Positions 1 to 42,643 of a stretch of DNA of 42,643 nucleotides are shown piece by piece. The translations under genes and the position numbers were made by a program. The notes under the pieces were generated by a model that had not been told where the DNA came from, did not search any database, and saw only the letters and a list, made by a program, of their open reading frames with translations. Origin of the DNA: an uncultured Syntrophomonadaceae bacterium. GTDB lineage: Bacteria; Bacillota; Dethiobacteria; PWVN01. The stretch lies in assembly GCA_964541505.1 (NCBI GenBank), contig CAZIRG010000001.1, forward strand, positions 1 to 42,643, written 5' to 3'. The first letter of the stretch is position 1; the number at the start of each line of letters is the position of its first letter.

Positions 1-53
1 AGAGCAACGCATGAGATAATTTTAAAAACAGCTCAATAGACCTGAGTAGTTAC
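1..53 (+). mobile_element. Right-hand end of a MITE-like element (family A), cut by the window edge. It ends in the terminal inverted repeat CTGAGTAGTTAC at 42-53.
   Basis: It is 52/53 identical to 22210-22262 and 52/53 identical to the reverse complement of 11413-11465. Confidence 0.75.
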
Positions 54-211
54 AAATTTTCTAGCAAGTGTATCAAGACTATCCTTTTCATTTTCTCATC
101 TGTTTACAGTAGCAAAACTTACATGTAATTCATGTGTAATCCATGTGCTAATTGTTCCTGACTCATACTCAATTCTGTTCGAACCTTTTTTACAATTTGA
201 GCAAAATTCAT
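54..211 (-). pseudogene. Decayed XRE-family helix-turn-helix gene, frameshifted, with an in-frame TGA and truncated by the MITE at 1-53
   Basis: The SD GGAGA lies 9 nt before ATG 211. Frame 1 reads MNFAQIVKKVRTELSMSQEQLAHGLHMNYM and stops at 119-121. A shifted frame continues SFATVNR-TGA-ENEKDSLDTLARKF, where the TGA at 96-98 sits at the position of the conserved Trp of the HTH_3 WE motif. That frame then runs into the TIR at 53. Confidence 0.45.
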
Positions 212-539
212 TTTTAATTATCTCCAGTTATTCCACTTATTATTCCGCTTACTATTATATATAATACTTGTTACATACTTTCCTAACAATATCTTAACTC
301 CAGTTCATGATTTTCGAAAAAGAATCCTTTAAAATCAAGGGTTATCAAGGTTATATAGTTTTCCTTCCTTAGATTTGCTCTCAGGAGATTATTTCGAGGA
401 TACTAAAAGGTGCTCTTTTTTTTTTAACGCAACTCTGCACTTTTGACTTCCATTTTATGTACTTTTATTATGCCATAAACAAGGAGGCTTAAAATGTCAG
501 CATCTATTACAACTTTGATGTAGCCCTACAGACTCTATT

Positions 540-1430
540 TTACATAACTTGTAAAATATTCAATTCCCGGGGAAGAACCTCTATTTCCCATGGAAGCGGC
601 GGACCTTTTTCTCCATCCAGATCAGTTCTTATTTTTACAGGGCTACTGACCGAAAACTCTTTTGCTTGGAAGTAAAGAACATTACTATCTGTTATATGCT
701 TTCCTGTTATTAATTTTAAAAATAAGTTTAAAAAATCAGCAGGAGAACACTTTTTAAAGATAAGACAATCCAGCAAACCATTTGTCAGGGAAGCTTTAGG
801 TGCCAAGTTATTGAAACTACCGGCAGACTTTCCGTTAAGGATTAAAAACAAAAAAGCTTCTCCCAGAAATATTTCTTTATCCGCAGCTTTAATTTTCATC
901 TCTACAGTTTTGAGCTTGGATATCTCTAATATTCCTTTTAAGTAATAGGCCAGCATCCCTAAATTGTTTTTTAATCTTTGGTCAACCTTCTGTCCGACAT
1001 CAATCAAAACCCCTCCGGACGCTATATTGATAAAATACGCAGCTCCTACTTTTCCCACATCAATAAAGAAACTTTGATTTAGTTTTATGTTTTCTATTCC
1101 CCAACCAAAACCAAGAGCCCGGGTTAGTAGGTTGCCGGCAAGGTCATTTGATGTGCCGGTAGGAATTATCCCCAACGGAGGCAAGGCAGTATAATTATAT
1201 TTTAGCAAAGAATTTAAAACCATATTTAACGTGCCATCTCCACCAGCCACAAAAATATACTGAAAGTTATTATTGTTAAACAGTGAAAAGAGCATCTCTT
1301 CCTTGTAATGTGTTCTTAACGGAACAATACAAATATTTCGACTCTGAAAATAAGCTATTACACGATCAAAATCATAAATAGTTTTTCCTGTGCCAGCTAC
1401 AGGATTATAGATAAATAGTGCTTTTTGCAT
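540..1430 (-). CDS. Diacylglycerol/lipid kinase family protein (YegS/BmrU/DagK-like)
   Basis: It carries the DAGK catalytic-domain signatures NPVAGTG and GGDGTLN. I start it at the internal ATG 1430 (MQKALFIYNP...) because the ORF-track start at 1490 would overlap nfo by 47 nt. Confidence 0.8.
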   Translation of the reverse strand: MQKALFIYNPVAGTGKTIYDFDRVIAYFQSRNICIVPLRTHYKEEMLFSLFNNNNFQYIFVAGGDGTLNMVLNSLLKYNYTALPPLGIIPTGTSNDLAGNLLTRALGFGWGIENIKLNQSFFIDVGKVGAAYFINIASGGVLIDVGQKVDQRLKNNLGMLAYYLKGILEISKLKTVEMKIKAADKEIFLGEAFLFLILNGKSAGSFNNLAPKASLTNGLLDCLIFKKCSPADFLNLFLKLITGKHITDSNVLYFQAKEFSVSSPVKIRTDLDGEKGPPLPWEIEVLPRELNILQVM

Positions 1431-1443
1431 ACTGAAAAATTGC

Positions 1444-2283
1444 TCACTCTTTTCCCCATAGTTTAAGAACTTCCCTGATATCTTCACCATACTCCCTATA
1501 ATTTTCTACAGGAGTTTCCAGAATAAAAGGCAAGGTAGAAAAAAAATCATCTTTTATTAAATTTTTTATACCTTCATCCCCCATATATCCTTGACCAATT
1601 CTAGCATGACGATCTTTGCCGCTACCCGGAGGAAAAAGAGCATCATTGAGATGCATCACTTTGATTATTTCCAAACCAAAATATTTATCTAGAGTGTCTT
1701 TTAAATCCAGTACCATCTCTTGTTTCCGAAAATCCCACCCGGCTGCAAACAAGTGACAACTATCAAGACATATCCCTAAATTTGGGTGTTTACCAAGATT
1801 ATCAACTATTATCTTTAAATCTTTAAGCAGACCAATTTCTGAACCTGAACCAGCCATCGCCTCCAATAAAAGAATACACTGCCCCTTAAAATCTCCCAGT
1901 TTTTCCTCTAAAGCAGTTGTTATCTTTTTTATACCTTCTTGGCGATCTTTGTTTCTCCCCGGGTGAACAACTAAATATTCTGCTCCTATTCTTTCTCCTC
2001 TAACCAAATCTTTGCCTACAATCTCCAGCGCAAAATTATAAACACTACTTTTTTCTGCTGCCATGTTAACTGTGTAAGGAAGATGTCCCATGATTGGAAA
2101 GATATTTTTTTTTGTTCTGGTTTTTGAAAAAAGATCTATTTCAGCCTTTTCTATACGACGTGCTTTCCCTCCTCTAGGGTTACGAGTAAAAAACTGAAAA
2201 GTATTTCCCTCTATTTCCTCTGTCATGCTGCAAGCTTTATCCAAGCCTTTAGAAATAGAAATATGTGCGCCTATTCTCCTCAT
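1444..2283 (-). CDS. nfo: Deoxyribonuclease IV (AP endonuclease 2 family)
   Basis: MRRIGAHISIS, VVHPG, LLEAMAGSG, CLDSCH and HLNDA are typical Nfo metal-site blocks. The SD AAGGAG lies 7 nt before ATG 2283. Confidence 0.9.
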   Translation of the reverse strand: MRRIGAHISISKGLDKACSMTEEIEGNTFQFFTRNPRGGKARRIEKAEIDLFSKTRTKKNIFPIMGHLPYTVNMAAEKSSVYNFALEIVGKDLVRGERIGAEYLVVHPGRNKDRQEGIKKITTALEEKLGDFKGQCILLLEAMAGSGSEIGLLKDLKIIVDNLGKHPNLGICLDSCHLFAAGWDFRKQEMVLDLKDTLDKYFGLEIIKVMHLNDALFPPGSGKDRHARIGQGYMGDEGIKNLIKDDFFSTLPFILETPVENYREYGEDIREVLKLWGKE

Positions 2284-2327
2284 AAAGCAACTCCTTAATT
2301 TAAATATCTAAAAAATGAATAAACATT

Positions 2328-2604
2328 AATAGACGCTGATTTAATATGATGAAATATGATGAAATATGATTTATTTTAAAATTATAACTGTAACTATTCA
2401 GGCACTAACGTAATAGTTAGAGATTGAATACCACTTTACAGTTTACGGGTTACAGTGATTACGAGGTTACAATTTGCTATACTATACAATAATTAACTGG
2501 CAACTGACAACTGGTTTATGATCCATTGTTCATCGGTTTTTAACCGGAAAATGGCTATAGCTGAATCGTTACTCATAACTAATCATAAAAAATCAGCGTC
2601 TATT
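2328..2604. repeat. Palindromic intergenic element (family B) with 15-bp perfect terminal inverted repeats AATAGACGCTGATTT / AAATCAGCGTCTATT. It is interrupted by a nested MITE.
   Basis: The left arm is 2328-2342 and the right arm 2590-2604. The left arm is followed by the 10-bp tandem unit GAAATATGAT x3 (2341-2370, first copy imperfect). Related GACGCTGATT arms occur at 27599-27610 and 32008-32176. Confidence 0.7.
2390..2572 (+). mobile_element. 183-bp MITE (family A-prime) nested inside the family B element
   Basis: The TIRs are GTAACTATTCAG (2390-2401) and CTGAATCGTTAC (2561-2572), matching 11/12. The flanking 8-mers are TTATAACT (2382-2389) and TCATAACT (2573-2580), matching 7/8. Both ends are near-identical to the reverse complement of 23559-23671, with about 70 bp of extra internal sequence. 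Confidence 0.75.
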
Positions 2605-2659
2605 TTTAAATGTTTTATAACTGATTTCATGCTTCAGTGCTGAAGTAGTTTCGCTAGAA

Positions 2660-2688
2660 TTGACAAGAAGCACTTAAAATCTTATACT
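2660..2688 (+). promoter_or_regulatory. Candidate sigma-A promoter for icd
   Basis: TTGACA (2660-2665), a 17-nt spacer and TATACT (2683-2688) lie about 65 nt upstream of the icd ATG. Confidence 0.45.
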
Positions 2689-2753
2689 TATATAATATCA
2701 CACAAGGGAACTTGATGAAAAGCTGTTTTTTATATCAACGAAGGAGGCATATT

Positions 2754-4220
2754 ATGAGTAAAAAAGAAATCGTCCCTGTTGCCAAAGGTGACGGTATCGG
2801 TCCGGAGATTATGGAAGCTTCCCTGCATGTCTTGCTGGAGGCAGGAGCCCAAATAGAACCTCTATTTGTAGAAATAGGTGAAAAAACATACCGTGCCGGG
2901 TGTACAACCGGCATTACAGATGAAACTTGGCAAATATTGCGGAAGTATAGAGCTTTCTACAAGGCGCCAATCACTACACCACAGGGAAAAGGATACAAAA
3001 GTCTTAACGTTACCATTCGCAAAGCACTCAGTCTCTATGCTAATGTGAGACCTGCTATCAGCTATGAACCCATTATTCCCTCTAAACATCCAGGCATGGA
3101 TATAGTTATTATTCGTGAAAACGAAGAAGACCTCTATGCAGGTATTGAGCACCAACAGACGCCCGAGGTTGTGCAATGCTTAAAACTAATTTCTCGTCCT
3201 GGTTGTGAACGTATTATAAAATACGCCTTTGAGTACGCTCGTGCCTACGGGCGTAAAAAAGTAACCTGCATGACCAAAGATAATATTATGAAACTTTCCG
3301 ATGGTCTTTTCCATAAAGTTTTTGAAGAAATAGCCACTGATTATCCTGACATTCAAAATGAACACTGGATTGTAGATATAGGTATCGCCAAGCTAGCCGA
3401 CACACCCGGTGATTTTGATGTAGTTGTAATGCCAAATCTCTATGGTGATATTGCTTCTGACATGACCGGTCAAATAGCCGGTTCTGTGGGTATCGCTGCT
3501 GGTGCTAATATTGGTAATAACTCTGCCATGTTTGAAGCAATCCATGGTTCTGCCCCACGCCTCGCTGGCCAAAACAAAGCTAACCCTTCTGGACTTCTGC
3601 TTAGCGGTGTCATGATGCTGGTTTATATCAATCAACCTGCTATAGCAGAGCGGGTTCATAATGCCTGGCTTAAAACAATTGAAGATCGTATTTGGACTTA
3701 TGATCTAACTCGTAAAGCCAAATCTGCCCAGAAAACAAACTTCACAGAAGTGGGAACAATGGAATTTGCTAAAGCTGTTGTCATGCGACTGGGGCAAAAA
3801 CCAGAACACCTTAAGCCAGCTGACTATGCTCAAAACATCTCCAACTTTAAAAAACCCCTACTTACCAACGTACGTAATACTGAGATGCAGCTTGATGGTG
3901 TGGATGTTTTCATTTGCAATGGAACATTTTCTGCAAATGAACTTGGTAAAAAGCTTACTCAACTAACTTCCAGTGAACTTCAACTGGTTATGATTACTAA
4001 CCGTGGTCAAAAAGTATATCCCAACGGTTTCCCTGAAACATTTTGTACTGATCACTGGCGTTGCCGTTTCCAGCCAACCGCAGAAAAACAGCAAATTACA
4101 CCTGCTGCTATCCGAAATCTTCTGGAAAAAATAGAGAAAAATAATCTCACCTGGATCAAGATAGAAAACTTGTATCTATTAGACGGACAACGTGCATATA
4201 GCCTTGGTCAGGGTCAATAA
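2754..4220 (+). CDS. icd: Isocitrate dehydrogenase (isocitrate/isopropylmalate dehydrogenase superfamily) with a C-terminal extension of about 140 aa
   Basis: KSLNVTIRKALSLYANVRP, NLYGDIASD and FEAIHGSAPRLAGQNKANPSG are ICDH-type blocks. The start is set at ATG 2754 (MSKKEIVPV), 6 nt after the SD AAGGAGG, rather than the ORF-track start at 2712. Confidence 0.85.
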   Translation: MSKKEIVPVAKGDGIGPEIMEASLHVLLEAGAQIEPLFVEIGEKTYRAGCTTGITDETWQILRKYRAFYKAPITTPQGKGYKSLNVTIRKALSLYANVRPAISYEPIIPSKHPGMDIVIIRENEEDLYAGIEHQQTPEVVQCLKLISRPGCERIIKYAFEYARAYGRKKVTCMTKDNIMKLSDGLFHKVFEEIATDYPDIQNEHWIVDIGIAKLADTPGDFDVVVMPNLYGDIASDMTGQIAGSVGIAAGANIGNNSAMFEAIHGSAPRLAGQNKANPSGLLLSGVMMLVYINQPAIAERVHNAWLKTIEDRIWTYDLTRKAKSAQKTNFTEVGTMEFAKAVVMRLGQKPEHLKPADYAQNISNFKKPLLTNVRNTEMQLDGVDVFICNGTFSANELGKKLTQLTSSELQLVMITNRGQKVYPNGFPETFCTDHWRCRFQPTAEKQQITPAAIRNLLEKIEKNNLTWIKIENLYLLDGQRAYSLGQGQ

Positions 4221-4313
4221 CGATACATATCAGAAAATCCTTCTTTTAATTAAGACCCAAGCAGGAAAATCACTACTCCTTCTTGAATCTTAAACTATCC
4301 GGAGGTGAGATTT

Positions 4314-4586
4314 GTGAGTTTGGAGTTAAAAAATTTAATGGAAGAGGTCGTTACGAGTACTTTGCCAGAAGTTTGGAAAAATATAGACATGTGCAAATGT
4401 GAAAAATGCCGCCTTGATATCATAGCTATAAGTCTTAATCATCTTCCTCCTCGTTATATCGTTTCACAACGAGGCGAAGTTTACTCTCGTACTGATTTTT
4501 TGGTACTGCAAAAGCGTGTTGATATCATGACAGCCGTTTCTAATGCCATCCACATCGTAAAAAAGAACCCCCATCATAAAGAATAA
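4314..4586 (+). CDS. ComFB-family protein (late competence development protein ComFB fold)
   Basis: It has the Cys cluster CKCEKCRLD and the LPPRY block typical of the ComFB family. GTG 4314 lies 8 nt after GGAGG (4301-4305), and the ORF-track start at 4305 is in the same frame. Confidence 0.7.
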   Translation: MSLELKNLMEEVVTSTLPEVWKNIDMCKCEKCRLDIIAISLNHLPPRYIVSQRGEVYSRTDFLVLQKRVDIMTAVSNAIHIVKKNPHHKE

Positions 4587-4633
4587 GATAAGTTTTCAGC
4601 TATGTGAAACCAGGCACACCTCTCTTTGTCAAA

Positions 4634-4659
4634 AGAGAGATACACTAGAGAGATACACT
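4634..4659 (+). repeat. Perfect tandem 13-mer AGAGAGATACACT x2, immediately after an 8-bp-stem hairpin (about 4619-4641)
   Basis: Read directly from the sequence. It lies about 50 nt upstream of the antitoxin start, so it could be an operator or terminator region. Confidence 0.6.
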
Positions 4660-4711
4660 CCCTCTTAAAAAATAGGTGTACCCTAATATCGAAACCAGGA
4701 GAAGATTACTA

Positions 4712-4945
4712 TTGGAAATAAGAAAAATTTTTCGTACTGGTAATAGTCAAGTAATTTCAATTCCCAAAGAAATGTTAAAAAAATTAAATCTGCATGAAGG
4801 CGATCAGGTAGTTTTAGAATTAAAAGATAAAACTATTAACATCTCTCTTCTAGCAGAAAAGTTGTCACAAAAGGACGGTTTTTCACAACAAATAGAAAGT
4901 TTTCTGAAACAATACGAGGAGGTTTTAGAAAAACTAGAAGAATGA
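4712..4945 (+). CDS. AbrB/MazE/SpoVT-type antitoxin
   Basis: GNSQVISIPKEMLKKLNLHEGDQVVLEL is a looped-hinge-helix (SpoVT_AbrB) signature. TTG 4712 lies 9 nt after AGGAGA, and the ORF-track start at 4676 is in the same frame. Its stop overlaps the doc start in an ATGA at 4942-4945. Confidence 0.75.
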   Translation: MEIRKIFRTGNSQVISIPKEMLKKLNLHEGDQVVLELKDKTINISLLAEKLSQKDGFSQQIESFLKQYEEVLEKLEE

Positions 4946-5328
4946 AAGAATTAAACGCAAAGGAAATTCTCTACATTCACTATATTCTAACTCAGAAAAA
5001 AGGACTACCTACGGGTTTAAGAGATATAAAGATGCTAAAAGCAGCTATTTTAAGACCCCACTCCAAGTTCCGCAATAAAGAGCTCTACCCAGATATTTAT
5101 GCTAAAGCTGCGGCTTTGACGCAATTTATAATCTGCGGGCGGCCTTTTAATTCCGCTAATACAGCTACCGGGATAACCATAGGTATTATGCTATTGCAGA
5201 AAAATAATCTTTTGCTGCAAACAACAAAAGAGGAAATGCTGGAAACTGCCAGAAAAATTGCCAATAATAACTTAAATGTAGAGGAATTGGGTCATTGGTT
5301 TAAAAATAATTGCCATAAAGTTTTATAA
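4942..5328 (+). CDS. Doc/Fic-family toxin homologue with a degenerate Fic motif
   Basis: It aligns along its length with phage P1 Doc. P1 GHIFNDANKRTA corresponds here to GRPFNSANTATG, so the catalytic His is Arg and the Lys-Arg pair is Thr-Ala. Confidence 0.75.
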   Translation: MKELNAKEILYIHYILTQKKGLPTGLRDIKMLKAAILRPHSKFRNKELYPDIYAKAAALTQFIICGRPFNSANTATGITIGIMLLQKNNLLLQTTKEEMLETARKIANNNLNVEELGHWFKNNCHKVL

Positions 5329-5784
5329 ATTCTGGGCAACAATCTTAGCTATATCTGAATAGGATATTATCCCCACGAGCTTCTTCTTCTCATTCACTAC
5401 TGGTAGCCTGCGTACATCATTGGCGTACATAATAAAGGCTACTTGTGCAATGGTGTTATCTGGAGCAGCAGAAAATATTTTTCCGCCATGATGAGAAACA
5501 ACAGATGCTACATCCTTTTCTGCTAGGGCTTTAAGTTTCTTTAAGTATTCTTCTTCTTTTTGTGGAAATAATGATGCACTATCACTGCCTATTATTTTTA
5601 TAGCTGAAGGCATGGACCTCTGTACTATATCGGCTTTTGTCACCATCTCAACAACTTCGCTATTCTCATTGACAACAGGTACGCCACTTATCTTATGTTG
5701 CAACATCAACCTTGCTGTTTCCGCCAGTTTGGTAGACATAGTTACTGTTATAACGTTTTTAGTCATTAGTTCTTTGATTAACAT
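5323..5784 (-). CDS. CBS-domain pair protein (stand-alone)
   Basis: Two CBS repeats are visible (MTKNVITV...ISGVPVV and NDVRRLPVVNEKKKLVGIISYSDI). The start is set at ATG 5784, 7 nt after GAGGAGG. Its stop codon overlaps the last sense codon of the convergent doc gene. Confidence 0.8.
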   Translation of the reverse strand: MLIKELMTKNVITVTMSTKLAETARLMLQHKISGVPVVNENSEVVEMVTKADIVQRSMPSAIKIIGSDSASLFPQKEEEYLKKLKALAEKDVASVVSHHGGKIFSAAPDNTIAQVAFIMYANDVRRLPVVNEKKKLVGIISYSDIAKIVAQNL

Positions 5785-5897
5785 AAATCTGCCTCCTCTT
5801 TTTGCTGGTTTTATCTGTTTACATCTTACCATTCTTTCTTTTTAATAGCAATAACAAAAACTCTAAAAAAACTAACTAAACGAGGTGGACCTCTAGC

Positions 5898-7058
5898 ATG
5901 CAAACTATGTACGAAAAAGGCTTAAAGTTTATGAAATACAGTAAAAAAAGAAATCTCTCACAGATTCTCTTTTTATTTATAGCCCTACTTTTTTTTCTCG
6001 CCTACAGGGGAGTAACCAGAGAATATCAAAGGCTAAATCCCATACAAAAAACAGCACAATTATACAATGATATTAATGCAGATGATTTAGTAATCACCAT
6101 AGGAGGAAATTTTAATCCTCGCACCTCTTGGTCCTTTTCTTTATTCTCTCATAACCTTTCTAATGCCCCTCTTTTCTGCCCACATATCACTGAAATCCTG
6201 CTTGCTTCTGATTTGAGGATTCTCTCATTAGCATCTCCCTTTATTTCCGAAAACCTTGTTCCTCTTGATAAATCTCTGGCACTGGGAATATCCTCAAAAA
6301 AAGCTTATTTACTGCAAGAAAATAATATTGATCTGGTGCAAATTTCCGGTAATAATATTTTAGATTTCGGTGTTCTTGGTTTGATTAATACCCTAACTCT
6401 GCTAGATGAGAAAAAAATAGCCGTAACCGGCGCCGGTCTAAACAAAAACGAAGCACTTACACCCTACTATTTTCACAACCCAAACCTTACCCTGGGAATC
6501 GTAAGCCTAAATGCTAACCCTCCTTCTGGTTGGGCAGCAGGAGAAAATCGCTTAGGTGTAGCTACTGCTGACAATGAAACAATTAAAAAACTCTTCTCGG
6601 AAATAAATGAAAAAGCAAATACTGTTTTAGCTTTAGTTTCCTTTGAAGATAGCAACAGTCCCCGTCCTACAAAAACTCAAAGAAATTTTGCTCATGCCCT
6701 GATAAATGCAGGTGCACATATTGTAATCGGTACAGGAGGAAACCTTGTGCAAGAAACAGAATTATATCAGCAAGGTATTATTTTTTATAACCTGGGCAAT
6801 ATCACTCCCTCGCAGGTAAGATTTAGTTATGCTAAAGAATCTATTTTATTGCAAATAATTCTTTCCCCTAGCGGGCAAAAGAGGTTTATTGCTTATCCCC
6901 TTTCCCTTGAAAGTGCCAATACTGAAATGCTCTTTTCAGGAGTACCAGAAAATATTATAAACCAGAAAATATTATGGAGACTACAAGGAGAAGCTCCCTG
7001 GCAAAGAAAAAATAATTTTTATTTCCTTGAATTACCATTTTCTCGCTTGCATTATTAA
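5898..7058 (+). CDS. capA: CapA/PgsA-family (PGA_cap) membrane protein lacking the conserved His residues
   Basis: It has an N-terminal TM helix and is collinear with B. subtilis PgsA (blocks GAGLNKNEA and FYNLGNI). However, GDIMMGR reads GGNFNPR, NNH reads NNI, HWG reads FED and GHHPHV reads GTGGNL. The SD GAGGTGG lies 9 nt before the ATG. Confidence 0.75.
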   Translation: MQTMYEKGLKFMKYSKKRNLSQILFLFIALLFFLAYRGVTREYQRLNPIQKTAQLYNDINADDLVITIGGNFNPRTSWSFSLFSHNLSNAPLFCPHITEILLASDLRILSLASPFISENLVPLDKSLALGISSKKAYLLQENNIDLVQISGNNILDFGVLGLINTLTLLDEKKIAVTGAGLNKNEALTPYYFHNPNLTLGIVSLNANPPSGWAAGENRLGVATADNETIKKLFSEINEKANTVLALVSFEDSNSPRPTKTQRNFAHALINAGAHIVIGTGGNLVQETELYQQGIIFYNLGNITPSQVRFSYAKESILLQIILSPSGQKRFIAYPLSLESANTEMLFSGVPENIINQKILWRLQGEAPWQRKNNFYFLELPFSRLHY

Positions 7059-7078
7059 CTTTCAGGTGGTGAAAAATT

Positions 7079-8296
7079 GTGTCCCTTTTACCTCTACTCC
7101 CAGGCGCCCTTGCCTTGGGACTGGGTCTTGGGCTGGGATTACGAGAAAAGCATCTTATCTCACGCAATTTAGACAGCTTTAAATACAGAGTAAATGTCAC
7201 TGGAACAAGAGGTAAATCTACGGTAGTTCGCCTGCTAACAGCTGCTTTTCTCGAAAGCAAAATCCCAGTTGTCGCTAAAACTACCGGCAGTGAAGCTCGT
7301 ATATTAACTTTTCTGTCAGATAAAAAGAAAAACCTTTATCCTCTGGAATACGAATTTGAACGTCCCTTAGAAGGACCCAATATAAAAGAACTACGTTCGC
7401 TTATAAGTAAGGCTAAATCCGTCAAAGCCACTACTCTGGTTGTTGAAGATATGACCATCGACTCTGATTACCGTGATATTTTTTCTCGTGAATTTTTAAA
7501 GACCAATGTCATTATTATTACTAATGTTTTAAAAGATCATATGGAGGTTTTAGGACCTTCTTTAGACGATGTAGCAGAAGCTTACGGTGCCATTATTCCG
7601 GAAAAAGGGCTGCTAATAACTACTCCAGGTAAATACCTGCCTTATTTTAAAAAGATAGCTGCATATAAAAAAACAAGTGTTGTTGTTTCCCAGGAAACAG
7701 AATTACCTCCTAACTACACTGAAAAGTTTTCCTACCTCTTATTCCCTGAAACTCTATCTTTAGTTTTGCAGGCAGCTCTTTCTCTGGGAATAAGCAAGAA
7801 AACAGCTTTAAAAGGCATGCTTAAAGCTGCTCCTGACCCTGGCGCTTTGCAAGTAAAACAAATTATAGTTAGTAATGGCACTGTTTCTGACGAGAAAGGA
7901 CTACTGGTCAAGGCTTTCGCTGCCAACGACCCCACCTCTGCCTTGCTGGTATGGACATATTTTCAAAATAGCGGTTACCTAAATAAGCAAACTATTGTCT
8001 TGATGAATTGTCGTCAAGATCGGGTAAAGCGAAGTGAAGATTTTGCTCGCTTGGTATTGCCAAAAATGTCAGGGCAAAGCCTGCTGGTTATGGGAGAAAT
8101 AACCAAGCCAGTTCTCGCATTAAAAAACCGTTTTGCTTTTGCCGAGGTTTTAAACCTAGAAGGAGTTTCTGCAAAAAAAATAGCCCAACTAATAAAAGAA
8201 AAGTACTGCCTCAATAATATCTTGTTTGGGACAGGAAATTATTATGGAGTAGCGAAAGAATTATGTCTAGAACTTGAAAAAACAGGGGGTAACTAA
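7079..8296 (+). CDS. capB: Poly-gamma-glutamate synthase CapB/PgsB (Mur-ligase-like amide ligase)
   Basis: It has the P-loop NVTGTRGKST, a length of 405 aa and a position directly before capC. The start is GTG with the SD AGGTGG. Confidence 0.88.
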   Translation: MSLLPLLPGALALGLGLGLGLREKHLISRNLDSFKYRVNVTGTRGKSTVVRLLTAAFLESKIPVVAKTTGSEARILTFLSDKKKNLYPLEYEFERPLEGPNIKELRSLISKAKSVKATTLVVEDMTIDSDYRDIFSREFLKTNVIIITNVLKDHMEVLGPSLDDVAEAYGAIIPEKGLLITTPGKYLPYFKKIAAYKKTSVVVSQETELPPNYTEKFSYLLFPETLSLVLQAALSLGISKKTALKGMLKAAPDPGALQVKQIIVSNGTVSDEKGLLVKAFAANDPTSALLVWTYFQNSGYLNKQTIVLMNCRQDRVKRSEDFARLVLPKMSGQSLLVMGEITKPVLALKNRFAFAEVLNLEGVSAKKIAQLIKEKYCLNNILFGTGNYYGVAKELCLELEKTGGN

Positions 8297-8746
8297 ATGT
8301 ACGGTGGAGAGTTGCTGGTAGCTCTAGTAGTAGGGATAACTTTAAGTATTATTTTTGCTGATCTTTTTGGTATTATTCCTGCCGGTATCATTGTGCCGCC
8401 TTATTTAGCACTGGTTTTTGACCAGCCTACTATTTTAGCCAGTATTTCTCTGCTTTCTTTATTGTCCTTTTTTTTAGTTAAATTTCTAGCTCGCTTTATT
8501 ATTCTCTATGGGAGGCGTAAATTCGGAGCAATGATTCTGGCTGCTTTACTCCTGAATTTGCTCCTGCATTTTCTTTTCCCTCTCCTAGCATCTAATATTT
8601 TTCCTTTACAAGGAGTTGGCATTATTATTCCCGGTCTTATTGCCAACAGTATTGACCGGCAAGGAATAGCTCCAACTTTTTTGAGCATGCTTTTTCTGGG
8701 AGGAGTTACTTATCTGGCACTTCTTCTTTATCTTTTTCTGCTGTAA
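8297..8746 (+). CDS. capC: Poly-gamma-glutamate synthase membrane subunit CapC/PgsC
   Basis: It is a 149-aa polytopic membrane protein, the same length as B. subtilis PgsC, and its start abuts the capB stop. Confidence 0.85.
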   Translation: MYGGELLVALVVGITLSIIFADLFGIIPAGIIVPPYLALVFDQPTILASISLLSLLSFFLVKFLARFIILYGRRKFGAMILAALLLNLLLHFLFPLLASNIFPLQGVGIIIPGLIANSIDRQGIAPTFLSMLFLGGVTYLALLLYLFLL

Positions 8747-8753
8747 CCCCCCA

Positions 8754-8771
8754 AAGGGGACTTTTCCCCTT
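8754..8771 (+). other. Hairpin AAGGGGA-CTTT-TCCCCTT between capC and the capA-like/GGT fusion gene, with no U-tract
   Basis: A 7-bp perfect stem with a 4-nt loop, read directly from the sequence. The same AAGGGGA/TCCCCTT arms recur at 38896-38938. Confidence 0.5.
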
Positions 8772-8828
8772 CTCTCTGAAAAGAGCTTAGGAAGGGTCAT
8801 TTTTTAAGAAAACACTGGGGGTGTAGAG

Positions 8829-11390
8829 TTGAAATTTTTTAAAATATGTCTTGTTGTAATTTTCATGTGTTTAACAGCAACAACCCTTTTCTACTTTTTT
8901 TATATTTCACACCATACACACAACCAATTAGAAATTACAGATAAACCACTAGTTCAAGCAGTTATCTTCGGCAAAATCTCCAGAAATGATACCCTTATAA
9001 CTCGTTGGCTAAAAAATTCTAATTTCTCAACTTTATCCCAACTACCTTCTATTAGCAAAGAAATAGTTTCATTAGCTCATTATGAAAACTCTTTTCCTTC
9101 TGCCCGAGAAACAAAAATTTTACAAAAAACAGGACTTTCACTTGTTACTCTTCCTTTTATACCCTTTGAAGATCTACCATATATAGTTGAAGAAAAAATC
9201 ACTGACAAAGTCGAGTTGCAAAGAGATTTAGCAGTTTTGACTTTATGCAAAAAAGAAAACACCCTCCTTTTAAATCTTCCTTTGGACATTTCTTTACAAG
9301 AACTAATAGAAACTATAGCTACCTACAAAGAAACAGCAACACCTCAACTTTTAATCATAAAATTCACTCCCACCGCTCAAACCGACAACGAGAACGAAGA
9401 AAATATTTTTTCCACTAAAGCAAAAGCAGCTGCGGAAGCAGGTGCTCATATAATTATAGGAACCCATACGGCAAACTTGCTACCGCTGGAAGTATATGCA
9501 GATAGCTTGATTATCCCTAGTCTTGACTTTTCCCTAGGAGGAAATAACACTGAAAGTGCTTTTATTCTTTTTACTCTTTATGAAAAAGGCATCACTGTAG
9601 AAGTTCACCCTCTCCGCCTTGCAAACGGACTCCCTCAATCTCTGCATTTACCTTGGCACTATTTTCAAAGCAAACAAATTTTGCAACAAATAGCACCGGC
9701 AAAAGAAGGCTTTCAACCAAAAAGATTTAAATCTGTCTATATTTCCTCCTCCCTTCTACCCCTGCCCGAACCTGTAGAACTAACGGAACCTCTCCTCGAC
9801 CCCATAGAAACACCTCTGGAGAGTGAAAAAAAGCAGGCAGAAAACAACGAAGGAAGATTTGGCGTAGCCGCGGGACATCCTTTGGCTGTAGAAGTAGGAA
9901 TGGAAATACTTCGTGCCGGGGGAAATGCCATAGATGCAGCTGTTGCTGTTTCCTACGCCTTAGCGGTAGTTGAACCGCATGCGTCAGGTTTGGGTGGCGG
10001 TGGCATAATGCTCTTACATCTGGCAGCAGAAAATAAACAAATAGTTATCGATTACCGCGAAACCGCTCCTTTCACTATGGAGCAAGATGAAATCGGAAAA
10101 ATAATGAACTGGCCCAGCACTGGTATTCCGGGTTTTGTAAGAGGCATGGAAAAAGCTTTGGAAAAACATGGCACTATGTCACGTCAGGATGTTTTAACCC
10201 CTGCCCTAAATTTAGCCCGGGATGGTTTTCCTATGTCTGCAGAACTGCATACTAGGGTCAGGCAAAATTCCGGCAAGTTGGCTCGTAGCCAAGAAGCACT
10301 AACTAATTTTTTTCGACGAGGCTGGGCTACTCCTGTAGGTGAAATCATAAAACAACCTGTTTTAGCTCGCACTTTAGAAGCTATTATAAAGGAAGGAAGT
10401 AAAGTTTTCTATGAAGGATATATTGCTGATAGTATTATAAAAGTACTAGCACAGCAAGGAATGCATCTCTCTGCTAACGATTTGGCCAGATACCGGGCTA
10501 TACTTAGAGAGCCTATACAAGGAAATTATCGTGGCTATACTGTACTTACCGTCCCTCCTCCTACCGGCGGCTTCAACCTTTTACAGCAACTAAAAATTTT
10601 GGAGCATTATGACCTAGGAACTTATCAGCAACCAACACCGGAGATATACCATCTTATCCAACAAACAATAAGAGCTGTTTACAGCGACCGCCTCAGTCAT
10701 GTAGGTGATCCTAGATTTGTTTATGTACCCCTAGAGGAACTGCTAAGCGAAGAACATATCCTAGGGAAAATAGACCTAATTGAAAGTGGCGATATACCTA
10801 TGCCCATGTACAGAGATCCTTATCGTCCCTCTGATAACACTACCCATATAGTAGTCCTAGATTCTGCAGGAAACTGGGTCAGTGTAACCAATACTATCAG
10901 CTTTTTCTTTGGTTATGGTCTGCAGGCAGAAGGTTTTTTCCTAAATACCCAACTCAAAAATTTTAGTTCCAACCCCCGTTCCCCCAATTCGTTTCAACCG
11001 GGGAAAAGACCTTTCAGCCATATCAGCCCTACCTTGCTTTTCAAAGATGGTACACCCTTTATGGCACTAGGCACTCCCGGAGGCAGGCGTATTCCTGCTT
11101 ATTTAGCTCAAGTAATAGTGCAATATGTAGATTTTGATGCCAACATTGAGGAAGCCGTAGCAGCTCCTCGCTTCTGGCCAGAAGGCAGAAAACTTTATCT
11201 GGAAAAAGGAATTCCAGATAGAGCCATCTCGTTTTTACTGGAACAAGGTTACCAAATAATAAAACGCAATCCTTCTTTTTTCTTTGGCAGAATCGCTGCT
11301 CTTCATCTGGATTTAGAAACCAACAAACTCACTGGTACAGGTGACCCTCTACGCGGCGAGGGAACCACTTCCCTTGTAGGTGAGCGGTGA
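8829..11390 (+). CDS. Fusion protein with an N-terminal TM helix, a degenerate CapA-like domain, a Pro/Glu-rich linker and a gamma-glutamyltranspeptidase (CapD/GGT) domain
   Basis: The N-terminal part contains AGAHIIIGTHTANLLPLEVY...SLDFSLGGN, which matches the CapA block GADIIVGHHPHVLEPIEVY...SLGNF with the histidines lost. From about 9855 the GGT blocks appear: GHPLAVEVGMEILRAGGNAIDAAVAV, the autoprocessing and nucleophile site DNTTHIVVLD, and GTPGGRRI. Confidence 0.85.
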   Translation: MKFFKICLVVIFMCLTATTLFYFFYISHHTHNQLEITDKPLVQAVIFGKISRNDTLITRWLKNSNFSTLSQLPSISKEIVSLAHYENSFPSARETKILQKTGLSLVTLPFIPFEDLPYIVEEKITDKVELQRDLAVLTLCKKENTLLLNLPLDISLQELIETIATYKETATPQLLIIKFTPTAQTDNENEENIFSTKAKAAAEAGAHIIIGTHTANLLPLEVYADSLIIPSLDFSLGGNNTESAFILFTLYEKGITVEVHPLRLANGLPQSLHLPWHYFQSKQILQQIAPAKEGFQPKRFKSVYISSSLLPLPEPVELTEPLLDPIETPLESEKKQAENNEGRFGVAAGHPLAVEVGMEILRAGGNAIDAAVAVSYALAVVEPHASGLGGGGIMLLHLAAENKQIVIDYRETAPFTMEQDEIGKIMNWPSTGIPGFVRGMEKALEKHGTMSRQDVLTPALNLARDGFPMSAELHTRVRQNSGKLARSQEALTNFFRRGWATPVGEIIKQPVLARTLEAIIKEGSKVFYEGYIADSIIKVLAQQGMHLSANDLARYRAILREPIQGNYRGYTVLTVPPPTGGFNLLQQLKILEHYDLGTYQQPTPEIYHLIQQTIRAVYSDRLSHVGDPRFVYVPLEELLSEEHILGKIDLIESGDIPMPMYRDPYRPSDNTTHIVVLDSAGNWVSVTNTISFFFGYGLQAEGFFLNTQLKNFSSNPRSPNSFQPGKRPFSHISPTLLFKDGTPFMALGTPGGRRIPAYLAQVIVQYVDFDANIEEAVAAPRFWPEGRKLYLEKGIPDRAISFLLEQGYQIIKRNPSFFFGRIAALHLDLETNKLTGTGDPLRGEGTTSLVGER

Positions 11391-11412
11391 GAAATATGCT
11401 GTTTCATTTATC

Positions 11413-11496
11413 GTAACTACTCAGGTCTATTGAGCTGTTTTTAAAATTATCTCATACGTTGCTCTCAAGTTGCTGCAGCAAATACCAAAGAGAGCA
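11413..11496 (-). mobile_element. Truncated family A MITE copy in inverted orientation relative to copies 1-53 and 22117-22262
   Basis: The TIR GTAACTACTCAG is at 11413-11424. The next ~70 nt are near-identical to the reverse complement of 22181-22262, and similarity is lost after AATACCAAAG.GAGCA. Confidence 0.7.
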
Positions 11497-11505
11497 TTGA
11501 TTTTA

Positions 11506-12180
11506 TTAATCAGAAGGAGCGGAAAATCTTGAGGATAGCAGTTTAAATGCTTTGACAACATCGCTGGCACCAAAAACGGCAGAGCCAGCTACCAGTACAG
11601 TAGCACCAGCTTTCGCAACTTCGGCTGCATTCTCTCGGTTTATACCTCCATCTACTTGTATTTCCAAAGACAAGTTCCTTTTTTCTCTTAATAAGGATAA
11701 CTGCTTTATTTTCGGCAATACTTGGGGAATAAATGCCTGACCACCAAACCCAGGGTTGACAGACATTAGAAGCACCAGATCCAGTTCTTCCAGCACATAG
11801 TCCAGCACAGCAAGAGGTGTCGCTGGGTTCAAAGCCACCCCGACCTGTATTTCAAATTCTTTTATCGCTTGAATTGTCCTATGTAGATGAATACAAGCCT
11901 CGGCATGTACGCAGATAAGATCTGCCCCGGCTGCTGCAAAATCTGCCAGAAAAAAATCTGGGTTTTCAATCATCAGGTGAACATCAAGAAAAAGAGAGGT
12001 TCTTTTTTTGATAGCACTGACTACAGCAGGACCCCAAGTTATGTTGGGCACAAAATGCCCATCCATAACATCAATATGAAGCCAAGAAGCACCTGCTTTT
12101 TCTACTTTTCTGATTTCTTCACCTAGATAAAAAAAATCCGCTGCCAGCAGAGACGGTGCAATGTTGATCGTCAATATCAA
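11506..12180 (-). CDS. rpe: Ribulose-phosphate 3-epimerase
   Basis: The blocks IAPSLLAADF, HIDVMDGHFVPN and VDGG are present. TTG 12180 overlaps the rsgA stop, and an alternative TTG at 12174 has better SD spacing. Confidence 0.9.
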   Translation of the reverse strand: MILTINIAPSLLAADFFYLGEEIRKVEKAGASWLHIDVMDGHFVPNITWGPAVVSAIKKRTSLFLDVHLMIENPDFFLADFAAAGADLICVHAEACIHLHRTIQAIKEFEIQVGVALNPATPLAVLDYVLEELDLVLLMSVNPGFGGQAFIPQVLPKIKQLSLLREKRNLSLEIQVDGGINRENAAEVAKAGATVLVAGSAVFGASDVVKAFKLLSSRFSAPSD

Positions 12181-13064
12181 TAACTCCTTTCCATCTCTTG
12201 TATCTCTTTCAAGATTTGCAAATAATTCTTGTAACGACTGGCTGCAAGCTCTTTTGTACCTGTTTTTTCTCTAACCACGCATCCAGGTTCACTTAGATGA
12301 AGACACTTATTAAACCTGCAGCTAGCAGCAAGCTTGGCAATTTCAGGGAAAAAAAAAGTCAGCTCACTAGAAAGAACTCCTTTCAAAAGCAACTGGCTGA
12401 AGCCAGGAGTATCCGCTACCAGTCCACCACACTCCAGGGGAATCAGTGCTACTTGCCTGGTTGTATGTCGCCCTTTTTTCATTTTTTTGCTTACCAGTCC
12501 TGTTTTAAGTTGCAATCCCGGGAGTAATCTGTTCAACAGGGCAGACTTTCCCGCCCCAGAGGGACCGGCAACGACAGATATCTTTCCTTCCAAAAAGGGC
12601 TTAACTTCTGCTACTCTATCGTTCTGTAAAACACTCATCGTAATAACCTTGTATCCTATATGCTCATAAATAGCCACAATATCCTTAATATCCTGCGCAT
12701 CTGCCGTAGTAACAAGATCTGTTTTATTTAAACACAGCAAAATAGTTAAATAATTTGCCTCTGCTAAAACCAATAACCTGTCCAGTAGAGTCAAGCTTAG
12801 CGGAGGATTTTTAAGCGAAAACAAAATAACAGCTTGTTCTACATTGGCAATGGGGGGTCTGTACAATTCTGTCTGGCGAGGTAATTTTTTTTCAATCATC
12901 TTTTCTGCAAGATTAATTTCAACCCTGTCACCAGCTAAAAACTGCACCCCTTCATTCTTAAAACGTCCCCTAGCCTGGCAGAGAATAGTCGTATCTTTAT
13001 TTAAGTAAACACTAAAAAATCCACCGCCTACTTTTAAGATCAAACCTGACTCCAGCTTTTGCAC
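12177..13064 (-). CDS. rsgA: Ribosome small-subunit-dependent GTPase A
   Basis: It has the circularly permuted GTPase order NKTDL ... GPSGAGKSALLN and the C-terminal zinc knuckle CRFNKCLHLSEPGC. Confidence 0.9.
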   Translation of the reverse strand: MQKLESGLILKVGGGFFSVYLNKDTTILCQARGRFKNEGVQFLAGDRVEINLAEKMIEKKLPRQTELYRPPIANVEQAVILFSLKNPPLSLTLLDRLLVLAEANYLTILLCLNKTDLVTTADAQDIKDIVAIYEHIGYKVITMSVLQNDRVAEVKPFLEGKISVVAGPSGAGKSALLNRLLPGLQLKTGLVSKKMKKGRHTTRQVALIPLECGGLVADTPGFSQLLLKGVLSSELTFFFPEIAKLAASCRFNKCLHLSEPGCVVREKTGTKELAASRYKNYLQILKEIQEMERSY

Positions 13065-13072
13065 ACACCTTT

Positions 13073-14911
13073 CTATTCGGGAAACTCTTTGTGAGCTAAA
13101 ATTTCTTCATTATATATAACTGTTACCTGACCTCTATCATACCCTTCTACGACAATTGGGTTACCCCAATACTCTACTGTCTCTTTCCGCTCACCTCGGA
13201 TATCCGTGATGATTATCTCTACTTTTTCACCCAAAGGTACTCGTTCGGAAGGAATATTAACAGTTATACGATATTTTTTTACGCTGTCCAGATCAGGACC
13301 TATACTAAACGTCAGATCAAGTAAATCACCTTTATACAATGTTTCTCCCGGCTCCGGGAATTGATCAATAACCTGACCTACTGGAGCAAGGTCATTTAAT
13401 TCTGTTACATGACCTAATTTTAAATTGTTGTCAGCAAGCCATTTTTCTGCTTCTTGACGAGTTAAACCACGTAAATCTGCTATTTCTACAGGCTCTGTCC
13501 CCTTGCTAACTACAATAACTACCAAATCACCTTTCATAAGGCGAGAACCTTCTCCTGGACGCTGGCTGATAATCCGTCCGGCATCCACTTCATCACTGAA
13601 AATCTCCTCTTTTTCTACCTCAAAACCAGCCGCCTGCAAGGAAATCCGTGCCTCTATCTCCAACTTTTCCAGAACACCCGGAACTTTAATAAAAGCAGGT
13701 CCGGTACTTAAGATAAACTCTATTTTTCTGACCTGTTGCACCATTCTGCCGGCAAGAGGATTTTGGGAAACAACATAACCAGTAGGAATATCCGAAGACG
13801 AGGCCTGACCAACTACTTCAAAATCAAGACCAACTTCCCGCAATCTGTCAACGGCCTGCTGCAAAGGAAGACCTTCAACTTCAGGCACAGCCACTTCTGG
13901 GGTTGAAAAAAAGTCAGACACCCAGGTATACCCTGCAAAAATTAAACCAGCGAGAAAAACAATAGCAACAAAAACTGCGATCAAGCGAAGCTTGCGTTTA
14001 TTTTTTTTCTGCCGGGAAGAGTTATTATTCCTAGGACGCTGACCATTACTGGCTCTACCATTATATTTATTAGTATAGGAGAAATTCATTTTTAGATGCT
14101 CCTCCAATATCTTCAAATCCTCTTTCAAATCTTTTGCTGTTCTATAACGATCTGCTGGATTTTTTTCTACTGCTTGCATAATTATCTCTTCCAGCTCTAA
14201 AGAAACTTCCGTATTCATTTCTGCCGGGAAAGGAACGTTCTCCTGTATATGTTTCAAAGCTACAGCGACCATATTTTCTCCCGAAAAGGGCACTGTCCCT
14301 GTTAGCATTTCATAGAGCACAATACCCAACGAATAGATATCCGATCTCTCTTCCGCCGGCTTCCCACTGGCCTGTTCGGGAGAAAGATAATGCACAGAAC
14401 CGATAATTGTGCTGGTATAAGTTATAGTTGTGGTTGTAATCCCCCTAGCTATACCAAAATCAGCAACTTTTACCCTCCCTTCGGGAGTTATGAGAATATT
14501 ATGAGGCTTTATATCTCTATGCACGGTATTATGTTTATGTGCTTCTTCTAAGGCCTCACATATCTGAATAGCAATGGAAATCACTTGGGAAGGGGGCAAA
14601 GTTCCTTTTTTAAGAATAAGATCTTTTAGAGTCTGACCGTCAATATATTCCATGACAATATAGTAAAGATTATTTTCTTGACCGACGTCATAAACATTTA
14701 CTATATTGGGGTGGGAAAGATTAGCAGCAGAGAGAGCTTCTCTGCGAAAACTACGTACCAGGTTATTGTCTCCAGTCAGATTTTCTCTGAGAATCTTTAC
14801 AGCTACCGTCCGACCAAGAAGAGTATCCGCTCCTTTATATACTACCGCCATTCCACCTTCACCTATTTTTTCTTGTAGGCGGTACCTTTCTCCCAGTATT
14901 TTACCTATCAT
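13073..14911 (-). CDS. pknB: Ser/Thr protein kinase with a TM helix and three PASTA repeats (PknB/PrkC type)
   Basis: Kinase blocks GEGGMAVVYKG, HRDIKPHNIL and DFGIA are present, followed by a TM helix (LIAVFVAIVFLAGLIF) and repeated PASTA-like units. Confidence 0.9.
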   Translation of the reverse strand: MIGKILGERYRLQEKIGEGGMAVVYKGADTLLGRTVAVKILRENLTGDNNLVRSFRREALSAANLSHPNIVNVYDVGQENNLYYIVMEYIDGQTLKDLILKKGTLPPSQVISIAIQICEALEEAHKHNTVHRDIKPHNILITPEGRVKVADFGIARGITTTTITYTSTIIGSVHYLSPEQASGKPAEERSDIYSLGIVLYEMLTGTVPFSGENMVAVALKHIQENVPFPAEMNTEVSLELEEIIMQAVEKNPADRYRTAKDLKEDLKILEEHLKMNFSYTNKYNGRASNGQRPRNNNSSRQKKNKRKLRLIAVFVAIVFLAGLIFAGYTWVSDFFSTPEVAVPEVEGLPLQQAVDRLREVGLDFEVVGQASSSDIPTGYVVSQNPLAGRMVQQVRKIEFILSTGPAFIKVPGVLEKLEIEARISLQAAGFEVEKEEIFSDEVDAGRIISQRPGEGSRLMKGDLVVIVVSKGTEPVEIADLRGLTRQEAEKWLADNNLKLGHVTELNDLAPVGQVIDQFPEPGETLYKGDLLDLTFSIGPDLDSVKKYRITVNIPSERVPLGEKVEIIITDIRGERKETVEYWGNPIVVEGYDRGQVTVIYNEEILAHKEFPE

Positions 14912-14930
14912 TCATGTCACCTCATAGCCT

Positions 14931-15677
14931 TTATGAAACAGAATTCTGAATCAAAACTACAGTAATATTGTCATGGCCACCCCTATCGTTGGCTGTTGCT
15001 ATCAGATCTTGTATAACTTTTTCTTTACAGGAAACATCTTTAGCTGTTCTAAAAATTTCTTCTTCAGAAAGCAGGTTGGTCAACCCGTCAGTGCAGAGAA
15101 GTAAGGTTTCTCCTAGTTTTAGAGTACCTTTGTAAAAATCAGGTTCGATATGTGGTTCTGTGCCCAGCGCTTTTGTCAAAATATTTCTTTTCGGGTGTGA
15201 GTGCATATCTTGTTTACTAATCTGACCGTTATCCATCATCTCTTTTACCAAAGAATGGTCTCGTGTTAATTGTATAATTCCATCTGGTTTTATTAGATAA
15301 CCCCTACTATCTCCTATCTGCCCTATACAGTATTCTTCCCCAAAAAACAATGCTGCCGTCAGTGTCGTTCCCATTCCCTGCTGCTCCTTTTGACGTAAGG
15401 AAGCTTCCCAGATAAGTGAATTGGCTTTAGCTATCATCCCAGCAAGTGAAACCTGCAGGCTTTTATTTTCAGGCAAATATTCTAAAGTAGCATATTCTTC
15501 TAAGAAATCTCTTTTCATAGAAGTAACAGCCATTTTACTAGCTACTTCACCGGCAGCATGTCCACCCATGCCATCAGCAACCATAAAAAAACAGCAAAGA
15601 GCAGAGGCAAGCATTAAAAAAGAATCCTCATTAATGCTTCTCGCTCTGCCTTTATCTGTTTTACCGTAGTAATACAT
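14931..15677 (-). CDS. stp: PP2C-family Ser/Thr phosphatase (Stp/PrpC)
   Basis: The blocks TDKGRARSINEDSF, ADGMGGHAAGEVAS and GGHDNITVV are present. ATG 15677 is preferred, and an alternative in-frame TTG at 15698 abuts the upstream stop. Confidence 0.88.
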   Translation of the reverse strand: MYYYGKTDKGRARSINEDSFLMLASALCCFFMVADGMGGHAAGEVASKMAVTSMKRDFLEEYATLEYLPENKSLQVSLAGMIAKANSLIWEASLRQKEQQGMGTTLTAALFFGEEYCIGQIGDSRGYLIKPDGIIQLTRDHSLVKEMMDNGQISKQDMHSHPKRNILTKALGTEPHIEPDFYKGTLKLGETLLLCTDGLTNLLSEEEIFRTAKDVSCKEKVIQDLIATANDRGGHDNITVVLIQNSVS

Positions 15678-15698
15678 AAAACTTTCAGCTCCAGTCAA

Positions 15699-16409
15699 TC
15701 AGTCTCTGCGACCTCTGATTAAAAGCATCCTCAAAAGCTGTGCGAGTGCAGCTGCCATGGCAGCAACGTAAGTAAGGGCAGCAGCATTAAGAACCTGGCG
15801 TACCCCTCCTGCTTCACTCTGTTGAAGAAAACCTCCTCCCTCCAATAAAGCCACAGCCCGACTAGAAGCATTTAATTCAACAGGTAAGGTAGCAATCTGA
15901 AAAAGAACAGCAAAAAAATAAAGAATTATACCAATATCCATCATGGTTCCCCCTACACCAGAGAAAAAAAAGCCCATAAAAAACAACGGCATAGCTAGGC
16001 GAGAACCAAGACTGGCCACAGGAAACAGGTTGTTTCTGAACATTAAAAAAAAGTAGCCTTGTGCATCCTGCATGGCGTGACCCGTTTCGTGCGCAGCTAT
16101 ACCAAGAGCAGCAATAGAAGGAGTATTATAAACTTCTGGAGAAAGACGTATTACTTTCTTACGAGGATCGTAATGGTCGTCTAAAACCCCTCGGGTCATT
16201 TCAACGGACACTTCATGGATCCCAGCTTGGTCTAAAAGACGCCGGGCAACATTTGCTCCCGTCATATTACCTTTTGTTCGTATACGAGAAAATTTGTGGT
16301 AAGTTTTCTTTACTTTGTTCTGAGCATAAAAAACAAAAATAAATACTGGTATCATCAGAAATATCGTACTGTCAAAAAAAGTTCCCAGAAAAAAAGAACC
16401 TGGTATCAT
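15699..16409 (-). CDS. Putative neutral zinc metallopeptidase (YugP-like membrane protein)
   Basis: It has the HExxH motif AAHETGHAMQ and flanking TM helices. Its start overlaps the DUF116 stop by 4 nt. Confidence 0.8.
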   Translation of the reverse strand: MIPGSFFLGTFFDSTIFLMIPVFIFVFYAQNKVKKTYHKFSRIRTKGNMTGANVARRLLDQAGIHEVSVEMTRGVLDDHYDPRKKVIRLSPEVYNTPSIAALGIAAHETGHAMQDAQGYFFLMFRNNLFPVASLGSRLAMPLFFMGFFFSGVGGTMMDIGIILYFFAVLFQIATLPVELNASSRAVALLEGGGFLQQSEAGGVRQVLNAAALTYVAAMAAALAQLLRMLLIRGRRD

Positions 16410-17182
16410 TCTTTTAATTTCCCTCCTAAAAATCTATTTATTGCTTCTTCCAATTTGACCGTATTCACCCTGGTATTATAGCACGGACCAGCTGGTCTGT
16501 CATTAATAATCCCATAGACAGGCACCGGGCTGCTGTCTATTATACCACTATTCAAGTCACGTTCACAAGCCACCGCTAAAATAACCTGAGGCTTATGTTC
16601 CTTGACGGCTTGCCTGGCCAACGTTCCTCCTGTAACAACTTCTATCGCCACCTTATATTTTGTTGCCATCCGAGAGAGTGAACTTATATCACAATTTCCA
16701 CAGTGAAGGCAATTGGAAATATTCCTGGTCAGTTTATGGGGACAGTCATCTTTTTGTAGGCAGTGAGGCAATAAAATCAATAAATCTTCCGGAGAAACCG
16801 AAGTTTTTTTGCTTTCTACTAACTTATTATTTACTTCCACAAAGGAAATTTGGATATGTTCTTGCGTAATCTTTAAAATCCTGCCTATCTGAATAACAAA
16901 AGGATATAAAATGTTCATTGTCCGATAAACAGGCATTTGGAAAAAAGAAACGTTTCTACCTCGTAGTATAGACCAAACAAGTCCTACCATACCTACAGCA
17001 GCCAAAATAGTTAATATCAATAAGAGTATTATAACAATCATGAATATAACCCTATAGATATATTCCTGAGCAAAAGCCACTCTCCAAAGATAATAAATCA
17101 AACCAACAAATAAAAGAATACTAAGCGCCATCAAGCCTATAAAAACCCGCTTCCCGGATTTCGTCGTTTTTATTGCTTTCAT
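16406..17182 (-). CDS. DUF116-family Cys-rich membrane protein
   Basis: It has N-terminal TM helices, the Cys cluster CLQKDDCPHK...CLHCGNC and a position directly after fmt, as in many Clostridia. The family assignment is by recollection, not by search. Confidence 0.65.
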   Translation of the reverse strand: MKAIKTTKSGKRVFIGLMALSILLFVGLIYYLWRVAFAQEYIYRVIFMIVIILLLILTILAAVGMVGLVWSILRGRNVSFFQMPVYRTMNILYPFVIQIGRILKITQEHIQISFVEVNNKLVESKKTSVSPEDLLILLPHCLQKDDCPHKLTRNISNCLHCGNCDISSLSRMATKYKVAIEVVTGGTLARQAVKEHKPQVILAVACERDLNSGIIDSSPVPVYGIINDRPAGPCYNTRVNTVKLEEAINRFLGGKLKE

Positions 17183-18132
17183 TTATTTACACACCTTCGC
17201 ATCCTCGTTCCCACTACCAGCCCATATCCCCGGCTAAATTCTGCTGCTGTCATAACTTTTTTCCCGGCAGGTTGTACTTCCTTTAGCATAACTCCTCCTT
17301 CTCCTGCTGCTACCAAAATACCTTCTTTTGTCACCTTTATGACACTGCCTTGCTCTCCCTGGCAAAACAAATAAGAGGCTCTACGGATTTTAACTCGGCG
17401 TTGCTCAAAAAATGTATATGCTCCGGGAACCGGACTCAAAGCATTAATCAGGTTAACAATTTTTTTGCCTTCCCATGACCAATCAATTTTTTCTTCTTCC
17501 CGCTTAAGAAGAGGCGCATTGGAAGCTTCCTGGTTATTTTGGGGAATTCTACTGGCTTTTTTTTCTCTAATCAGGGACACAGCCTTTAATAAAACTTCTT
17601 TACCTAGAACAGCTAATCGATATTGTAACTCTCCTGTTGTTTCGCCTTCTTTTATGCGGACTTTTTCTTGGAGTATTATATCTCCTGTGTCCATACCCAC
17701 ATCCATATAATAGATGGTTACGCCGGTTTCTTTTTCCCCATTCATAATCGCCCGGTGCACCGGTGCTGCTCCCCGATAATGAGGCAAAAGTGAAGCATGT
17801 ACGTTTATAGCTCCTTGAGATGGAATTGCCAGAACTTCCCGAGGTAATATCTGCCCATAGGCTGCCGTTACCAACAAGTCGGGTGCCAGTAGTTTTAATA
17901 ACTTAACAAATTCAGGATTCTTCGCCTTTACCGGTTGCAAGCAGGTAAGACCTGCTGCTAAGGCATATTCTTTTACCGGGGAAAAAATAACTTTTTTACC
18001 ACGCCCACGTGGTCTATCAGGCTGTGTAACTACAGCTAGGAGATCATACTTTTCTTTCACTAATGCTTTTAAAGAAATCAAAGCAAACTCCGGCGTTCCC
18101 ATAAATATAATTTTAAAGTCTTTTTTTTCCAT
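17179..18132 (-). CDS. fmt: Methionyl-tRNA formyltransferase
   Basis: The blocks IIFMGTPEFA and HASLLPHYRGAAP are present, and it follows def. Confidence 0.92.
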   Translation of the reverse strand: MEKKDFKIIFMGTPEFALISLKALVKEKYDLLAVVTQPDRPRGRGKKVIFSPVKEYALAAGLTCLQPVKAKNPEFVKLLKLLAPDLLVTAAYGQILPREVLAIPSQGAINVHASLLPHYRGAAPVHRAIMNGEKETGVTIYYMDVGMDTGDIILQEKVRIKEGETTGELQYRLAVLGKEVLLKAVSLIREKKASRIPQNNQEASNAPLLKREEEKIDWSWEGKKIVNLINALSPVPGAYTFFEQRRVKIRRASYLFCQGEQGSVIKVTKEGILVAAGEGGVMLKEVQPAGKKVMTAAEFSRGYGLVVGTRMRRCVNK

Positions 18133-18145
18133 ATTAAGCCCTCTC

Positions 18146-18628
18146 TTATTTTGAAGGTATCTTACCGTAGGCTAAGTCATTTGAAATATTTGTCGCTTTA
18201 TCAATAAAAAGAATACCGTTAAGATGATCTATCTCGTGTTGCAAAATCCTGGCCAAAAGAGATTCAGCATGTACCCTTATTTTCTTCCCCTCCCGGTTCA
18301 ACCCCTCTATCTCAACTTCCGCCGCTCTTTCTACTTCTCCATAAAGACCTGGGCAACTCAAACAGCCTTCGTTAGCTGTTTCTACCCCTGTCGCCTTCAA
18401 AATAACAGGGTTTATCAATTCTAGAAAATTGTTCTGGTCAGGTTTAACTACAATAATACGTTTTCCTACTCCTATCTGAGGTGCTGCCAAACCAACACCA
18501 ACAGCTACCTCCATGGTTTCTGCCATATCCTCAAGAAGGCGAACAATAGCAGGAGTAATTTTTTTTACTTCTTTACTCCGCTGTCTTAGAATTGCATCAC
18601 CGTTTTTGCGAATAATACGTAATGCCAT
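18146..18628 (-). CDS. def: Peptide deformylase
   Basis: The three deformylase motifs GVGLAAPQIG, EGCLS and QHEIDHLNG are present. Confidence 0.93.
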   Translation of the reverse strand: MALRIIRKNGDAILRQRSKEVKKITPAIVRLLEDMAETMEVAVGVGLAAPQIGVGKRIIVVKPDQNNFLELINPVILKATGVETANEGCLSCPGLYGEVERAAEVEIEGLNREGKKIRVHAESLLARILQHEIDHLNGILFIDKATNISNDLAYGKIPSK

Positions 18629-18668
18629 ATTTTTCTTCCCCTCTTCTCCTATTAACCTTTCAATTTCT

Positions 18669-20879
18669 CTATAACATATTCAGCGGATCTACATCCGGGA
18701 TAATAGTTAAATGCCGATAATTCTTCTTAATAAATTCAATCCCTTGGCGAGCTACTAATCTCAAGTCTTCTCTGTTATTTCCTTTTAAAACTAAGTGCCG
18801 ACGATAATTATCCTTTATCTTGGCAAAAGAACAAGGGGCAGGACCTAAACATTCTACCTGAAGATTGTTTTTGGTTACCTCTGCCAACTTTCTGGAAGCT
18901 TCTGATAAGATATTTTCGTCTTTACTAGTTAAAAGCAATCTTAACATGTAACTGTGTGGGGGGTAAGATAATTCTTTGCGTATAGCAATCTCCTGTGCAA
19001 AAAACCCCTTAAAATCATGTTTTTGGGCTGCCAGAATACTATAATGCTCCGGAGCATAAGTTTGCACAATCACTTCGCCGGGAAACTTGCCCCGACCTGC
19101 TCTGCCGGCAACCTGTGTCAAAAGCTGAAATGTTTTTTCACCAGCTCGAAAATCAGGGAGGGTTAACCCTGTGTCAGCTATAATCACCCCTACTAGTGCA
19201 ATATCAGCAATATCTAGTCCTTTGGCTATCATTTGGGTACCTATTAAAATTCCCGGTCCTTTTTTTTGAAATGATTGCAAAATTTTTACATGGGCATCTT
19301 TTCGGGAAGCAGTATCTACATCTAGACGCCAGATGCCTGTTGCAGGAAATAGTTTAGAAATTTCTTCTTCTACTTTCTGGGTACCTGTGCCAAAATACTT
19401 TATATAATGTGAACTACAAGCAGGGCAAACTTGCGGTACCTTGATCAAATAAGAGCAATAGTGACAGATAAGCTTGGGTTGCTGCGAATGAAAAGTGAGA
19501 GAAATATCACAGGAAGGACAACGCATAACCAGACCACACCCTCGACACAAAACACAGGTAGAATGCCCCCGGCGATTCAAAAACAGCAAGGCCTTGTTGC
19601 CTTTATTCAGAGTTTCAGTAAGTCGAGAGATCAGTAGGCTGCTAAACATTGTTCTGTTCCCAGCTTTTAGTTCCTTCCGCATATCTAATATTTTAACTTT
19701 AGGCATCTTTTCCCCTGTCACCCTCCAGGGAAGTTCTAGAAGTTTGTATTCATTTTTGATAGCTTTCCAGTAACTCTCTAGGGAAGGAGTAGCACTTCCC
19801 AGTACTAGGAGCGCACCATTCCTGCGAGCACGTTCTTCGGCCAGCACTGCCGCATGGTAACGAGGAGTTTCTCCCTGCTTATAAGTCCATTCATGCTCTT
19901 CATCTAGAATGATGATACCCAAGTTACTGACAGGTGCAAAAACAGCGGAACGTGCTCCTACAGCAATGCATGCCTCCCCAGATAAAAGACGACACCACTC
20001 ATCATATCTTTCTCCTTGAGAAAGTTTGCTGTGTAAGAGTGCTACCCTACTGCCAAAAAAACTGCGAAATCTTTCTATCATTAAGGGTGTCAAGGAAATC
20101 TCAGGGACCATCACAATAGCCCCTTTTCCTCGCTGTAAAACCTGCTCTATAGACCTTAAATAAATCTCTGTTTTACCGCTTCCTGTCACTCCATGCAGTA
20201 GAAAAGTTTTCTTCTCCCCTGTTTCTATACTTTTTTGAAGCTCCTCCAAAGCTCTAAGCTGTTCTGGAGTTAAAATCAACTGTTTTTTGGTTGGCTGCGA
20301 AAGTGTTTTCAAGGGCTTTCTTGGCATAGTTCCTTCTATCAGCTGCAGGTAGCCTTTTTTTTGCATCGCTCTGATGACTGCATAATCAGTCGACGTCTCC
20401 TTTAGCAAATGTGAGAGGGTCTGAAAAACATCCTTTTTTAGATGATTTAGAACACGCACTTGGCGAGGGGCTTTGTTTTCTAGTAGTATCAGTTTGTCAG
20501 CTAGTTGTTTTGAATCTAGAGAAAGTTGTACAAACTTTACCTTTTTCTGCCTGATTCCCGCCGGAAAAGGCAACATAGCCTGTAAAACAGCTGCCCGACT
20601 ACATAAATAATAATCCCTTATCCAGCGAGAAAGATCGAGAAGTTCTGGCGTTAAATAGGGAACTACATCCAATGGTTTTAATATCTCTTTAGCAGCAGCT
20701 ACCTCCGGCTTATCTACAAACGCCAGCACAAAAGCCTCTACTTGCCGATGTCCAAAGGGGACCTGTATACGCATACCCGGTTGAATTAATTTTTCATAGT
20801 GAGACGGTAAAGCATAGTGGAAGGGTTTATTCACAGCTGCTGCTGTTACAGATATTTGTACTTCTATATACTTGGTCAT
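18669..20879 (-). CDS. priA: Primosomal replication-restart helicase PriA
   Basis: It has Walker A GVTGSGKTEIY, DEEHE and the Cys-rich zinc insert CRGCG...CPSC...CHYC...CPAC. Confidence 0.92.
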   Translation of the reverse strand: MTKYIEVQISVTAAAVNKPFHYALPSHYEKLIQPGMRIQVPFGHRQVEAFVLAFVDKPEVAAAKEILKPLDVVPYLTPELLDLSRWIRDYYLCSRAAVLQAMLPFPAGIRQKKVKFVQLSLDSKQLADKLILLENKAPRQVRVLNHLKKDVFQTLSHLLKETSTDYAVIRAMQKKGYLQLIEGTMPRKPLKTLSQPTKKQLILTPEQLRALEELQKSIETGEKKTFLLHGVTGSGKTEIYLRSIEQVLQRGKGAIVMVPEISLTPLMIERFRSFFGSRVALLHSKLSQGERYDEWCRLLSGEACIAVGARSAVFAPVSNLGIIILDEEHEWTYKQGETPRYHAAVLAEERARRNGALLVLGSATPSLESYWKAIKNEYKLLELPWRVTGEKMPKVKILDMRKELKAGNRTMFSSLLISRLTETLNKGNKALLFLNRRGHSTCVLCRGCGLVMRCPSCDISLTFHSQQPKLICHYCSYLIKVPQVCPACSSHYIKYFGTGTQKVEEEISKLFPATGIWRLDVDTASRKDAHVKILQSFQKKGPGILIGTQMIAKGLDIADIALVGVIIADTGLTLPDFRAGEKTFQLLTQVAGRAGRGKFPGEVIVQTYAPEHYSILAAQKHDFKGFFAQEIAIRKELSYPPHSYMLRLLLTSKDENILSEASRKLAEVTKNNLQVECLGPAPCSFAKIKDNYRRHLVLKGNNREDLRLVARQGIEFIKKNYRHLTIIPDVDPLNML

Positions 20880-20885
20880 AAAGAT

Positions 20886-22091
20886 TTATCTTCTTCCTCT
20901 TCTTATCTCCGTAATCTTATCTAATATTTTATTAGCAACTTTATCTTTAGTTGCTAGAGGAATATCCTCCACAAAACCATCTGGTAAAAGAAGTTTTACA
21001 GCATTGTCATCAACAGCAAAACCAGCTTCTGGTCGGCTGACATCGTTGACTGCTATAAGGTCAAGATTTTTCTCGTACATCTTTTTAGCGGCATTAGAAA
21101 GTAAATCCTGGGTTTCTGCAGCAAAACCAACTAATATTTGCCCACTTTTTTTCTTTGTACCCAAAGTTTTTAGGATATCCGGATTTCTCTCTAGCTTTAT
21201 TTCCATAAGAAAACTTTTTTTGATCTTATGAGGCTCAATTTGTAATGGTCGGTAATCGGCTACAGCAGCAGCTTTAATAATAATGTCCATTTCCGCAGCC
21301 AGAGAAGTTACTATTGCATACATTTCACGCGCAGTCTTTATTTCTTTAAAATCGACTCCAGCAGGAGGAGTAAGTGAGGTAGGTCCGCTTATCAAGGTAA
21401 CTTTTCCTCCCCTTTCACTGGCAGCTCTAGCTAGGGCATAACCCATTTTGCCACTGGAATAATTACTGAAATAACGAACAGGATCAAGTGGTTCTTGTGT
21501 AGGTCCTGCTGTAATCATTACTCTAAGCCCGACTAAGTCTTTTTGCTGTTTAAGGGAAAGTCGCACTAAATCCAAAATAGTAGACGGCTCAGCCATCCTA
21601 CCTTTGCCAACAACACCACAAGCCAATTCTCCGCTGTCCGGTTCTATTATGATTACCCCCCTGTTTCGCAATATTGCTAAATTTTGCTGTAATACAGAGT
21701 CATTGTACATGGCAAAATTCATAGCCGGAGCCAGAAAGGTAGGGCTATCTCCCCTAGCTAGAAAAATAGTGGAGAGAAGGTCATCAGCCAATCCATAAGC
21801 CATTTTAGCAATTATATTAGCTGTAGCCGGTGCCACCACCAAAACAGTTGCCCAGTCTGTCAGGCTAACATGCTTAATTCTAAAATTTTCTACCTCAGAA
21901 AAAACGCTGGTATAGACAGGATTAGTGCTCAAGGTTTGCAAAGTCAGCGGAGTAATAAACTTGCATGCATTCGTAGTCATAATAACCTGCACAGCAGCAT
22001 TTTCTTTAACAAATAAACGGCAAAGTTCTGCCGCTTTATAGGCAGCAATACCTCCTGAAATACCTAGGAGAATATTTTCGCCTTTCACCAC
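20886..22091 (-). CDS. coaBC: Bifunctional phosphopantothenoylcysteine decarboxylase / phosphopantothenate-cysteine ligase
   Basis: It has the flavoprotein N-terminus GISGGIAAYKA and the C-terminal CoaB block ITAGPTQEPLDPVRYFSNYSSGKMG. The start is GTG with the SD GAGGTG. Confidence 0.92.
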   Translation of the reverse strand: MVKGENILLGISGGIAAYKAAELCRLFVKENAAVQVIMTTNACKFITPLTLQTLSTNPVYTSVFSEVENFRIKHVSLTDWATVLVVAPATANIIAKMAYGLADDLLSTIFLARGDSPTFLAPAMNFAMYNDSVLQQNLAILRNRGVIIIEPDSGELACGVVGKGRMAEPSTILDLVRLSLKQQKDLVGLRVMITAGPTQEPLDPVRYFSNYSSGKMGYALARAASERGGKVTLISGPTSLTPPAGVDFKEIKTAREMYAIVTSLAAEMDIIIKAAAVADYRPLQIEPHKIKKSFLMEIKLERNPDILKTLGTKKKSGQILVGFAAETQDLLSNAAKKMYEKNLDLIAVNDVSRPEAGFAVDDNAVKLLLPDGFVEDIPLATKDKVANKILDKITEIRRGRR

Positions 22092-22116
22092 ACCTACACC
22101 TCACTGTTCAAAGTTT

Positions 22117-22262
22117 GTAACTACTTAGCTAAGCTGCTACAGCAACACCACGTTCGCTGGATTTTATATGTGTATCGGTGCTCACTTTGGTATTTGCTGC
22201 AGCAGCTTGAGAGCAACGCATGAGATAATTTTAAAAACAGCTCTATAGACCTGAGTAGTTAC
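22117..22262 (+). mobile_element. Complete 146-bp MITE (family A) with TIRs and an 8-bp target-site duplication
   Basis: The TIRs are GTAACTACTTAG (22117-22128) and CTGAGTAGTTAC (22251-22262), matching 11/12. The direct repeat CAAAGTTT occurs at 22109-22116 and 22263-22270. An internal inverted repeat pairs 22131-22145 with 22194-22208 (14/15). Confidence 0.85.
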
Positions 22263-22271
22263 CAAAGTTTT

Positions 22272-22469
22272 TTATCTACGCTCATAAACTGTTTCTCCCC
22301 TGAATATTTCTTCCAAGGCTATAGTAATTTCGTTCCTAAACTTCCCATTTGTTTTTTTCTTTTCCATAAGTTCCTCTTTTATTTGCCTCGCTCTGCGAGC
22401 AGCAATAATAACCAAAGTATATTTACTATCAACCTGTTTCATAAGTTCGGTAATAGAAGGATAAATCAC
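22272..22469 (-). CDS. rpoZ: DNA-directed RNA polymerase subunit omega
   Basis: It is 65 aa, contains YTLVIIAARRARQI and lies directly after gmk. Confidence 0.88.
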   Translation of the reverse strand: MIYPSITELMKQVDSKYTLVIIAARRARQIKEELMEKKKTNGKFRNEITIALEEIFRGETVYERR

Positions 22470-22482
22470 CTGGTGCCCTCCT

Positions 22483-23109
22483 TTAAAGTGGGAAACATAT
22501 ATGTTCCCCTTCTAATATCTTATTAATCAACTTTTTATTTCTGGACGCTCTTCTTCTTTCTGCTCTTAAAATAGATTTAATATCAGCAACAGCTCTTCCG
22601 AGATTGTCATTTAAAACAACAAAATCATAAATATCCAGAGACTTGAGTTCTTCCAAGGCAAGATTTAATCTTTTTTTGATAATTTCTTCTTTCTCTGTTC
22701 CTCTTTTAGTAATCCTCGATCTGAGTTCCTGAAAAGAGGGTGGAAGCAAAAAAATAAAAAGACCTGCCGGGAAAGTTTTTTTAACTTGCCGAGCACCTTG
22801 CGTATCTATTTCCAACAAAACATCTTTGCCCTGACGCATTTTCTCTGCAATAAACTTTTGGGGAGTACCATAAAAATCCCCATAAATTTCTGCCCATTCC
22901 AAGAAAGCTCCTTCTCCCACCAGCTGCAAAAAATTACTTCTGGAAACAAAGAAATAGTTTGTCCCCTCTTTTTCTCCTGCACGAGGAGGACGCGTAGTCA
23001 TAGAAACAGAAAGACTTAACTCTGGGCTTGTCTTTAGCAAAGTACTGCAAACAGTACCTTTTCCAACTCCTGATGGTCCCGAAACTACTACCAGGAGACC
23101 TTCTCCCAT
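22483..23109 (-). CDS. gmk: Guanylate kinase
   Basis: The blocks GPSGVGKGTV and TTRPPRAGE..G.NYFFVS are present. Confidence 0.93.
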   Translation of the reverse strand: MGEGLLVVVSGPSGVGKGTVCSTLLKTSPELSLSVSMTTRPPRAGEKEGTNYFFVSRSNFLQLVGEGAFLEWAEIYGDFYGTPQKFIAEKMRQGKDVLLEIDTQGARQVKKTFPAGLFIFLLPPSFQELRSRITKRGTEKEEIIKKRLNLALEELKSLDIYDFVVLNDNLGRAVADIKSILRAERRRASRNKKLINKILEGEHICFPL

Positions 23110-23112
23110 TCT

Positions 23113-23391
23113 TTACTCACCTTCCATATCTTTGGTAGAAGAAGTATTCTCCTTGGAATAAAGGCGATGTTTTACCGTCTCTGGCTGTACTGCAGATAAA
23201 ACAACATGCTCGCTGTCAGCAACAATGACAGCCCTAGTTCTTCTCCCATAAGTAGCATCAATCAACATGCCTCTATCCCGAGCTTCAGTAATAATTCTTT
23301 TGATAGGAGCAGATTCAGGACTTACAACAGCTATGATACGATTAGCAGCTACAATATTACCAAACCCAATATTAATTAATTTTACCGACAT
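23113..23391 (-). CDS. remA: RemA/DUF370-family regulator
   Basis: It contains [27 protein letters not shown] and lies between yicC and gmk, as in B. subtilis (ylzA). Confidence 0.88.
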
Positions 23392-23411
23392 TTGGATTCC
23401 TCCTAAATTAG

Positions 23412-23510
23412 AGGTGAGAAGTGGGAGGCTGGAGACGATGTTTCCCTTCTAACTTCCAACTTCACACCTTCGTAACTCCTGTAACCTGTAAGCTGCAAAC
23501 TAATAACAGC
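23412..23510. repeat. Degenerate heptamer tract
   Basis: A purine-rich arm AGGTGAGAAGTGGGAGG (23412-23428) faces a pyrimidine-rich arm CTTCCAACTTCACACCT (23453-23469). GTAAC-type heptamers follow (GTAACCT GTAAGCT GCAAACT, 23481-23501). The two arms are complementary at 14/17 positions. All units were read directly from the sequence. Confidence 0.6.
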
Positions 23511-23558
23511 ATGACATTAGCTAATTTTCGTTGGCTAACGTTTAACACTAAATGTTAG

Positions 23559-23671
23559 GTAACTATTCAGCTACAGCCAGTTTCCAATTAAAAACCGGGT
23601 AATCACTGTAAACTGTAAACCGTAAAGTGGTATTCAATCTCTAACTATTACGTTAGTGCCTGAATAGTTAC
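23559..23671 (-). mobile_element. Complete 113-bp MITE (family A-prime) with perfect TIRs and a perfect 8-bp target-site duplication
   Basis: The TIRs are GTAACTATTCAG (23559-23570) and CTGAATAGTTAC (23660-23671), matching 12/12. AATGTTAG occurs at 23551-23558 and 23672-23679. It is a shorter sibling of 2390-2572. Confidence 0.85.
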
Positions 23672-23744
23672 AATGTTAGTTTTTAACCTACGCCTATATA
23701 GTATAACGTAATCTTTGCAAAAAATGCAAGAGGGATTTTTGTTT

Positions 23745-24626
23745 TTACTCTATATTTTGCAATTGTTCTCTTATTTTCTCGATTTCGCTTTTTATCTCTA
23801 CCACTCGACTGGAAATTTCGTAGTCATTAGCCTTGGAAGCTATGGTGTTGATTTCTCTGTAAATCTCCTGTACGATAAAATCCATCTTGCGACCCACCGG
23901 CTCCTTTTGCTGTAACGTCATCAAAAAAGCTTTGTTGTGGCTCTTGAAGCGTACCAACTCTTCTGTTATATCACTTTTTTCTGCGAAAATTACTACTTCC
24001 ATCAGCAAACGACTCTCTTCAATTTCTTGCTCTTGCAAAAATTCTGCTACCCGCTCTTGTAGCCTTTTCCGGTATTCTTCGACAACAGAAGAAGTCCTCT
24101 CCTCAATATTCTGCACTAGAGTATCAGCTTTGAGCAAACACTCCTGCATACTTAAAGCCAACTCTCGACCTTCGTCTTCTCGGCTTTTGACAAGATTATC
24201 CAAAGCCTCTTGCAACGCCAACGACAGATCCTGCCAGATAGAAGTCAGATATTCTTCCTTATCAATGGAGATAATATCAGGGAAACGAGCCAACAAAGGC
24301 GGAAAAGAACACCCTATATTTTGCTTAAACGCCAATTCTTCCAGTTCCTTAACAGCCTGCAAATAAGCAGTAGCAAGATTTTTATCCATTTTTACTTGGA
24401 ACCGGTTTCCTTCTTTTTTTGCTATATTTATAAACACCTCCACTCTGCCTCGGGCTACATATTGCCTTATAGTTTTTTTAATTTTATCTTCCAAGAACAT
24501 AATCTCCCTAGGAGCACGAACAGCAATATCACAATAACGATGGTTTACCGTTTTTATCTCTACAGATACCTCGTACTCCTCTCCCACCTGTTTTCCTCTC
24601 CCATAACCAGTCATACTTTTAATCAT
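23745..24626 (-). CDS. yicC: YicC/YloC-family protein (stress-induced endoribonuclease family)
   Basis: It has the MIKSMTGYGRG N-terminus and the C-terminal block GRKMDFIVQEIYREINTI. The start is set at ATG 24626, and the ORF-track start at 24662 is in the same frame. Confidence 0.88.
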   Translation of the reverse strand: MIKSMTGYGRGKQVGEEYEVSVEIKTVNHRYCDIAVRAPREIMFLEDKIKKTIRQYVARGRVEVFINIAKKEGNRFQVKMDKNLATAYLQAVKELEELAFKQNIGCSFPPLLARFPDIISIDKEEYLTSIWQDLSLALQEALDNLVKSREDEGRELALSMQECLLKADTLVQNIEERTSSVVEEYRKRLQERVAEFLQEQEIEESRLLMEVVIFAEKSDITEELVRFKSHNKAFLMTLQQKEPVGRKMDFIVQEIYREINTIASKANDYEISSRVVEIKSEIEKIREQLQNIE

Positions 24627-24632
24627 AAAGTT

Positions 24633-24641
24633 CCCCCCCCC
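24633..24641 (-). repeat. Homopolymer G9 (C9 on the plus strand) forming the Shine-Dalgarno region of yicC
   Basis: The minus strand reads GAAGGGGGGGGGAACTTTATG, with the tract ending 6 nt before the start codon. Confidence 0.8.
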
Positions 24642-24710
24642 TTCTCTTTCAAGCAACCACAAGGGATTGCCTCTACTAACTTGCCCACTTCTCGTTCCCC
24701 TCCTAATATC

Positions 24711-27422
24711 TTAACCTCTTAATCTCATTCCAAAAATCCTACTTATCAAGGTCGGGGCTGCCGCAAAGCCCAGCACTAAAAGACTTTTCCCGGCATCAAG
24801 AGGCACTGTCCGGAATATCTCCTGTAACAAAGGATGGTAGATCACGACATAAAGAAGCCAAGCAGAAGACAATATCGCCGCTAAAAGATAGGGATTGCTG
24901 AAAAAATTAGGATCATTTTCCTCTGTCTTCCGACAATCAATAGCATGGATTAGCTGCGTCAATATAAGAGTAGCAAAAGCCACTGTCTGGGCTAAGATCA
25001 AATCTTTTCCTTGAAAATAAACAACAGCAAAGGCTATCAGTGTAAAAATACCAATATTAATACCTTGCAAAATAATTTTTTGCCAGAGACCCCGAGAAAA
25101 GATACTTTCTGTGGGAGAATGGGGTAAGCGGTGCATAATGTTTTTGTCAGCAGGATCAACTCCTAGAGCCATAGCAGGCAAACCATCAGTAGCCAAATTA
25201 ATGAATAAAATTTGAATAGGTCTTAGCGGTAAAGGTAGCCCTGCCAGCATGGCCAAAAGCATGGTTATAATTTCACCCACATTGCAAGAAAGCAAAAAAC
25301 GGATAAACTTTTTTATGTTATCATAAATATTCCTACCTTCCTCTACAGCAGCCACTATAGTATTATAATTATCGTCTCCCAGAATTAAATCTGCTGCTTC
25401 TCTGGTAACATCTGTACCTATTTTTCCCATGGCAATTCCAATATCTGCCTCTTTTACTGCCGGCGCATCATTTACGCCATCTCCTGTCATCGCAACTACA
25501 TGACCCCTTGCCTTAAAAGCCCTGATAATACATAATTTATGCTCCGGTGTAACCCGAGCATAAACATAAACTTTATCAACCAATGAAACAAGTTCGCTTT
25601 CACCTAGAGAATCTATTTCTCTACCTGTGAGTACTTTTCCTCCCCGTGGAAAAAGGTTAAGTTTTTTGGCTATAGATAACGCTGTAGCTTTATGATCACC
25701 TGTAATCATAACAGTTTTTATGCCTGCCTGTCGACTCTTTATAATTCCTTCTAAAACCTCGGGCCGAGGTAAATCCTGCATACCAAACACACCTAAAAAT
25801 ACCAGACCATCGCCAGGCTCCCTGACTAGAGGGTTATTTCTAGGTAACTCTTTCCAGGTCACAGCAATATTCCTTAGTGCCCGGGAAGCCATAAGCTCTT
25901 CTTTTTTAATAATTTCCTGACGTTTTTCTGCGGTTAGAGGCTGAATTCTTTTGTCATTTAAAAAGGATGTACATTGCTCTATAATTGCATCTGTTGCCCC
26001 TTTATAATACACTTGCTGTTTCCCTGTGTCATCCTTGTAAACTACCCCCATACGTTTACGTACTGAATTAAAAGGGTACTCCTTAATTTTTTTCATCTTG
26101 GCGCTAGCTTCTTCCCTCCAGATTCCTCCTTTAATAGCAACAATCAACAAAGCTCCCTCAGTCGGATCACCTATCGTTTCAAACGAAAACTGTCTTCCTT
26201 TACTGCTGCGCCAGGCAGATTTTATAGTCATGCCTTTTTTTTGTAGAACAGCGTTGTTGCAGAGAGCCGCTGCCTGCAGAATTTTTTTCAAACCAAAGAA
26301 GTCTTGTAGATTAATTTTTTTACCCTCACAATAAAAATGACCCCAGATTTGTTTACCTTCTCCCGACAAAGCAAACATCTGTTCACCTGTCAAAATTTCC
26401 TGAACCGTCATTTTATTCTGGGTCAATGTGCCTGTTTTATCGGAACAAATAACGGTAGCGCAGCCCAATGTTTCTACAGCAGGTAATCTACGCACTATAG
26501 CCTTTCTGCGAATCATTCTTTGTACCCCTATAGCCAGTGCTATAGTGACAATAGCAGGGAGTCCTTCCGGAATAGCAGCAACAGCCAAACTTACTCCAGC
26601 CATAACCATTATAGCAAAAGGCTCACCTCGATAAATTCCTAAAAAAACTACTAAAAAACAAATAACTAAACATCCTAATACCAGTAATTTACCCAATTGC
26701 TTTAGTCTCTTCTGTAATGGTGTATCCTCCTGCTTCACTTCCTGGAGCATGTGGGCGATTTTGCCCATTTCTGTATTCATGCCTGTTGCTACTACTACTC
26801 CCTTTCCTTTGCCACTAATCACTAGAGTACCCATGAAAGCCATATTTACACAATCTCCTAAATTGCCAGTGTTCTTTGACAAAACTCTTTTTTCTTTAGT
26901 TATAGATACAGATTCTCCCGTCAAAGCAGACTCATCTATATTCATAGTATCAGTTTGCAATATTCTCATATCCGCAGAAACTCTATCTCCTGCATTCAGC
27001 AAGACAATATCTCCAATTACAACTTCCTCTGCAGGCAGTATAACTGTTTTTCTATCTCTTATTAAACGCACACGAGGGGTAATCAGTTTTTTTAAAGCAG
27101 CCAGTGATTTTTCTGCCTTGAACTCCTGTAAAAATCCTAGGAAAGCATTGACAAAAATAATGATAATAATAGCCAAAGCATCAGTATATTCTCCTAGAAG
27201 CCCGGAAAGAAGAGTTGCCACCAGTAAAATCAAAACCATGAATTCTTTAAATTGGTTTAAAAATATTCCTGCCGGAGATAGTTTTTTTTTCTCTTTTAAA
27301 GAGTTTAATCCATTTTTTAACAACCTCCTTTTTGCTTCTTTCTCCTTTAATCCCTCAAGCAAACTAACTTGGAAATAATTTAAGACTTGCTCCCCACTCA
27401 ACAAAGACCAGCTTCTATCCAT
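24711..27422 (-). CDS. P-type Ca2+-transporting ATPase (YloB / SERCA-PMCA-like, P2A)
   Basis: It has the phosphorylation site CSDKTGTLT, the hinge TGDGVNDAP, TGES, PEGLP in M4 and 10 predicted TM segments. It occupies the same position as B. subtilis yloB. Confidence 0.92.
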   Translation of the reverse strand: MDRSWSLLSGEQVLNYFQVSLLEGLKEKEAKRRLLKNGLNSLKEKKKLSPAGIFLNQFKEFMVLILLVATLLSGLLGEYTDALAIIIIIFVNAFLGFLQEFKAEKSLAALKKLITPRVRLIRDRKTVILPAEEVVIGDIVLLNAGDRVSADMRILQTDTMNIDESALTGESVSITKEKRVLSKNTGNLGDCVNMAFMGTLVISGKGKGVVVATGMNTEMGKIAHMLQEVKQEDTPLQKRLKQLGKLLVLGCLVICFLVVFLGIYRGEPFAIMVMAGVSLAVAAIPEGLPAIVTIALAIGVQRMIRRKAIVRRLPAVETLGCATVICSDKTGTLTQNKMTVQEILTGEQMFALSGEGKQIWGHFYCEGKKINLQDFFGLKKILQAAALCNNAVLQKKGMTIKSAWRSSKGRQFSFETIGDPTEGALLIVAIKGGIWREEASAKMKKIKEYPFNSVRKRMGVVYKDDTGKQQVYYKGATDAIIEQCTSFLNDKRIQPLTAEKRQEIIKKEELMASRALRNIAVTWKELPRNNPLVREPGDGLVFLGVFGMQDLPRPEVLEGIIKSRQAGIKTVMITGDHKATALSIAKKLNLFPRGGKVLTGREIDSLGESELVSLVDKVYVYARVTPEHKLCIIRAFKARGHVVAMTGDGVNDAPAVKEADIGIAMGKIGTDVTREAADLILGDDNYNTIVAAVEEGRNIYDNIKKFIRFLLSCNVGEIITMLLAMLAGLPLPLRPIQILFINLATDGLPAMALGVDPADKNIMHRLPHSPTESIFSRGLWQKIILQGINIGIFTLIAFAVVYFQGKDLILAQTVAFATLILTQLIHAIDCRKTEENDPNFFSNPYLLAAILSSAWLLYVVIYHPLLQEIFRTVPLDAGKSLLVLGFAAAPTLISRIFGMRLRG

Positions 27423-27572
27423 TTTCTATGCACCCCTTTCGCACTATCAAAAACAACTAATTCCCATTATTAACAAGCATTCAGAAATCTAGTTTTTAAC
27501 CTAAGTCAGTATAATCCTACTCTTTCCCATCTTTATGCGAAAAGGTGTGCTAAAATAACAAGTTAACAGATG

Positions 27573-27610
27573 ATGATTTTAATCATAGTAATCGGCACAA
27601 ATCAGCGTCT
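27573..27610. repeat. Partial family B element
   Basis: It has the palindrome ATGATTTTAATCAT (27573-27586) plus a single arm AATCAGCGTCTA (27599-27610). The arm is identical to 2591-2602, and the left GACGCTGATT arm is degenerate or missing. Confidence 0.5.
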
Positions 27611-27661
27611 AATATTTTTTTGAAAAGAAAATTTCTATTAGGACCAAGTTAAGAGTTACTA

Positions 27662-27690
27662 TTGCTCTAAAATCAGAATAGAGCTATACT
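27662..27690 (+). promoter_or_regulatory. Candidate sigma-A promoter for rqcH
   Basis: It consists of TTGCTC (27662-27667), a 17-nt spacer and TATACT (27685-27690), about 30 nt upstream of ATG 27721. The spacer contains the inverted repeat GCTCTA-N9-TAGAGC. Confidence 0.35.
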
Positions 27691-27720
27691 TAGGATACGA
27701 GACGAAAAGGAGTGTTTCTT

Positions 27721-29502
27721 ATGCCCTTCGATGGAATATTTCTGGCGTGTATCAAAAAAGAATTGCAATCAGAACTCATTGGTGCTCGCATTGATCGTAT
27801 CTATCAACCAGAAAAAAAAGAAATCAGTATTAATTTGCGTCAGCCCGGAAAAAACTATCACCTGCTTCTTTCAGCTCATCCTCGAATGGCTAGGGTTCAT
27901 TTAACAGCTAAGGAAAAGAAAAACCCTTTAGTACCCCCTCCTTTCTGCATGCTTTTGCGTAAATACTGGGAGGGAGGACGGATTTTAGAGATTACACAAA
28001 ATGAGCTGGAACGTATTCTTGCTATCAAAGTACAAAGTATCGATAGCTTCGGTATTACAATTACTACCGAACTTATAGGGGAATTTATGGGTAAGCATAG
28101 CAACATAATCCTGGTAAAAAAGGAAAATAGCGGTCATCGTAAAATTCTAGGGAGTGTCATCCCTATTCACCCCAAAATCAACCGGGTGCGTACTATCTTG
28201 TCCGGAGAAACTTATATAGCACCACCTCCGCAAGAAAAATTCTTTTTGTTAACCCTTGAACAAGGATACTCGCTTTTTAAAAAGCGTTTCTACGAATATG
28301 GGAAACTTTCTTTAAAAAAAGTACTGGTTTCTCTGTTGCAAGGAACAGGACCTCTCACAGCAGAAAGAATACTTTTGCAAGCAGAATTAGCACCCGAAAG
28401 CAGGGTGGAAGAAATATCCGCTGCTCAATTTACTTCTCTCTGGGAAGGGTTACTGAAATTGGCAGCTATGATCAAAAATGAAGAGTGGAGCCCTATATTG
28501 ATAAAAGATGCCCAAGAAGAAAAAAAATCAGATTACTGTGCTTTATTGCTAACTGAAAAAAAGAAAAAGAACTTTTTGATAAAAACGTTCAACAGCCCTT
28601 CTAAGCTTCTGGATCATCACTATTTTTTGCTAGAAAAAGAAGAACAATTGAAAGAGTTGCGCTGTTATCTAACACAAATAGTCAGCAAAAAACTAGCCCA
28701 GAACAAAAAAAAGTCTGCTCGTTTAGAAAAAGAGTTAAAACAGGCCAAAAAGGCTGATGCTTACAAGGTACAAGGTGAACTTCTTAATGCCGGGTTGCAT
28801 AAGTTTGGAAAGGGAGAGAATTTTGTAATTTTACCCAACTATTATCACCCACAGGGAGAAGAAATAAAAATAACCCTTAACCCTTCTCTCACCCCGGCTC
28901 AAAATGCACAGCATTGTTTTAAAAAATACAAGAAAGCACTGAAAGCCAGAAAAGAAGTCACCCAGCGACTAAAAGATACTGACAGGGAGGCTATTTATCT
29001 GGAAAATATACTCTTAAGCTTGGGAAAAGCTAATCAGACAGAGCTGGAAGATATTCAAACAGAACTGCAAGAAGAGGGATATATTAAATATAATAAAGAC
29101 AAAAAGGGAAACGGCTCTCAACCTTCCGAACCGCTAAAGTTTATTTCTTCTGACGGTATCCCTATATCTGTGGGTAAGAATAATCGTCAAAACGACTTCC
29201 TGACATTAAAAAAAGCAGGGAAAGATACCTTTTGGTTTCATGTTAAAGACTTTGCCGGCAGTCACGTTATCGTTTTTTCCGCCAACCCCCCTTCCAAGAC
29301 CATACAGGAAGCTTCTCTCTTAGCGGCCTACTACAGCCGAGAGAAAAACTCCTCAAATGTCCCGGTTGACTACACCAAGGTTAAAAACGTACGTAAACCC
29401 AAAGGTGCCAAACCGGGCATGGTAATCTACGATAATCACAGAACTCTTTATGTTACTCCTTCAAAAGAAAGACTTCCTTCCCAAGTTGGAGGTGGGAAGT
29501 GA
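27721..29502 (+). CDS. rqcH: Ribosome quality-control protein RqcH (NFACT / FbpA family, YloA orthologue)
   Basis: It has the MPFDG N-terminus typical of NFACT-N, a central coiled coil, and the C-terminal NFACT-R/DUF814 block WFHVKDFAGSHVIV. ATG 27721 lies 8 nt after AAAGGAG. Confidence 0.9.
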   Translation: MPFDGIFLACIKKELQSELIGARIDRIYQPEKKEISINLRQPGKNYHLLLSAHPRMARVHLTAKEKKNPLVPPPFCMLLRKYWEGGRILEITQNELERILAIKVQSIDSFGITITTELIGEFMGKHSNIILVKKENSGHRKILGSVIPIHPKINRVRTILSGETYIAPPPQEKFFLLTLEQGYSLFKKRFYEYGKLSLKKVLVSLLQGTGPLTAERILLQAELAPESRVEEISAAQFTSLWEGLLKLAAMIKNEEWSPILIKDAQEEKKSDYCALLLTEKKKKNFLIKTFNSPSKLLDHHYFLLEKEEQLKELRCYLTQIVSKKLAQNKKKSARLEKELKQAKKADAYKVQGELLNAGLHKFGKGENFVILPNYYHPQGEEIKITLNPSLTPAQNAQHCFKKYKKALKARKEVTQRLKDTDREAIYLENILLSLGKANQTELEDIQTELQEEGYIKYNKDKKGNGSQPSEPLKFISSDGIPISVGKNNRQNDFLTLKKAGKDTFWFHVKDFAGSHVIVFSANPPSKTIQEASLLAAYYSREKNSSNVPVDYTKVKNVRKPKGAKPGMVIYDNHRTLYVTPSKERLPSQVGGGK

Positions 29503-29505
29503 GAG
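29485..29505 (+). repeat. Heptamer tract GTTGGAG GTGGGAA GTGAGAG covering the last five codons and the stop of rqcH
   Basis: Read directly from the sequence. It encodes VGGGK-stop. The convergent rluD stop follows 4 nt later. Confidence 0.6.
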
Positions 29506-29506
29506 A

Positions 29507-30448
29507 TTAGCTCTCCTCCCTTAAAACAGCTATAAGATCTCGAAATGCTCGGGGGGGCTCTGCGGTAAATTCCATGAATTGTTTCCTTATAGGATGCTCA
29601 AAGCCTAAGTAACAAGCATGCAGAGCTTGCCCTGGCAAGTTAAACTTATCTTTACGCCGTCCGTAGACACGGTCTCCCAGTACAGGGTAACCTATATAGT
29701 TCATGTGTACTCTTATCTGGTGGGTTCTACCTGTTTCCAACCGTATGCGGAGCAAACTGGTTCCCTGAAATTTTTCTAAAACAGAAAAGTGTGTAACTGC
29801 TTGCCTAGCTGTCGCAGAGGAAGACACCGCTATTCTTTTTCTCTCCCGTGGATGTCTCCCTAGGGGAGCATCTATGGTCCCTTCCCTGGCAGAGGGACGA
29901 CCATAAACTAGAGCCAAATATTCACGTTTTGTTTCTTTATTTTTAAATTGCTCTGCCAGATTTAAGTGAGCATTGTCATTTTTCGCTACCACAACCAACC
30001 CGGAAGTATCTTTGTCCAGTCGGTGTACAATGCCTGGTCTTAGAACACCGTTGATGCCGGATAAATTATGACAGTGAAATAATAATGCGTTAACCAACGT
30101 TTGAGTGTCATGTCCTTTTGCCGGATGAACTACCATACCTTGAGATTTGTTAACTACAATCAAATCATCATCTTCATAGCAAATATCCAAAGGAATATCC
30201 TCTGCCTTAATTGCTAATTTTTTAGCTGACGGAATTTCAATGGTTATCACCTGCTCGGGTTTTAACTTCTTACCCGTTTTTTTAACAGAAAAACCATCAA
30301 GTAATATTTTGCCATCAAGAATGAGGTTTTGTAGGCGAGAACGAGTAAAGCCGGCAAGGTTGTCTGCTAAAAACTTATCCAACCTTATCCCAGCTGCTTC
30401 TTCGGTGACATAGAGTATCTTTTTTTCATTTTTCATCCCACTTCTCAC
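29507..30448 (-). CDS. rluD: 23S rRNA pseudouridine synthase RluD (RluA family, with an N-terminal S4 domain)
   Basis: The catalytic block HRLDKDTSGLVV and the GRTHQIRVH block are present. GTG 30448 lies inside the heptamer tract, and an alternative ATG is at 30436. Confidence 0.9.
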   Translation of the reverse strand: MRSGMKNEKKILYVTEEAAGIRLDKFLADNLAGFTRSRLQNLILDGKILLDGFSVKKTGKKLKPEQVITIEIPSAKKLAIKAEDIPLDICYEDDDLIVVNKSQGMVVHPAKGHDTQTLVNALLFHCHNLSGINGVLRPGIVHRLDKDTSGLVVVAKNDNAHLNLAEQFKNKETKREYLALVYGRPSAREGTIDAPLGRHPRERKRIAVSSSATARQAVTHFSVLEKFQGTSLLRIRLETGRTHQIRVHMNYIGYPVLGDRVYGRRKDKFNLPGQALHACYLGFEHPIRKQFMEFTAEPPRAFRDLIAVLREES

Positions 30449-30462
30449 ATCTCACTTCCCAC
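30435..30462 (-). repeat. Four consecutive degenerate heptamers GTGGGAA GTGAGAT GTGAGAA GTGGGAT filling the lgt-rluD junction
   Basis: Read directly on the minus strand. They span from 2 nt after the lgt stop to the ATG at 30436. Confidence 0.7.
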
Positions 30463-30464
30463 TT

Positions 30465-31214
30465 TCATCCTTTAGCACGACCAACTCTTGCTGAGCAAAA
30501 GTATATAAACAACAAGGACAAACTTAAAAGAATCAAACTGATAATCTGACCACCAGTAAGAAAATATAGACGTGGGTCATCTCGAAAAAAGTCTATGATA
30601 AACCTTTGAATACTATAGAGAGAAACTAGAGAGGCCATAACAAAGCCAGGGAATTTTTTTCTTTTTTCTATAATTTTGAGGAGGAAAAAAATTATCATAC
30701 CACCTGCAACACCATACAATTGAGTCGGATGTCGTAATAAAGTATCGCCGTGAGATGAAGGGAGAGCCCAGAAGACATCTGTTTCCATACCGTAGCAACA
30801 ACCATTTAAAAAACAACCTATCCGCGTTATTGCATACCCTAAAATGATATAAGGGGCAATGATATCAGTCAATTTTCCCAAAGGAAGGCGGCAATACCAG
30901 CTATAAAGAAGACCTGCTCCCAAGGCACCTAAAAAACCACCGTGAAAAGTAAGACCACCTTGACGCAAATCTAAAAGCAGCCAAGGGTTGAGCAGCACAC
31001 CTTGCCAGTCCCATAATAAAACATACGAAATTCTTGCCCCTACTATGGCACTGATAAAAATAATTATTACTAGGTTAAAATAACTCTGTTCCTTCATACC
31101 TTCTTTTTCCATTCTAGCAAGATACAGCCAAACCCCAACCATAAAAGCTACTGCCAACATAAACCCATACGAATAAATTTTAAAAGAGCCTATTTGAAAT
31201 AAAACGGGAAACAT
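30465..31214 (-). CDS. lgt: Prolipoprotein diacylglyceryl transferase
   Basis: IYSYGFMLAVAF, GGLTFHGG and RIGCFLNGCCYG are Lgt signature blocks. Confidence 0.9.
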   Translation of the reverse strand: MFPVLFQIGSFKIYSYGFMLAVAFMVGVWLYLARMEKEGMKEQSYFNLVIIIFISAIVGARISYVLLWDWQGVLLNPWLLLDLRQGGLTFHGGFLGALGAGLLYSWYCRLPLGKLTDIIAPYIILGYAITRIGCFLNGCCYGMETDVFWALPSSHGDTLLRHPTQLYGVAGGMIIFFLLKIIEKRKKFPGFVMASLVSLYSIQRFIIDFFRDDPRLYFLTGGQIISLILLSLSLLFIYFCSARVGRAKG

Positions 31215-31216
31215 TA

Positions 31217-31660
31217 TTAACCTCTTTTCTGCATTATAAATAAAAAATCTCTCAAAAGAAAAAAAGCACCTAACACTACGGCCATATCGGCTATATTAAA
31301 AATCGGCCATACCTGAAAATCAAAAAAGTCAACCACATAGCCTAAACGAATCCTATCTGCTAGATTTCCCAATGCCCCTCCCAGTTGTAATGCCAATCCT
31401 GAACGAAGATAAATAAACTGAGCAGGAACCTGCCTGATATAAACGAGAATCAAAACTGATACCAAAATAGTTGCAGCAATAAAAAAATCGGTACGGTTTG
31501 GCAAAAGACCAAAGGCCGCTCCATAGTTAGGTACTAAAGTCAGGTGAAAGATGTTTTCCAAAACAGGGATGCTTTCAAACATTTGCATTCTACTGACGAC
31601 AAGCAGCTTACTTAGTTGGTCCAGAACAAATATTGCTACAACAATAAGAAAAAAACTCAA
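31217..31660 (-). CDS. lspA: Lipoprotein signal peptidase II
   Basis: It contains NYGAAFGLL and FNIADMAV, with the catalytic Asp in the context of each. Confidence 0.9.
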   Translation of the reverse strand: MSFFLIVVAIFVLDQLSKLLVVSRMQMFESIPVLENIFHLTLVPNYGAAFGLLPNRTDFFIAATILVSVLILVYIRQVPAQFIYLRSGLALQLGGALGNLADRIRLGYVVDFFDFQVWPIFNIADMAVVLGAFFLLRDFLFIMQKRG

Positions 31661-31675
31661 TTTACATCCTCCATT

Positions 31676-31972
31676 TTATAATTGCTTCTGCACAATCGCT
31701 ACTAGCTCAGCAATAAAATCACCGATTACAGGCAGATTCAAAACCACTAGGCGTTGCATAACCCACAGGGCAAGAGCTCCCAAGATAGTAAACCCTAAGG
31801 CAATACCAAATCCACGCGCTAAACCGCCCATAAAATTTATGAAAAGATAACGACGTGGATTATTAAGCATATTGATGTATTCCGCCAAATTGAATCTTTC
31901 CATGTCCTGAGATAATTTTTCAACTTTAATTATCACCTTACGCAGGAGAGATTCATTTTTTTCATCAGACAT
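31676..31972 (-). CDS. DUF5665-family small membrane protein
   Basis: It contains NFMGGLARGFGIALGFTILGA...NLPVIGDFIAELV. The family assignment is by recollection. Confidence 0.6.
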   Translation of the reverse strand: MSDEKNESLLRKVIIKVEKLSQDMERFNLAEYINMLNNPRRYLFINFMGGLARGFGIALGFTILGALALWVMQRLVVLNLPVIGDFIAELVAIVQKQL

Positions 31973-32007
31973 GTATTTACTCCTTACGAGGAACGAGAAA
32001 AAAAGAG

Positions 32008-32176
32008 GACGCTGATTTATTATGATTTTTATGATTGACGCTGATTTTTTGATATATTAACAAATAAACAGCTGTTTATTTGTTAATTGCTAATTATATC
32101 TATTTTACACTAATTTACTTGCATTAATTAATATTTTTATCATATTTAATCATATTAATCAGCGTCTTTCAGCGTC
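32008..32176. repeat. 169-bp family B palindromic element
   Basis: Two GACGCTGATT arms on the left (32008-32017, 32037-46) face AATCAGCGTC and TCAGCGTC on the right (32157-66, 32169-76). ATGAT/ATCAT sub-repeats accompany the arms. A perfect 30-bp palindrome lies in the core. Confidence 0.7.
32057..32086. repeat. Perfect 30-bp palindrome TTAACAAATAAACAG|CTGTTTATTTGTTAA
   Basis: Read directly from the sequence. It is centred on a PvuII-like CAGCTG. Confidence 0.85.
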
Positions 32177-32187
32177 GATTTAACCTC

Positions 32188-34947
32188 TTAATCTCTTAAC
32201 CTCATTTCACCCACCACCGAAACACAACGGGGACAAAGTCCGGGATAATCCTCATCTGTGCTAATCTCTTCACTGTATATCCAGCAACGAGGACATTTTT
32301 CTCCGGCTGCTTTAGCAATTTTTATCTTTATTTCTTCTCCATTATCTGAAAAAGGATGTAGTTGACACTCAGAAACAATAAAAAGCTCTGCCAGATCATC
32401 TCTAAAACCCTCTAAATCTTTAAAAACTTTTTCTGTACCCGGATAGATCTCCACCCTGGCTTCCAGAGAGCTGCGAATTTCTTTTCTTTGTCTCATTTCT
32501 TCCAGAAAAAGCGTAACTTTTTCTCGCACCTGCAACATAGCTTGCCATTTTTTTGCTAGATCTTGATTTAGATATTCTTCTCTTAATTTCGGCCAAGAAA
32601 CCAACTGCACGGACTCTGCTTCCTTTTTCGGCAGGTGTTGCCATATTTCTTCTGCTGTAAAAGATAAAACTGGTGCCATCAATTTTACCAAAGTCGTTAG
32701 TATTTCATACATTACTGTTTGGGCAGATCGACGACTACGAGAAACAGACGGAGAAACATACAAACGGTCTTTCAGTACATCCAAATAAAAATTACTCATA
32801 TCCACCACACAGAAATTGTGAATAGCGTGGAACAGATGATGGTACTCATAACTTTCGTAAGCATTAGTGACATCCTGCACTAAGTTCTGTAAACGATGCA
32901 AGGCAAAGCGATCCAGTTCCGTCAATTCACTGTAGGGTAAAGAATCTTTAACTGGATCAAAATCAAAACAATTCCCCAGTAAAAAACGAGAAGTATTACG
33001 AATTTTTCTATAAACCTCCGCAAGTTGTTTCAAAATAGCAGCAGATACACGTACATCTGATTTGAAATCAGCAGAGGATACCCAGAGACGCAAAACATCT
33101 GCGCCAACTTCTTTAATGATTTTTTCCGGGGCTATAACATTACCCTGAGATTTTGACATTTTCTTGCCGTTACCATCCACAACCCAACCATGGGCTAATG
33201 TAATACGATAAGGAGCCTTCCCCCGAGTAGCTACTGCTGTAAGTAAAGAAGACTGAAACCAACCTCGGTATTGATCATTACCTTCTAGGTACATATCTGC
33301 AGGCCAAGCGAGTTCCTCCCGCACATCACATACGGCTGCATGACTAGAGCCGGAGTCAAACCAAACATCCATAATATCTGTTTCCTTACGGAAAGATTTT
33401 CCACCACAACGACAAGTATAACCTGCTGGTAAAAGTTCAGATGAGTCCTTGATAAACCAAGCATCTGAACCTTCTGCCTGAAAGATCGCTGCTATAGATT
33501 TTATTGTTTTTTCTTCTATGATTGCCTCTTGGCAGTCCCGGCAATAAAAAATAGGGATAGGTACCCCCCAGGCTCTTTGACGAGAAATACACCAATCTCC
33601 CCGATCAATTACCATGTTCGCCATACGGTCCTCTCCCCAAGCAGGAATCCAGCGTACATCCTTAATAGCTTGCAGAACATCCTGGCGAAAGCCTTCTATT
33701 GAAGCAAACCATTGTTCGGTAGCTCGAAAAAGAACAGGCTTTTTACAGCGCCAGCAATGAGGATACTGGTGTTTAATAAACTCCATATGCAAAAGAAGCC
33801 CTTCTTTTTCCAGTGCCTCTGTTACTGCTTTATTAGCATCAGCATAACCTAAACCAGCAAACTGCTTAGCTTCAGCTGTAAATACTCCCTTGTTGTCCAT
33901 AGGAGCAAAAATAGGCAAATTATATTTTAATCCCAGTTCATAGTCATCCTGACCATGACCGGGAGCCGTATGCACACATCCTGTACCCTGTTCCAAAGTA
34001 ACATGATCTCCTAAAACGAAACGGGAATCCCTGTCATACAGGGGATGATAGCAAACAATATCTTCCAATTCTGCTCCCTTGAACATTTTTAAAACCTGAT
34101 ACTCTGTTGTTCCAGCAACCCTGAGAGCTTCTTCCAGCAACCCAACTGCAAAAAGAAGTTTATCTCCTCCTATTTCTGCCAGCAAATAATCAAATTCGGG
34201 ATGTACAGCAATAGCATAGTTAGCTGGAATGGTCCAAGGGGTAGTAGTCCAAATTAAAACAAAAGCATTTTCAATATCCTCAAATTTACCCTGATCATCT
34301 TTGATCGGAAATTTAACATAAATAGACGGCGAACGACGATCATTATATTCTATTTCTGCTTCCGCCAGAGCTGTTTCACATGACGGACACCAAAAAACAG
34401 GTTTGAGACCCTTATAAATATAACCTTTCCTAGCCATCTCACCAAAAACTTCTATCTGCCGTGCTTCAAAAGTAGGGGAAAGTGTCAGATATGGGTTATC
34501 CCAGTCTCCTCCTATACCCAATCGCTTGAACTGTTCTCTTTGAATAGCCACATATTTTAAAGCATAATCCCGGCACATACGACGAAACTCCAAAACATCT
34601 GTTTCATGTCTTTTAATCTTTTTTGTTTTGATGATTTGGTGTTCAATAGGCAGCCCATGGGTATCCCATCCCGGCACATAGGACGAATCGTATCCTTGCA
34701 TCCTCTTGAATTTAACTATTATATCCTTTAAAACTTTGTTTAAAACGTGCCCTATGTGAATATCTCCATTGGCATAAGGGGGACCGTCATGAAGAATGAA
34801 TTTTTCTTTTCCCTTACCTGACGTCCGTATTTTTCCTTCCAAATCCATCTCTTCCCATTTTCTTAAAATTTCCGGCTCTCTCTTAGGGAGTTGAGCTCGC
34901 ATAGGAAAATCAGTCTTGGGGAGATTTAAAGTTTTGCTATAATCCAA
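32188..34947 (-). CDS. ileS: Isoleucine-tRNA ligase
   Basis: It has HIGH (DIHIGHVLNK), KMSKS and the C-terminal zinc motifs CPRCW...CPRC. The start is TTG. Confidence 0.93.
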   Translation of the reverse strand: MDYSKTLNLPKTDFPMRAQLPKREPEILRKWEEMDLEGKIRTSGKGKEKFILHDGPPYANGDIHIGHVLNKVLKDIIVKFKRMQGYDSSYVPGWDTHGLPIEHQIIKTKKIKRHETDVLEFRRMCRDYALKYVAIQREQFKRLGIGGDWDNPYLTLSPTFEARQIEVFGEMARKGYIYKGLKPVFWCPSCETALAEAEIEYNDRRSPSIYVKFPIKDDQGKFEDIENAFVLIWTTTPWTIPANYAIAVHPEFDYLLAEIGGDKLLFAVGLLEEALRVAGTTEYQVLKMFKGAELEDIVCYHPLYDRDSRFVLGDHVTLEQGTGCVHTAPGHGQDDYELGLKYNLPIFAPMDNKGVFTAEAKQFAGLGYADANKAVTEALEKEGLLLHMEFIKHQYPHCWRCKKPVLFRATEQWFASIEGFRQDVLQAIKDVRWIPAWGEDRMANMVIDRGDWCISRQRAWGVPIPIFYCRDCQEAIIEEKTIKSIAAIFQAEGSDAWFIKDSSELLPAGYTCRCGGKSFRKETDIMDVWFDSGSSHAAVCDVREELAWPADMYLEGNDQYRGWFQSSLLTAVATRGKAPYRITLAHGWVVDGNGKKMSKSQGNVIAPEKIIKEVGADVLRLWVSSADFKSDVRVSAAILKQLAEVYRKIRNTSRFLLGNCFDFDPVKDSLPYSELTELDRFALHRLQNLVQDVTNAYESYEYHHLFHAIHNFCVVDMSNFYLDVLKDRLYVSPSVSRSRRSAQTVMYEILTTLVKLMAPVLSFTAEEIWQHLPKKEAESVQLVSWPKLREEYLNQDLAKKWQAMLQVREKVTLFLEEMRQRKEIRSSLEARVEIYPGTEKVFKDLEGFRDDLAELFIVSECQLHPFSDNGEEIKIKIAKAAGEKCPRCWIYSEEISTDEDYPGLCPRCVSVVGEMRLRD

Positions 34948-34969
34948 TTTTACCTTTCACCTCTCACTT

Positions 34970-35437
34970 TCAGTTCTGCTCTTCTTCCTGCATCCAGTCT
35001 TCCGTTTCTAGCACTGATAACTGTGCTTCCACCAACGAACGAAACCGCATTTTAAAAATCTGTGCTTGTTTATAAAGCTCATCATGTTCAGATAATATCC
35101 TACTAGCCTTATATCGAGCATCTTCCACTATTCTAGCCCCATCTTTTTCTGCTTCTCTGCGAATCAAATCCGCTTCCTTGGAAGCATTCCTTTTTACCTC
35201 TTCTGCCGTCTCTTGAGCCACAATAATAGCATTATGTAAAGTTTTTTCGATATTATGATAATGCCCCAATTTTTCTTTCAGCTGTTCTACTTGCTCTTTT
35301 GATGCCATGTTTTCTTTGATAATTTCCTCGAAGTCTTTAGCAATTCTATCCAGAAATTCATTTACTTCATCCGGATTATATCCCCGGAAACCTCTGCTAA
35401 ACTCCTTATTTTGTATGTCCAACGGTGTCAATGCCAT
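34970..35437 (-). CDS. divIVA: Cell-division protein DivIVA
   Basis: It begins MALTPLDIQNKEFSRGFRGY, followed by a coiled coil. ATG 35437 lies 7 nt after GGAGGA, and the ORF-track start at 35494 is in the same frame. Confidence 0.9.
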   Translation of the reverse strand: MALTPLDIQNKEFSRGFRGYNPDEVNEFLDRIAKDFEEIIKENMASKEQVEQLKEKLGHYHNIEKTLHNAIIVAQETAEEVKRNASKEADLIRREAEKDGARIVEDARYKASRILSEHDELYKQAQIFKMRFRSLVEAQLSVLETEDWMQEEEQN

Positions 35438-35514
35438 TTTACATTCCTCCATCATATTTATTTTATTTATCAACACCATTCGACAAGGAGACAAGGTTCC
35501 CCTGCCTAGTAGGC

Positions 35515-36300
35515 TTAGTAATATTTTTTAAGCACCAACCGAACACGCCCTTTACGACTTTTCCCAGTCACCAAAGCCAGCTCAACTCTCCCTTTGCCGG
35601 CAATAGAAATAATGTCTCCTTCTTTTAAAAGAGCCGATGAATTTTTTACAGGTTGCCAGTTAACTTTGACCTGCTCTGCTTTAATAACAGCAACCATTTT
35701 TGTTCTAGATACAGCATACCCCAGACTAGCCACGGCATCTAAGCGTAACGAAGCTACTGTACCTTTAATCTCTTTGACACGCTTCGCCGGCAACTCAAAG
35801 CTATCAGCTTCCAGAGGTTCTATTTTTACCGTTGACCGGTGTATTTGTTTCAAATTAGAAATAATATAGGGCGCTACCTCCTTAGTTACTATAACTTTAA
35901 CTACATCCTCAAAAACCACAATATCACCCAAAGTTTCTCTTTTCAACCCCAATGACAAAAGTGCTCCCAGTACATCTCTGTGTGTAATGTCAGTAAATCT
36001 AAAATTACCACTAATCAAAAGATAGGCAACCTCTATATCATGAACTTCCTGTTTGTAACAGGAAAGCATTATAGCTATTCTTGTCCGTTCTGTGCTGGGA
36101 TAACCGCCATAATTAAAAAAACTTATCCCATCGATTTTATGCAAAACTTTTTCGGCCACCTTTTGCTGATGAGGATCCAAAAACCCCGTCAAAACAGTTC
36201 GTCGCTGTTTTATCGCCTGTAACCCTTTATCGATAATTTGACTTGCAAACGTTCTATCTAAACTGTCCGCAAACTGATTAATTATTTCTTTACTGTCCAT
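35515..36300 (-). CDS. ylmH: YlmH-family RNA-binding protein (S4 domain)
   Basis: It has a C-terminal S4-like block (RLDAVASLGYAVSRTKMVAVIKAEQVKVNW) and lies between yggT and divIVA. Confidence 0.8.
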   Translation of the reverse strand: MDSKEIINQFADSLDRTFASQIIDKGLQAIKQRRTVLTGFLDPHQQKVAEKVLHKIDGISFFNYGGYPSTERTRIAIMLSCYKQEVHDIEVAYLLISGNFRFTDITHRDVLGALLSLGLKRETLGDIVVFEDVVKVIVTKEVAPYIISNLKQIHRSTVKIEPLEADSFELPAKRVKEIKGTVASLRLDAVASLGYAVSRTKMVAVIKAEQVKVNWQPVKNSSALLKEGDIISIAGKGRVELALVTGKSRKGRVRLVLKKYY

Positions 36301-36367
36301 AAACTTCCCCCTATTTTGGAGGTTGGAAAGTTGTAAGTAACACCTCTCGTCCCCCGTCCTACCCCCA

Positions 36368-36395
36368 TCTAACCTCTAACCTCTAACCTCTAAAT
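36368..36395 (-). repeat. Tandem heptamer TCTAACC x3 plus a partial copy (GGTTAGA on the coding strand)
   Basis: There are perfect copies at 36368-74, 36375-81 and 36382-88, followed by TCTAAAT. The tract faces the purine-rich arm GGAGGTTGGAAAG at 36318-36330. Confidence 0.75.
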
Positions 36396-36403
36396 AATGC
36401 CTT

Positions 36404-36682
36404 TTATAGCAATGAAAGTATTAAATTCCTGACGATATTCAAAAGAACTAATGCTATTAGTGGGGATAAATCCAAATAACCTGCCCCAACTTGTATAGGT
36501 GGAATAAGGTTACGGAAAGGAGCTAAAACCGGTTCTGTCACCTTAAAAACTATCATACGCAGTTGATAAAGAAAATGACTGCTGTGGGAAGTAGTGGCAA
36601 AAAAACTTAATATAATTCTAATCAGAAGTGCATAGTAAAAAATTTGAAAAGCAAGGTCAATCACATTGGCAATTGGTGTCAT
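36404..36682 (-). CDS. yggT: YggT/YlmG-family membrane protein
   Basis: It is a 92-aa two-TM protein that contains EPVLAPFRNLIP and lies after sepF. Confidence 0.85.
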   Translation of the reverse strand: MTPIANVIDLAFQIFYYALLIRIILSFFATTSHSSHFLYQLRMIVFKVTEPVLAPFRNLIPPIQVGAGYLDLSPLIALVLLNIVRNLILSLL

Positions 36683-36706
36683 TTGTATCCTCCTAACATT
36701 ATTATT

Positions 36707-37150
36707 TTATTTTGTTTCTTTGAAGGTTGTTTCCTCTTTTTGTTGGCGGACTATTTTCTTTTTGAGTTCTGTTGTCAACTCTATATTTTCTGGTGAAAAA
36801 ATAAAGATGCTCTCACTGATTTTCTGTACATTAGCACTCAAGGCGTAAGCCGTACCACTGGCAAAATCCAAGATTCGCCTAGCAACATCCACGTTGGCAT
36901 CCTCCATGTTTACAACTACCGCCCTACGATTTTTCAAATGGTCGGCGACTGTTTTTGCATCTGAAAAATCATCTGGTTTCAGGATAACCATTCGATGGCT
37001 TTTCACTGTTTGCATATTTATAAGCTTCCCTTTATTGGAACTCCGAACATTATATCCAACAACGGACTCGTCCTTTACTCCTTTTTGATATACTGCTTCT
37101 TCCTCAGCTAATCCTAAATAAAGCAACATTTTTTCCCATAATCTAGACAA
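36707..37150 (-). CDS. sepF: Cell-division protein SepF
   Basis: It has the N-terminal amphipathic LSRLWEKMLLYLGL and the C-terminal block AVVVNMEDANVDVARRILDFASGTAYAL. TTG 37150 lies 8 nt after GGGAGG, which removes the overlap with ylmE that the ORF-track start at 37198 implies. Confidence 0.85.
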   Translation of the reverse strand: MSRLWEKMLLYLGLAEEEAVYQKGVKDESVVGYNVRSSNKGKLINMQTVKSHRMVILKPDDFSDAKTVADHLKNRRAVVVNMEDANVDVARRILDFASGTAYALSANVQKISESIFIFSPENIELTTELKKKIVRQQKEETTFKETK

Positions 37151-37166
37151 AAGATATTCCTCCCTC

Positions 37167-37835
37167 TTATTTAAAAATAAGACTGCCAATCCGAACAATA
37201 TTAGCCCCTTCCTCCAAAGCCACTACAAAATCGTTGCTCATACCCATAGAAAGATAGTTTAAGCTTACCCCAGACACTTTTAAGGTTTTAAAAATAACGC
37301 TCATTTCCCGAAAATACGGCCTAATCTCCTCTGGATCAGGTACAAAAGGAGCCATAGTCATAAGACCTGTTACTTTTAAAAAAGGCAACTCTCTTACCGC
37401 CTCCAAAAAATCTTTAACTTCTCCTGGAGATAATCCATGCTTGCTCTTTTCTCCGGCAATGTTTATCTGTACTAAAGTTTCGATTTCCTCTTCCTTCTTC
37501 GTAGCTAGCCGACTTATTTCCCGGGCAAGTTTGTAGCTGTCTAGGGAATGAATTAAAGAAAAACGAGGGAGAACATCTTTAACTTTATTAGTTTGCAAGT
37601 GTCCTATAAAATGCCACTTTATATCCAAAGGAGTAGCAGAAAGCTTTTCCCTAGCTTTCTGGAAACGATTTTCACCAAAGTTCCTAATACCACAGTCGTA
37701 AGTTTCCATAACCTGCTCAACGGTAGCCTCTTTGGATACTACTACCAAAGTAATATCAGCTGCACTTTTTCCTGCTTTCACGGCTGCTGCACTTATCTTC
37801 TCTTGCACATATTTCAAATTAGCAGCAATACTCAT
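37167..37835 (-). CDS. yggS: PLP-binding protein YggS/YlmE
   Basis: It contains VVSKEATVEQV (the PLP lysine), HFIGHLQTNK and SMGMSNDF. Confidence 0.9.
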   Translation of the reverse strand: MSIAANLKYVQEKISAAAVKAGKSAADITLVVVSKEATVEQVMETYDCGIRNFGENRFQKAREKLSATPLDIKWHFIGHLQTNKVKDVLPRFSLIHSLDSYKLAREISRLATKKEEEIETLVQINIAGEKSKHGLSPGEVKDFLEAVRELPFLKVTGLMTMAPFVPDPEEIRPYFREMSVIFKTLKVSGVSLNYLSMGMSNDFVVALEEGANIVRIGSLIFK

Positions 37836-37881
37836 AGCTTATCACTCCCAATTCCCAAAGTAGTGACTATCGACTACTAAT

Positions 37882-37909
37882 ATTCTACTCTTTTTTATAT
37901 AAATTGTAA
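37882..37909 (-). promoter_or_regulatory. Candidate internal promoter for ylmE-sepF-yggT-ylmH
   Basis: On the minus strand, TTACAA (37904-37909), a 16-nt spacer and TAGAAT (37882-37887) form a possible promoter. Confidence 0.3.
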
Positions 37910-37915
37910 AGACAA

Positions 37916-38884
37916 CTACAGTCGCTGCCCTTCTCTGAAAAAACGAGGGTTTTTAACTATTTCCCACCCTGGTTCCAATCCTTCTACTATTATTTTTCCT
38001 TCCGTTTCATCTCTTTTAAAAACCTCCACTTCTACAAATCTTATAGTAGAACGATCTAGGTGCAGCACACCTTTTTTCTCTTCCCTAGTAACCAAGGCAG
38101 AAACAGGGATAGCAACCCTTTTCTCCCTTTGGTAAATAATTCTCGCTTCTTCCCAACGACGGCGATAAAAATCTTCTAGATCACGAGAAAGTGAAAATAT
38201 AATTAAGTAAAAACCTTCTTCCAATTCAACTCGCTGAAAAGAGTTAGCTGGTATTATTTCTGAGGCAAAGGCAAAATCAAGCCATATTCTACCGTTTTCC
38301 AGTAGTTTTTTGTTCTCCTCTTCTGTCAAAATCAAAAAATAGTACCAATTAAAATTTTCTACAACTTTGAACAACGGAGCATTAGGTATAATTTCTTGGC
38401 CAGAAGCATAATGCTGCGGTAAAGGTGAAAGGGCTAAAAAGGTTTCTTTATCTGGCTGCCAGTTCCTGTAAGGATAAATCAAACCTTCCAATCCATCAAT
38501 GTAAGGAGAAAAAATTCCTGCTACCGGCGCAACTATAACGGTTTCCTCCCCCCCGGGCAATACTATTTTAGCTACAGGCTCCCCAACAGCGACTCGCTGG
38601 CCTTCTTCTCGAAGCCAAGTAATTGTGCCTCTCGTACCAGTTGCTACTATTCTTTCCTGAAACCCTAAAAGACCCTCAACTGTAATATAGTATTCCTGAA
38701 AGACCTCTTCTACCATCTCTGTTCTCAAAATAAAAGATAAGAAATAACCCGAAAAAAAACTCCAGAGAAGCTGTAGACACAACAAAATAAATAAAGTCTT
38801 TACTAGTATCATGACCAGCTTATTGTTTTTTTGGTGATAGTTGTTTTTTTTTGTTTGTGGGAAAGAAATAATTTTTCCAGCCAT
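37916..38884 (-). CDS. Membrane-anchored HlyD-like (biotin-lipoyl-like barrel) protein
   Basis: It has an N-terminal TM helix. The motif RVAVGEPVAKIV...VIVAPVAGIF resembles the lipoyl-like hairpin of membrane-fusion proteins. No clear SD precedes ATG 38884. Confidence 0.55.
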   Translation of the reverse strand: MAGKIISFPQTKKNNYHQKNNKLVMILVKTLFILLCLQLLWSFFSGYFLSFILRTEMVEEVFQEYYITVEGLLGFQERIVATGTRGTITWLREEGQRVAVGEPVAKIVLPGGEETVIVAPVAGIFSPYIDGLEGLIYPYRNWQPDKETFLALSPLPQHYASGQEIIPNAPLFKVVENFNWYYFLILTEEENKKLLENGRIWLDFAFASEIIPANSFQRVELEEGFYLIIFSLSRDLEDFYRRRWEEARIIYQREKRVAIPVSALVTREEKKGVLHLDRSTIRFVEVEVFKRDETEGKIIVEGLEPGWEIVKNPRFFREGQRL

Positions 38885-38895
38885 CTTTTAATCAT

Positions 38896-38982
38896 AAGGG
38901 GACACATTTTCTAAATGTTATGGAACATACATCCCCTTTAAAGAAAGGTATGTCCCATTTCTAATAGAGAATTGTATGCCCC
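38896..38982. repeat. Array of four related 11-14-nt motifs
   Basis: The motifs are AAGGGGACACAT (inverted) and ACATACATCCCCTT, GGTATGTCCCA and TTGTATGCCCC (direct, spaced about 21-26 bp). They sit at 38896-907, 38925-38, 38947-57 and 38972-82. The first two form an AAGGGGA/TCCCCTT inverted repeat. Confidence 0.55.
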
Positions 38983-39000
38983 GCCCTCTTTTCCTGTATT

Positions 39001-39516
39001 TTAGTAAGAAGTAAAAAAGACTACTTTTCCATATTTTAATGATCGGGGAACATCAATCAACCTTTGATTATCAGATCCTCTAAAAGCAAGCAACACATTT
39101 TTTCTCTTTTGCACAAACGGACCATCTATTAGAATATCTGTAACCTGCAACAATCTTTGCCAGCCTTGATTTACTTTGGTTTTTTGCAAGATTTCTTCAA
39201 ATGTAAAACCAGAGTAAGTTACTATATGTCCTCCGGTCTCTTTAATCTTTTTACCCAGAACAGCCAAGGCAGAAGCTTGAGAAAAAGGTTCTCCGCCAGA
39301 AAAAGTAATTCCATCTAAGTGTTGTTGCTCCGCTATGATTTTAAGCAGGTCATCAATATCATATAACTTGCCACCGGAGAAATCTTGTGCCGCCGGATTA
39401 TGACAACCAGCACATCTATGCGGACATCCTTGCACGAAGAATACCAGCCTTATACCAGGACCATCTACAACGCTCATCTTTTCTATCCCTGCCAGTCTGA
39501 TCTTCCCAATAGTCAT
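39001..39516 (-). CDS. nrdG: Anaerobic ribonucleotide reductase activating protein (radical SAM)
   Basis: It has the CxxxCxxC cluster GCPHRCAGCHNP and the block ITFSGGEP, and it follows nrdD. Confidence 0.9.
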   Translation of the reverse strand: MTIGKIRLAGIEKMSVVDGPGIRLVFFVQGCPHRCAGCHNPAAQDFSGGKLYDIDDLLKIIAEQQHLDGITFSGGEPFSQASALAVLGKKIKETGGHIVTYSGFTFEEILQKTKVNQGWQRLLQVTDILIDGPFVQKRKNVLLAFRGSDNQRLIDVPRSLKYGKVVFFTSY

Positions 39517-39559
39517 TCACCCCTCACTCCTCGTCCCTCCTCGGAGGCCTTACCACTTC

Positions 39560-41581
39560 TCACACATGAGTTTTGCGAGCCTTAAGCTCGGCACTCTTGG
39601 CAAAATTAAACCGATCTTCAGTAGAGAGATAGCCGGTTATTCTTCTAATGCGTCTAATGCTCAAGCTGCCGCACTCAGGACATTTATTCGGTATAATATT
39701 GGAGAACCCACAAAAACGACACTCATCAATAGGAAAATTAATGCCGCCATAACCTATATCGGAGTCAGACATATGTCGGATAATCTTTTCTACCGCACTA
39801 CCATTATGCAACGGAGGAGACGGCAACTCAACATAAGATATGTGTCCGGCATTGCAATATTTATGAAACTTCCCTTCAATGGTAAGTTTGTCGAATAGAG
39901 ATATTTCGTAATTTACCGGCACATGATAAGAATTAGTATAGTATTCCTTATCAGTAACTCCCGAAATAATGCCATATTTTTCCTTATCTAGGGCGATAAA
40001 TCTGCCCGATAACCCTTCAGCAGGAGTAGCGTATAAAACCATATTCAAATCATACTCTTCGGCAAACTGATCAACTCTCTTCCGCATATGTTCAATGATT
40101 TTTAGACCTAGGGTAAGAGCTTCTTTATCTTCCCCATGATGCTTATTCATTAGCAAAATAAGAGTCTCTGCCAACCCGATAAAGCCAATGGCTAGGGTTC
40201 CATGCTTTACTGCTTCCCTAATATTGTCATCAGGTTCCAACGTCTCTGAACCCATATACAATCGTTGTCCCATTAAAAATGGTAAATCTTTGACTCTTAA
40301 ATTCCCGATGACTTCAAAACGATGCACCAACTGCTGGACAGCCAAACGTAGCAGACGGTCCATTTCCACAAAAAATAAATTCTCGTTTTTTGTATCTAAG
40401 GCCAAGCGAGGCAGGTTCAAGGTAACCGGTGCTATATTGCCTCGCCCTATAGAAATTTCTTCCCCATGACGATTGCCTATGGTGCGAGTACGACACCCCA
40501 TATAAGAAACTTCATCAGCATATGGTTTATTAACGCTGCTGTCCATGAAACTAAAAGTTGGATTCATTCTTTTTGAAGTTACCTTGATAGCCTGCTTAAA
40601 AAGGTCATAATTAGGGTCTTGCGGCTCAAAGTTAATTCCTTTCTTAAGTCTGAAAACTAGGTTAGGAAAAATAGGACTCTCACCTCTCCCCAAGCCTTTC
40701 TCAAAAGCTTTTAATATCGCTCGTGTTACCATGCACCCCTCTTTCGTTGTGTCCGTACCTAAATTAATGGATGAAAAAGGAACCTGAGCTCCGGCTCTGG
40801 AATGCATAGTATTCAGGTTATACACTAATCCCTCCATGGCCTGAAATATTTCGTCCTCCCCTGGAGTTTCTTTCATGTTTCTTATGATATCCGCCATAGT
40901 CTTGTCAAAATGAGGAAAACTCTGACCACCAAACATATCGTTCTGGTTGCTTTGTAAAATTATAGCCGCTTGTGCCACAGCTGAAGTAATTCGCCGAGGT
41001 GGTCTGATATAACCATATCCTGTATTAAATCCCTCCTTGAGGAGTCTTTTTAAATCAATCTGCAAGCAATTCAGGGTTTTGCCATAATAATCTAAATCAT
41101 GCACATGAAATCTACCCTGGATATGAGCTTGAGCAAATTCTTCTGGCAATAGATTTGTTAGGTAATATTTTTTGCTAGCAGCCATTGCAATTTGCAGCAT
41201 CTTGGCAGAAGGAGAATTGCTGATATTAGCATTTTCTTTACTGGTTTCTATCAAAATATCTTTAACCGTTTCCATTAATTCAGACTTTCCTTCGCGTATT
41301 CTTGTTCTTTTAGCACGATACAAGATATAAGCTTTAGCTGTTTTGGCATGTCCATTTTCTATTAAGACCTTTTCTACCGCATCCTGAACATCTTCTACAG
41401 CTGGTATAATACCGTTAAAGCCCAGCCTTTTTAAATATTCCTCCACTTGTCCAGTCAGATTTTCAGCCAAAGCACGATCCTGACCTCCCACCGCTTCTGC
41501 CGATTTAAAAATAGCATCAGTTATTTTTTTTGCGTCATAGGGGACAACCCGTCCATCTCGTTTTTTAATTTCAGCAAACAT
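39560..41581 (-). CDS. nrdD: Anaerobic (class III) ribonucleoside-triphosphate reductase
   Basis: It has an N-terminal ATP-cone (IKKRDGRVVPYDAKKI), the C-terminal Zn ribbon CRFCG...CPECG and the glycyl-radical motif RRITGYL. Confidence 0.92.
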   Translation of the reverse strand: MFAEIKKRDGRVVPYDAKKITDAIFKSAEAVGGQDRALAENLTGQVEEYLKRLGFNGIIPAVEDVQDAVEKVLIENGHAKTAKAYILYRAKRTRIREGKSELMETVKDILIETSKENANISNSPSAKMLQIAMAASKKYYLTNLLPEEFAQAHIQGRFHVHDLDYYGKTLNCLQIDLKRLLKEGFNTGYGYIRPPRRITSAVAQAAIILQSNQNDMFGGQSFPHFDKTMADIIRNMKETPGEDEIFQAMEGLVYNLNTMHSRAGAQVPFSSINLGTDTTKEGCMVTRAILKAFEKGLGRGESPIFPNLVFRLKKGINFEPQDPNYDLFKQAIKVTSKRMNPTFSFMDSSVNKPYADEVSYMGCRTRTIGNRHGEEISIGRGNIAPVTLNLPRLALDTKNENLFFVEMDRLLRLAVQQLVHRFEVIGNLRVKDLPFLMGQRLYMGSETLEPDDNIREAVKHGTLAIGFIGLAETLILLMNKHHGEDKEALTLGLKIIEHMRKRVDQFAEEYDLNMVLYATPAEGLSGRFIALDKEKYGIISGVTDKEYYTNSYHVPVNYEISLFDKLTIEGKFHKYCNAGHISYVELPSPPLHNGSAVEKIIRHMSDSDIGYGGINFPIDECRFCGFSNIIPNKCPECGSLSIRRIRRITGYLSTEDRFNFAKSAELKARKTHV

Positions 41582-41586
41582 ATTTT

Positions 41587-42057
41587 CTATTTCTCCTTCT
41601 CAACTTTTGTACTAGACATTTCATCCAACTCTTTTTTAAAAGAATCTATATCTTTAAAATGTTTGTAAACAGAGGCAAAACGCACATAGGCAACTTCATC
41701 GATTCCCCTTAGCTTAGTTAAAATCATATCACCTATTCTTTCTGTAGAAACTTCCTGGTCAAGATAACTGCGGAGTTCTCCCTTTATCTCTTTTACCAGT
41801 TCTTCAAAAACATATAGAGGTATCTTTCTTTTTTCTCCCGCCCTTATTAAGCCATTTAAAACTTTTGTATCATTGAAAATCTCTCTTCTGCCATCTTTTT
41901 TAATAACTACCAATGGGGCCTCCTTGATTTTTTCATAAGTTGTAAACCTCTTTGCGCAGACAACACATTTTCTCCTTCGGCGGATAGCATCTCCACTTTC
42001 TATAGCCCTGGAATCAAGAACTTTTGTTTTCATAGCATCACAATAAGGACACTTCAA
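41587..42057 (-). CDS. nrdR: Transcriptional repressor NrdR
   Basis: It has the Zn ribbon MKCPYC...CVVC followed by an ATP-cone. TTG 42057 lies 9 nt after AGGAGG. Confidence 0.92.
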   Translation of the reverse strand: MKCPYCDAMKTKVLDSRAIESGDAIRRRRKCVVCAKRFTTYEKIKEAPLVVIKKDGRREIFNDTKVLNGLIRAGEKRKIPLYVFEELVKEIKGELRSYLDQEVSTERIGDMILTKLRGIDEVAYVRFASVYKHFKDIDSFKKELDEMSSTKVEKEK

Positions 42058-42079
42058 AAACTCATACCTCCTCCAAAAT

Positions 42080-42110
42080 CTATATATTATATGGTTGATT
42101 AATTATATCA
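42080..42110 (-). promoter_or_regulatory. Candidate nrdR-nrdDG promoter with an overlapping NrdR-box-like palindrome
   Basis: The minus strand has the extended -10 TGATATAAT (42102-42110). It is followed by the near-palindrome CCATATAATATATAG (42080-42094, 12/15 self-complementary), which resembles the AT-rich core of the NrdR box. Confidence 0.35.
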
Positions 42111-42130
42111 TACAACATACAGCATTACTA

Positions 42131-42166
42131 TCTCTAAATAAAAAAAATACAGCCTGTCCAGGCCAG
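42131..42166 (-). terminator. Weak candidate intrinsic terminator after ymxH
   Basis: The minus strand reads GGCCU-GGAC-AGGCU, a 5-bp stem including one G-U pair, followed by GUA and U8. Confidence 0.3.
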
Positions 42167-42274
42167 ATTAATCTCACATCCTTAGCTTAACTTCCTTTCT
42201 CGCAATTATCCTTGAAATAGCAGTTAGTTGGAAGTTGCTCACATAAGCAATTACAAGAATTGCCCCTACTTTTA

Positions 42275-42520
42275 TTAATAAGAAAAACTCTTTAATTCAA
42301 CAAGAATCGTATCCACGCCAATCTTAGTAATGCTTCCCCAGGGAATAACACAGTCTTTTTCTCCACCCAAAAAACTAAATACACGCCCTGCTCCGGCAAC
42401 AATAATCGCCCTTACAGCTCCTGTTTCTATGTCAATATCCAAATCATAAATGACACCAAGGCGGCGCCCATCAACAATATTTATTACTTCTCTATTTTTG
42501 AGTTCAGAAATTTTAATCAT
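42275..42520 (-). CDS. ymxH: YlmC/YmxH-family PRC-barrel protein (sporulation-associated)
   Basis: It is 81 aa and contains ELKNREVINIVDGRRLGVIYDLDIDIETG...IPWGSITKIG, typical of the family. Confidence 0.85.
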   Translation of the reverse strand: MIKISELKNREVINIVDGRRLGVIYDLDIDIETGAVRAIIVAGAGRVFSFLGGEKDCVIPWGSITKIGVDTILVELKSFSY

Positions 42521-42643
42521 CTTATCACCCTGTTTCTTTTATCTATTACTAGTTCATTATATGCATCTTCTTTCCCTTTTGCTTAATTTTTTGTAACTGG
42601 TATGATCAAAAAAGACCTTGGTTGTGGATAACTATTAATGCTA

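Follow-up and report, generated by a model that had tools for sequence, protein, structure and literature searches.

The window analysed here is a 42,643-nt stretch of DNA from an uncultured Syntrophomonadaceae bacterium. Four co-directional open reading frames lie on its forward strand (5898-7058, 7079-8296, 8297-8746 and 8829-11390), exactly where an earlier note made from the DNA letters alone had placed them, and a GGAGG-like ribosome-binding site precedes each. Judged by sequence, they form an operon for poly-gamma-glutamate (PGA), a capsule or wall polymer, and would be expected to direct PGA production. The earlier note had described a locus for PGA synthesis whose CapB/CapC core looked intact, a description borne out by equivalog models for PgsB and PgsC that both score above their cut-offs. 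ORF2 (capB/pgsB, 405 aa, 7079-8296) encodes an ATP-dependent gamma-glutamyl amide ligase of the Mur-ligase family; it scored 328 bits against TIGR04012 (PgsB, cut-off 222.7), also matched PF08245, and carries the P-loop GTRGKST and an N-terminal membrane segment. ORF3 (capC/pgsC, 149 aa, 8297-8746) encodes the polytopic membrane subunit of the PGA synthetase, with 124 bits against TIGR04011 (PgsC, cut-off 96), 114 bits against PF14102 and multiple hydrophobic segments by hydropathy. Both genes are under purifying selection, with dN/dS (here and below from a single sequence pair, the window versus the related locus L003) of 0.14 for capB and 0.085 for capC. The 82-nt spacer between capC and ORF4 (8747-8828) holds a GGGGA-CUUU-UCCCC hairpin and the ribosome-binding site of ORF4; since its folding (MFE -32.3 kcal/mol) was not significant (z = -1.5), we give the hairpin no function. 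As the earlier note had also stated, no capE/pgsE-sized ORF was found on the forward strand in or adjoining the locus.

A probable pseudo-enzyme of the CapA family precedes capB

The first gene, capA* (ORF1, 386 aa, 5898-7058), belongs to the CapA/PgsA family. It matched the Pfam PGA_cap model PF09587 with 116 bits (cut-off 27), in line with the claim that a CapA homologue precedes capB. In its product, a cytoplasmic tail rich in Lys is followed by a single TM helix predicted by hydropathy (aa 18-41, nt 5949-6020) and then by the PGA_cap domain, which is extracytoplasmic. The CapA tail motif, with F11, K13 and K16 invariant, is present in ORF1 but missing from ORF4 in an N-terminal alignment. 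The single N-terminal TM segment found in each of these two proteins fits the topology of PgsA, mapped with PhoA as extracytoplasmic (PMC7490850).

Of the solved structures, the one nearest to both CapA modules of the locus is MslH (8GQ9, 8ITG, 8ITH), a lasso-peptide C-terminal epimerase of the CapA family with a calcineurin-like fold, and ORF1 matched 8ITH by sequence with an E-value of 1.4e-12. In MslH, mutagenesis identified D11, H88, D91 and H295 as each required, and the Ca ligands E44, N87, H259 and H261 are also needed (PMC10406935). MslH D11/E44/N87/H88/D91/H259/H295 correspond to N71/A112/N152/N153/D156/S248/N282 of ORF1, which retains only the N87 and D91 equivalents, and none is recognisable in the CapA-like module of ORF4 (CapA'). 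Unlike B. subtilis PgsA, neither window protein has the GD, GNFE, NNH, HWGxE and GHHPH motifs. The loss of the His blocks from both CapA modules, already suspected in the earlier note, is thus supported by residue comparison with MslH and canonical CapAs. Both modules share the fold of MslH but, because most of its required residues are missing, probably not its chemistry. ORF1, with catalytic and metal-binding residues lost, appears to be a pseudo-enzyme; as tail, TM and fold are kept whereas the His/Asp dyads and metal ligands are gone, it is likely to play a structural part, in assembly or chain exit, instead of working as an MslH-type epimerase. Its dN/dS was 0.25.

ORF4 joins a degraded CapA-fold module to a transpeptidase domain

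ORF4 (8829-11390) encodes 853 aa: a membrane anchor comes first, then a CapA-fold domain in degraded form, a disordered linker and lastly a gamma-glutamyltranspeptidase (GGT) domain. The anchor (aa 1-30, 8829-8918) consists of a short N-terminus and a single TM segment, predicted by hydropathy and by an AlphaFold2 helix at residues 2-31. CapA' (aa ~31-305, 8919-9743) was delimited as a calcineurin-like domain by hhalign, fold comparison and phmmer. Alone it is sub-threshold against PGA_cap (16.3 bits, E = 0.007), and BLASTP of the ORF4 N-terminal module against ORF1 gave no significant match. Comparison of the CapA' family with CapA proteins by hhalign gave a probability of 98.5% (E = 1.8e-15), or 99.4% in global mode (E = 4.9e-21, 290 columns). 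Two CapA' relatives exceed the Pfam PGA_cap cut-off (P0017, 33.2 bits; P0014, 30.2 bits), and when 1.84 billion representatives were searched exhaustively with CapA' by phmmer, the only matches beyond its own family were two genuine PGA_cap proteins. The AlphaFold model of CapA' (pLDDT 80) had its best Foldseek match in the PDB with MslH, a CapA homologue (E = 3.6e-8), with Vps29 structures recurring at ranks 7-37. Profile-profile comparison, predicted fold and relatives above the Pfam cut-off therefore confirm, at the level of sequence and model, that the second module is homologous to CapA. The N-terminal regions starting at 5898 (by PF09587) and 8829 are both of CapA type, and a second CapA-like module is indeed covalently joined to a GGT-family enzyme, as had been proposed.

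CapA' has been trimmed of the NNH loop and all its catalytic and metal-binding residues have gone; some relatives retain GHHPQ, GHHA or GHHR. The linker that follows (aa 306-345, 9744-9863) is Pro/Glu-rich and predicted to be disordered (pLDDT <50 in both models), and its length and sequence vary among aligned relatives. The full-length ORF4 model is too poor (pLDDT 61, pTM 0.40) to reveal contacts between domains.

The fusion recurs in Dethiobacteria and probably arose from a canonical operon

The same four-gene order is found in L003, in the 3.56-Mb chromosome record of Ca. Contubernalis alkaliaceticus (L004), in a Dethiobacter MAG (L006/L007) and in L008, and partly in L002; it is thus shared by Ca. 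Contubernalis, Dethiobacter and further related genomes of uncultured organisms. Fusion proteins of 821-853 aa form ~11 clusters at 90% identity across Dethiobacter and Contubernalis, and the operon variant spans one class of anaerobic bacteria, the Dethiobacteria. In L009, CapA has shrunk to a 39-aa ORF of tail plus TM.

The nearest outgroup locus, L010 on a JGI metagenome contig, reads capB-capC-capA-capD-ywtC. Here capA and capD are two genes with an 11-nt overlap, so that one small mutation could fuse them, and the CapA of L010 is fully canonical (GD, GNFE, NNH, HWGQE, GHHPH). The CapD-type protein of L010 (P0024) resembles that of the window (S/Q/N, GGRRIP, 40% identity), in the same B-C-A-D order; unlike L010, the window has capA and capD fused, a degraded CapA, no pgsE/ywtC and an upstream capA. 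CapA' occupies the canonical capA position, directly before the CapD-type domain, and the CapA' family HMM scored canonical CapAs at 44-68 bits versus 19-32 bits for the co-resident ORF1 family. The best explanation of these sequence relationships is that ORF4 derives from the canonical capA after capC, fused with the adjacent capD. On the simplest reading, the locus is a canonical capB-C-A-D operon with this fusion plus an extra, catalytically dead capA upstream, and hence an uncharacterised variant of a known system. The non-canonical architecture asserted in the earlier note therefore applies to the upstream capA, which is out of order, but not to the remaining genes, whose order is canonical once ORF4 is read as capA::capD.

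Bacillus anthracis carries capBCADE on pXO2, where CapD, a GGT-family transpeptidase, anchors PGA to peptidoglycan and also depolymerises it. The window shares with it the CapB ligase, a 149-aa CapC, a CapA-fold module right after capC followed by a CapD-type enzyme, and membrane-anchored proteins with extracytoplasmic domains. It differs in that capA and capD form one polypeptide with a degraded, non-catalytic CapA part, in the extra non-catalytic capA paralogue before capB, in the missing capE, and in being chromosomal, in an anaerobic non-Bacillus class. Bacillus subtilis has pgsBCAE (ywsC-ywtABC), with ggt and pgdS unlinked. As in that system, the window has matches to the PgsB and PgsC equivalogs and a member of the PgsA family that keeps the conserved N-terminal tail and TM; unlike it, capA comes first, the transpeptidase gene belongs to the operon and is part of a fusion, and pgsE is missing. 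The capA-capB-capC-capA::capD architecture was not described in the literature searched, nor was a paper on PGA in any Dethiobacteria found there.

Proposed mechanism and the role of CapA'

We consider it probable that the operon is capA*-capB-capC-capA'::capD, chromosomal and vertically inherited in Dethiobacteria, and works as follows. CapB, the cytoplasmic ATP-dependent ligase, and CapC, the membrane subunit, would build the glutamate polymer and move it across the membrane, with ORF1 serving as the CapA subunit of the synthetase. CapA', a further degraded, non-catalytic and membrane-proximal module, would keep the CapD-type N-terminal-nucleophile transpeptidase near the polymer exit on a flexible ~40-aa tether. 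That enzyme would cut internal gamma-glutamyl bonds of nascent PGA and then either transfer the chain to peptidoglycan (anchoring) or hydrolyse it (length trimming or release). The earlier note had suggested an undescribed coupling of synthesis to anchoring or trimming; the architecture is indeed undescribed in the literature searched, while the coupling itself we infer. A precedent for such a fold as a protein-binding scaffold is offered by Vps29 (retromer) and other inactive calcineurin-fold scaffolds, although CapA' has no detectable sequence relationship to Vps29 and another cellular context, so that the analogy concerns mode of action only.

Neither CapA module should be able to carry out epimerisation, and we therefore predict an L-rich polymer, except where D-Glu enters as monomer. 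That CapA is the PGA epimerase (PMC8179263) is still a proposal, and pgsBC without pgsA yields 95% L-PGA (PMC6029982). With both of its CapA parts lacking catalytic residues, this operon would serve as a natural test of the role of CapA.

An alternative, which we think unlikely but worth weighing, is that CapA' is a decaying remnant of the capA-capD fusion, without specific interaction and at most a stalk that raises the CapD domain above the membrane, while ORF1 does all the CapA work. It is supported by close relatives with otherwise identical operons, in which gene order and synteny are unchanged: CapA' is absent from P0021 (561 aa, L011), and only its first strand is left in P0020 (599 aa, L005). 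The fused module is therefore not indispensable, which makes an important role in tethering less likely. The deleted catalytic residues and NNH loop, the missing cytoplasmic tail and the fastest divergence among the folded parts (27-40% identity within the family versus >50% for the whole protein; dN/dS 0.36) point the same way. Yet this dN/dS is well under that of the neutral linker in the same protein (~1.2), 12 family members, some as low as 27% identity, share 23 invariant columns, the module is predicted to fold confidently, and it is kept in the ~11 clusters from both Dethiobacter and Contubernalis. A tethering role for CapA' remains our preferred reading.

The transpeptidase domain resembles CapD

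In the profile searches that the earlier note had proposed (PF09587, PF01019 and CapB/CapC models), aa 359-842 of ORF4 matched PF01019 with 430 bits, and TIGR00066 with 415 bits. The large-subunit part (aa 346-670, 9864-10838) matched Bacillus GGT and the large chain of CapD in the PDB. The small-subunit part (aa 671-853 plus stop, 10839-11390) starts at the predicted autoprocessing nucleophile Thr671 (DN-TTH), and its best PDB match was B. anthracis CapD (3G9K_S, 112 bits). Like that enzyme, it combines a Thr nucleophile and the absence of a lid loop with S691/Q708/N711, and it carries GGRRIP. The alpha-amino-binding triad of B. subtilis GGT (BsGGT) is E423/E442/D445 (PMC8062742). These positions are S/Q/N in ORF4, in B. 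cereus CapD (36% identity to ORF4 over the GGT domain) and in 15/15 closest relatives, whether fused or short, while E/D are kept in 53 of 120 homologues. The dN/dS of the domain (aa 346-853) was 0.12. Since the whole domain is overall just as similar to Bacillus GGT as it is to CapD, the assignment rests on the small subunit, the three active-site columns and operon context; on these sequence features, the domain is of CapD type.

It is decidedly less probable that ORF4 is an ordinary GGT for salvage of glutathione or gamma-glutamyl peptides, or an exo-acting degrader like B. subtilis Ggt, which would simply lie beside the cap genes and feed on PGA instead of anchoring or sizing it. The NCBIfam g_glut_trans equivalog (415 bits versus 358) and the best whole-domain PDB match (B. 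licheniformis GGT, 318 bits) would suit such an enzyme, and Bacillus GGTs without a lid loop hydrolyse PGA (PMC8062742). However, the residues that bind the donor alpha-amino group in BsGGT are replaced as in CapD, and substitutions there cut normal GGT activity: D445N lowered BsGGT activity by 90% and raised cephalosporin-acylase activity 55-fold, the latter increasing further in E423Y/E442Q/D445N, and D433N abolished transpeptidation by E. coli GGT (PMC8062742). Moreover, ORF4 is predicted by hydropathy to be membrane-anchored, not secreted, and its linkage to capB/capC is kept in every relative examined. We therefore retain the CapD-type reading.

The locus sits in the core genome

The earlier note had placed the locus in an accessory segment bracketed by MITE copies. 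A 53-nt inverted match (98%) does link 1-53 to 11413-11465, and the fusion, which is uncharacterised, is also rare (its N-domain gave just 5 matches in 1.84 billion representative proteins), but a mobile or accessory capsule island with a fundamentally new synthesis-anchoring coupling is largely refuted and very improbable, because the repeat is a dispersed, ~88-nt intergenic element with a third copy (1-53, 11413-11497 and ~22175-22262), GC content does not differ between locus and flanks, and the B-C-A-D order is canonical once the fusion is recognised. The first copy lies 5.8 kb upstream of the cap genes, with isocitrate dehydrogenase and others between, and the repeat pair also encloses AP endonuclease, DAG kinase, ComFB, MazE/Fic and CBS genes. 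Synteny of the locus and its ComFB/MazE-Fic neighbours extends to relatives whose proteins are only 42-55% identical; the locus sits in the core genome among housekeeping genes, syntenic across Dethiobacteria (Dethiobacter, Ca. Contubernalis).

Organisation of the capsule locus

An earlier note had placed four co-directional open reading frames between positions 5898 and 11390 of the forward strand, with coordinates that proved exact: ORF1 (CapA*, 5898-7058), ORF2 (capB/pgsB, 7079-8296), ORF3 (capC/pgsC, 8297-8746) and ORF4 (8829-11390). Each is preceded by a GGAGG-type ribosome-binding site, and the four lie close together, with gaps of 20, 0 and 82 nt. The profile searches proposed in that note were carried out and all returned matches. 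ORF1 (386 aa) matched PF09587 (PGA_cap, 116 bits), as a TM-anchored protein of the CapA/PgsA type. ORF2 (405 aa) matched the PgsB equivalog TIGR04012 with 328 bits against a cut-off of 222.7, over positions 12-377 of 380 and with the P-loop GTRGKST present, and is the amide ligase PgsB/CapB. ORF3 (149 aa) matched the PgsC equivalog TIGR04011 (124 bits against 96) as well as PF14102 (114 bits), corresponding to the small polytopic membrane subunit PgsC/CapC. ORF4 (853 aa) carries a full-length gamma-glutamyltranspeptidase (GGT) domain at aa 359-842 (PF01019, 430 bits; TIGR00066, 415 bits). A single N-terminal hydrophobic helix was found in each of ORF1, ORF2 and ORF4 and ORF3 is polytopic, in agreement with the topology that experiments have established for B. 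subtilis PgsBCA, with a cytoplasmic PgsB and a PgsA that lies mostly outside (PMC7490850).

Set against the order B-C-A, the full CapA (ORF1) stands ahead of capB, and the canonical slot after capC is filled by a second CapA-like module (CapA', aa ~31-305 of ORF4) only as part of a fusion. PgsB, PgsC, PGA_cap and CapD-type components were all found, with a catalytic CapA and capE missing from the set. The locus is a member of the capBCAD/pgsBCA system and would be expected to work like it, rather than being a system of a new kind. What sets it apart from the known examples lies in the covalent CapA-CapD fusion, in two apparent pseudo-enzyme CapA modules, in the extra upstream capA and in its host lineage. 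We are highly confident of the anatomy and homologies of the locus.

The absence of capE/pgsE, also claimed earlier, was upheld: no forward-strand ORF of at least 20 aa lies in the gaps or across the 3' end of ORF4, and a search of the locus for a PgsE/CapE accessory peptide (a TM ORF of about 45-90 aa downstream of capA/capD) found none. A 25-aa hydrophobic forward-strand ORF just upstream of ORF1 (5802-5879) was tried as a capE-like peptide and rejected, having a TTG start and no ribosome-binding site and overlapping the start of the divergent CBS-domain gene. In the locus of a closely related metagenome-assembled genome (L003) the peptide is largely conserved and the nucleotides are about 85-90% identical, with the in-frame TTG changed to CTG; the frame there runs beyond the stop seen in the window, so that L003 has no equivalent ORF. 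It is probably not a gene.

In the 82-nt spacer between capC and ORF4 (8747-8828), a CU-rich tract comes after a GGGGA-CUUU-UCCCC hairpin, an arrangement that could be a partial terminator or attenuator setting the ratio of synthetase to CapD-type enzyme. The folding of this spacer was not significantly better than that of shuffled sequences (z -1.5), scans for promoters and terminators scored no higher than expected from shuffling, and no Rfam families were found in the window.

The N-terminal third of ORF4 is a CapA-like module

The central observation of the earlier note, that the N-terminal third of ORF4 is CapA-like, was borne out. Homology was settled by hhalign and fold because direct comparisons failed or were marginal. 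CapA' alone scored 16.3 bits against Pfam PGA_cap (E 0.007), under the cut-off of 27. ORF1 and the ORF4 N-domain showed no significant similarity in BLASTP (best HSP E 0.19, on the GHHPH-equivalent block), and phmmer of this domain against the PDB returned no match. The CapA' family HMM gave in the PDB only a marginal match (E 0.1), amid noise, to MslH, a lasso-peptide C-terminal epimerase of the CapA family with a calcineurin-like fold.

When the CapA' family N-domains were aligned, 23 positions were invariant, and hhalign of the resulting profile against a CapA profile gave a probability of 98.5% (E 1.8e-15, 237 columns), or 99.4% in global mode (E 4.9e-21, 290 columns). Two relatives score above Pfam's own PGA_cap threshold (P0017, 33.2 bits; P0014, 30.2 bits). 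The AlphaFold model of ORF4 aa 1-343 was confident (pLDDT 80, pTM 0.76), and its best PDB matches were four structures of MslH (E about 4e-8, probability 1.0), the sole CapA-family protein with a solved structure, followed by other calcineurin-like phosphoesterases. The full-length ORF4 model was of low confidence (pLDDT 61, pTM 0.40, from a 13-sequence alignment) and uninformative on the packing of CapA' against the GGT domain.

The module is rare. A word-indexed protein search with the ORF4 N-domain returned one partial protein only, and when 1.84 billion representative proteins were searched exhaustively with HMMER, five matches came up, three from its own family and two that are genuine PGA_cap proteins (E 3e-4 and 9e-4), with PF09587 scores of 96 bits (P0004) and 234 bits (P0005). 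Full-length ORF4 as the query retrieved about 11 clusters of 821-853-aa proteins of the same architecture. Public databases already list members of this fusion family, with the generic labels "CapA family protein" and "gamma-glutamyltransferase"; a literature search on the CapA-CapD fusion and on poly-gamma-glutamate (PGA) in Dethiobacteria found no paper describing them.

Both CapA modules lack the residues required for catalysis by MslH

MslH, the sole characterised family member, serves as the yardstick for catalysis. Crystal structures and mutagenesis defined two acid/base dyads (His88/Asp91 and His295/Asp11) and the calcium ligands Glu44, Asn87, His259 and His261, and each single mutant tested was inactive (PMC10406935). 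These residues fall in the canonical CapA blocks GD, GNFE, NNH..D, HWGxE and GHHPH, as seen in P0005 and in the CapA of the nearest outgroup locus (L010). Aligning both modules to MslH bore out the loss of the metallophosphatase-type His blocks that had been noticed at first reading. At the catalytic and metal positions ORF1 has N71, A112, N152, N153, D156, S248 and N282, so that only the equivalents of Asn87 and Asp91 survive; the GHHPH block has become GTGGN, and the Asn in place of His295 is identical to the change in the inactive MslH mutant H295N. In CapA' the whole NNH loop is deleted, GHHPH has become GTHTA and there is no His at the aligned positions. GHHPQ, GHHA or GHHR is still seen in a few CapA' relatives and thus betrays their CapA ancestry. 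Judged by these alignments, both modules are predicted to be catalytically dead.

Both are nevertheless under purifying selection. Between the window and L003 (88% CapB identity), omega was 0.25 for ORF1 and 0.36 for CapA', against 0.085-0.14 for capB, capC and the GGT domain and 1.2 for the CapA'-GGT linker; all values come from this one sequence pair and are rough. ORF1 also retains, with its single N-terminal TM helix, the conserved CapA tail motif, whose residues F11, K13 and K16 are invariant across ORF1-type and canonical CapAs and absent from ORF4. In a further relative (L009), a 39-aa ORF (MLKWGLGLVKESRKHNNLHLAVLWAVLVLLILLLETAGH; 6745-6864, reverse strand) lies directly upstream of capB and is 37-44% identical to the cytoplasmic tail and TM helix of ORF1-type CapAs; this locus has no CapA ectodomain, and its short CapD-type GGT is transcribed divergently. 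As a lead rather than proof from a single metagenomic contig, L009 suggests that the tail and TM helix may be the indispensable part of CapA.

The GGT domain of ORF4 resembles CapD

In alignments, Thr671 of ORF4 (RPSDN-TTH) falls on the first residue of the mature small chain in CapD, Bacillus GGT and E. coli GGT; the domain has the GGT fold of MEROPS T03, with Thr671 as the predicted autoprocessing nucleophile. Among PDB entries the small-subunit segment matched B. anthracis CapD best, with 112 bits compared with about 101 for Bacillus GGTs; when the whole GGT domain is compared, B. licheniformis GGT is just as similar as CapD.

B. subtilis GGT holds the free alpha-amino group of the donor through Glu423, Glu442 and Asp445; D445N cuts activity by 90% and raises cephalosporin-acylase activity, which is much higher still in the triple mutant E423Y/E442Q/D445N, and E. 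coli GGT loses transpeptidation altogether when it carries the corresponding change, D433N (PMC8062742). ORF4 has Ser691, Gln708 and Asn711 at these three positions. This S/Q/N triad is common to ORF4, B. cereus CapD (P0125) and all 15 of the closest ORF4 relatives, fused and short; typical GGTs have N/E/D or E/E/D, and E/D is kept in 53 of 120 homologues. The 10-residue lid loop of proteobacterial GGTs (PNxYGLVGGx insert), which bears on how open the pocket is to polymer (PMC8062742), is absent from ORF4 as it is from CapD. These features point to a CapD-type enzyme; one with no need for a free alpha-amino group can attack internal residues of a gamma-glutamyl polymer, as CapD does.

Three ORF4 homologues outside the window (P0051, P0054 and P0061) are GGT-family proteins of 932-947 aa with a ~330-aa insertion inside the GGT domain, a weak 3-keto-disaccharide-hydrolase-like match in that insertion and an S/E/N triad; this architecture is different from, and unrelated to, that of ORF4.

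Origin of the fusion

The nearest CapD-type protein outside the clade (P0024; S/Q/N, GGRRIP) sits in a canonical capB-capC-capA-capD-ywtC operon. In this outgroup locus (L010) capA and capD are separate and overlap by 11 nt, the CapA has every canonical motif, and PF26359 (YwtC) is present. One small mutation could fuse such a capA/capD pair, and CapA' lies in the expected capA slot, downstream of capC and immediately ahead of the CapD domain. The CapA' family HMM scored canonical CapAs at 68, 54 and 44 bits and the co-resident ORF1 family at 19-32 bits, so CapA' did not arise by recent copying of ORF1. The most parsimonious scenario runs in three stages, from a canonical B-C-A-D operon through fusion of A and D to a second capA lineage upstream; this upstream ORF1-type capA would have taken over or retained the role of CapA as the fused copy decayed.

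Members of the clade can do without the fused module: P0021 (561 aa, locus L011) has no fused CapA' and P0020 (599 aa, locus L005) retains only its first strand and helix, with gene order and synteny unchanged in both loci despite the loss.

Proposed mechanism and implications

We propose that CapB and CapC, identified by their profile matches, would polymerise glutamate at the membrane, with CapA*, depleted of its catalytic residues, as a structural subunit without catalysis. In ORF4, a CapD-type transpeptidase/hydrolase would sit on a flexible, neutrally evolving tether of ~40 aa (aa 306-345) behind a membrane-proximal CapA-fold module, an arrangement that may keep the enzyme at the polymer exit site. 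There it would cut internal gamma-glutamyl bonds, leading either to chain transfer to peptidoglycan or to trimming and release, between which sequence cannot decide; B. anthracis CapD shows both activities (PMC8062742). In B. subtilis, pgsBC without pgsA yields 95% L-PGA (PMC6029982), and CapA has been proposed as an in-chain epimerase (PMC8179263). With both CapA modules apparently dead here, an L-rich product is therefore predicted. We consider the chances of the tethering and L-PGA proposals to be about even. Soda lakes are the source of the described class members, Dethiobacter alkaliphilus and Ca. Contubernalis alkaliaceticus. Alkaliphily is linked to short-chain wall polymers of L-PGA in B. 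halodurans, a species that lacks a pgs/cap operon and whose PGA genes are unknown (PMC3815933). A role for PGA as an acidic wall polymer in Dethiobacteria is plausible but speculative.

Taken together, the CapA fold may twice have turned into a non-catalytic scaffold in Dethiobacteria: CapA* would be a structural synthetase subunit kept for its tail, TM helix and ectodomain, CapA' a built-in docking module coupling a CapD-type transpeptidase to the synthase, and the product a wall-anchored, all-L gamma-PGA serving these alkaliphilic anaerobes as acidic wall polymer. As a whole this combination is tentative and, in our estimate, rather unlikely to hold in every part. If true, it would be natural 'Rosetta-stone' evidence for a CapA-CapD complex and would show the structural and epimerase roles of CapA to be separable.

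The role of CapA/PgsA has been debated for decades, from transport and complex stabilisation to, lately, in-chain epimerisation of L-Glu to D-Glu (PMC8179263; PMC6029982), and a literature search on PF09587 and on direct proof of PgsA epimerase activity gave nothing relevant beyond the papers cited. The locus offers a clean natural test case, since the operon is conserved and under purifying selection even though its two CapA folds have lost the residues that MslH requires for catalysis; L009, with its CapA cut down to a 39-aa tail and TM helix, adds to this natural experiment. Should these loci prove to make PGA, CapA would have a structural function alone, separable from any enzymatic one, and the D/L ratio of the product would directly test the epimerase hypothesis. 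The covalent CapA-CapD fusion is itself genomic evidence for physical coupling of synthesis to CapD-type processing, which bears on anthrax-capsule biology and on the engineering of PGA chain length and stereochemistry. Ecologically, the locus suggests a wall-polymer role for PGA in strict anaerobes of the Dethiobacteria.

Genomic context and distribution

The window is a metagenome scaffold (ENA ERZ23486814) whose relatives are Ca. Contubernalis and Dethiobacter, of the class Dethiobacteria. The cap locus is flanked by housekeeping genes, with isocitrate dehydrogenase, ComFB, MazE/Fic and a CBS protein upstream, rpe, rsgA, pknB, prpC, fmt, def, priA and coaBC downstream, and gmk, ileS and nrdD further out. 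The same four-gene order was found in L003 (a MAG at 88% identity), in Ca. Contubernalis alkaliaceticus (L004, a 3.56-Mb chromosome record), where it also lies behind ComFB-MazE-Fic, in a Dethiobacter MAG (L006/L007) and in L008; L002 is partial. These neighbourhoods come from exact-protein look-ups, and a contig scan with CapB gave one locus; the comparison covers the loci named here.

In the relatives, the cap operon usually adjoins a late flagellar cluster, flgM-flgN-flgK-flgL-fliW-csrA (L004, 5044-8750; L005, 6029-9683; L006, 10343-14217; L008, 10287-14138; L011, 9998-13879), in place of which the window has rpe-rsgA-pknB-prpC. B. subtilis regulates PGA production and motility in opposite directions, and the linkage of cap and flagellar genes may be regulatory. 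A ComFB-domain gene and a MazE-antitoxin/Fic pair also accompany the operon (window, 4305-5328; L004, 9067-9987; L006, 9555-10167; L011, 9125-9734), upstream of it in the window and Ca. Contubernalis, and downstream on the opposite strand in Dethiobacter-like loci. They stay linked to it even where the cap proteins are only 42-55% identical.

An ~88-nt dispersed intergenic repeat (core GTAACTACTCAGGTCTATTGAGCTGTTTTTAAAATTATCTCATGCGTTGCTCTCAAGYTGCTGCAGCAAATACCAAAGWGAGCA) occurs three times in the 42 kb, at 1-53 (reverse strand), 11413-11497 (forward) and ~22175-22262 (reverse). The copies are nearly identical over the core; the repeat contains two small hairpins, had no Rfam match and its folding energy was no better than that of shuffled sequence. 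The suggestion that MITE copies bracket the cap genes as an accessory or mobile segment had to be rejected: the copies do not delimit the cassette, GC content is flat across the region rather than atypical, and the locus is syntenic across the class, not patchy in distribution. Candidate natures of the repeat are a REP-like element, a small RNA or a terminator module.

Follow-up and report, generated by a model that had tools for sequence, protein, structure and literature searches.

The window analysed here, 42,643 nucleotides of DNA from an uncultured Syntrophomonadaceae bacterium, carries a poly-γ-glutamate (PGA) operon, capA-pgsB-pgsC-(capA'-capD), with all genes on one strand (Table 1). 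The last gene encodes a protein in which a transmembrane (TM) helix is followed by a PGA_cap (CapA) fold of about 270 aa, a disordered linker and a complete γ-glutamyltransferase (GGT). Its reading frame opens with a TTG codon, with a GGGGG run (8817-8821) 7 nt 5' of it, and is uninterrupted, with no internal stops; the homologous fusions begin at the equivalent position. The capsule cassette is conserved across nine lineages, and in the window, as in every related locus, pgsC is directly followed by the fusion gene or by an unfused GGT gene.

Table 1. Genes and features of the PGA operon, in window coordinates.
Feature	Position	Strand	Remarks
Stand-alone CapA/PgsA-type gene	5898..7058	+	386 aa; first in cassette; PF09587 E 2.7e-33
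pgsB/capB, PGA synthase ligase subunit	7079..8296	+	405 aa; TIGR04012 poly_gGlu_PgsB E 5e-98, above cutoff
pgsC/capC, membrane subunit	8297..8746	+	149 aa; TIGR04011 E 6e-36, PF14102 E 5e-33
Shine-Dalgarno-like GGGGGTG 5' of TTG start	8817..8823	+	direct sequence reading
Whole fusion ORF	8829..11390	+	853 aa and stop codon; full-length homologues P0002-P0011
N-terminal TM anchor	8832..8909	+	aa 2-27; hydrophobic helix, both AF2 models
Degenerate CapA-like domain (PGA_cap, calcineurin-like fold)	8940..9743	+	aa ~38-305
Pro/Glu-rich disordered linker	9744..9857	+	aa 306-343; translation SSSLLPLPEPVELTEPLLDPIETPLESEKKQAENNEGR
GGT part becoming large subunit	9858..10838	+	aa 344-670; includes R410 (E. 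coli R114)
Thr671 codon, predicted autoprocessing and catalytic nucleophile	10839..10841	+	PSDN|TTH
Small-subunit part	10839..11387	+	aa 671-853; T689, S691, Q708, N711, G751-G752; no lid loop

The preliminary description of this locus had read the ORF as a single protein joining a degenerate CapA-like domain to a CapD-type enzyme. The ORF is a genuine CapA'-CapD fusion and not an assembly artefact. Including the window protein there are 11 full-length fusions with identical domain order (the others are 47-87% identical to it), recovered from independent NCBI, JGI, ENA and Logan assemblies that include the complete genome CP054699. One observation could be taken to suggest two genes merged by a sequencing or assembly error: a 967-nt metagenome contig (L022) has a related N-domain ORF with a stop within the linker. 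The continuous reading frame, the ten other fusions from independent projects and assemblers, a closed 3.56-Mb genome among their sources, and a further locus (L007) that is collinear across the linker and 85% identical make such an error extremely improbable. A search of the literature for the fusion found no description of it, and the PGA_cap-GGT architecture is apparently undescribed so far.

The N-terminal TM helix that had been proposed appears in both AF2 models, and a TM anchor is found in all the fusion homologues. K2 and K5, ahead of the helix, suggest an N-in topology. The models are monomers. As the full-length model has a mean pLDDT of 65, with a poor small subunit, it was left out of the fold search and of any claim about domain packing; the fold search used the N-domain model (pLDDT 74.8, pTM 0.73).

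The N-terminal module has the CapA/PgsA fold (PGA_cap, calcineurin-like) without its metal-binding and His/Asp catalytic residues. On its own, the window N-domain scores 16.3-18.2 bits against Pfam PGA_cap PF09587 (E 0.007 and 0.002), below the gathering score of 27, so homology is shown by family-level profiles, profile-profile alignment and the structural match to MslH. Ten of the 11 family N-domains match PGA_cap, the best at E 9.4e-9, and four homologues (P0004, P0005, P0009, P0011) have a precomputed PF09587 match, labelled 'weak' where the locus tables list it. A profile of the 11 N-domains gave 1301 matches at E<=1e-3 among 1.84 billion proteins, and the top non-self matches examined (E 2e-14 to 2e-10) were bona fide PGA_cap proteins. 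In hhalign the N-domains aligned with canonical PGA_cap proteins at 99.1% probability (E 7e-19, 257 columns). Foldseek placed MslH first (E 2e-7, TM 0.51-0.54), followed by YmdB, Vps29 and other calcineurin-like folds. The same profile found nothing significant among PDB sequences, MslH appearing at E 0.12. The CapA resemblance claimed for the N-terminal region is thus well founded. No second PGA_cap-then-GGT architecture was found among the best 150 of the 1301 profile matches. Two proteins of about 940 aa (P0043, P0046) were considered as PGA_cap fusions and rejected, as they are GGTs with an internal insert.

We also considered whether the N-domain arose by recent duplication of the capA gene next to it, and rejected this. 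Its profile scores 57-70 bits against canonical PGA_cap proteins and 20-31 against the clade's stand-alone CapAs, and the hhalign match to the latter is weaker and shorter (E 1e-9, 130 columns), with the caveat that the canonical set consists of the best matches of that same profile. A BLASTP comparison of the N-domain with the CapA of the window gave a single 35-aa match (E 6e-4), uninformative by itself.

Canonical PGA_cap members retain GD, NxE, NNH..D, HWG and GHHPH motifs. The loss of histidines already reported for the window N-domain is seen in the change of GHHPH to GTHTA, in which one histidine, H213, remains, but that account understated the degeneration: HWG has become KF, GD has become GK, NxE has become HYEN and the ANNH..D segment is wholly deleted. 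The conserved metallophosphoesterase-type motifs are therefore missing from this domain. In their place, new residues (H84, Y85, N87, K178, F179, H213) are invariant or nearly invariant at the ancestral motif positions. These raise the possibility of a polymer- or wall-binding module that acts independently of the synthase, much like a carbohydrate-binding module, in which the former active-site cleft, putatively lined by H84, N87, K178 and H213, would bind the polyanionic PGA or peptidoglycan and present it to the tethered enzyme. Such replacements are not simple drift, the equivalent cleft of MslH binds a peptide C-terminal carboxylate (PMC10406935), and PGA_cap is fused to peptidoglycan enzymes elsewhere (Peptidase_S11, YkuD; P0124, P0152). 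The reciprocal presence and absence of this domain and the stand-alone capA, described below, better fits a CapA-equivalent role, and we think a binding module of this kind improbable.

The N-domain is under purifying selection. Compared with L007, dN/dS is 0.36 for the N-domain, 0.25 for the stand-alone CapA, 0.07 for the GGT large subunit and about 1.6 for the linker, the last value resting on 38 codons. No part of the protein is less conserved than the N-domain (lineages share 27-40% identity in it and about 60-68% in the GGT domain), and this low conservation, the domain's dN/dS above that of the large subunit, its loss in two lineages (P0012, P0013) and the deleted NNH segment would fit a decaying remnant that now serves as a mere stalk or spacer. 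A remnant is hard to reconcile with a dN/dS well below 1 beside a linker at about 1.6, with an alignment of 11 sequences in which 26 columns are invariant and 16 nearly so, with a confidently predicted fold, or with retention as the only PGA_cap module of some cassettes; we regard it as highly unlikely. The linker differs in length and sequence among the homologues and has pLDDT below 50 in both AF2 models. The Pro/Glu-rich linker described earlier, at about 9742-9850, corresponds to it within a few nucleotides.

The stand-alone CapA was then compared with MslH, whose dyads are His88/Asp91 and His295/Asp11 and whose Ca(II) ligands are Glu44, Asn87, His259 and His261 (PMC10406935). Most of the catalytic and metal residues are gone. 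By direct alignment H88 is N, H259 is V, H261 is F and H292/H295 are T/N, while N87 and D91 are kept; by MAFFT D11 is G and E44 is A. The profile for MslH-type peptide epimerases, NF038314, has its cutoff at 700 bits and scores the stand-alone CapA at only 59.8. The MslH-type dyads and Ca(II) ligands are lacking in the fused N-domain, and the four dyad and ligand histidines (H88, H259, H261, H295) are replaced in the stand-alone CapA. That the stand-alone copy is catalytically stripped as well as the fused one had escaped the preliminary description.

Judged by its sequence, the C-terminal module is a complete γ-glutamyltransferase, an Ntn hydrolase (MEROPS T03) of CapD type. Pfam G_glu_transpept PF01019 covers aa 359-842 at E 1e-128 (430 bits, cutoff 27; profile positions 2-510 of 512), and TIGR00066 scores 414.9 bits against a cutoff of 357.85. 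Thr671, in PSDN|TTHIVVLD, falls opposite residue 1 in the alignment to each solved small-subunit chain of CapD and GGT, as expected of the autoprocessing threonine already proposed. In E. coli GGT the donor-site residues N411 and D433 bind the free α-amino group, and they are replaced in CapD. In our alignment to PDB chains the donor site of the fusion, S691/Q708/N711, is the S/Q/N of CapD, the corresponding residues being E/E/D in Bacillus GGT and N/(Q or E)/D in E. coli-type enzymes; the window protein reads TNTIS...NTQLKNF, the CapD small chain 3g9k_S TNTLS...NNQLQNF and Bacillus GGT TTTIE...NNELTDF. The lid loop, without which the cleft lies open to polymer, is missing: alignment to the E. 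coli- and C. jejuni-type P0077 and P0087 leaves a gap of 10 residues, as it does for the CapD-like P0117. T689, G751-G752 and R410 align with the assisting threonine T409, the oxyanion glycines G483-G484 and the carboxylate-binding arginine R114 of E. coli GGT, in a numbering that we take to be that of PDB 2DBU and that agrees with PMC4568574 and PMC8062742. The best solved match of the small subunit is 3g9k_S (111.9 bits), and the window enzyme is about 37% identical to B. anthracis CapD. In a neighbour-joining (NJ) tree, distance-only and of 21 sequences with no Bacillus PGA-degrading GGT among them, the fusion clade groups with the CapD-like P0117 and P0052 at 100% bootstrap. These features bear out the earlier assignment to CapD rather than to a generic GGT.

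The large subunit is less decisive, as solved Bacillus GGTs score 226 bits, slightly above the 212 of CapD, so that it is the small subunit, the signature residues, the gene context and a thinly sampled NJ tree that carry the assignment to CapD. The enzyme could chiefly hydrolyse PGA, to trim or release it or to recover nutrients, like the Ggt of B. subtilis and B. licheniformis, with CapA' keeping a depolymerase at the synthase and so setting chain length. Besides the slight advantage of the Bacillus large chains, the whole precursor scores 318.8 bits against B. licheniformis GGT, equal to the summed CapD chains (212 + 107), and lid-less GGTs have been described as PGA degraders, with CapD itself also depolymerising (PMC8062742). 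The CapD-like donor site, the membrane anchor of a protein that is not secreted, a gene placed within a synthesis operon like capD and the grouping with CapD-like proteins all weigh against a primarily hydrolytic role, to which we give perhaps one chance in four.

If the precursor is cleaved at Thr671, the TM helix and the CapA-like module necessarily remain on the large subunit, so that the arrangement first suggested from the sequence follows directly from the predicted cleavage.

All ten other fusions are placed in or near Dethiobacteraceae, to which both Dethiobacter and Ca. Contubernalis belong, and a genome-wide scan by full-length alignment found fusions in Dethiobacter, 'Syntrophomonadaceae' and Bacillota MAGs only. 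Two lineages (L009, L019) have pgsB-pgsC-fusion without a stand-alone capA and with flgM directly upstream. These cassettes have no PGA_cap module other than the fused domain, which may therefore act as a CapA equivalent, not as a mere docking relic. The converse is also found. Loci L004/L010 and L005 have capA-pgsB-pgsC followed by an unfused GGT, and these GGTs nest among the fused proteins, with bootstrap values of 99% and 91%; in P0012, remnants of the two N-domain ends persist. The P0012 and P0013 lineages, close relatives with capA still in place, have secondarily lost the fused domain, and this domain is dispensable at least where capA is present. With the stripped state of the stand-alone CapA, the two fusion lineages that lack capA and the two losses of the fused domain with capA kept suggest that the two CapA-type modules have overlapping roles. 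In a sister lineage (P0014, P0015; L006, L025), pgsB-pgsC comes with an unfused GGT and no PGA_cap gene lies less than about 8 kb away, which means that an A module is either not obligatory in the cassette or located elsewhere. Competing splits at the base of the clade, which bear on whether the fusion or the stand-alone capA came first, have almost equal support, at 40% and 39%.

Our preferred model, to which we give a probability of about 0.55, is of an anchored two-module protein whose non-catalytic CapA-like module places a self-cleaving CapD-type transpeptidase at the PgsB-PgsC synthase. The gene product would be a single-pass, N-in, membrane-anchored extracytoplasmic protein that cleaves itself ahead of Thr671. 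A flexible Pro/Glu linker would keep the large subunit tied to the membrane anchor and CapA-like module, and the 183-aa small subunit would remain on this large subunit non-covalently. The CapA-like module would take or share the structural place of CapA beside PgsB-PgsC, possibly pairing with the stand-alone CapA, given that MslH, a homologue of CapA, is active as a dimer. This putative docking onto the PgsBC/CapBC synthase, suggested when the fusion was first noticed, is plausible. The transpeptidase would thereby be held where nascent PGA emerges, Thr671 would form a γ-glutamyl-enzyme intermediate with the PGA, and the chain would be passed either to a cell-wall amine, which would anchor it in the manner of Bacillus anthracis CapD, or to water, which would release or trim it.

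A more specific and rather doubtful version would have CapA and CapA' form a pseudo-enzyme heterodimer scaffold on PgsBC that channels nascent homochiral poly-γ-L-glutamate to the tethered CapD, to be fixed to the wall as an acidic secondary polymer that supports life at high pH. As both A modules are without the His/Asp dyads of MslH, neither would catalyse in such a scaffold. The fusion is conserved in a small bacterial family from alkaline habitats, and the named Dethiobacter- and Contubernalis-type bacteria are known as alkaliphiles. Wall-bound polyglutamate has been tied to pH homeostasis in alkaliphilic Bacillus (PMC4453477). The wall of one such species, Bacillus halodurans C-125, has poly-γ-L-glutamate, the type of polymer envisaged for the scaffold.

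The fusion bears on how PGA passes from the PgsB-PgsC-PgsA synthase to its anchoring or trimming enzyme, and hints at how synthesis and processing are physically coupled; a conserved natural CapA-CapD fusion is 'Rosetta-stone' evidence that the two modules act side by side. CapA/PgsA has been regarded as an exporter or as a helper in elongation, and Feng et al. (PMC8179263) more recently put it forward as a possible PGA epimerase, a proposal prompted by the His/Asp dyads that make its homologue MslH an epimerase. Here both A-type modules are under selection without the residues for MslH-type chemistry, and either can be missing in related genomes. This is a concrete system for probing the structural role of CapA and the bearing of its conserved metal site on polymer chirality. 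Were the heterodimer scaffold real, the clade would be a natural experiment that parts the scaffold role of CapA from its proposed catalytic role, with the reciprocal loss of A modules revealing which parts are needed. In practical terms the gain is modest: the fusion offers capsule and PGA biochemistry a lead, not a new kind of system.

The closest known counterpart of the enzyme is Bacillus anthracis CapD (PDB 3G9K/3GA9), a γ-glutamyltranspeptidase that is encoded in the capBCADE operon and both anchors and depolymerises the capsule. Both are GGT-family Ntn hydrolases with a threonine nucleophile at the subunit junction, no lid loop and an S/Q/N donor site, and both have an N-terminal membrane anchor and a gene within a PGA synthesis operon. 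CapD, at about 530 aa, has no CapA-like domain, whereas the fusion has about 300 extra residues between anchor and enzyme, and the gene order is A-B-C-(A'D) against B-C-A-D-E in B. anthracis; no CapE/PgsE-like gene was noticed in a non-systematic look at the window cassette. CapA/PgsA (PF09587), the third subunit of the PgsBCA/CapBCA synthase, resembles the N-domain in its N-terminal TM anchor, its extracytoplasmic calcineurin-like domain and the GA-x-[IV]-[IV]-G ... Y ... L-G motif region, and the profile-profile alignment between them extends over the entire domain. The N-domain differs from it in the loss of GD, NxE, NNH..D, HWG and HHPH, in two internal deletions of about 16-17 aa and in being fused to an enzyme.

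MslH, the lasso-peptide C-terminal epimerase (PDB 8GQ9/8ITG), is the only solved structure of the PgsA/CapA family and the best structural match of the N-domain; its dyads and Ca(II) ligands are absent or not conserved across the N-domain family, and the window copy has E86 at the position of Glu44. Vps29 and other inactive calcineurin-fold scaffolds likewise have a metallophosphoesterase fold with no functional metal site and serve protein-protein contacts. As the N-domain has no specific sequence relationship to Vps29, the likeness would be one of function only. Two further proteins, P0124 (Peptidase_S11 and PGA_cap) and P0152 (YkuD, Peptidase_S11 and PGA_cap), resemble the fusion in joining PGA_cap to an extracytoplasmic transpeptidase- or carboxypeptidase-type enzyme. 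Unlike in the fusion, their PGA_cap is canonical (E 1e-73 to 1e-110) and C-terminal to the enzyme, and the partner is not a GGT.

The reading frame at 8829..11390 (+ strand) runs without interruption for 853 amino acids from a TTG start, with a GGGGG run upstream at a spacing of 7 nt. The preliminary description had given it as a membrane helix, a CapA-like module, a linker and a full γ-glutamyltransferase (GGT) with an autoprocessing threonine, and this layout and its coordinates proved correct. No tRNA genes, and no Rfam matches at the gathering threshold, were found across 1-42643.

Features of the fusion protein, its cassette and the genes upstream
Feature	Nucleotides	Strand	Residues	Remarks
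Hydrophobic helix		+	2-27	two lysines in front; AF2 models
Folded N-domain		+	~38-305	
Pro/Glu-rich segment (linker)	9744-9857	+	306-343	disordered in both AF2 models
Complete γ-glutamyltransferase		+	359-842 (PF01019 match)	E 1e-128; TIGR00066 above cutoff
Thr671 codon	10839-10841	+	671	in PSDN/TTHIVVLD (slash before Thr671); opposite residue 1 of every solved GGT/CapD small subunit
capA-type gene	5898-7058	+		PF09587, E 3e-33
pgsB	7079-8296	+		TIGR04012
pgsC	8297-8746	+		TIGR04011
ComFB	4305-4586			
MazE-type antitoxin	4676-4945			
Fic/Doc toxin	4942-5328			
CBS-domain gene	5323-5832	-		

That this is a genuine fusion was borne out by ten further full-length examples in the protein database (821-850 aa, 47-87% identity, query coverage at least 95%), which align end to end through the helix, N-domain, variable-length linker and GGT. 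Their sources are independent assemblies from NCBI, JGI, ENA and Logan, among them the closed 3.56-Mb genome CP054699 of Candidatus Contubernalis alkaliaceticus. The closest relative, locus L007, is 85% identical and collinear through the linker. A merged-gene artefact is thus excluded for practical purposes. When one genome per species was scanned, the fusions were confined to MAGs labelled Dethiobacter, 'Syntrophomonadaceae' or Bacillota; Dethiobacter and Contubernalis both belong to the Dethiobacteraceae. A 967-nt metagenome contig (L022, 1-967) carries an N-domain-type protein, P0121, with a TGA stop inside the linker and an ATG 9 nt downstream. The gene may be naturally split there, or the stop may be a sequencing error; a contig this short does not distinguish the two.

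Taken alone, the N-domain falls short of the Pfam PGA_cap threshold of 27 bits, with a score of 16-18, although the proposed similarity to CapA is clear at the family level. Ten of the 11 family N-domains match Pfam PGA_cap (best E 9.4e-9). An HMM of all 11, run against 1.84 billion proteins, gave 1301 matches at E<=1e-3, and the best non-self matches checked (E 2e-14 to 2e-10) were all true PGA_cap proteins (Pfam E 1e-51 to 1e-110). Profile-profile comparison with five canonical members gave a probability of 99.1% (E 7e-19) over 257 columns, spanning the whole N-domain and not only its C-terminal half. The AF2 model (pLDDT 74.8, pTM 0.73) most resembles MslH (E 2e-7, TM 0.51-0.54), a lasso-peptide epimerase and the only PgsA/CapA-family protein with a solved structure, followed by calcineurin-like 1T71, YmdB and Vps29.

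The catalytic motifs of the N-domain are largely gone. We compared them with the canonical motifs and across the 11 N-domains, taking residue roles from the MslH structure (PMC10406935). The histidines had been described as lost; those of the canonical motifs are indeed replaced or deleted, with the exception of H213, kept in GTHTA.

Canonical PGA_cap motifs and their counterparts in the fused N-domain
Canonical motif	MslH residues	Window	Family
GD	D11	GK	G[KEDNS]
NxE	E44	HYEN	H-Y-x-N, Glu not conserved
ANNH..D	N87, H88, D91	17-residue deletion, TLPF left	deletion throughout
HWG	H259	KF	K178 invariant
GHHPH	H292, H295	GTHTA	only H213 kept; H295 position never His

The replacement residues are not random: the 11 sequences show little or no variation at H84, Y85, N87, K178, F179 and H213. 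The N-domains of loci L009 and L019 have a more canonical GHH motif (IGHHPQ, VGHHRQ). Between the window and L007, dN/dS is 0.36 for the N-domain, compared with 0.07 and 0.24 for the large- and small-subunit parts of the GGT and 0.25 for the stand-alone CapA. Together, the conserved replacements and the dN/dS of 0.36 mark the domain as a maintained pseudo-enzyme rather than debris. The linker gives about 1.6, over 38 codons only, and in homologues is anywhere between about 15 and 45 residues long, behaviour typical of an unconstrained tether.

The stand-alone CapA passes Pfam PGA_cap without most of the MslH-type catalytic and metal residues. Direct alignment to MslH replaces H88 by N153, H259 by V, H261 by F and H292/H295 by T/N (IGTGGN), leaving only N87 and D91; by MAFFT, D11 becomes G and E44 becomes A. 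Orthologues in four related loci (L001, L002, L004, L005) show the same pattern of loss, whereas the canonical PGA_cap protein P0128 has NNH..D, HWG and HPH all present. CapA has been proposed as the epimerase of poly-γ-glutamate (PGA) (PMC8179263), and if that idea holds, the operon here would be without any epimerase. Recent copying of the neighbouring CapA does not explain the fused domain, which scores far better on canonical PGA_cap than on the CapAs of its own clade.

The C-terminal enzyme looks CapD-like, as first proposed. No lid loop is present: against E. coli- and C. jejuni-type GGTs the alignment shows a gap of 10 residues. R410, T689 and G751-G752 are retained. Where ordinary GGTs bind the donor's free α-amino group, the enzyme carries S691 and N711, accompanied by Q708; CapD (3g9k_S: TNTLS, NNQLQNF) has the identical residues, and the Bacillus GGT equivalents are E, E and D. 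The best solved match of the small subunit is CapD (111.9 bits, 101.7 for the runner-up), while the large subunit scores slightly higher with Bacillus GGTs than with CapD. In a small, distance-based neighbour-joining tree (500 bootstraps) the fusion clade groups at 100% with two CapD-like proteins, P0052 and P0117, the latter a 'capsular biosynthesis protein' of B. cereus. Three other GGTs of about 940 aa (P0043, P0046, P0053) match Pfam in two stretches and appear to have a large insert between the halves of the domain.

The fusion is the last of four same-strand genes, capA-pgsB-pgsC-fusion. Nine lineages share this order (the window, L007, L001, L021, L002/3/11, L008, L012, L023 and L024). 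Beside fusion P0004, capA is in two pieces (93 + 219 aa) in L020 (5162-6279) and intact (371 aa) in L021 (5165-6280), from another sample; pseudogene formation or faulty assembly could explain the split. Two lineages, L009 (cassette 5134-9388, fusion P0009) and L019 (cassette 6303-10466, fusion P0011), have pgsB-pgsC-fusion with flgM immediately upstream. Stand-alone capA is absent from both cassettes, which have no PGA_cap module other than the fused domain; the two fusions pair at 100% support.

The converse arrangement, in which an unfused GGT of 560-600 aa comes after capA-pgsB-pgsC, occurs in the close relatives L004/L010 (P0012; L004 4054-5853) and L005 (P0013; 6118-7803), with the same cassette and flagellar synteny. 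Both GGTs nest among fused proteins in a subclade with 99% support, P0012 as sister to fused P0005 (91%), and P0012 retains the TM helix, first strand and C-terminal N-domain tail around an in-frame gap of ~235 aa. Nesting and vestiges together indicate that these lineages lost the fused domain secondarily.

In a third arrangement the sister pair P0014 and P0015 (L025 3785-7345, L006 6108-9701) are unfused GGTs divergent from pgsB-pgsC, with no PGA_cap gene within about 8 kb, so an A module may be dispensable, or its gene may lie at another site. These cassettes adjoin chemotaxis genes, and in L006 pgsB is directly preceded by a 39-aa ORF that might encode a PgsE/CapE-like peptide. Competing branching orders at the base of the clade have 40% and 39% support.

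In relatives the cassette lies beside flgM-flgN-flgK-flgL-fliW-csrA, but in the window between icd and an rpe-rsgA-prkC(PASTA kinase)-PP2C phosphatase cluster (2712-4220, 11506-17182); it has therefore moved as one unit. ComFB, MazE-type antitoxin and Fic/Doc toxin genes accompany it in several relatives (L001, L002, L005), and in the window and L007 the CBS-domain gene stands between these and capA.

The protein is predicted to sit N-in, which would put everything after residue 27 outside the membrane. Self-cleavage before Thr671 would yield a single chain running from the helix through the CapA-like module and linker to the large subunit, to which the small subunit would stay bound. The fused module would take or share CapA's structural place at the PgsB-PgsC synthase. 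A pairing with the stand-alone CapA may also occur, since MslH works as a dimer with its substrate cleft at the interface (PMC10406935). That relatives reciprocally miss one or other A module argues that the roles of the two overlap. The flexible linker would give the tethered enzyme access to the polymer as it emerges, for transfer to water or an amine of the wall; in a variant that we think unlikely, the enzyme would mainly hydrolyse the polymer and not anchor it. We give the overall picture, with the CapA-like module at the synthase and a tethered CapD-type enzyme acting on emerging PGA, a probability of roughly 0.55.

The named relatives are alkaliphiles, and on that ground we speculate that alkaline adaptation through wall-bound polyglutamate may be relevant here. 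Such polymer has been implicated in the alkaline adaptation of alkaliphilic Bacillus (PMC4453477).

Public databases already contain the fusion, labelled only 'gamma-glutamyltransferase'. Literature searches found no published description of a PGA_cap-GGT fusion, and no other PGA_cap-then-GGT architecture was present among the best N-domain profile matches. Canonical PGA_cap domains elsewhere are fused to Peptidase_S11 (D-Ala-D-Ala carboxypeptidase), YkuD (L,D-transpeptidase) or Memo, or are tandem-duplicated (P0124, P0152, P0131, P0127), and partnership of PGA_cap with peptidoglycan enzymes appears to recur. CapD-type GGTs and the PGA_cap fold are known families. What makes their fusion interesting is the implied functional connection of CapA with CapD. 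It also provides a clade where both CapA-type modules are without the residues underlying the epimerase activity proposed for CapA (PMC8179263).

Follow-up and report, generated by a model that had tools for sequence, protein, structure and literature searches.

Organisation of the rpoZ-coaBC junction

The stretch of DNA analysed here, referred to as the window, comprises 42,643 nucleotides and belongs to a MAG of 2.03 Mb which is distributed over 360 contigs and 91.6% complete. On its minus strand the window carries a yicC-like gene (23745-24662), remA (23113-23391) and gmk (22483-23109), all assigned by means of Pfam, as well as rpoZ (22272-22469), which encodes the omega subunit of RNA polymerase (65 aa; PF01192, E = 3.8e-15), and coaBC (20886-22091), which starts with GTG and encodes a bifunctional PPC decarboxylase/synthetase of 401 aa (PF02441 and PF04127). 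A look-up of the exact CoaBC sequence returned no record. At the junction of rpoZ and coaBC, direct reading of positions 22109-22270 reveals the arrangement CAAAGTTT + GTAACTACTTAG…CTGAGTAGTTAC + CAAAGTTT. Here, a 146-bp element (22117-22262, plus strand), oriented antisense to the transcription of gmk-rpoZ-coaBC, is enclosed by the left (22109-22116) and the right copy (22263-22270) of an unstranded 8-bp target-site duplication (TSD). The element begins with a left TIR of 12 nt (22117-22128, plus strand) and ends with a right TIR of the same length (22251-22262, plus strand). The initial annotation had described these as 12-bp TIRs; while their positions are right, the ends are imperfect and agree at 11 of 12 positions, with T vs C at position 10. 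An internal inverted repeat of 15 nt, which had been noted as well, is present, its plus-strand arms AAGCTGCTACAGCAA (22131-22145) and TTGCTGCAGCAGCTT (22194-22208) matching at 14 of 15 positions and pairing with each other in the predicted fold. Every motif coordinate of that annotation turned out to be exact, and the distances given there agree with the coordinates of the two genes, according to which element and duplication lie 1 nt downstream of the rpoZ stop codon and 25 nt upstream of the coaBC start.

Within 22117-22262 no ORF of at least 40 aa is present, and with 146 bp the element stays below the size limit of about 500 bp applied to MITEs. In size, TIRs, TSD and dispersed copies (see below) the 146-bp element has all structural attributes of a MITE. 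The Shine-Dalgarno sequence of coaBC, GAGGTG (22097-22102, minus strand), is located outside the element, intact and conserved in the congener introduced below, and the rpoZ stop codon and the coaBC start codon are likewise untouched by the insertion. The element has landed between two essential genes without visible damage to either of them.

Copy number and distribution of the family

A BLAST search of the host MAG with the element yielded 93 HSPs which merge into about 80 loci, and further copies are found in the congener, so that the many genomic copies expected for a MITE do exist. In the genome of 2.03 Mb, 115 exact matches to the 12-mer GTAACTAYTYAG were counted, compared with 0-3 occurrences expected from five second-order Markov simulations; the abundance of this terminus together with the 8-bp duplications is far beyond chance. 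The copies had initially been thought to be about 98% identical, which applies to partial copies only, as the one at window positions 1-53 matches at 52 of 53 nucleotides, but not to the best other full-length copy (C93:50-196), which is 96% identical to the 146-bp element. The copy at window positions 11413-11501 is 93% identical. The family is carried by two of 41 related genomes and is thus restricted to the genus. A search of about 185,000 species representatives detected the right-end motif in the congener only, and the right end of the element gave no match in the JGI metagenome collection.

Of the approximately 80 loci of the family, 42 are located no more than 150 nt from the end of a contig. 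The contig of the window itself starts within a right arm of the family (window 1-53), and five further contigs (C33, C93, C122, C161 and C90) start exactly 49 nt ahead of an element. The MITEs are a main cause of assembly fragmentation and, with 42 of about 80 loci at contig ends, explain much of it.

The 146-bp copy, which we assign to the short form of family A, is the shortest member of a size series. Copies of about 250 bp (C108, C8, C254, C2, C31, C120) harbour an extra central block of about 104-110 bp between two copies of the 6-bp direct repeat TGCTCA (…ATCGG TGCTCA … ATCAA TGCTCA…). In an alignment of six short and eight medium copies this block is missing exactly in all six short ones, and alignment of the copies places the deletion junction that separates the short from the 250-bp form at the TGCTCA at 22179-22184 (plus strand). 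The central block possesses a hairpin of its own and is never found apart from the arms. It is for this reason that the short form has to be regarded as having arisen by internal deletion of the block between short direct repeats, and the longer form not as the product of a nested insertion; an independent nested mobile module of about 104 bp is thereby ruled out. Consequently, the element, initially called intact, is so with respect to its ends, while its body is an internal-deletion derivative of the 250-bp form. Among the short copies, C1 and C93 are like C108 and C33 is like C254, that is, they take after different medium subfamilies; either the internal deletion recurred or the copies recombined.

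In copies of 287-465 bp (C26, C145, C306) a further palindromic insert of heptamer repeats is present, and most left ends next to a contig edge belong to such copies. These long forms (C26:5463-5749, C145:2833-3215, C306:839-1303 and about 20 contig ends) contain the insert as a nested palindrome of about 150 bp, the arms of which are heptamer arrays (GGTGAGA AGTGGGA GGTTAGA GGTTAGA … TTCCAAC TTCCAAC TTCTCAC TTCTCAC). The left arms at contig ends were also considered as remains of a collapsed long autonomous IS, which is ruled out, as they belong to long forms of about 290-470 bp with the nested heptamer palindrome. Apparent “solo right halves” consist of the central block and the right arm, with a different or truncated left part attached.

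Further MITEs are present in the window. A 5'-truncated copy of family A (11413-11556, minus strand), made up of central-block positions 45-104 and the right arm, borders on rpe (11506-12180) at the 3' end of the gene. The last 11 codons of rpe and its stop codon (…LLSSRFSAPSD*) consist of element sequence which is identical in other copies, e.g. in C108, so that the MITE supplies the C-terminus of the rpe product. A member of a second MITE family of 113 bp is inserted in the same operon as the 146-bp element, between the yicC-like gene and remA (23559-23671). It has perfect TIRs of sequence GTAACTATTCAG and a perfect 8-bp TSD, AATGTTAG, i.e. an IS66-type terminus, and its interior is unrelated to family A. 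A related terminus is found at position 2390, and the arms 2375-2468 and 23593-23686 are 89% complementary.

Target-site duplications, empty sites and time of insertion

Considering terminus pairs of opposite orientation (+/-) within 3 kb of each other, a perfect 8-bp duplication is present in 12 of 28 cases, and six more match at 7 of 8 positions. Manual inspection of the other short and medium copies revealed the flanking duplications AACAAAAC (C93), AAATATTT (C40), CTTTATTT (C108), CATTTTTT (C8) and GTTGAAGG (C254).

The only known congener is the uncultured Syntrophomonadaceae MAG CAZLTH01, the CoaBC of which is 84% identical to that of the host. Its orthologous junction is contiguous and reads rpoZ-TAA-AAACTTTG-GACAGTGAGG…GTG-coaBC, in full rpoZ-TAA-AAACTTTG-GACAGTGAGGTGTAAGTGTG-GTG-coaBC. 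With its single AAACTTTG it represents an empty site of the kind that the initial annotation had proposed to look for. The reciprocal situation is observed as well, since a copy of about 248 bp in the congener is flanked by GAAAAGTT while contig C59 of the host genome contains a single GAAAGGTT. These reciprocal occupied and empty sites imply that the family moved in both lineages after their separation, and the insertion between rpoZ and coaBC dates after the split of the host lineage from its only known congener. A few contigs are identical in the two bins, but orthologous loci are only 83-89% identical, from which it follows that the comparison spans different genomes. Some 100% identical contigs in the species-representative bins of host (G000) and congener (G001), noted for G000:C26 vs G001:C26 and G000:C141 vs G001:C152, suggest partial bin overlap or contamination, G001 being listed at 5% contamination.

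In the independent Logan assembly SRR16916502 the rpoZ-coaBC site is occupied, too, and a metagenome scan for an empty allele with the host genome's own flanks gave no match. Within the population that was sampled, the insertion seems to be fixed. At another locus, the congener carries a family-A element of about 250 bp (L041, G001:C14 at about 14515-14760) at the spot orthologous to G000:C110:4100-4270, where the host has another element, which is family-B-like, contains CTGTAAA repeats and has an end reading …CTGAATAGTTAT. In this case different MITEs used the same spacer independently.

Relationship of the termini to IS66 elements of the ISBst12 group

The profile PF03050 (DDE_Tnp_IS66) has one match in the host genome, a fragment at C22:7496-7678, and CTGAATAGTTAC is found about 130 nt past the end of its reading frame. 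Used as a query, this fragment retrieved full-length relatives from many phyla. About 24 of them, originating from several phyla, are elements of 1.55-1.75 kb with GTAACTACTCAG or GTAACTATTCAG at both ends and perfect 8-bp duplications; these termini differ from the left TIR of the MITE at 1-2 positions. The longest ORFs of six full-length elements include three intact ones which encode proteins of about 495-500 aa, and the one protein tested out of these three contains DDE_Tnp_IS66 (PF03050, E = 1.8e-42), zf-IS66 and DUF6444. ISDge4, a single-ORF element of the ISBst12 group of IS66 which transposes experimentally, has the TIRs GTGACTACTCAGCA and GTAACTGCTCAGCA and an 8-bp direct repeat (PMC12898284). 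On the basis of the full-length elements and of ISDge4, the termini of the MITE and the length of its duplication match the ISBst12 subgroup specifically. The link to IS66, originally drawn from the GTAA ends and the 8-bp duplication, is thereby supported, as the same or nearly identical ends are present in full-length IS66 elements, in ISDge4 and in a remnant within the host genome. Likewise, the autonomous ISs with the same TIRs that had been envisaged do exist, namely as full-length IS66 elements with the same termini and 8-bp TSDs in other genomes. The MITE and the full-length ISs resemble each other over about 12-17 terminal nucleotides only, and for this reason no particular parent IS can be named.

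The remnant in the host genome (C22:6594-7860) is a defective IS66 element of 1,267 bp with the TIRs GTAACTGTTCAGGC and GTAACTATTCAGGC and no TSD. It is composed of the left TIR, a DruA-family ORF, a transposase gene which lacks about 1.2 kb relative to the element L050, and the right TIR. What is left of the transposase is a C-terminal fragment only, corresponding to PF03050 positions 223-283. An intact IS66 transposase is found neither in the host bin, fragmented and 91.6% complete as it is, nor in the four relatives G001-G004. The trans-acting partner is therefore deduced from other genomes and from the remnant, and, given the completeness of the bin and its 360 contigs, a full IS66 copy may be unassembled or lost.

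The C22 copy derives by internal deletion from a two-gene variant of IS66 that occurs in three phyla (C22:6594-7860; L050:105-2548; L083, L085, L086, L089 and L121 from Opitutales, 2596 bp; L073). In this variant an ORF of about 290 aa of the DruA family overlaps the start of the gene for an IS66 transposase of about 495 aa, and the TIRs read GTAACTAC…. The DruA-family ORFs are recognised by PF14236 (formerly DUF4338; E = 4e-34 and 2e-36), and several of the Opitutales copies have perfect 8-bp TSDs. L050 stems from a Syntrophomonadaceae MAG and hence from the same bacterial family as the host. This element and the 2.6-kb elements from Opitutales/PVC MAGs share the termini and the 8-bp TSD with the MITE, and the layout of the defective C22 copy is like theirs. 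Unlike the MITE, which has only the ends in common with them, these elements measure 2.4-2.6 kb and code for the transposase together with a protein of the DruA family. A literature search found no paper linking DUF4338/DruA with IS66.

Taken from these sequence comparisons, the 146-bp element was presumably mobilised in trans by an IS66-type transposase. A DDE transposase of the ISBst12 group would bind both 12-nt termini (GTAACTAYTYAG), cut the element out or copy it, and insert it into a target opened by a staggered 8-bp cut, the repair of which would give rise to the CAAAGTTT duplication. Mobilisation by a family other than IS66 that generates 8-bp duplications, e.g. ISL3, IS256, IS6 or IS1595, could be invoked with reference to the lack of an assembled intact IS66 transposase in the host genome and to the fact that an 8-bp TSD by itself is not diagnostic. 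We consider it very improbable, however, as the 12-nt terminus is identical or nearly identical to that of dozens of IS66/ISBst12 elements with 8-bp TSDs and close to that of ISDge4, and as the sole remnant with the same ends in the host genome encodes the C-terminus of an IS66 DDE transposase. Moreover, the termini of ISL3, IS6 and IS256 are different; the 8-bp families in ISfinder other than IS66 end, for instance, in GGCTCTT (ISL3) or GG (IS6/IS256). An IS200/IS605 PATE or a REP-type element was also considered and is ruled out by the TIRs and the 8-bp TSD.

Possible consequences for the expression of rpoZ and coaBC

The insertion extends the rpoZ-coaBC spacer from 26 to 180 nt; in the empty site of the congener the spacer measures 25 nt. 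The adjacency of the two genes recurs in other Bacillota with spacers varying from about 11 to 394 nt, so that the longer spacer is not unusual in itself. In simple consensus scans of both orientations, the element showed neither a sigma-70-like promoter nor an intrinsic terminator, the sole promoter-like site in the scan being located inside rpoZ (22432-22405), and a scan of positions 21900-22500 against Rfam gave no match at E <= 1. In the sense of the operon, the RNA of the element is predicted to fold with a ΔG of -49.4 kcal/mol (z = -4.8) into a structure which closes via the TIRs and the internal repeat. This fold is significant for the element alone, whereas the fold of the 211-nt junction as a whole is not (z = -1.1). 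No U-tract follows the hairpin. According to the initial annotation, any signal for coaBC has to cross the element or to come from it. The position of the element 25 nt upstream of coaBC agrees with this, but nothing points to a promoter or terminator supplied by the element. Most likely, the operon transcript would read straight through the element, which would adopt a closed, rod-like, stable hairpin in the mRNA with little effect on coaBC.

Family copies between co-directional genes are oriented sense in 12 and antisense in 10 cases, i.e. there is no orientation bias, and no family copy lies inside an ORF although a crude map assigns about 79% of the genome to ORFs. Such a distribution is that of a selfish element which is tolerated, as opposed to a regulatory module with a direction. 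It has to be weighed against the idea that the MITE has been exapted for regulation, be it as an outward promoter, as a terminator or attenuator, or as an RNase III site which uncouples coaBC from gmk-rpoZ. The proximity to coaBC, due to which every coaBC transcript crosses the element or starts in it, and the very stable predicted rod speak for such a role, as does the precedent of Correia and ERIC elements, which are cleaved by RNases and alter mRNA levels (PMC10969869). Yet, the lack of a sigma-70-like promoter and of an intrinsic terminator in both orientations, a hairpin without U-tract, the balanced orientation of the copies and a congener which copes with a 25-nt spacer render exaptation unlikely. 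We regard it as improbable, too, that the hairpin has been co-opted in this lineage for RNA processing or stability and thereby sets the expression of coaBC/priA relative to gmk/rpoZ, and, more broadly, that the burst of IS66-type MITEs in this genus originates from an undescribed two-gene IS66 variant with a Druantia DruA-family gene. Being structured, intergenic and immediately upstream of a biosynthetic gene, the element might finally be taken for a dedicated cis-regulatory RNA of coaBC, such as a riboswitch or leader, instead of mobile DNA. Such an RNA would be hard to reconcile with its absence from the orthologous junction of the congener, with about 80 copies at unrelated loci in both orientations, with the 8-bp duplications flanking these copies, and with the lack of any Rfam family at E <= 1; empty site and copy distribution effectively refute it. 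Read-through with a near-neutral effect on coaBC is thus the reading which we infer for the insertion.

Discussion

With a probability of about 0.9, the 146-bp feature between rpoZ and coaBC is a non-coding MITE, an internally deleted derivative of an element of about 250 bp with ISBst12-type ends, which inserted after the split from the congener and is probably read through by the operon transcript. Its termini, GTAACTACTCAG being the form found in full-length relatives, resemble those of the ISBst12 group, represented by ISDge4 of Deinococcus geothermalis (GTGACTACTCAGCA / GTAACTGCTCAGCA) and ISBst12 of Geobacillus stearothermophilus, and the 8-bp target duplication of this group is the same as in the MITE; dozens of full-length relatives have identical 12-nt ends. 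In contrast to the ISs of the ISBst12 group, the MITE, with a length of 146 bp and without a transposase gene, is non-autonomous, and the resemblance ends after the terminal 12-17 nt or so.

Small size, TIRs, a TSD, multiple copies, intergenic location and the potential to form a co-transcribed hairpin are shared with Correia/NEMIS of Neisseria, ERIC, RUP and MITEPsy1, and, as in the case of MITEPsy1 and ISPsy2, mobilisation in trans is deduced from the identity of the TIRs with those of an IS. However, the partner IS family differs from that of the classical bacterial MITEs, and the TSD measures 8 bp compared with 2 bp (TA) in Correia and 4 bp in MITEPsy1. In a further difference from the classical elements, an IHF site, a promoter or processing by RNase III would be hypothetical in the present MITE. 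IS66 goes unmentioned in a review of prokaryotic MITEs from 2024 (PMC10969869), and no IS66-derived MITE came up in the part of the literature that our search covered.

The insertion is an ordinary and well-documented event of mobile DNA which leaves the understanding of how MITEs work unchanged. If the DruA-carrying IS66 variant were indeed the source of the MITEs, it would link a protein family of the Druantia defence system to transposition. Irrespective of that, the rpoZ-coaBC junction provides a clean case of a bacterial MITE with TIRs, TSD, empty site, reciprocal empty site and partner family, and it adds the ISBst12 group of IS66 as a probable source of MITEs which is unlisted in the MITE literature that could be searched. 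For the annotation of this genome it means that the rpoZ-coaBC spacer and several other junctions of the window can be labelled scars of mobile elements and not regulatory sequence.
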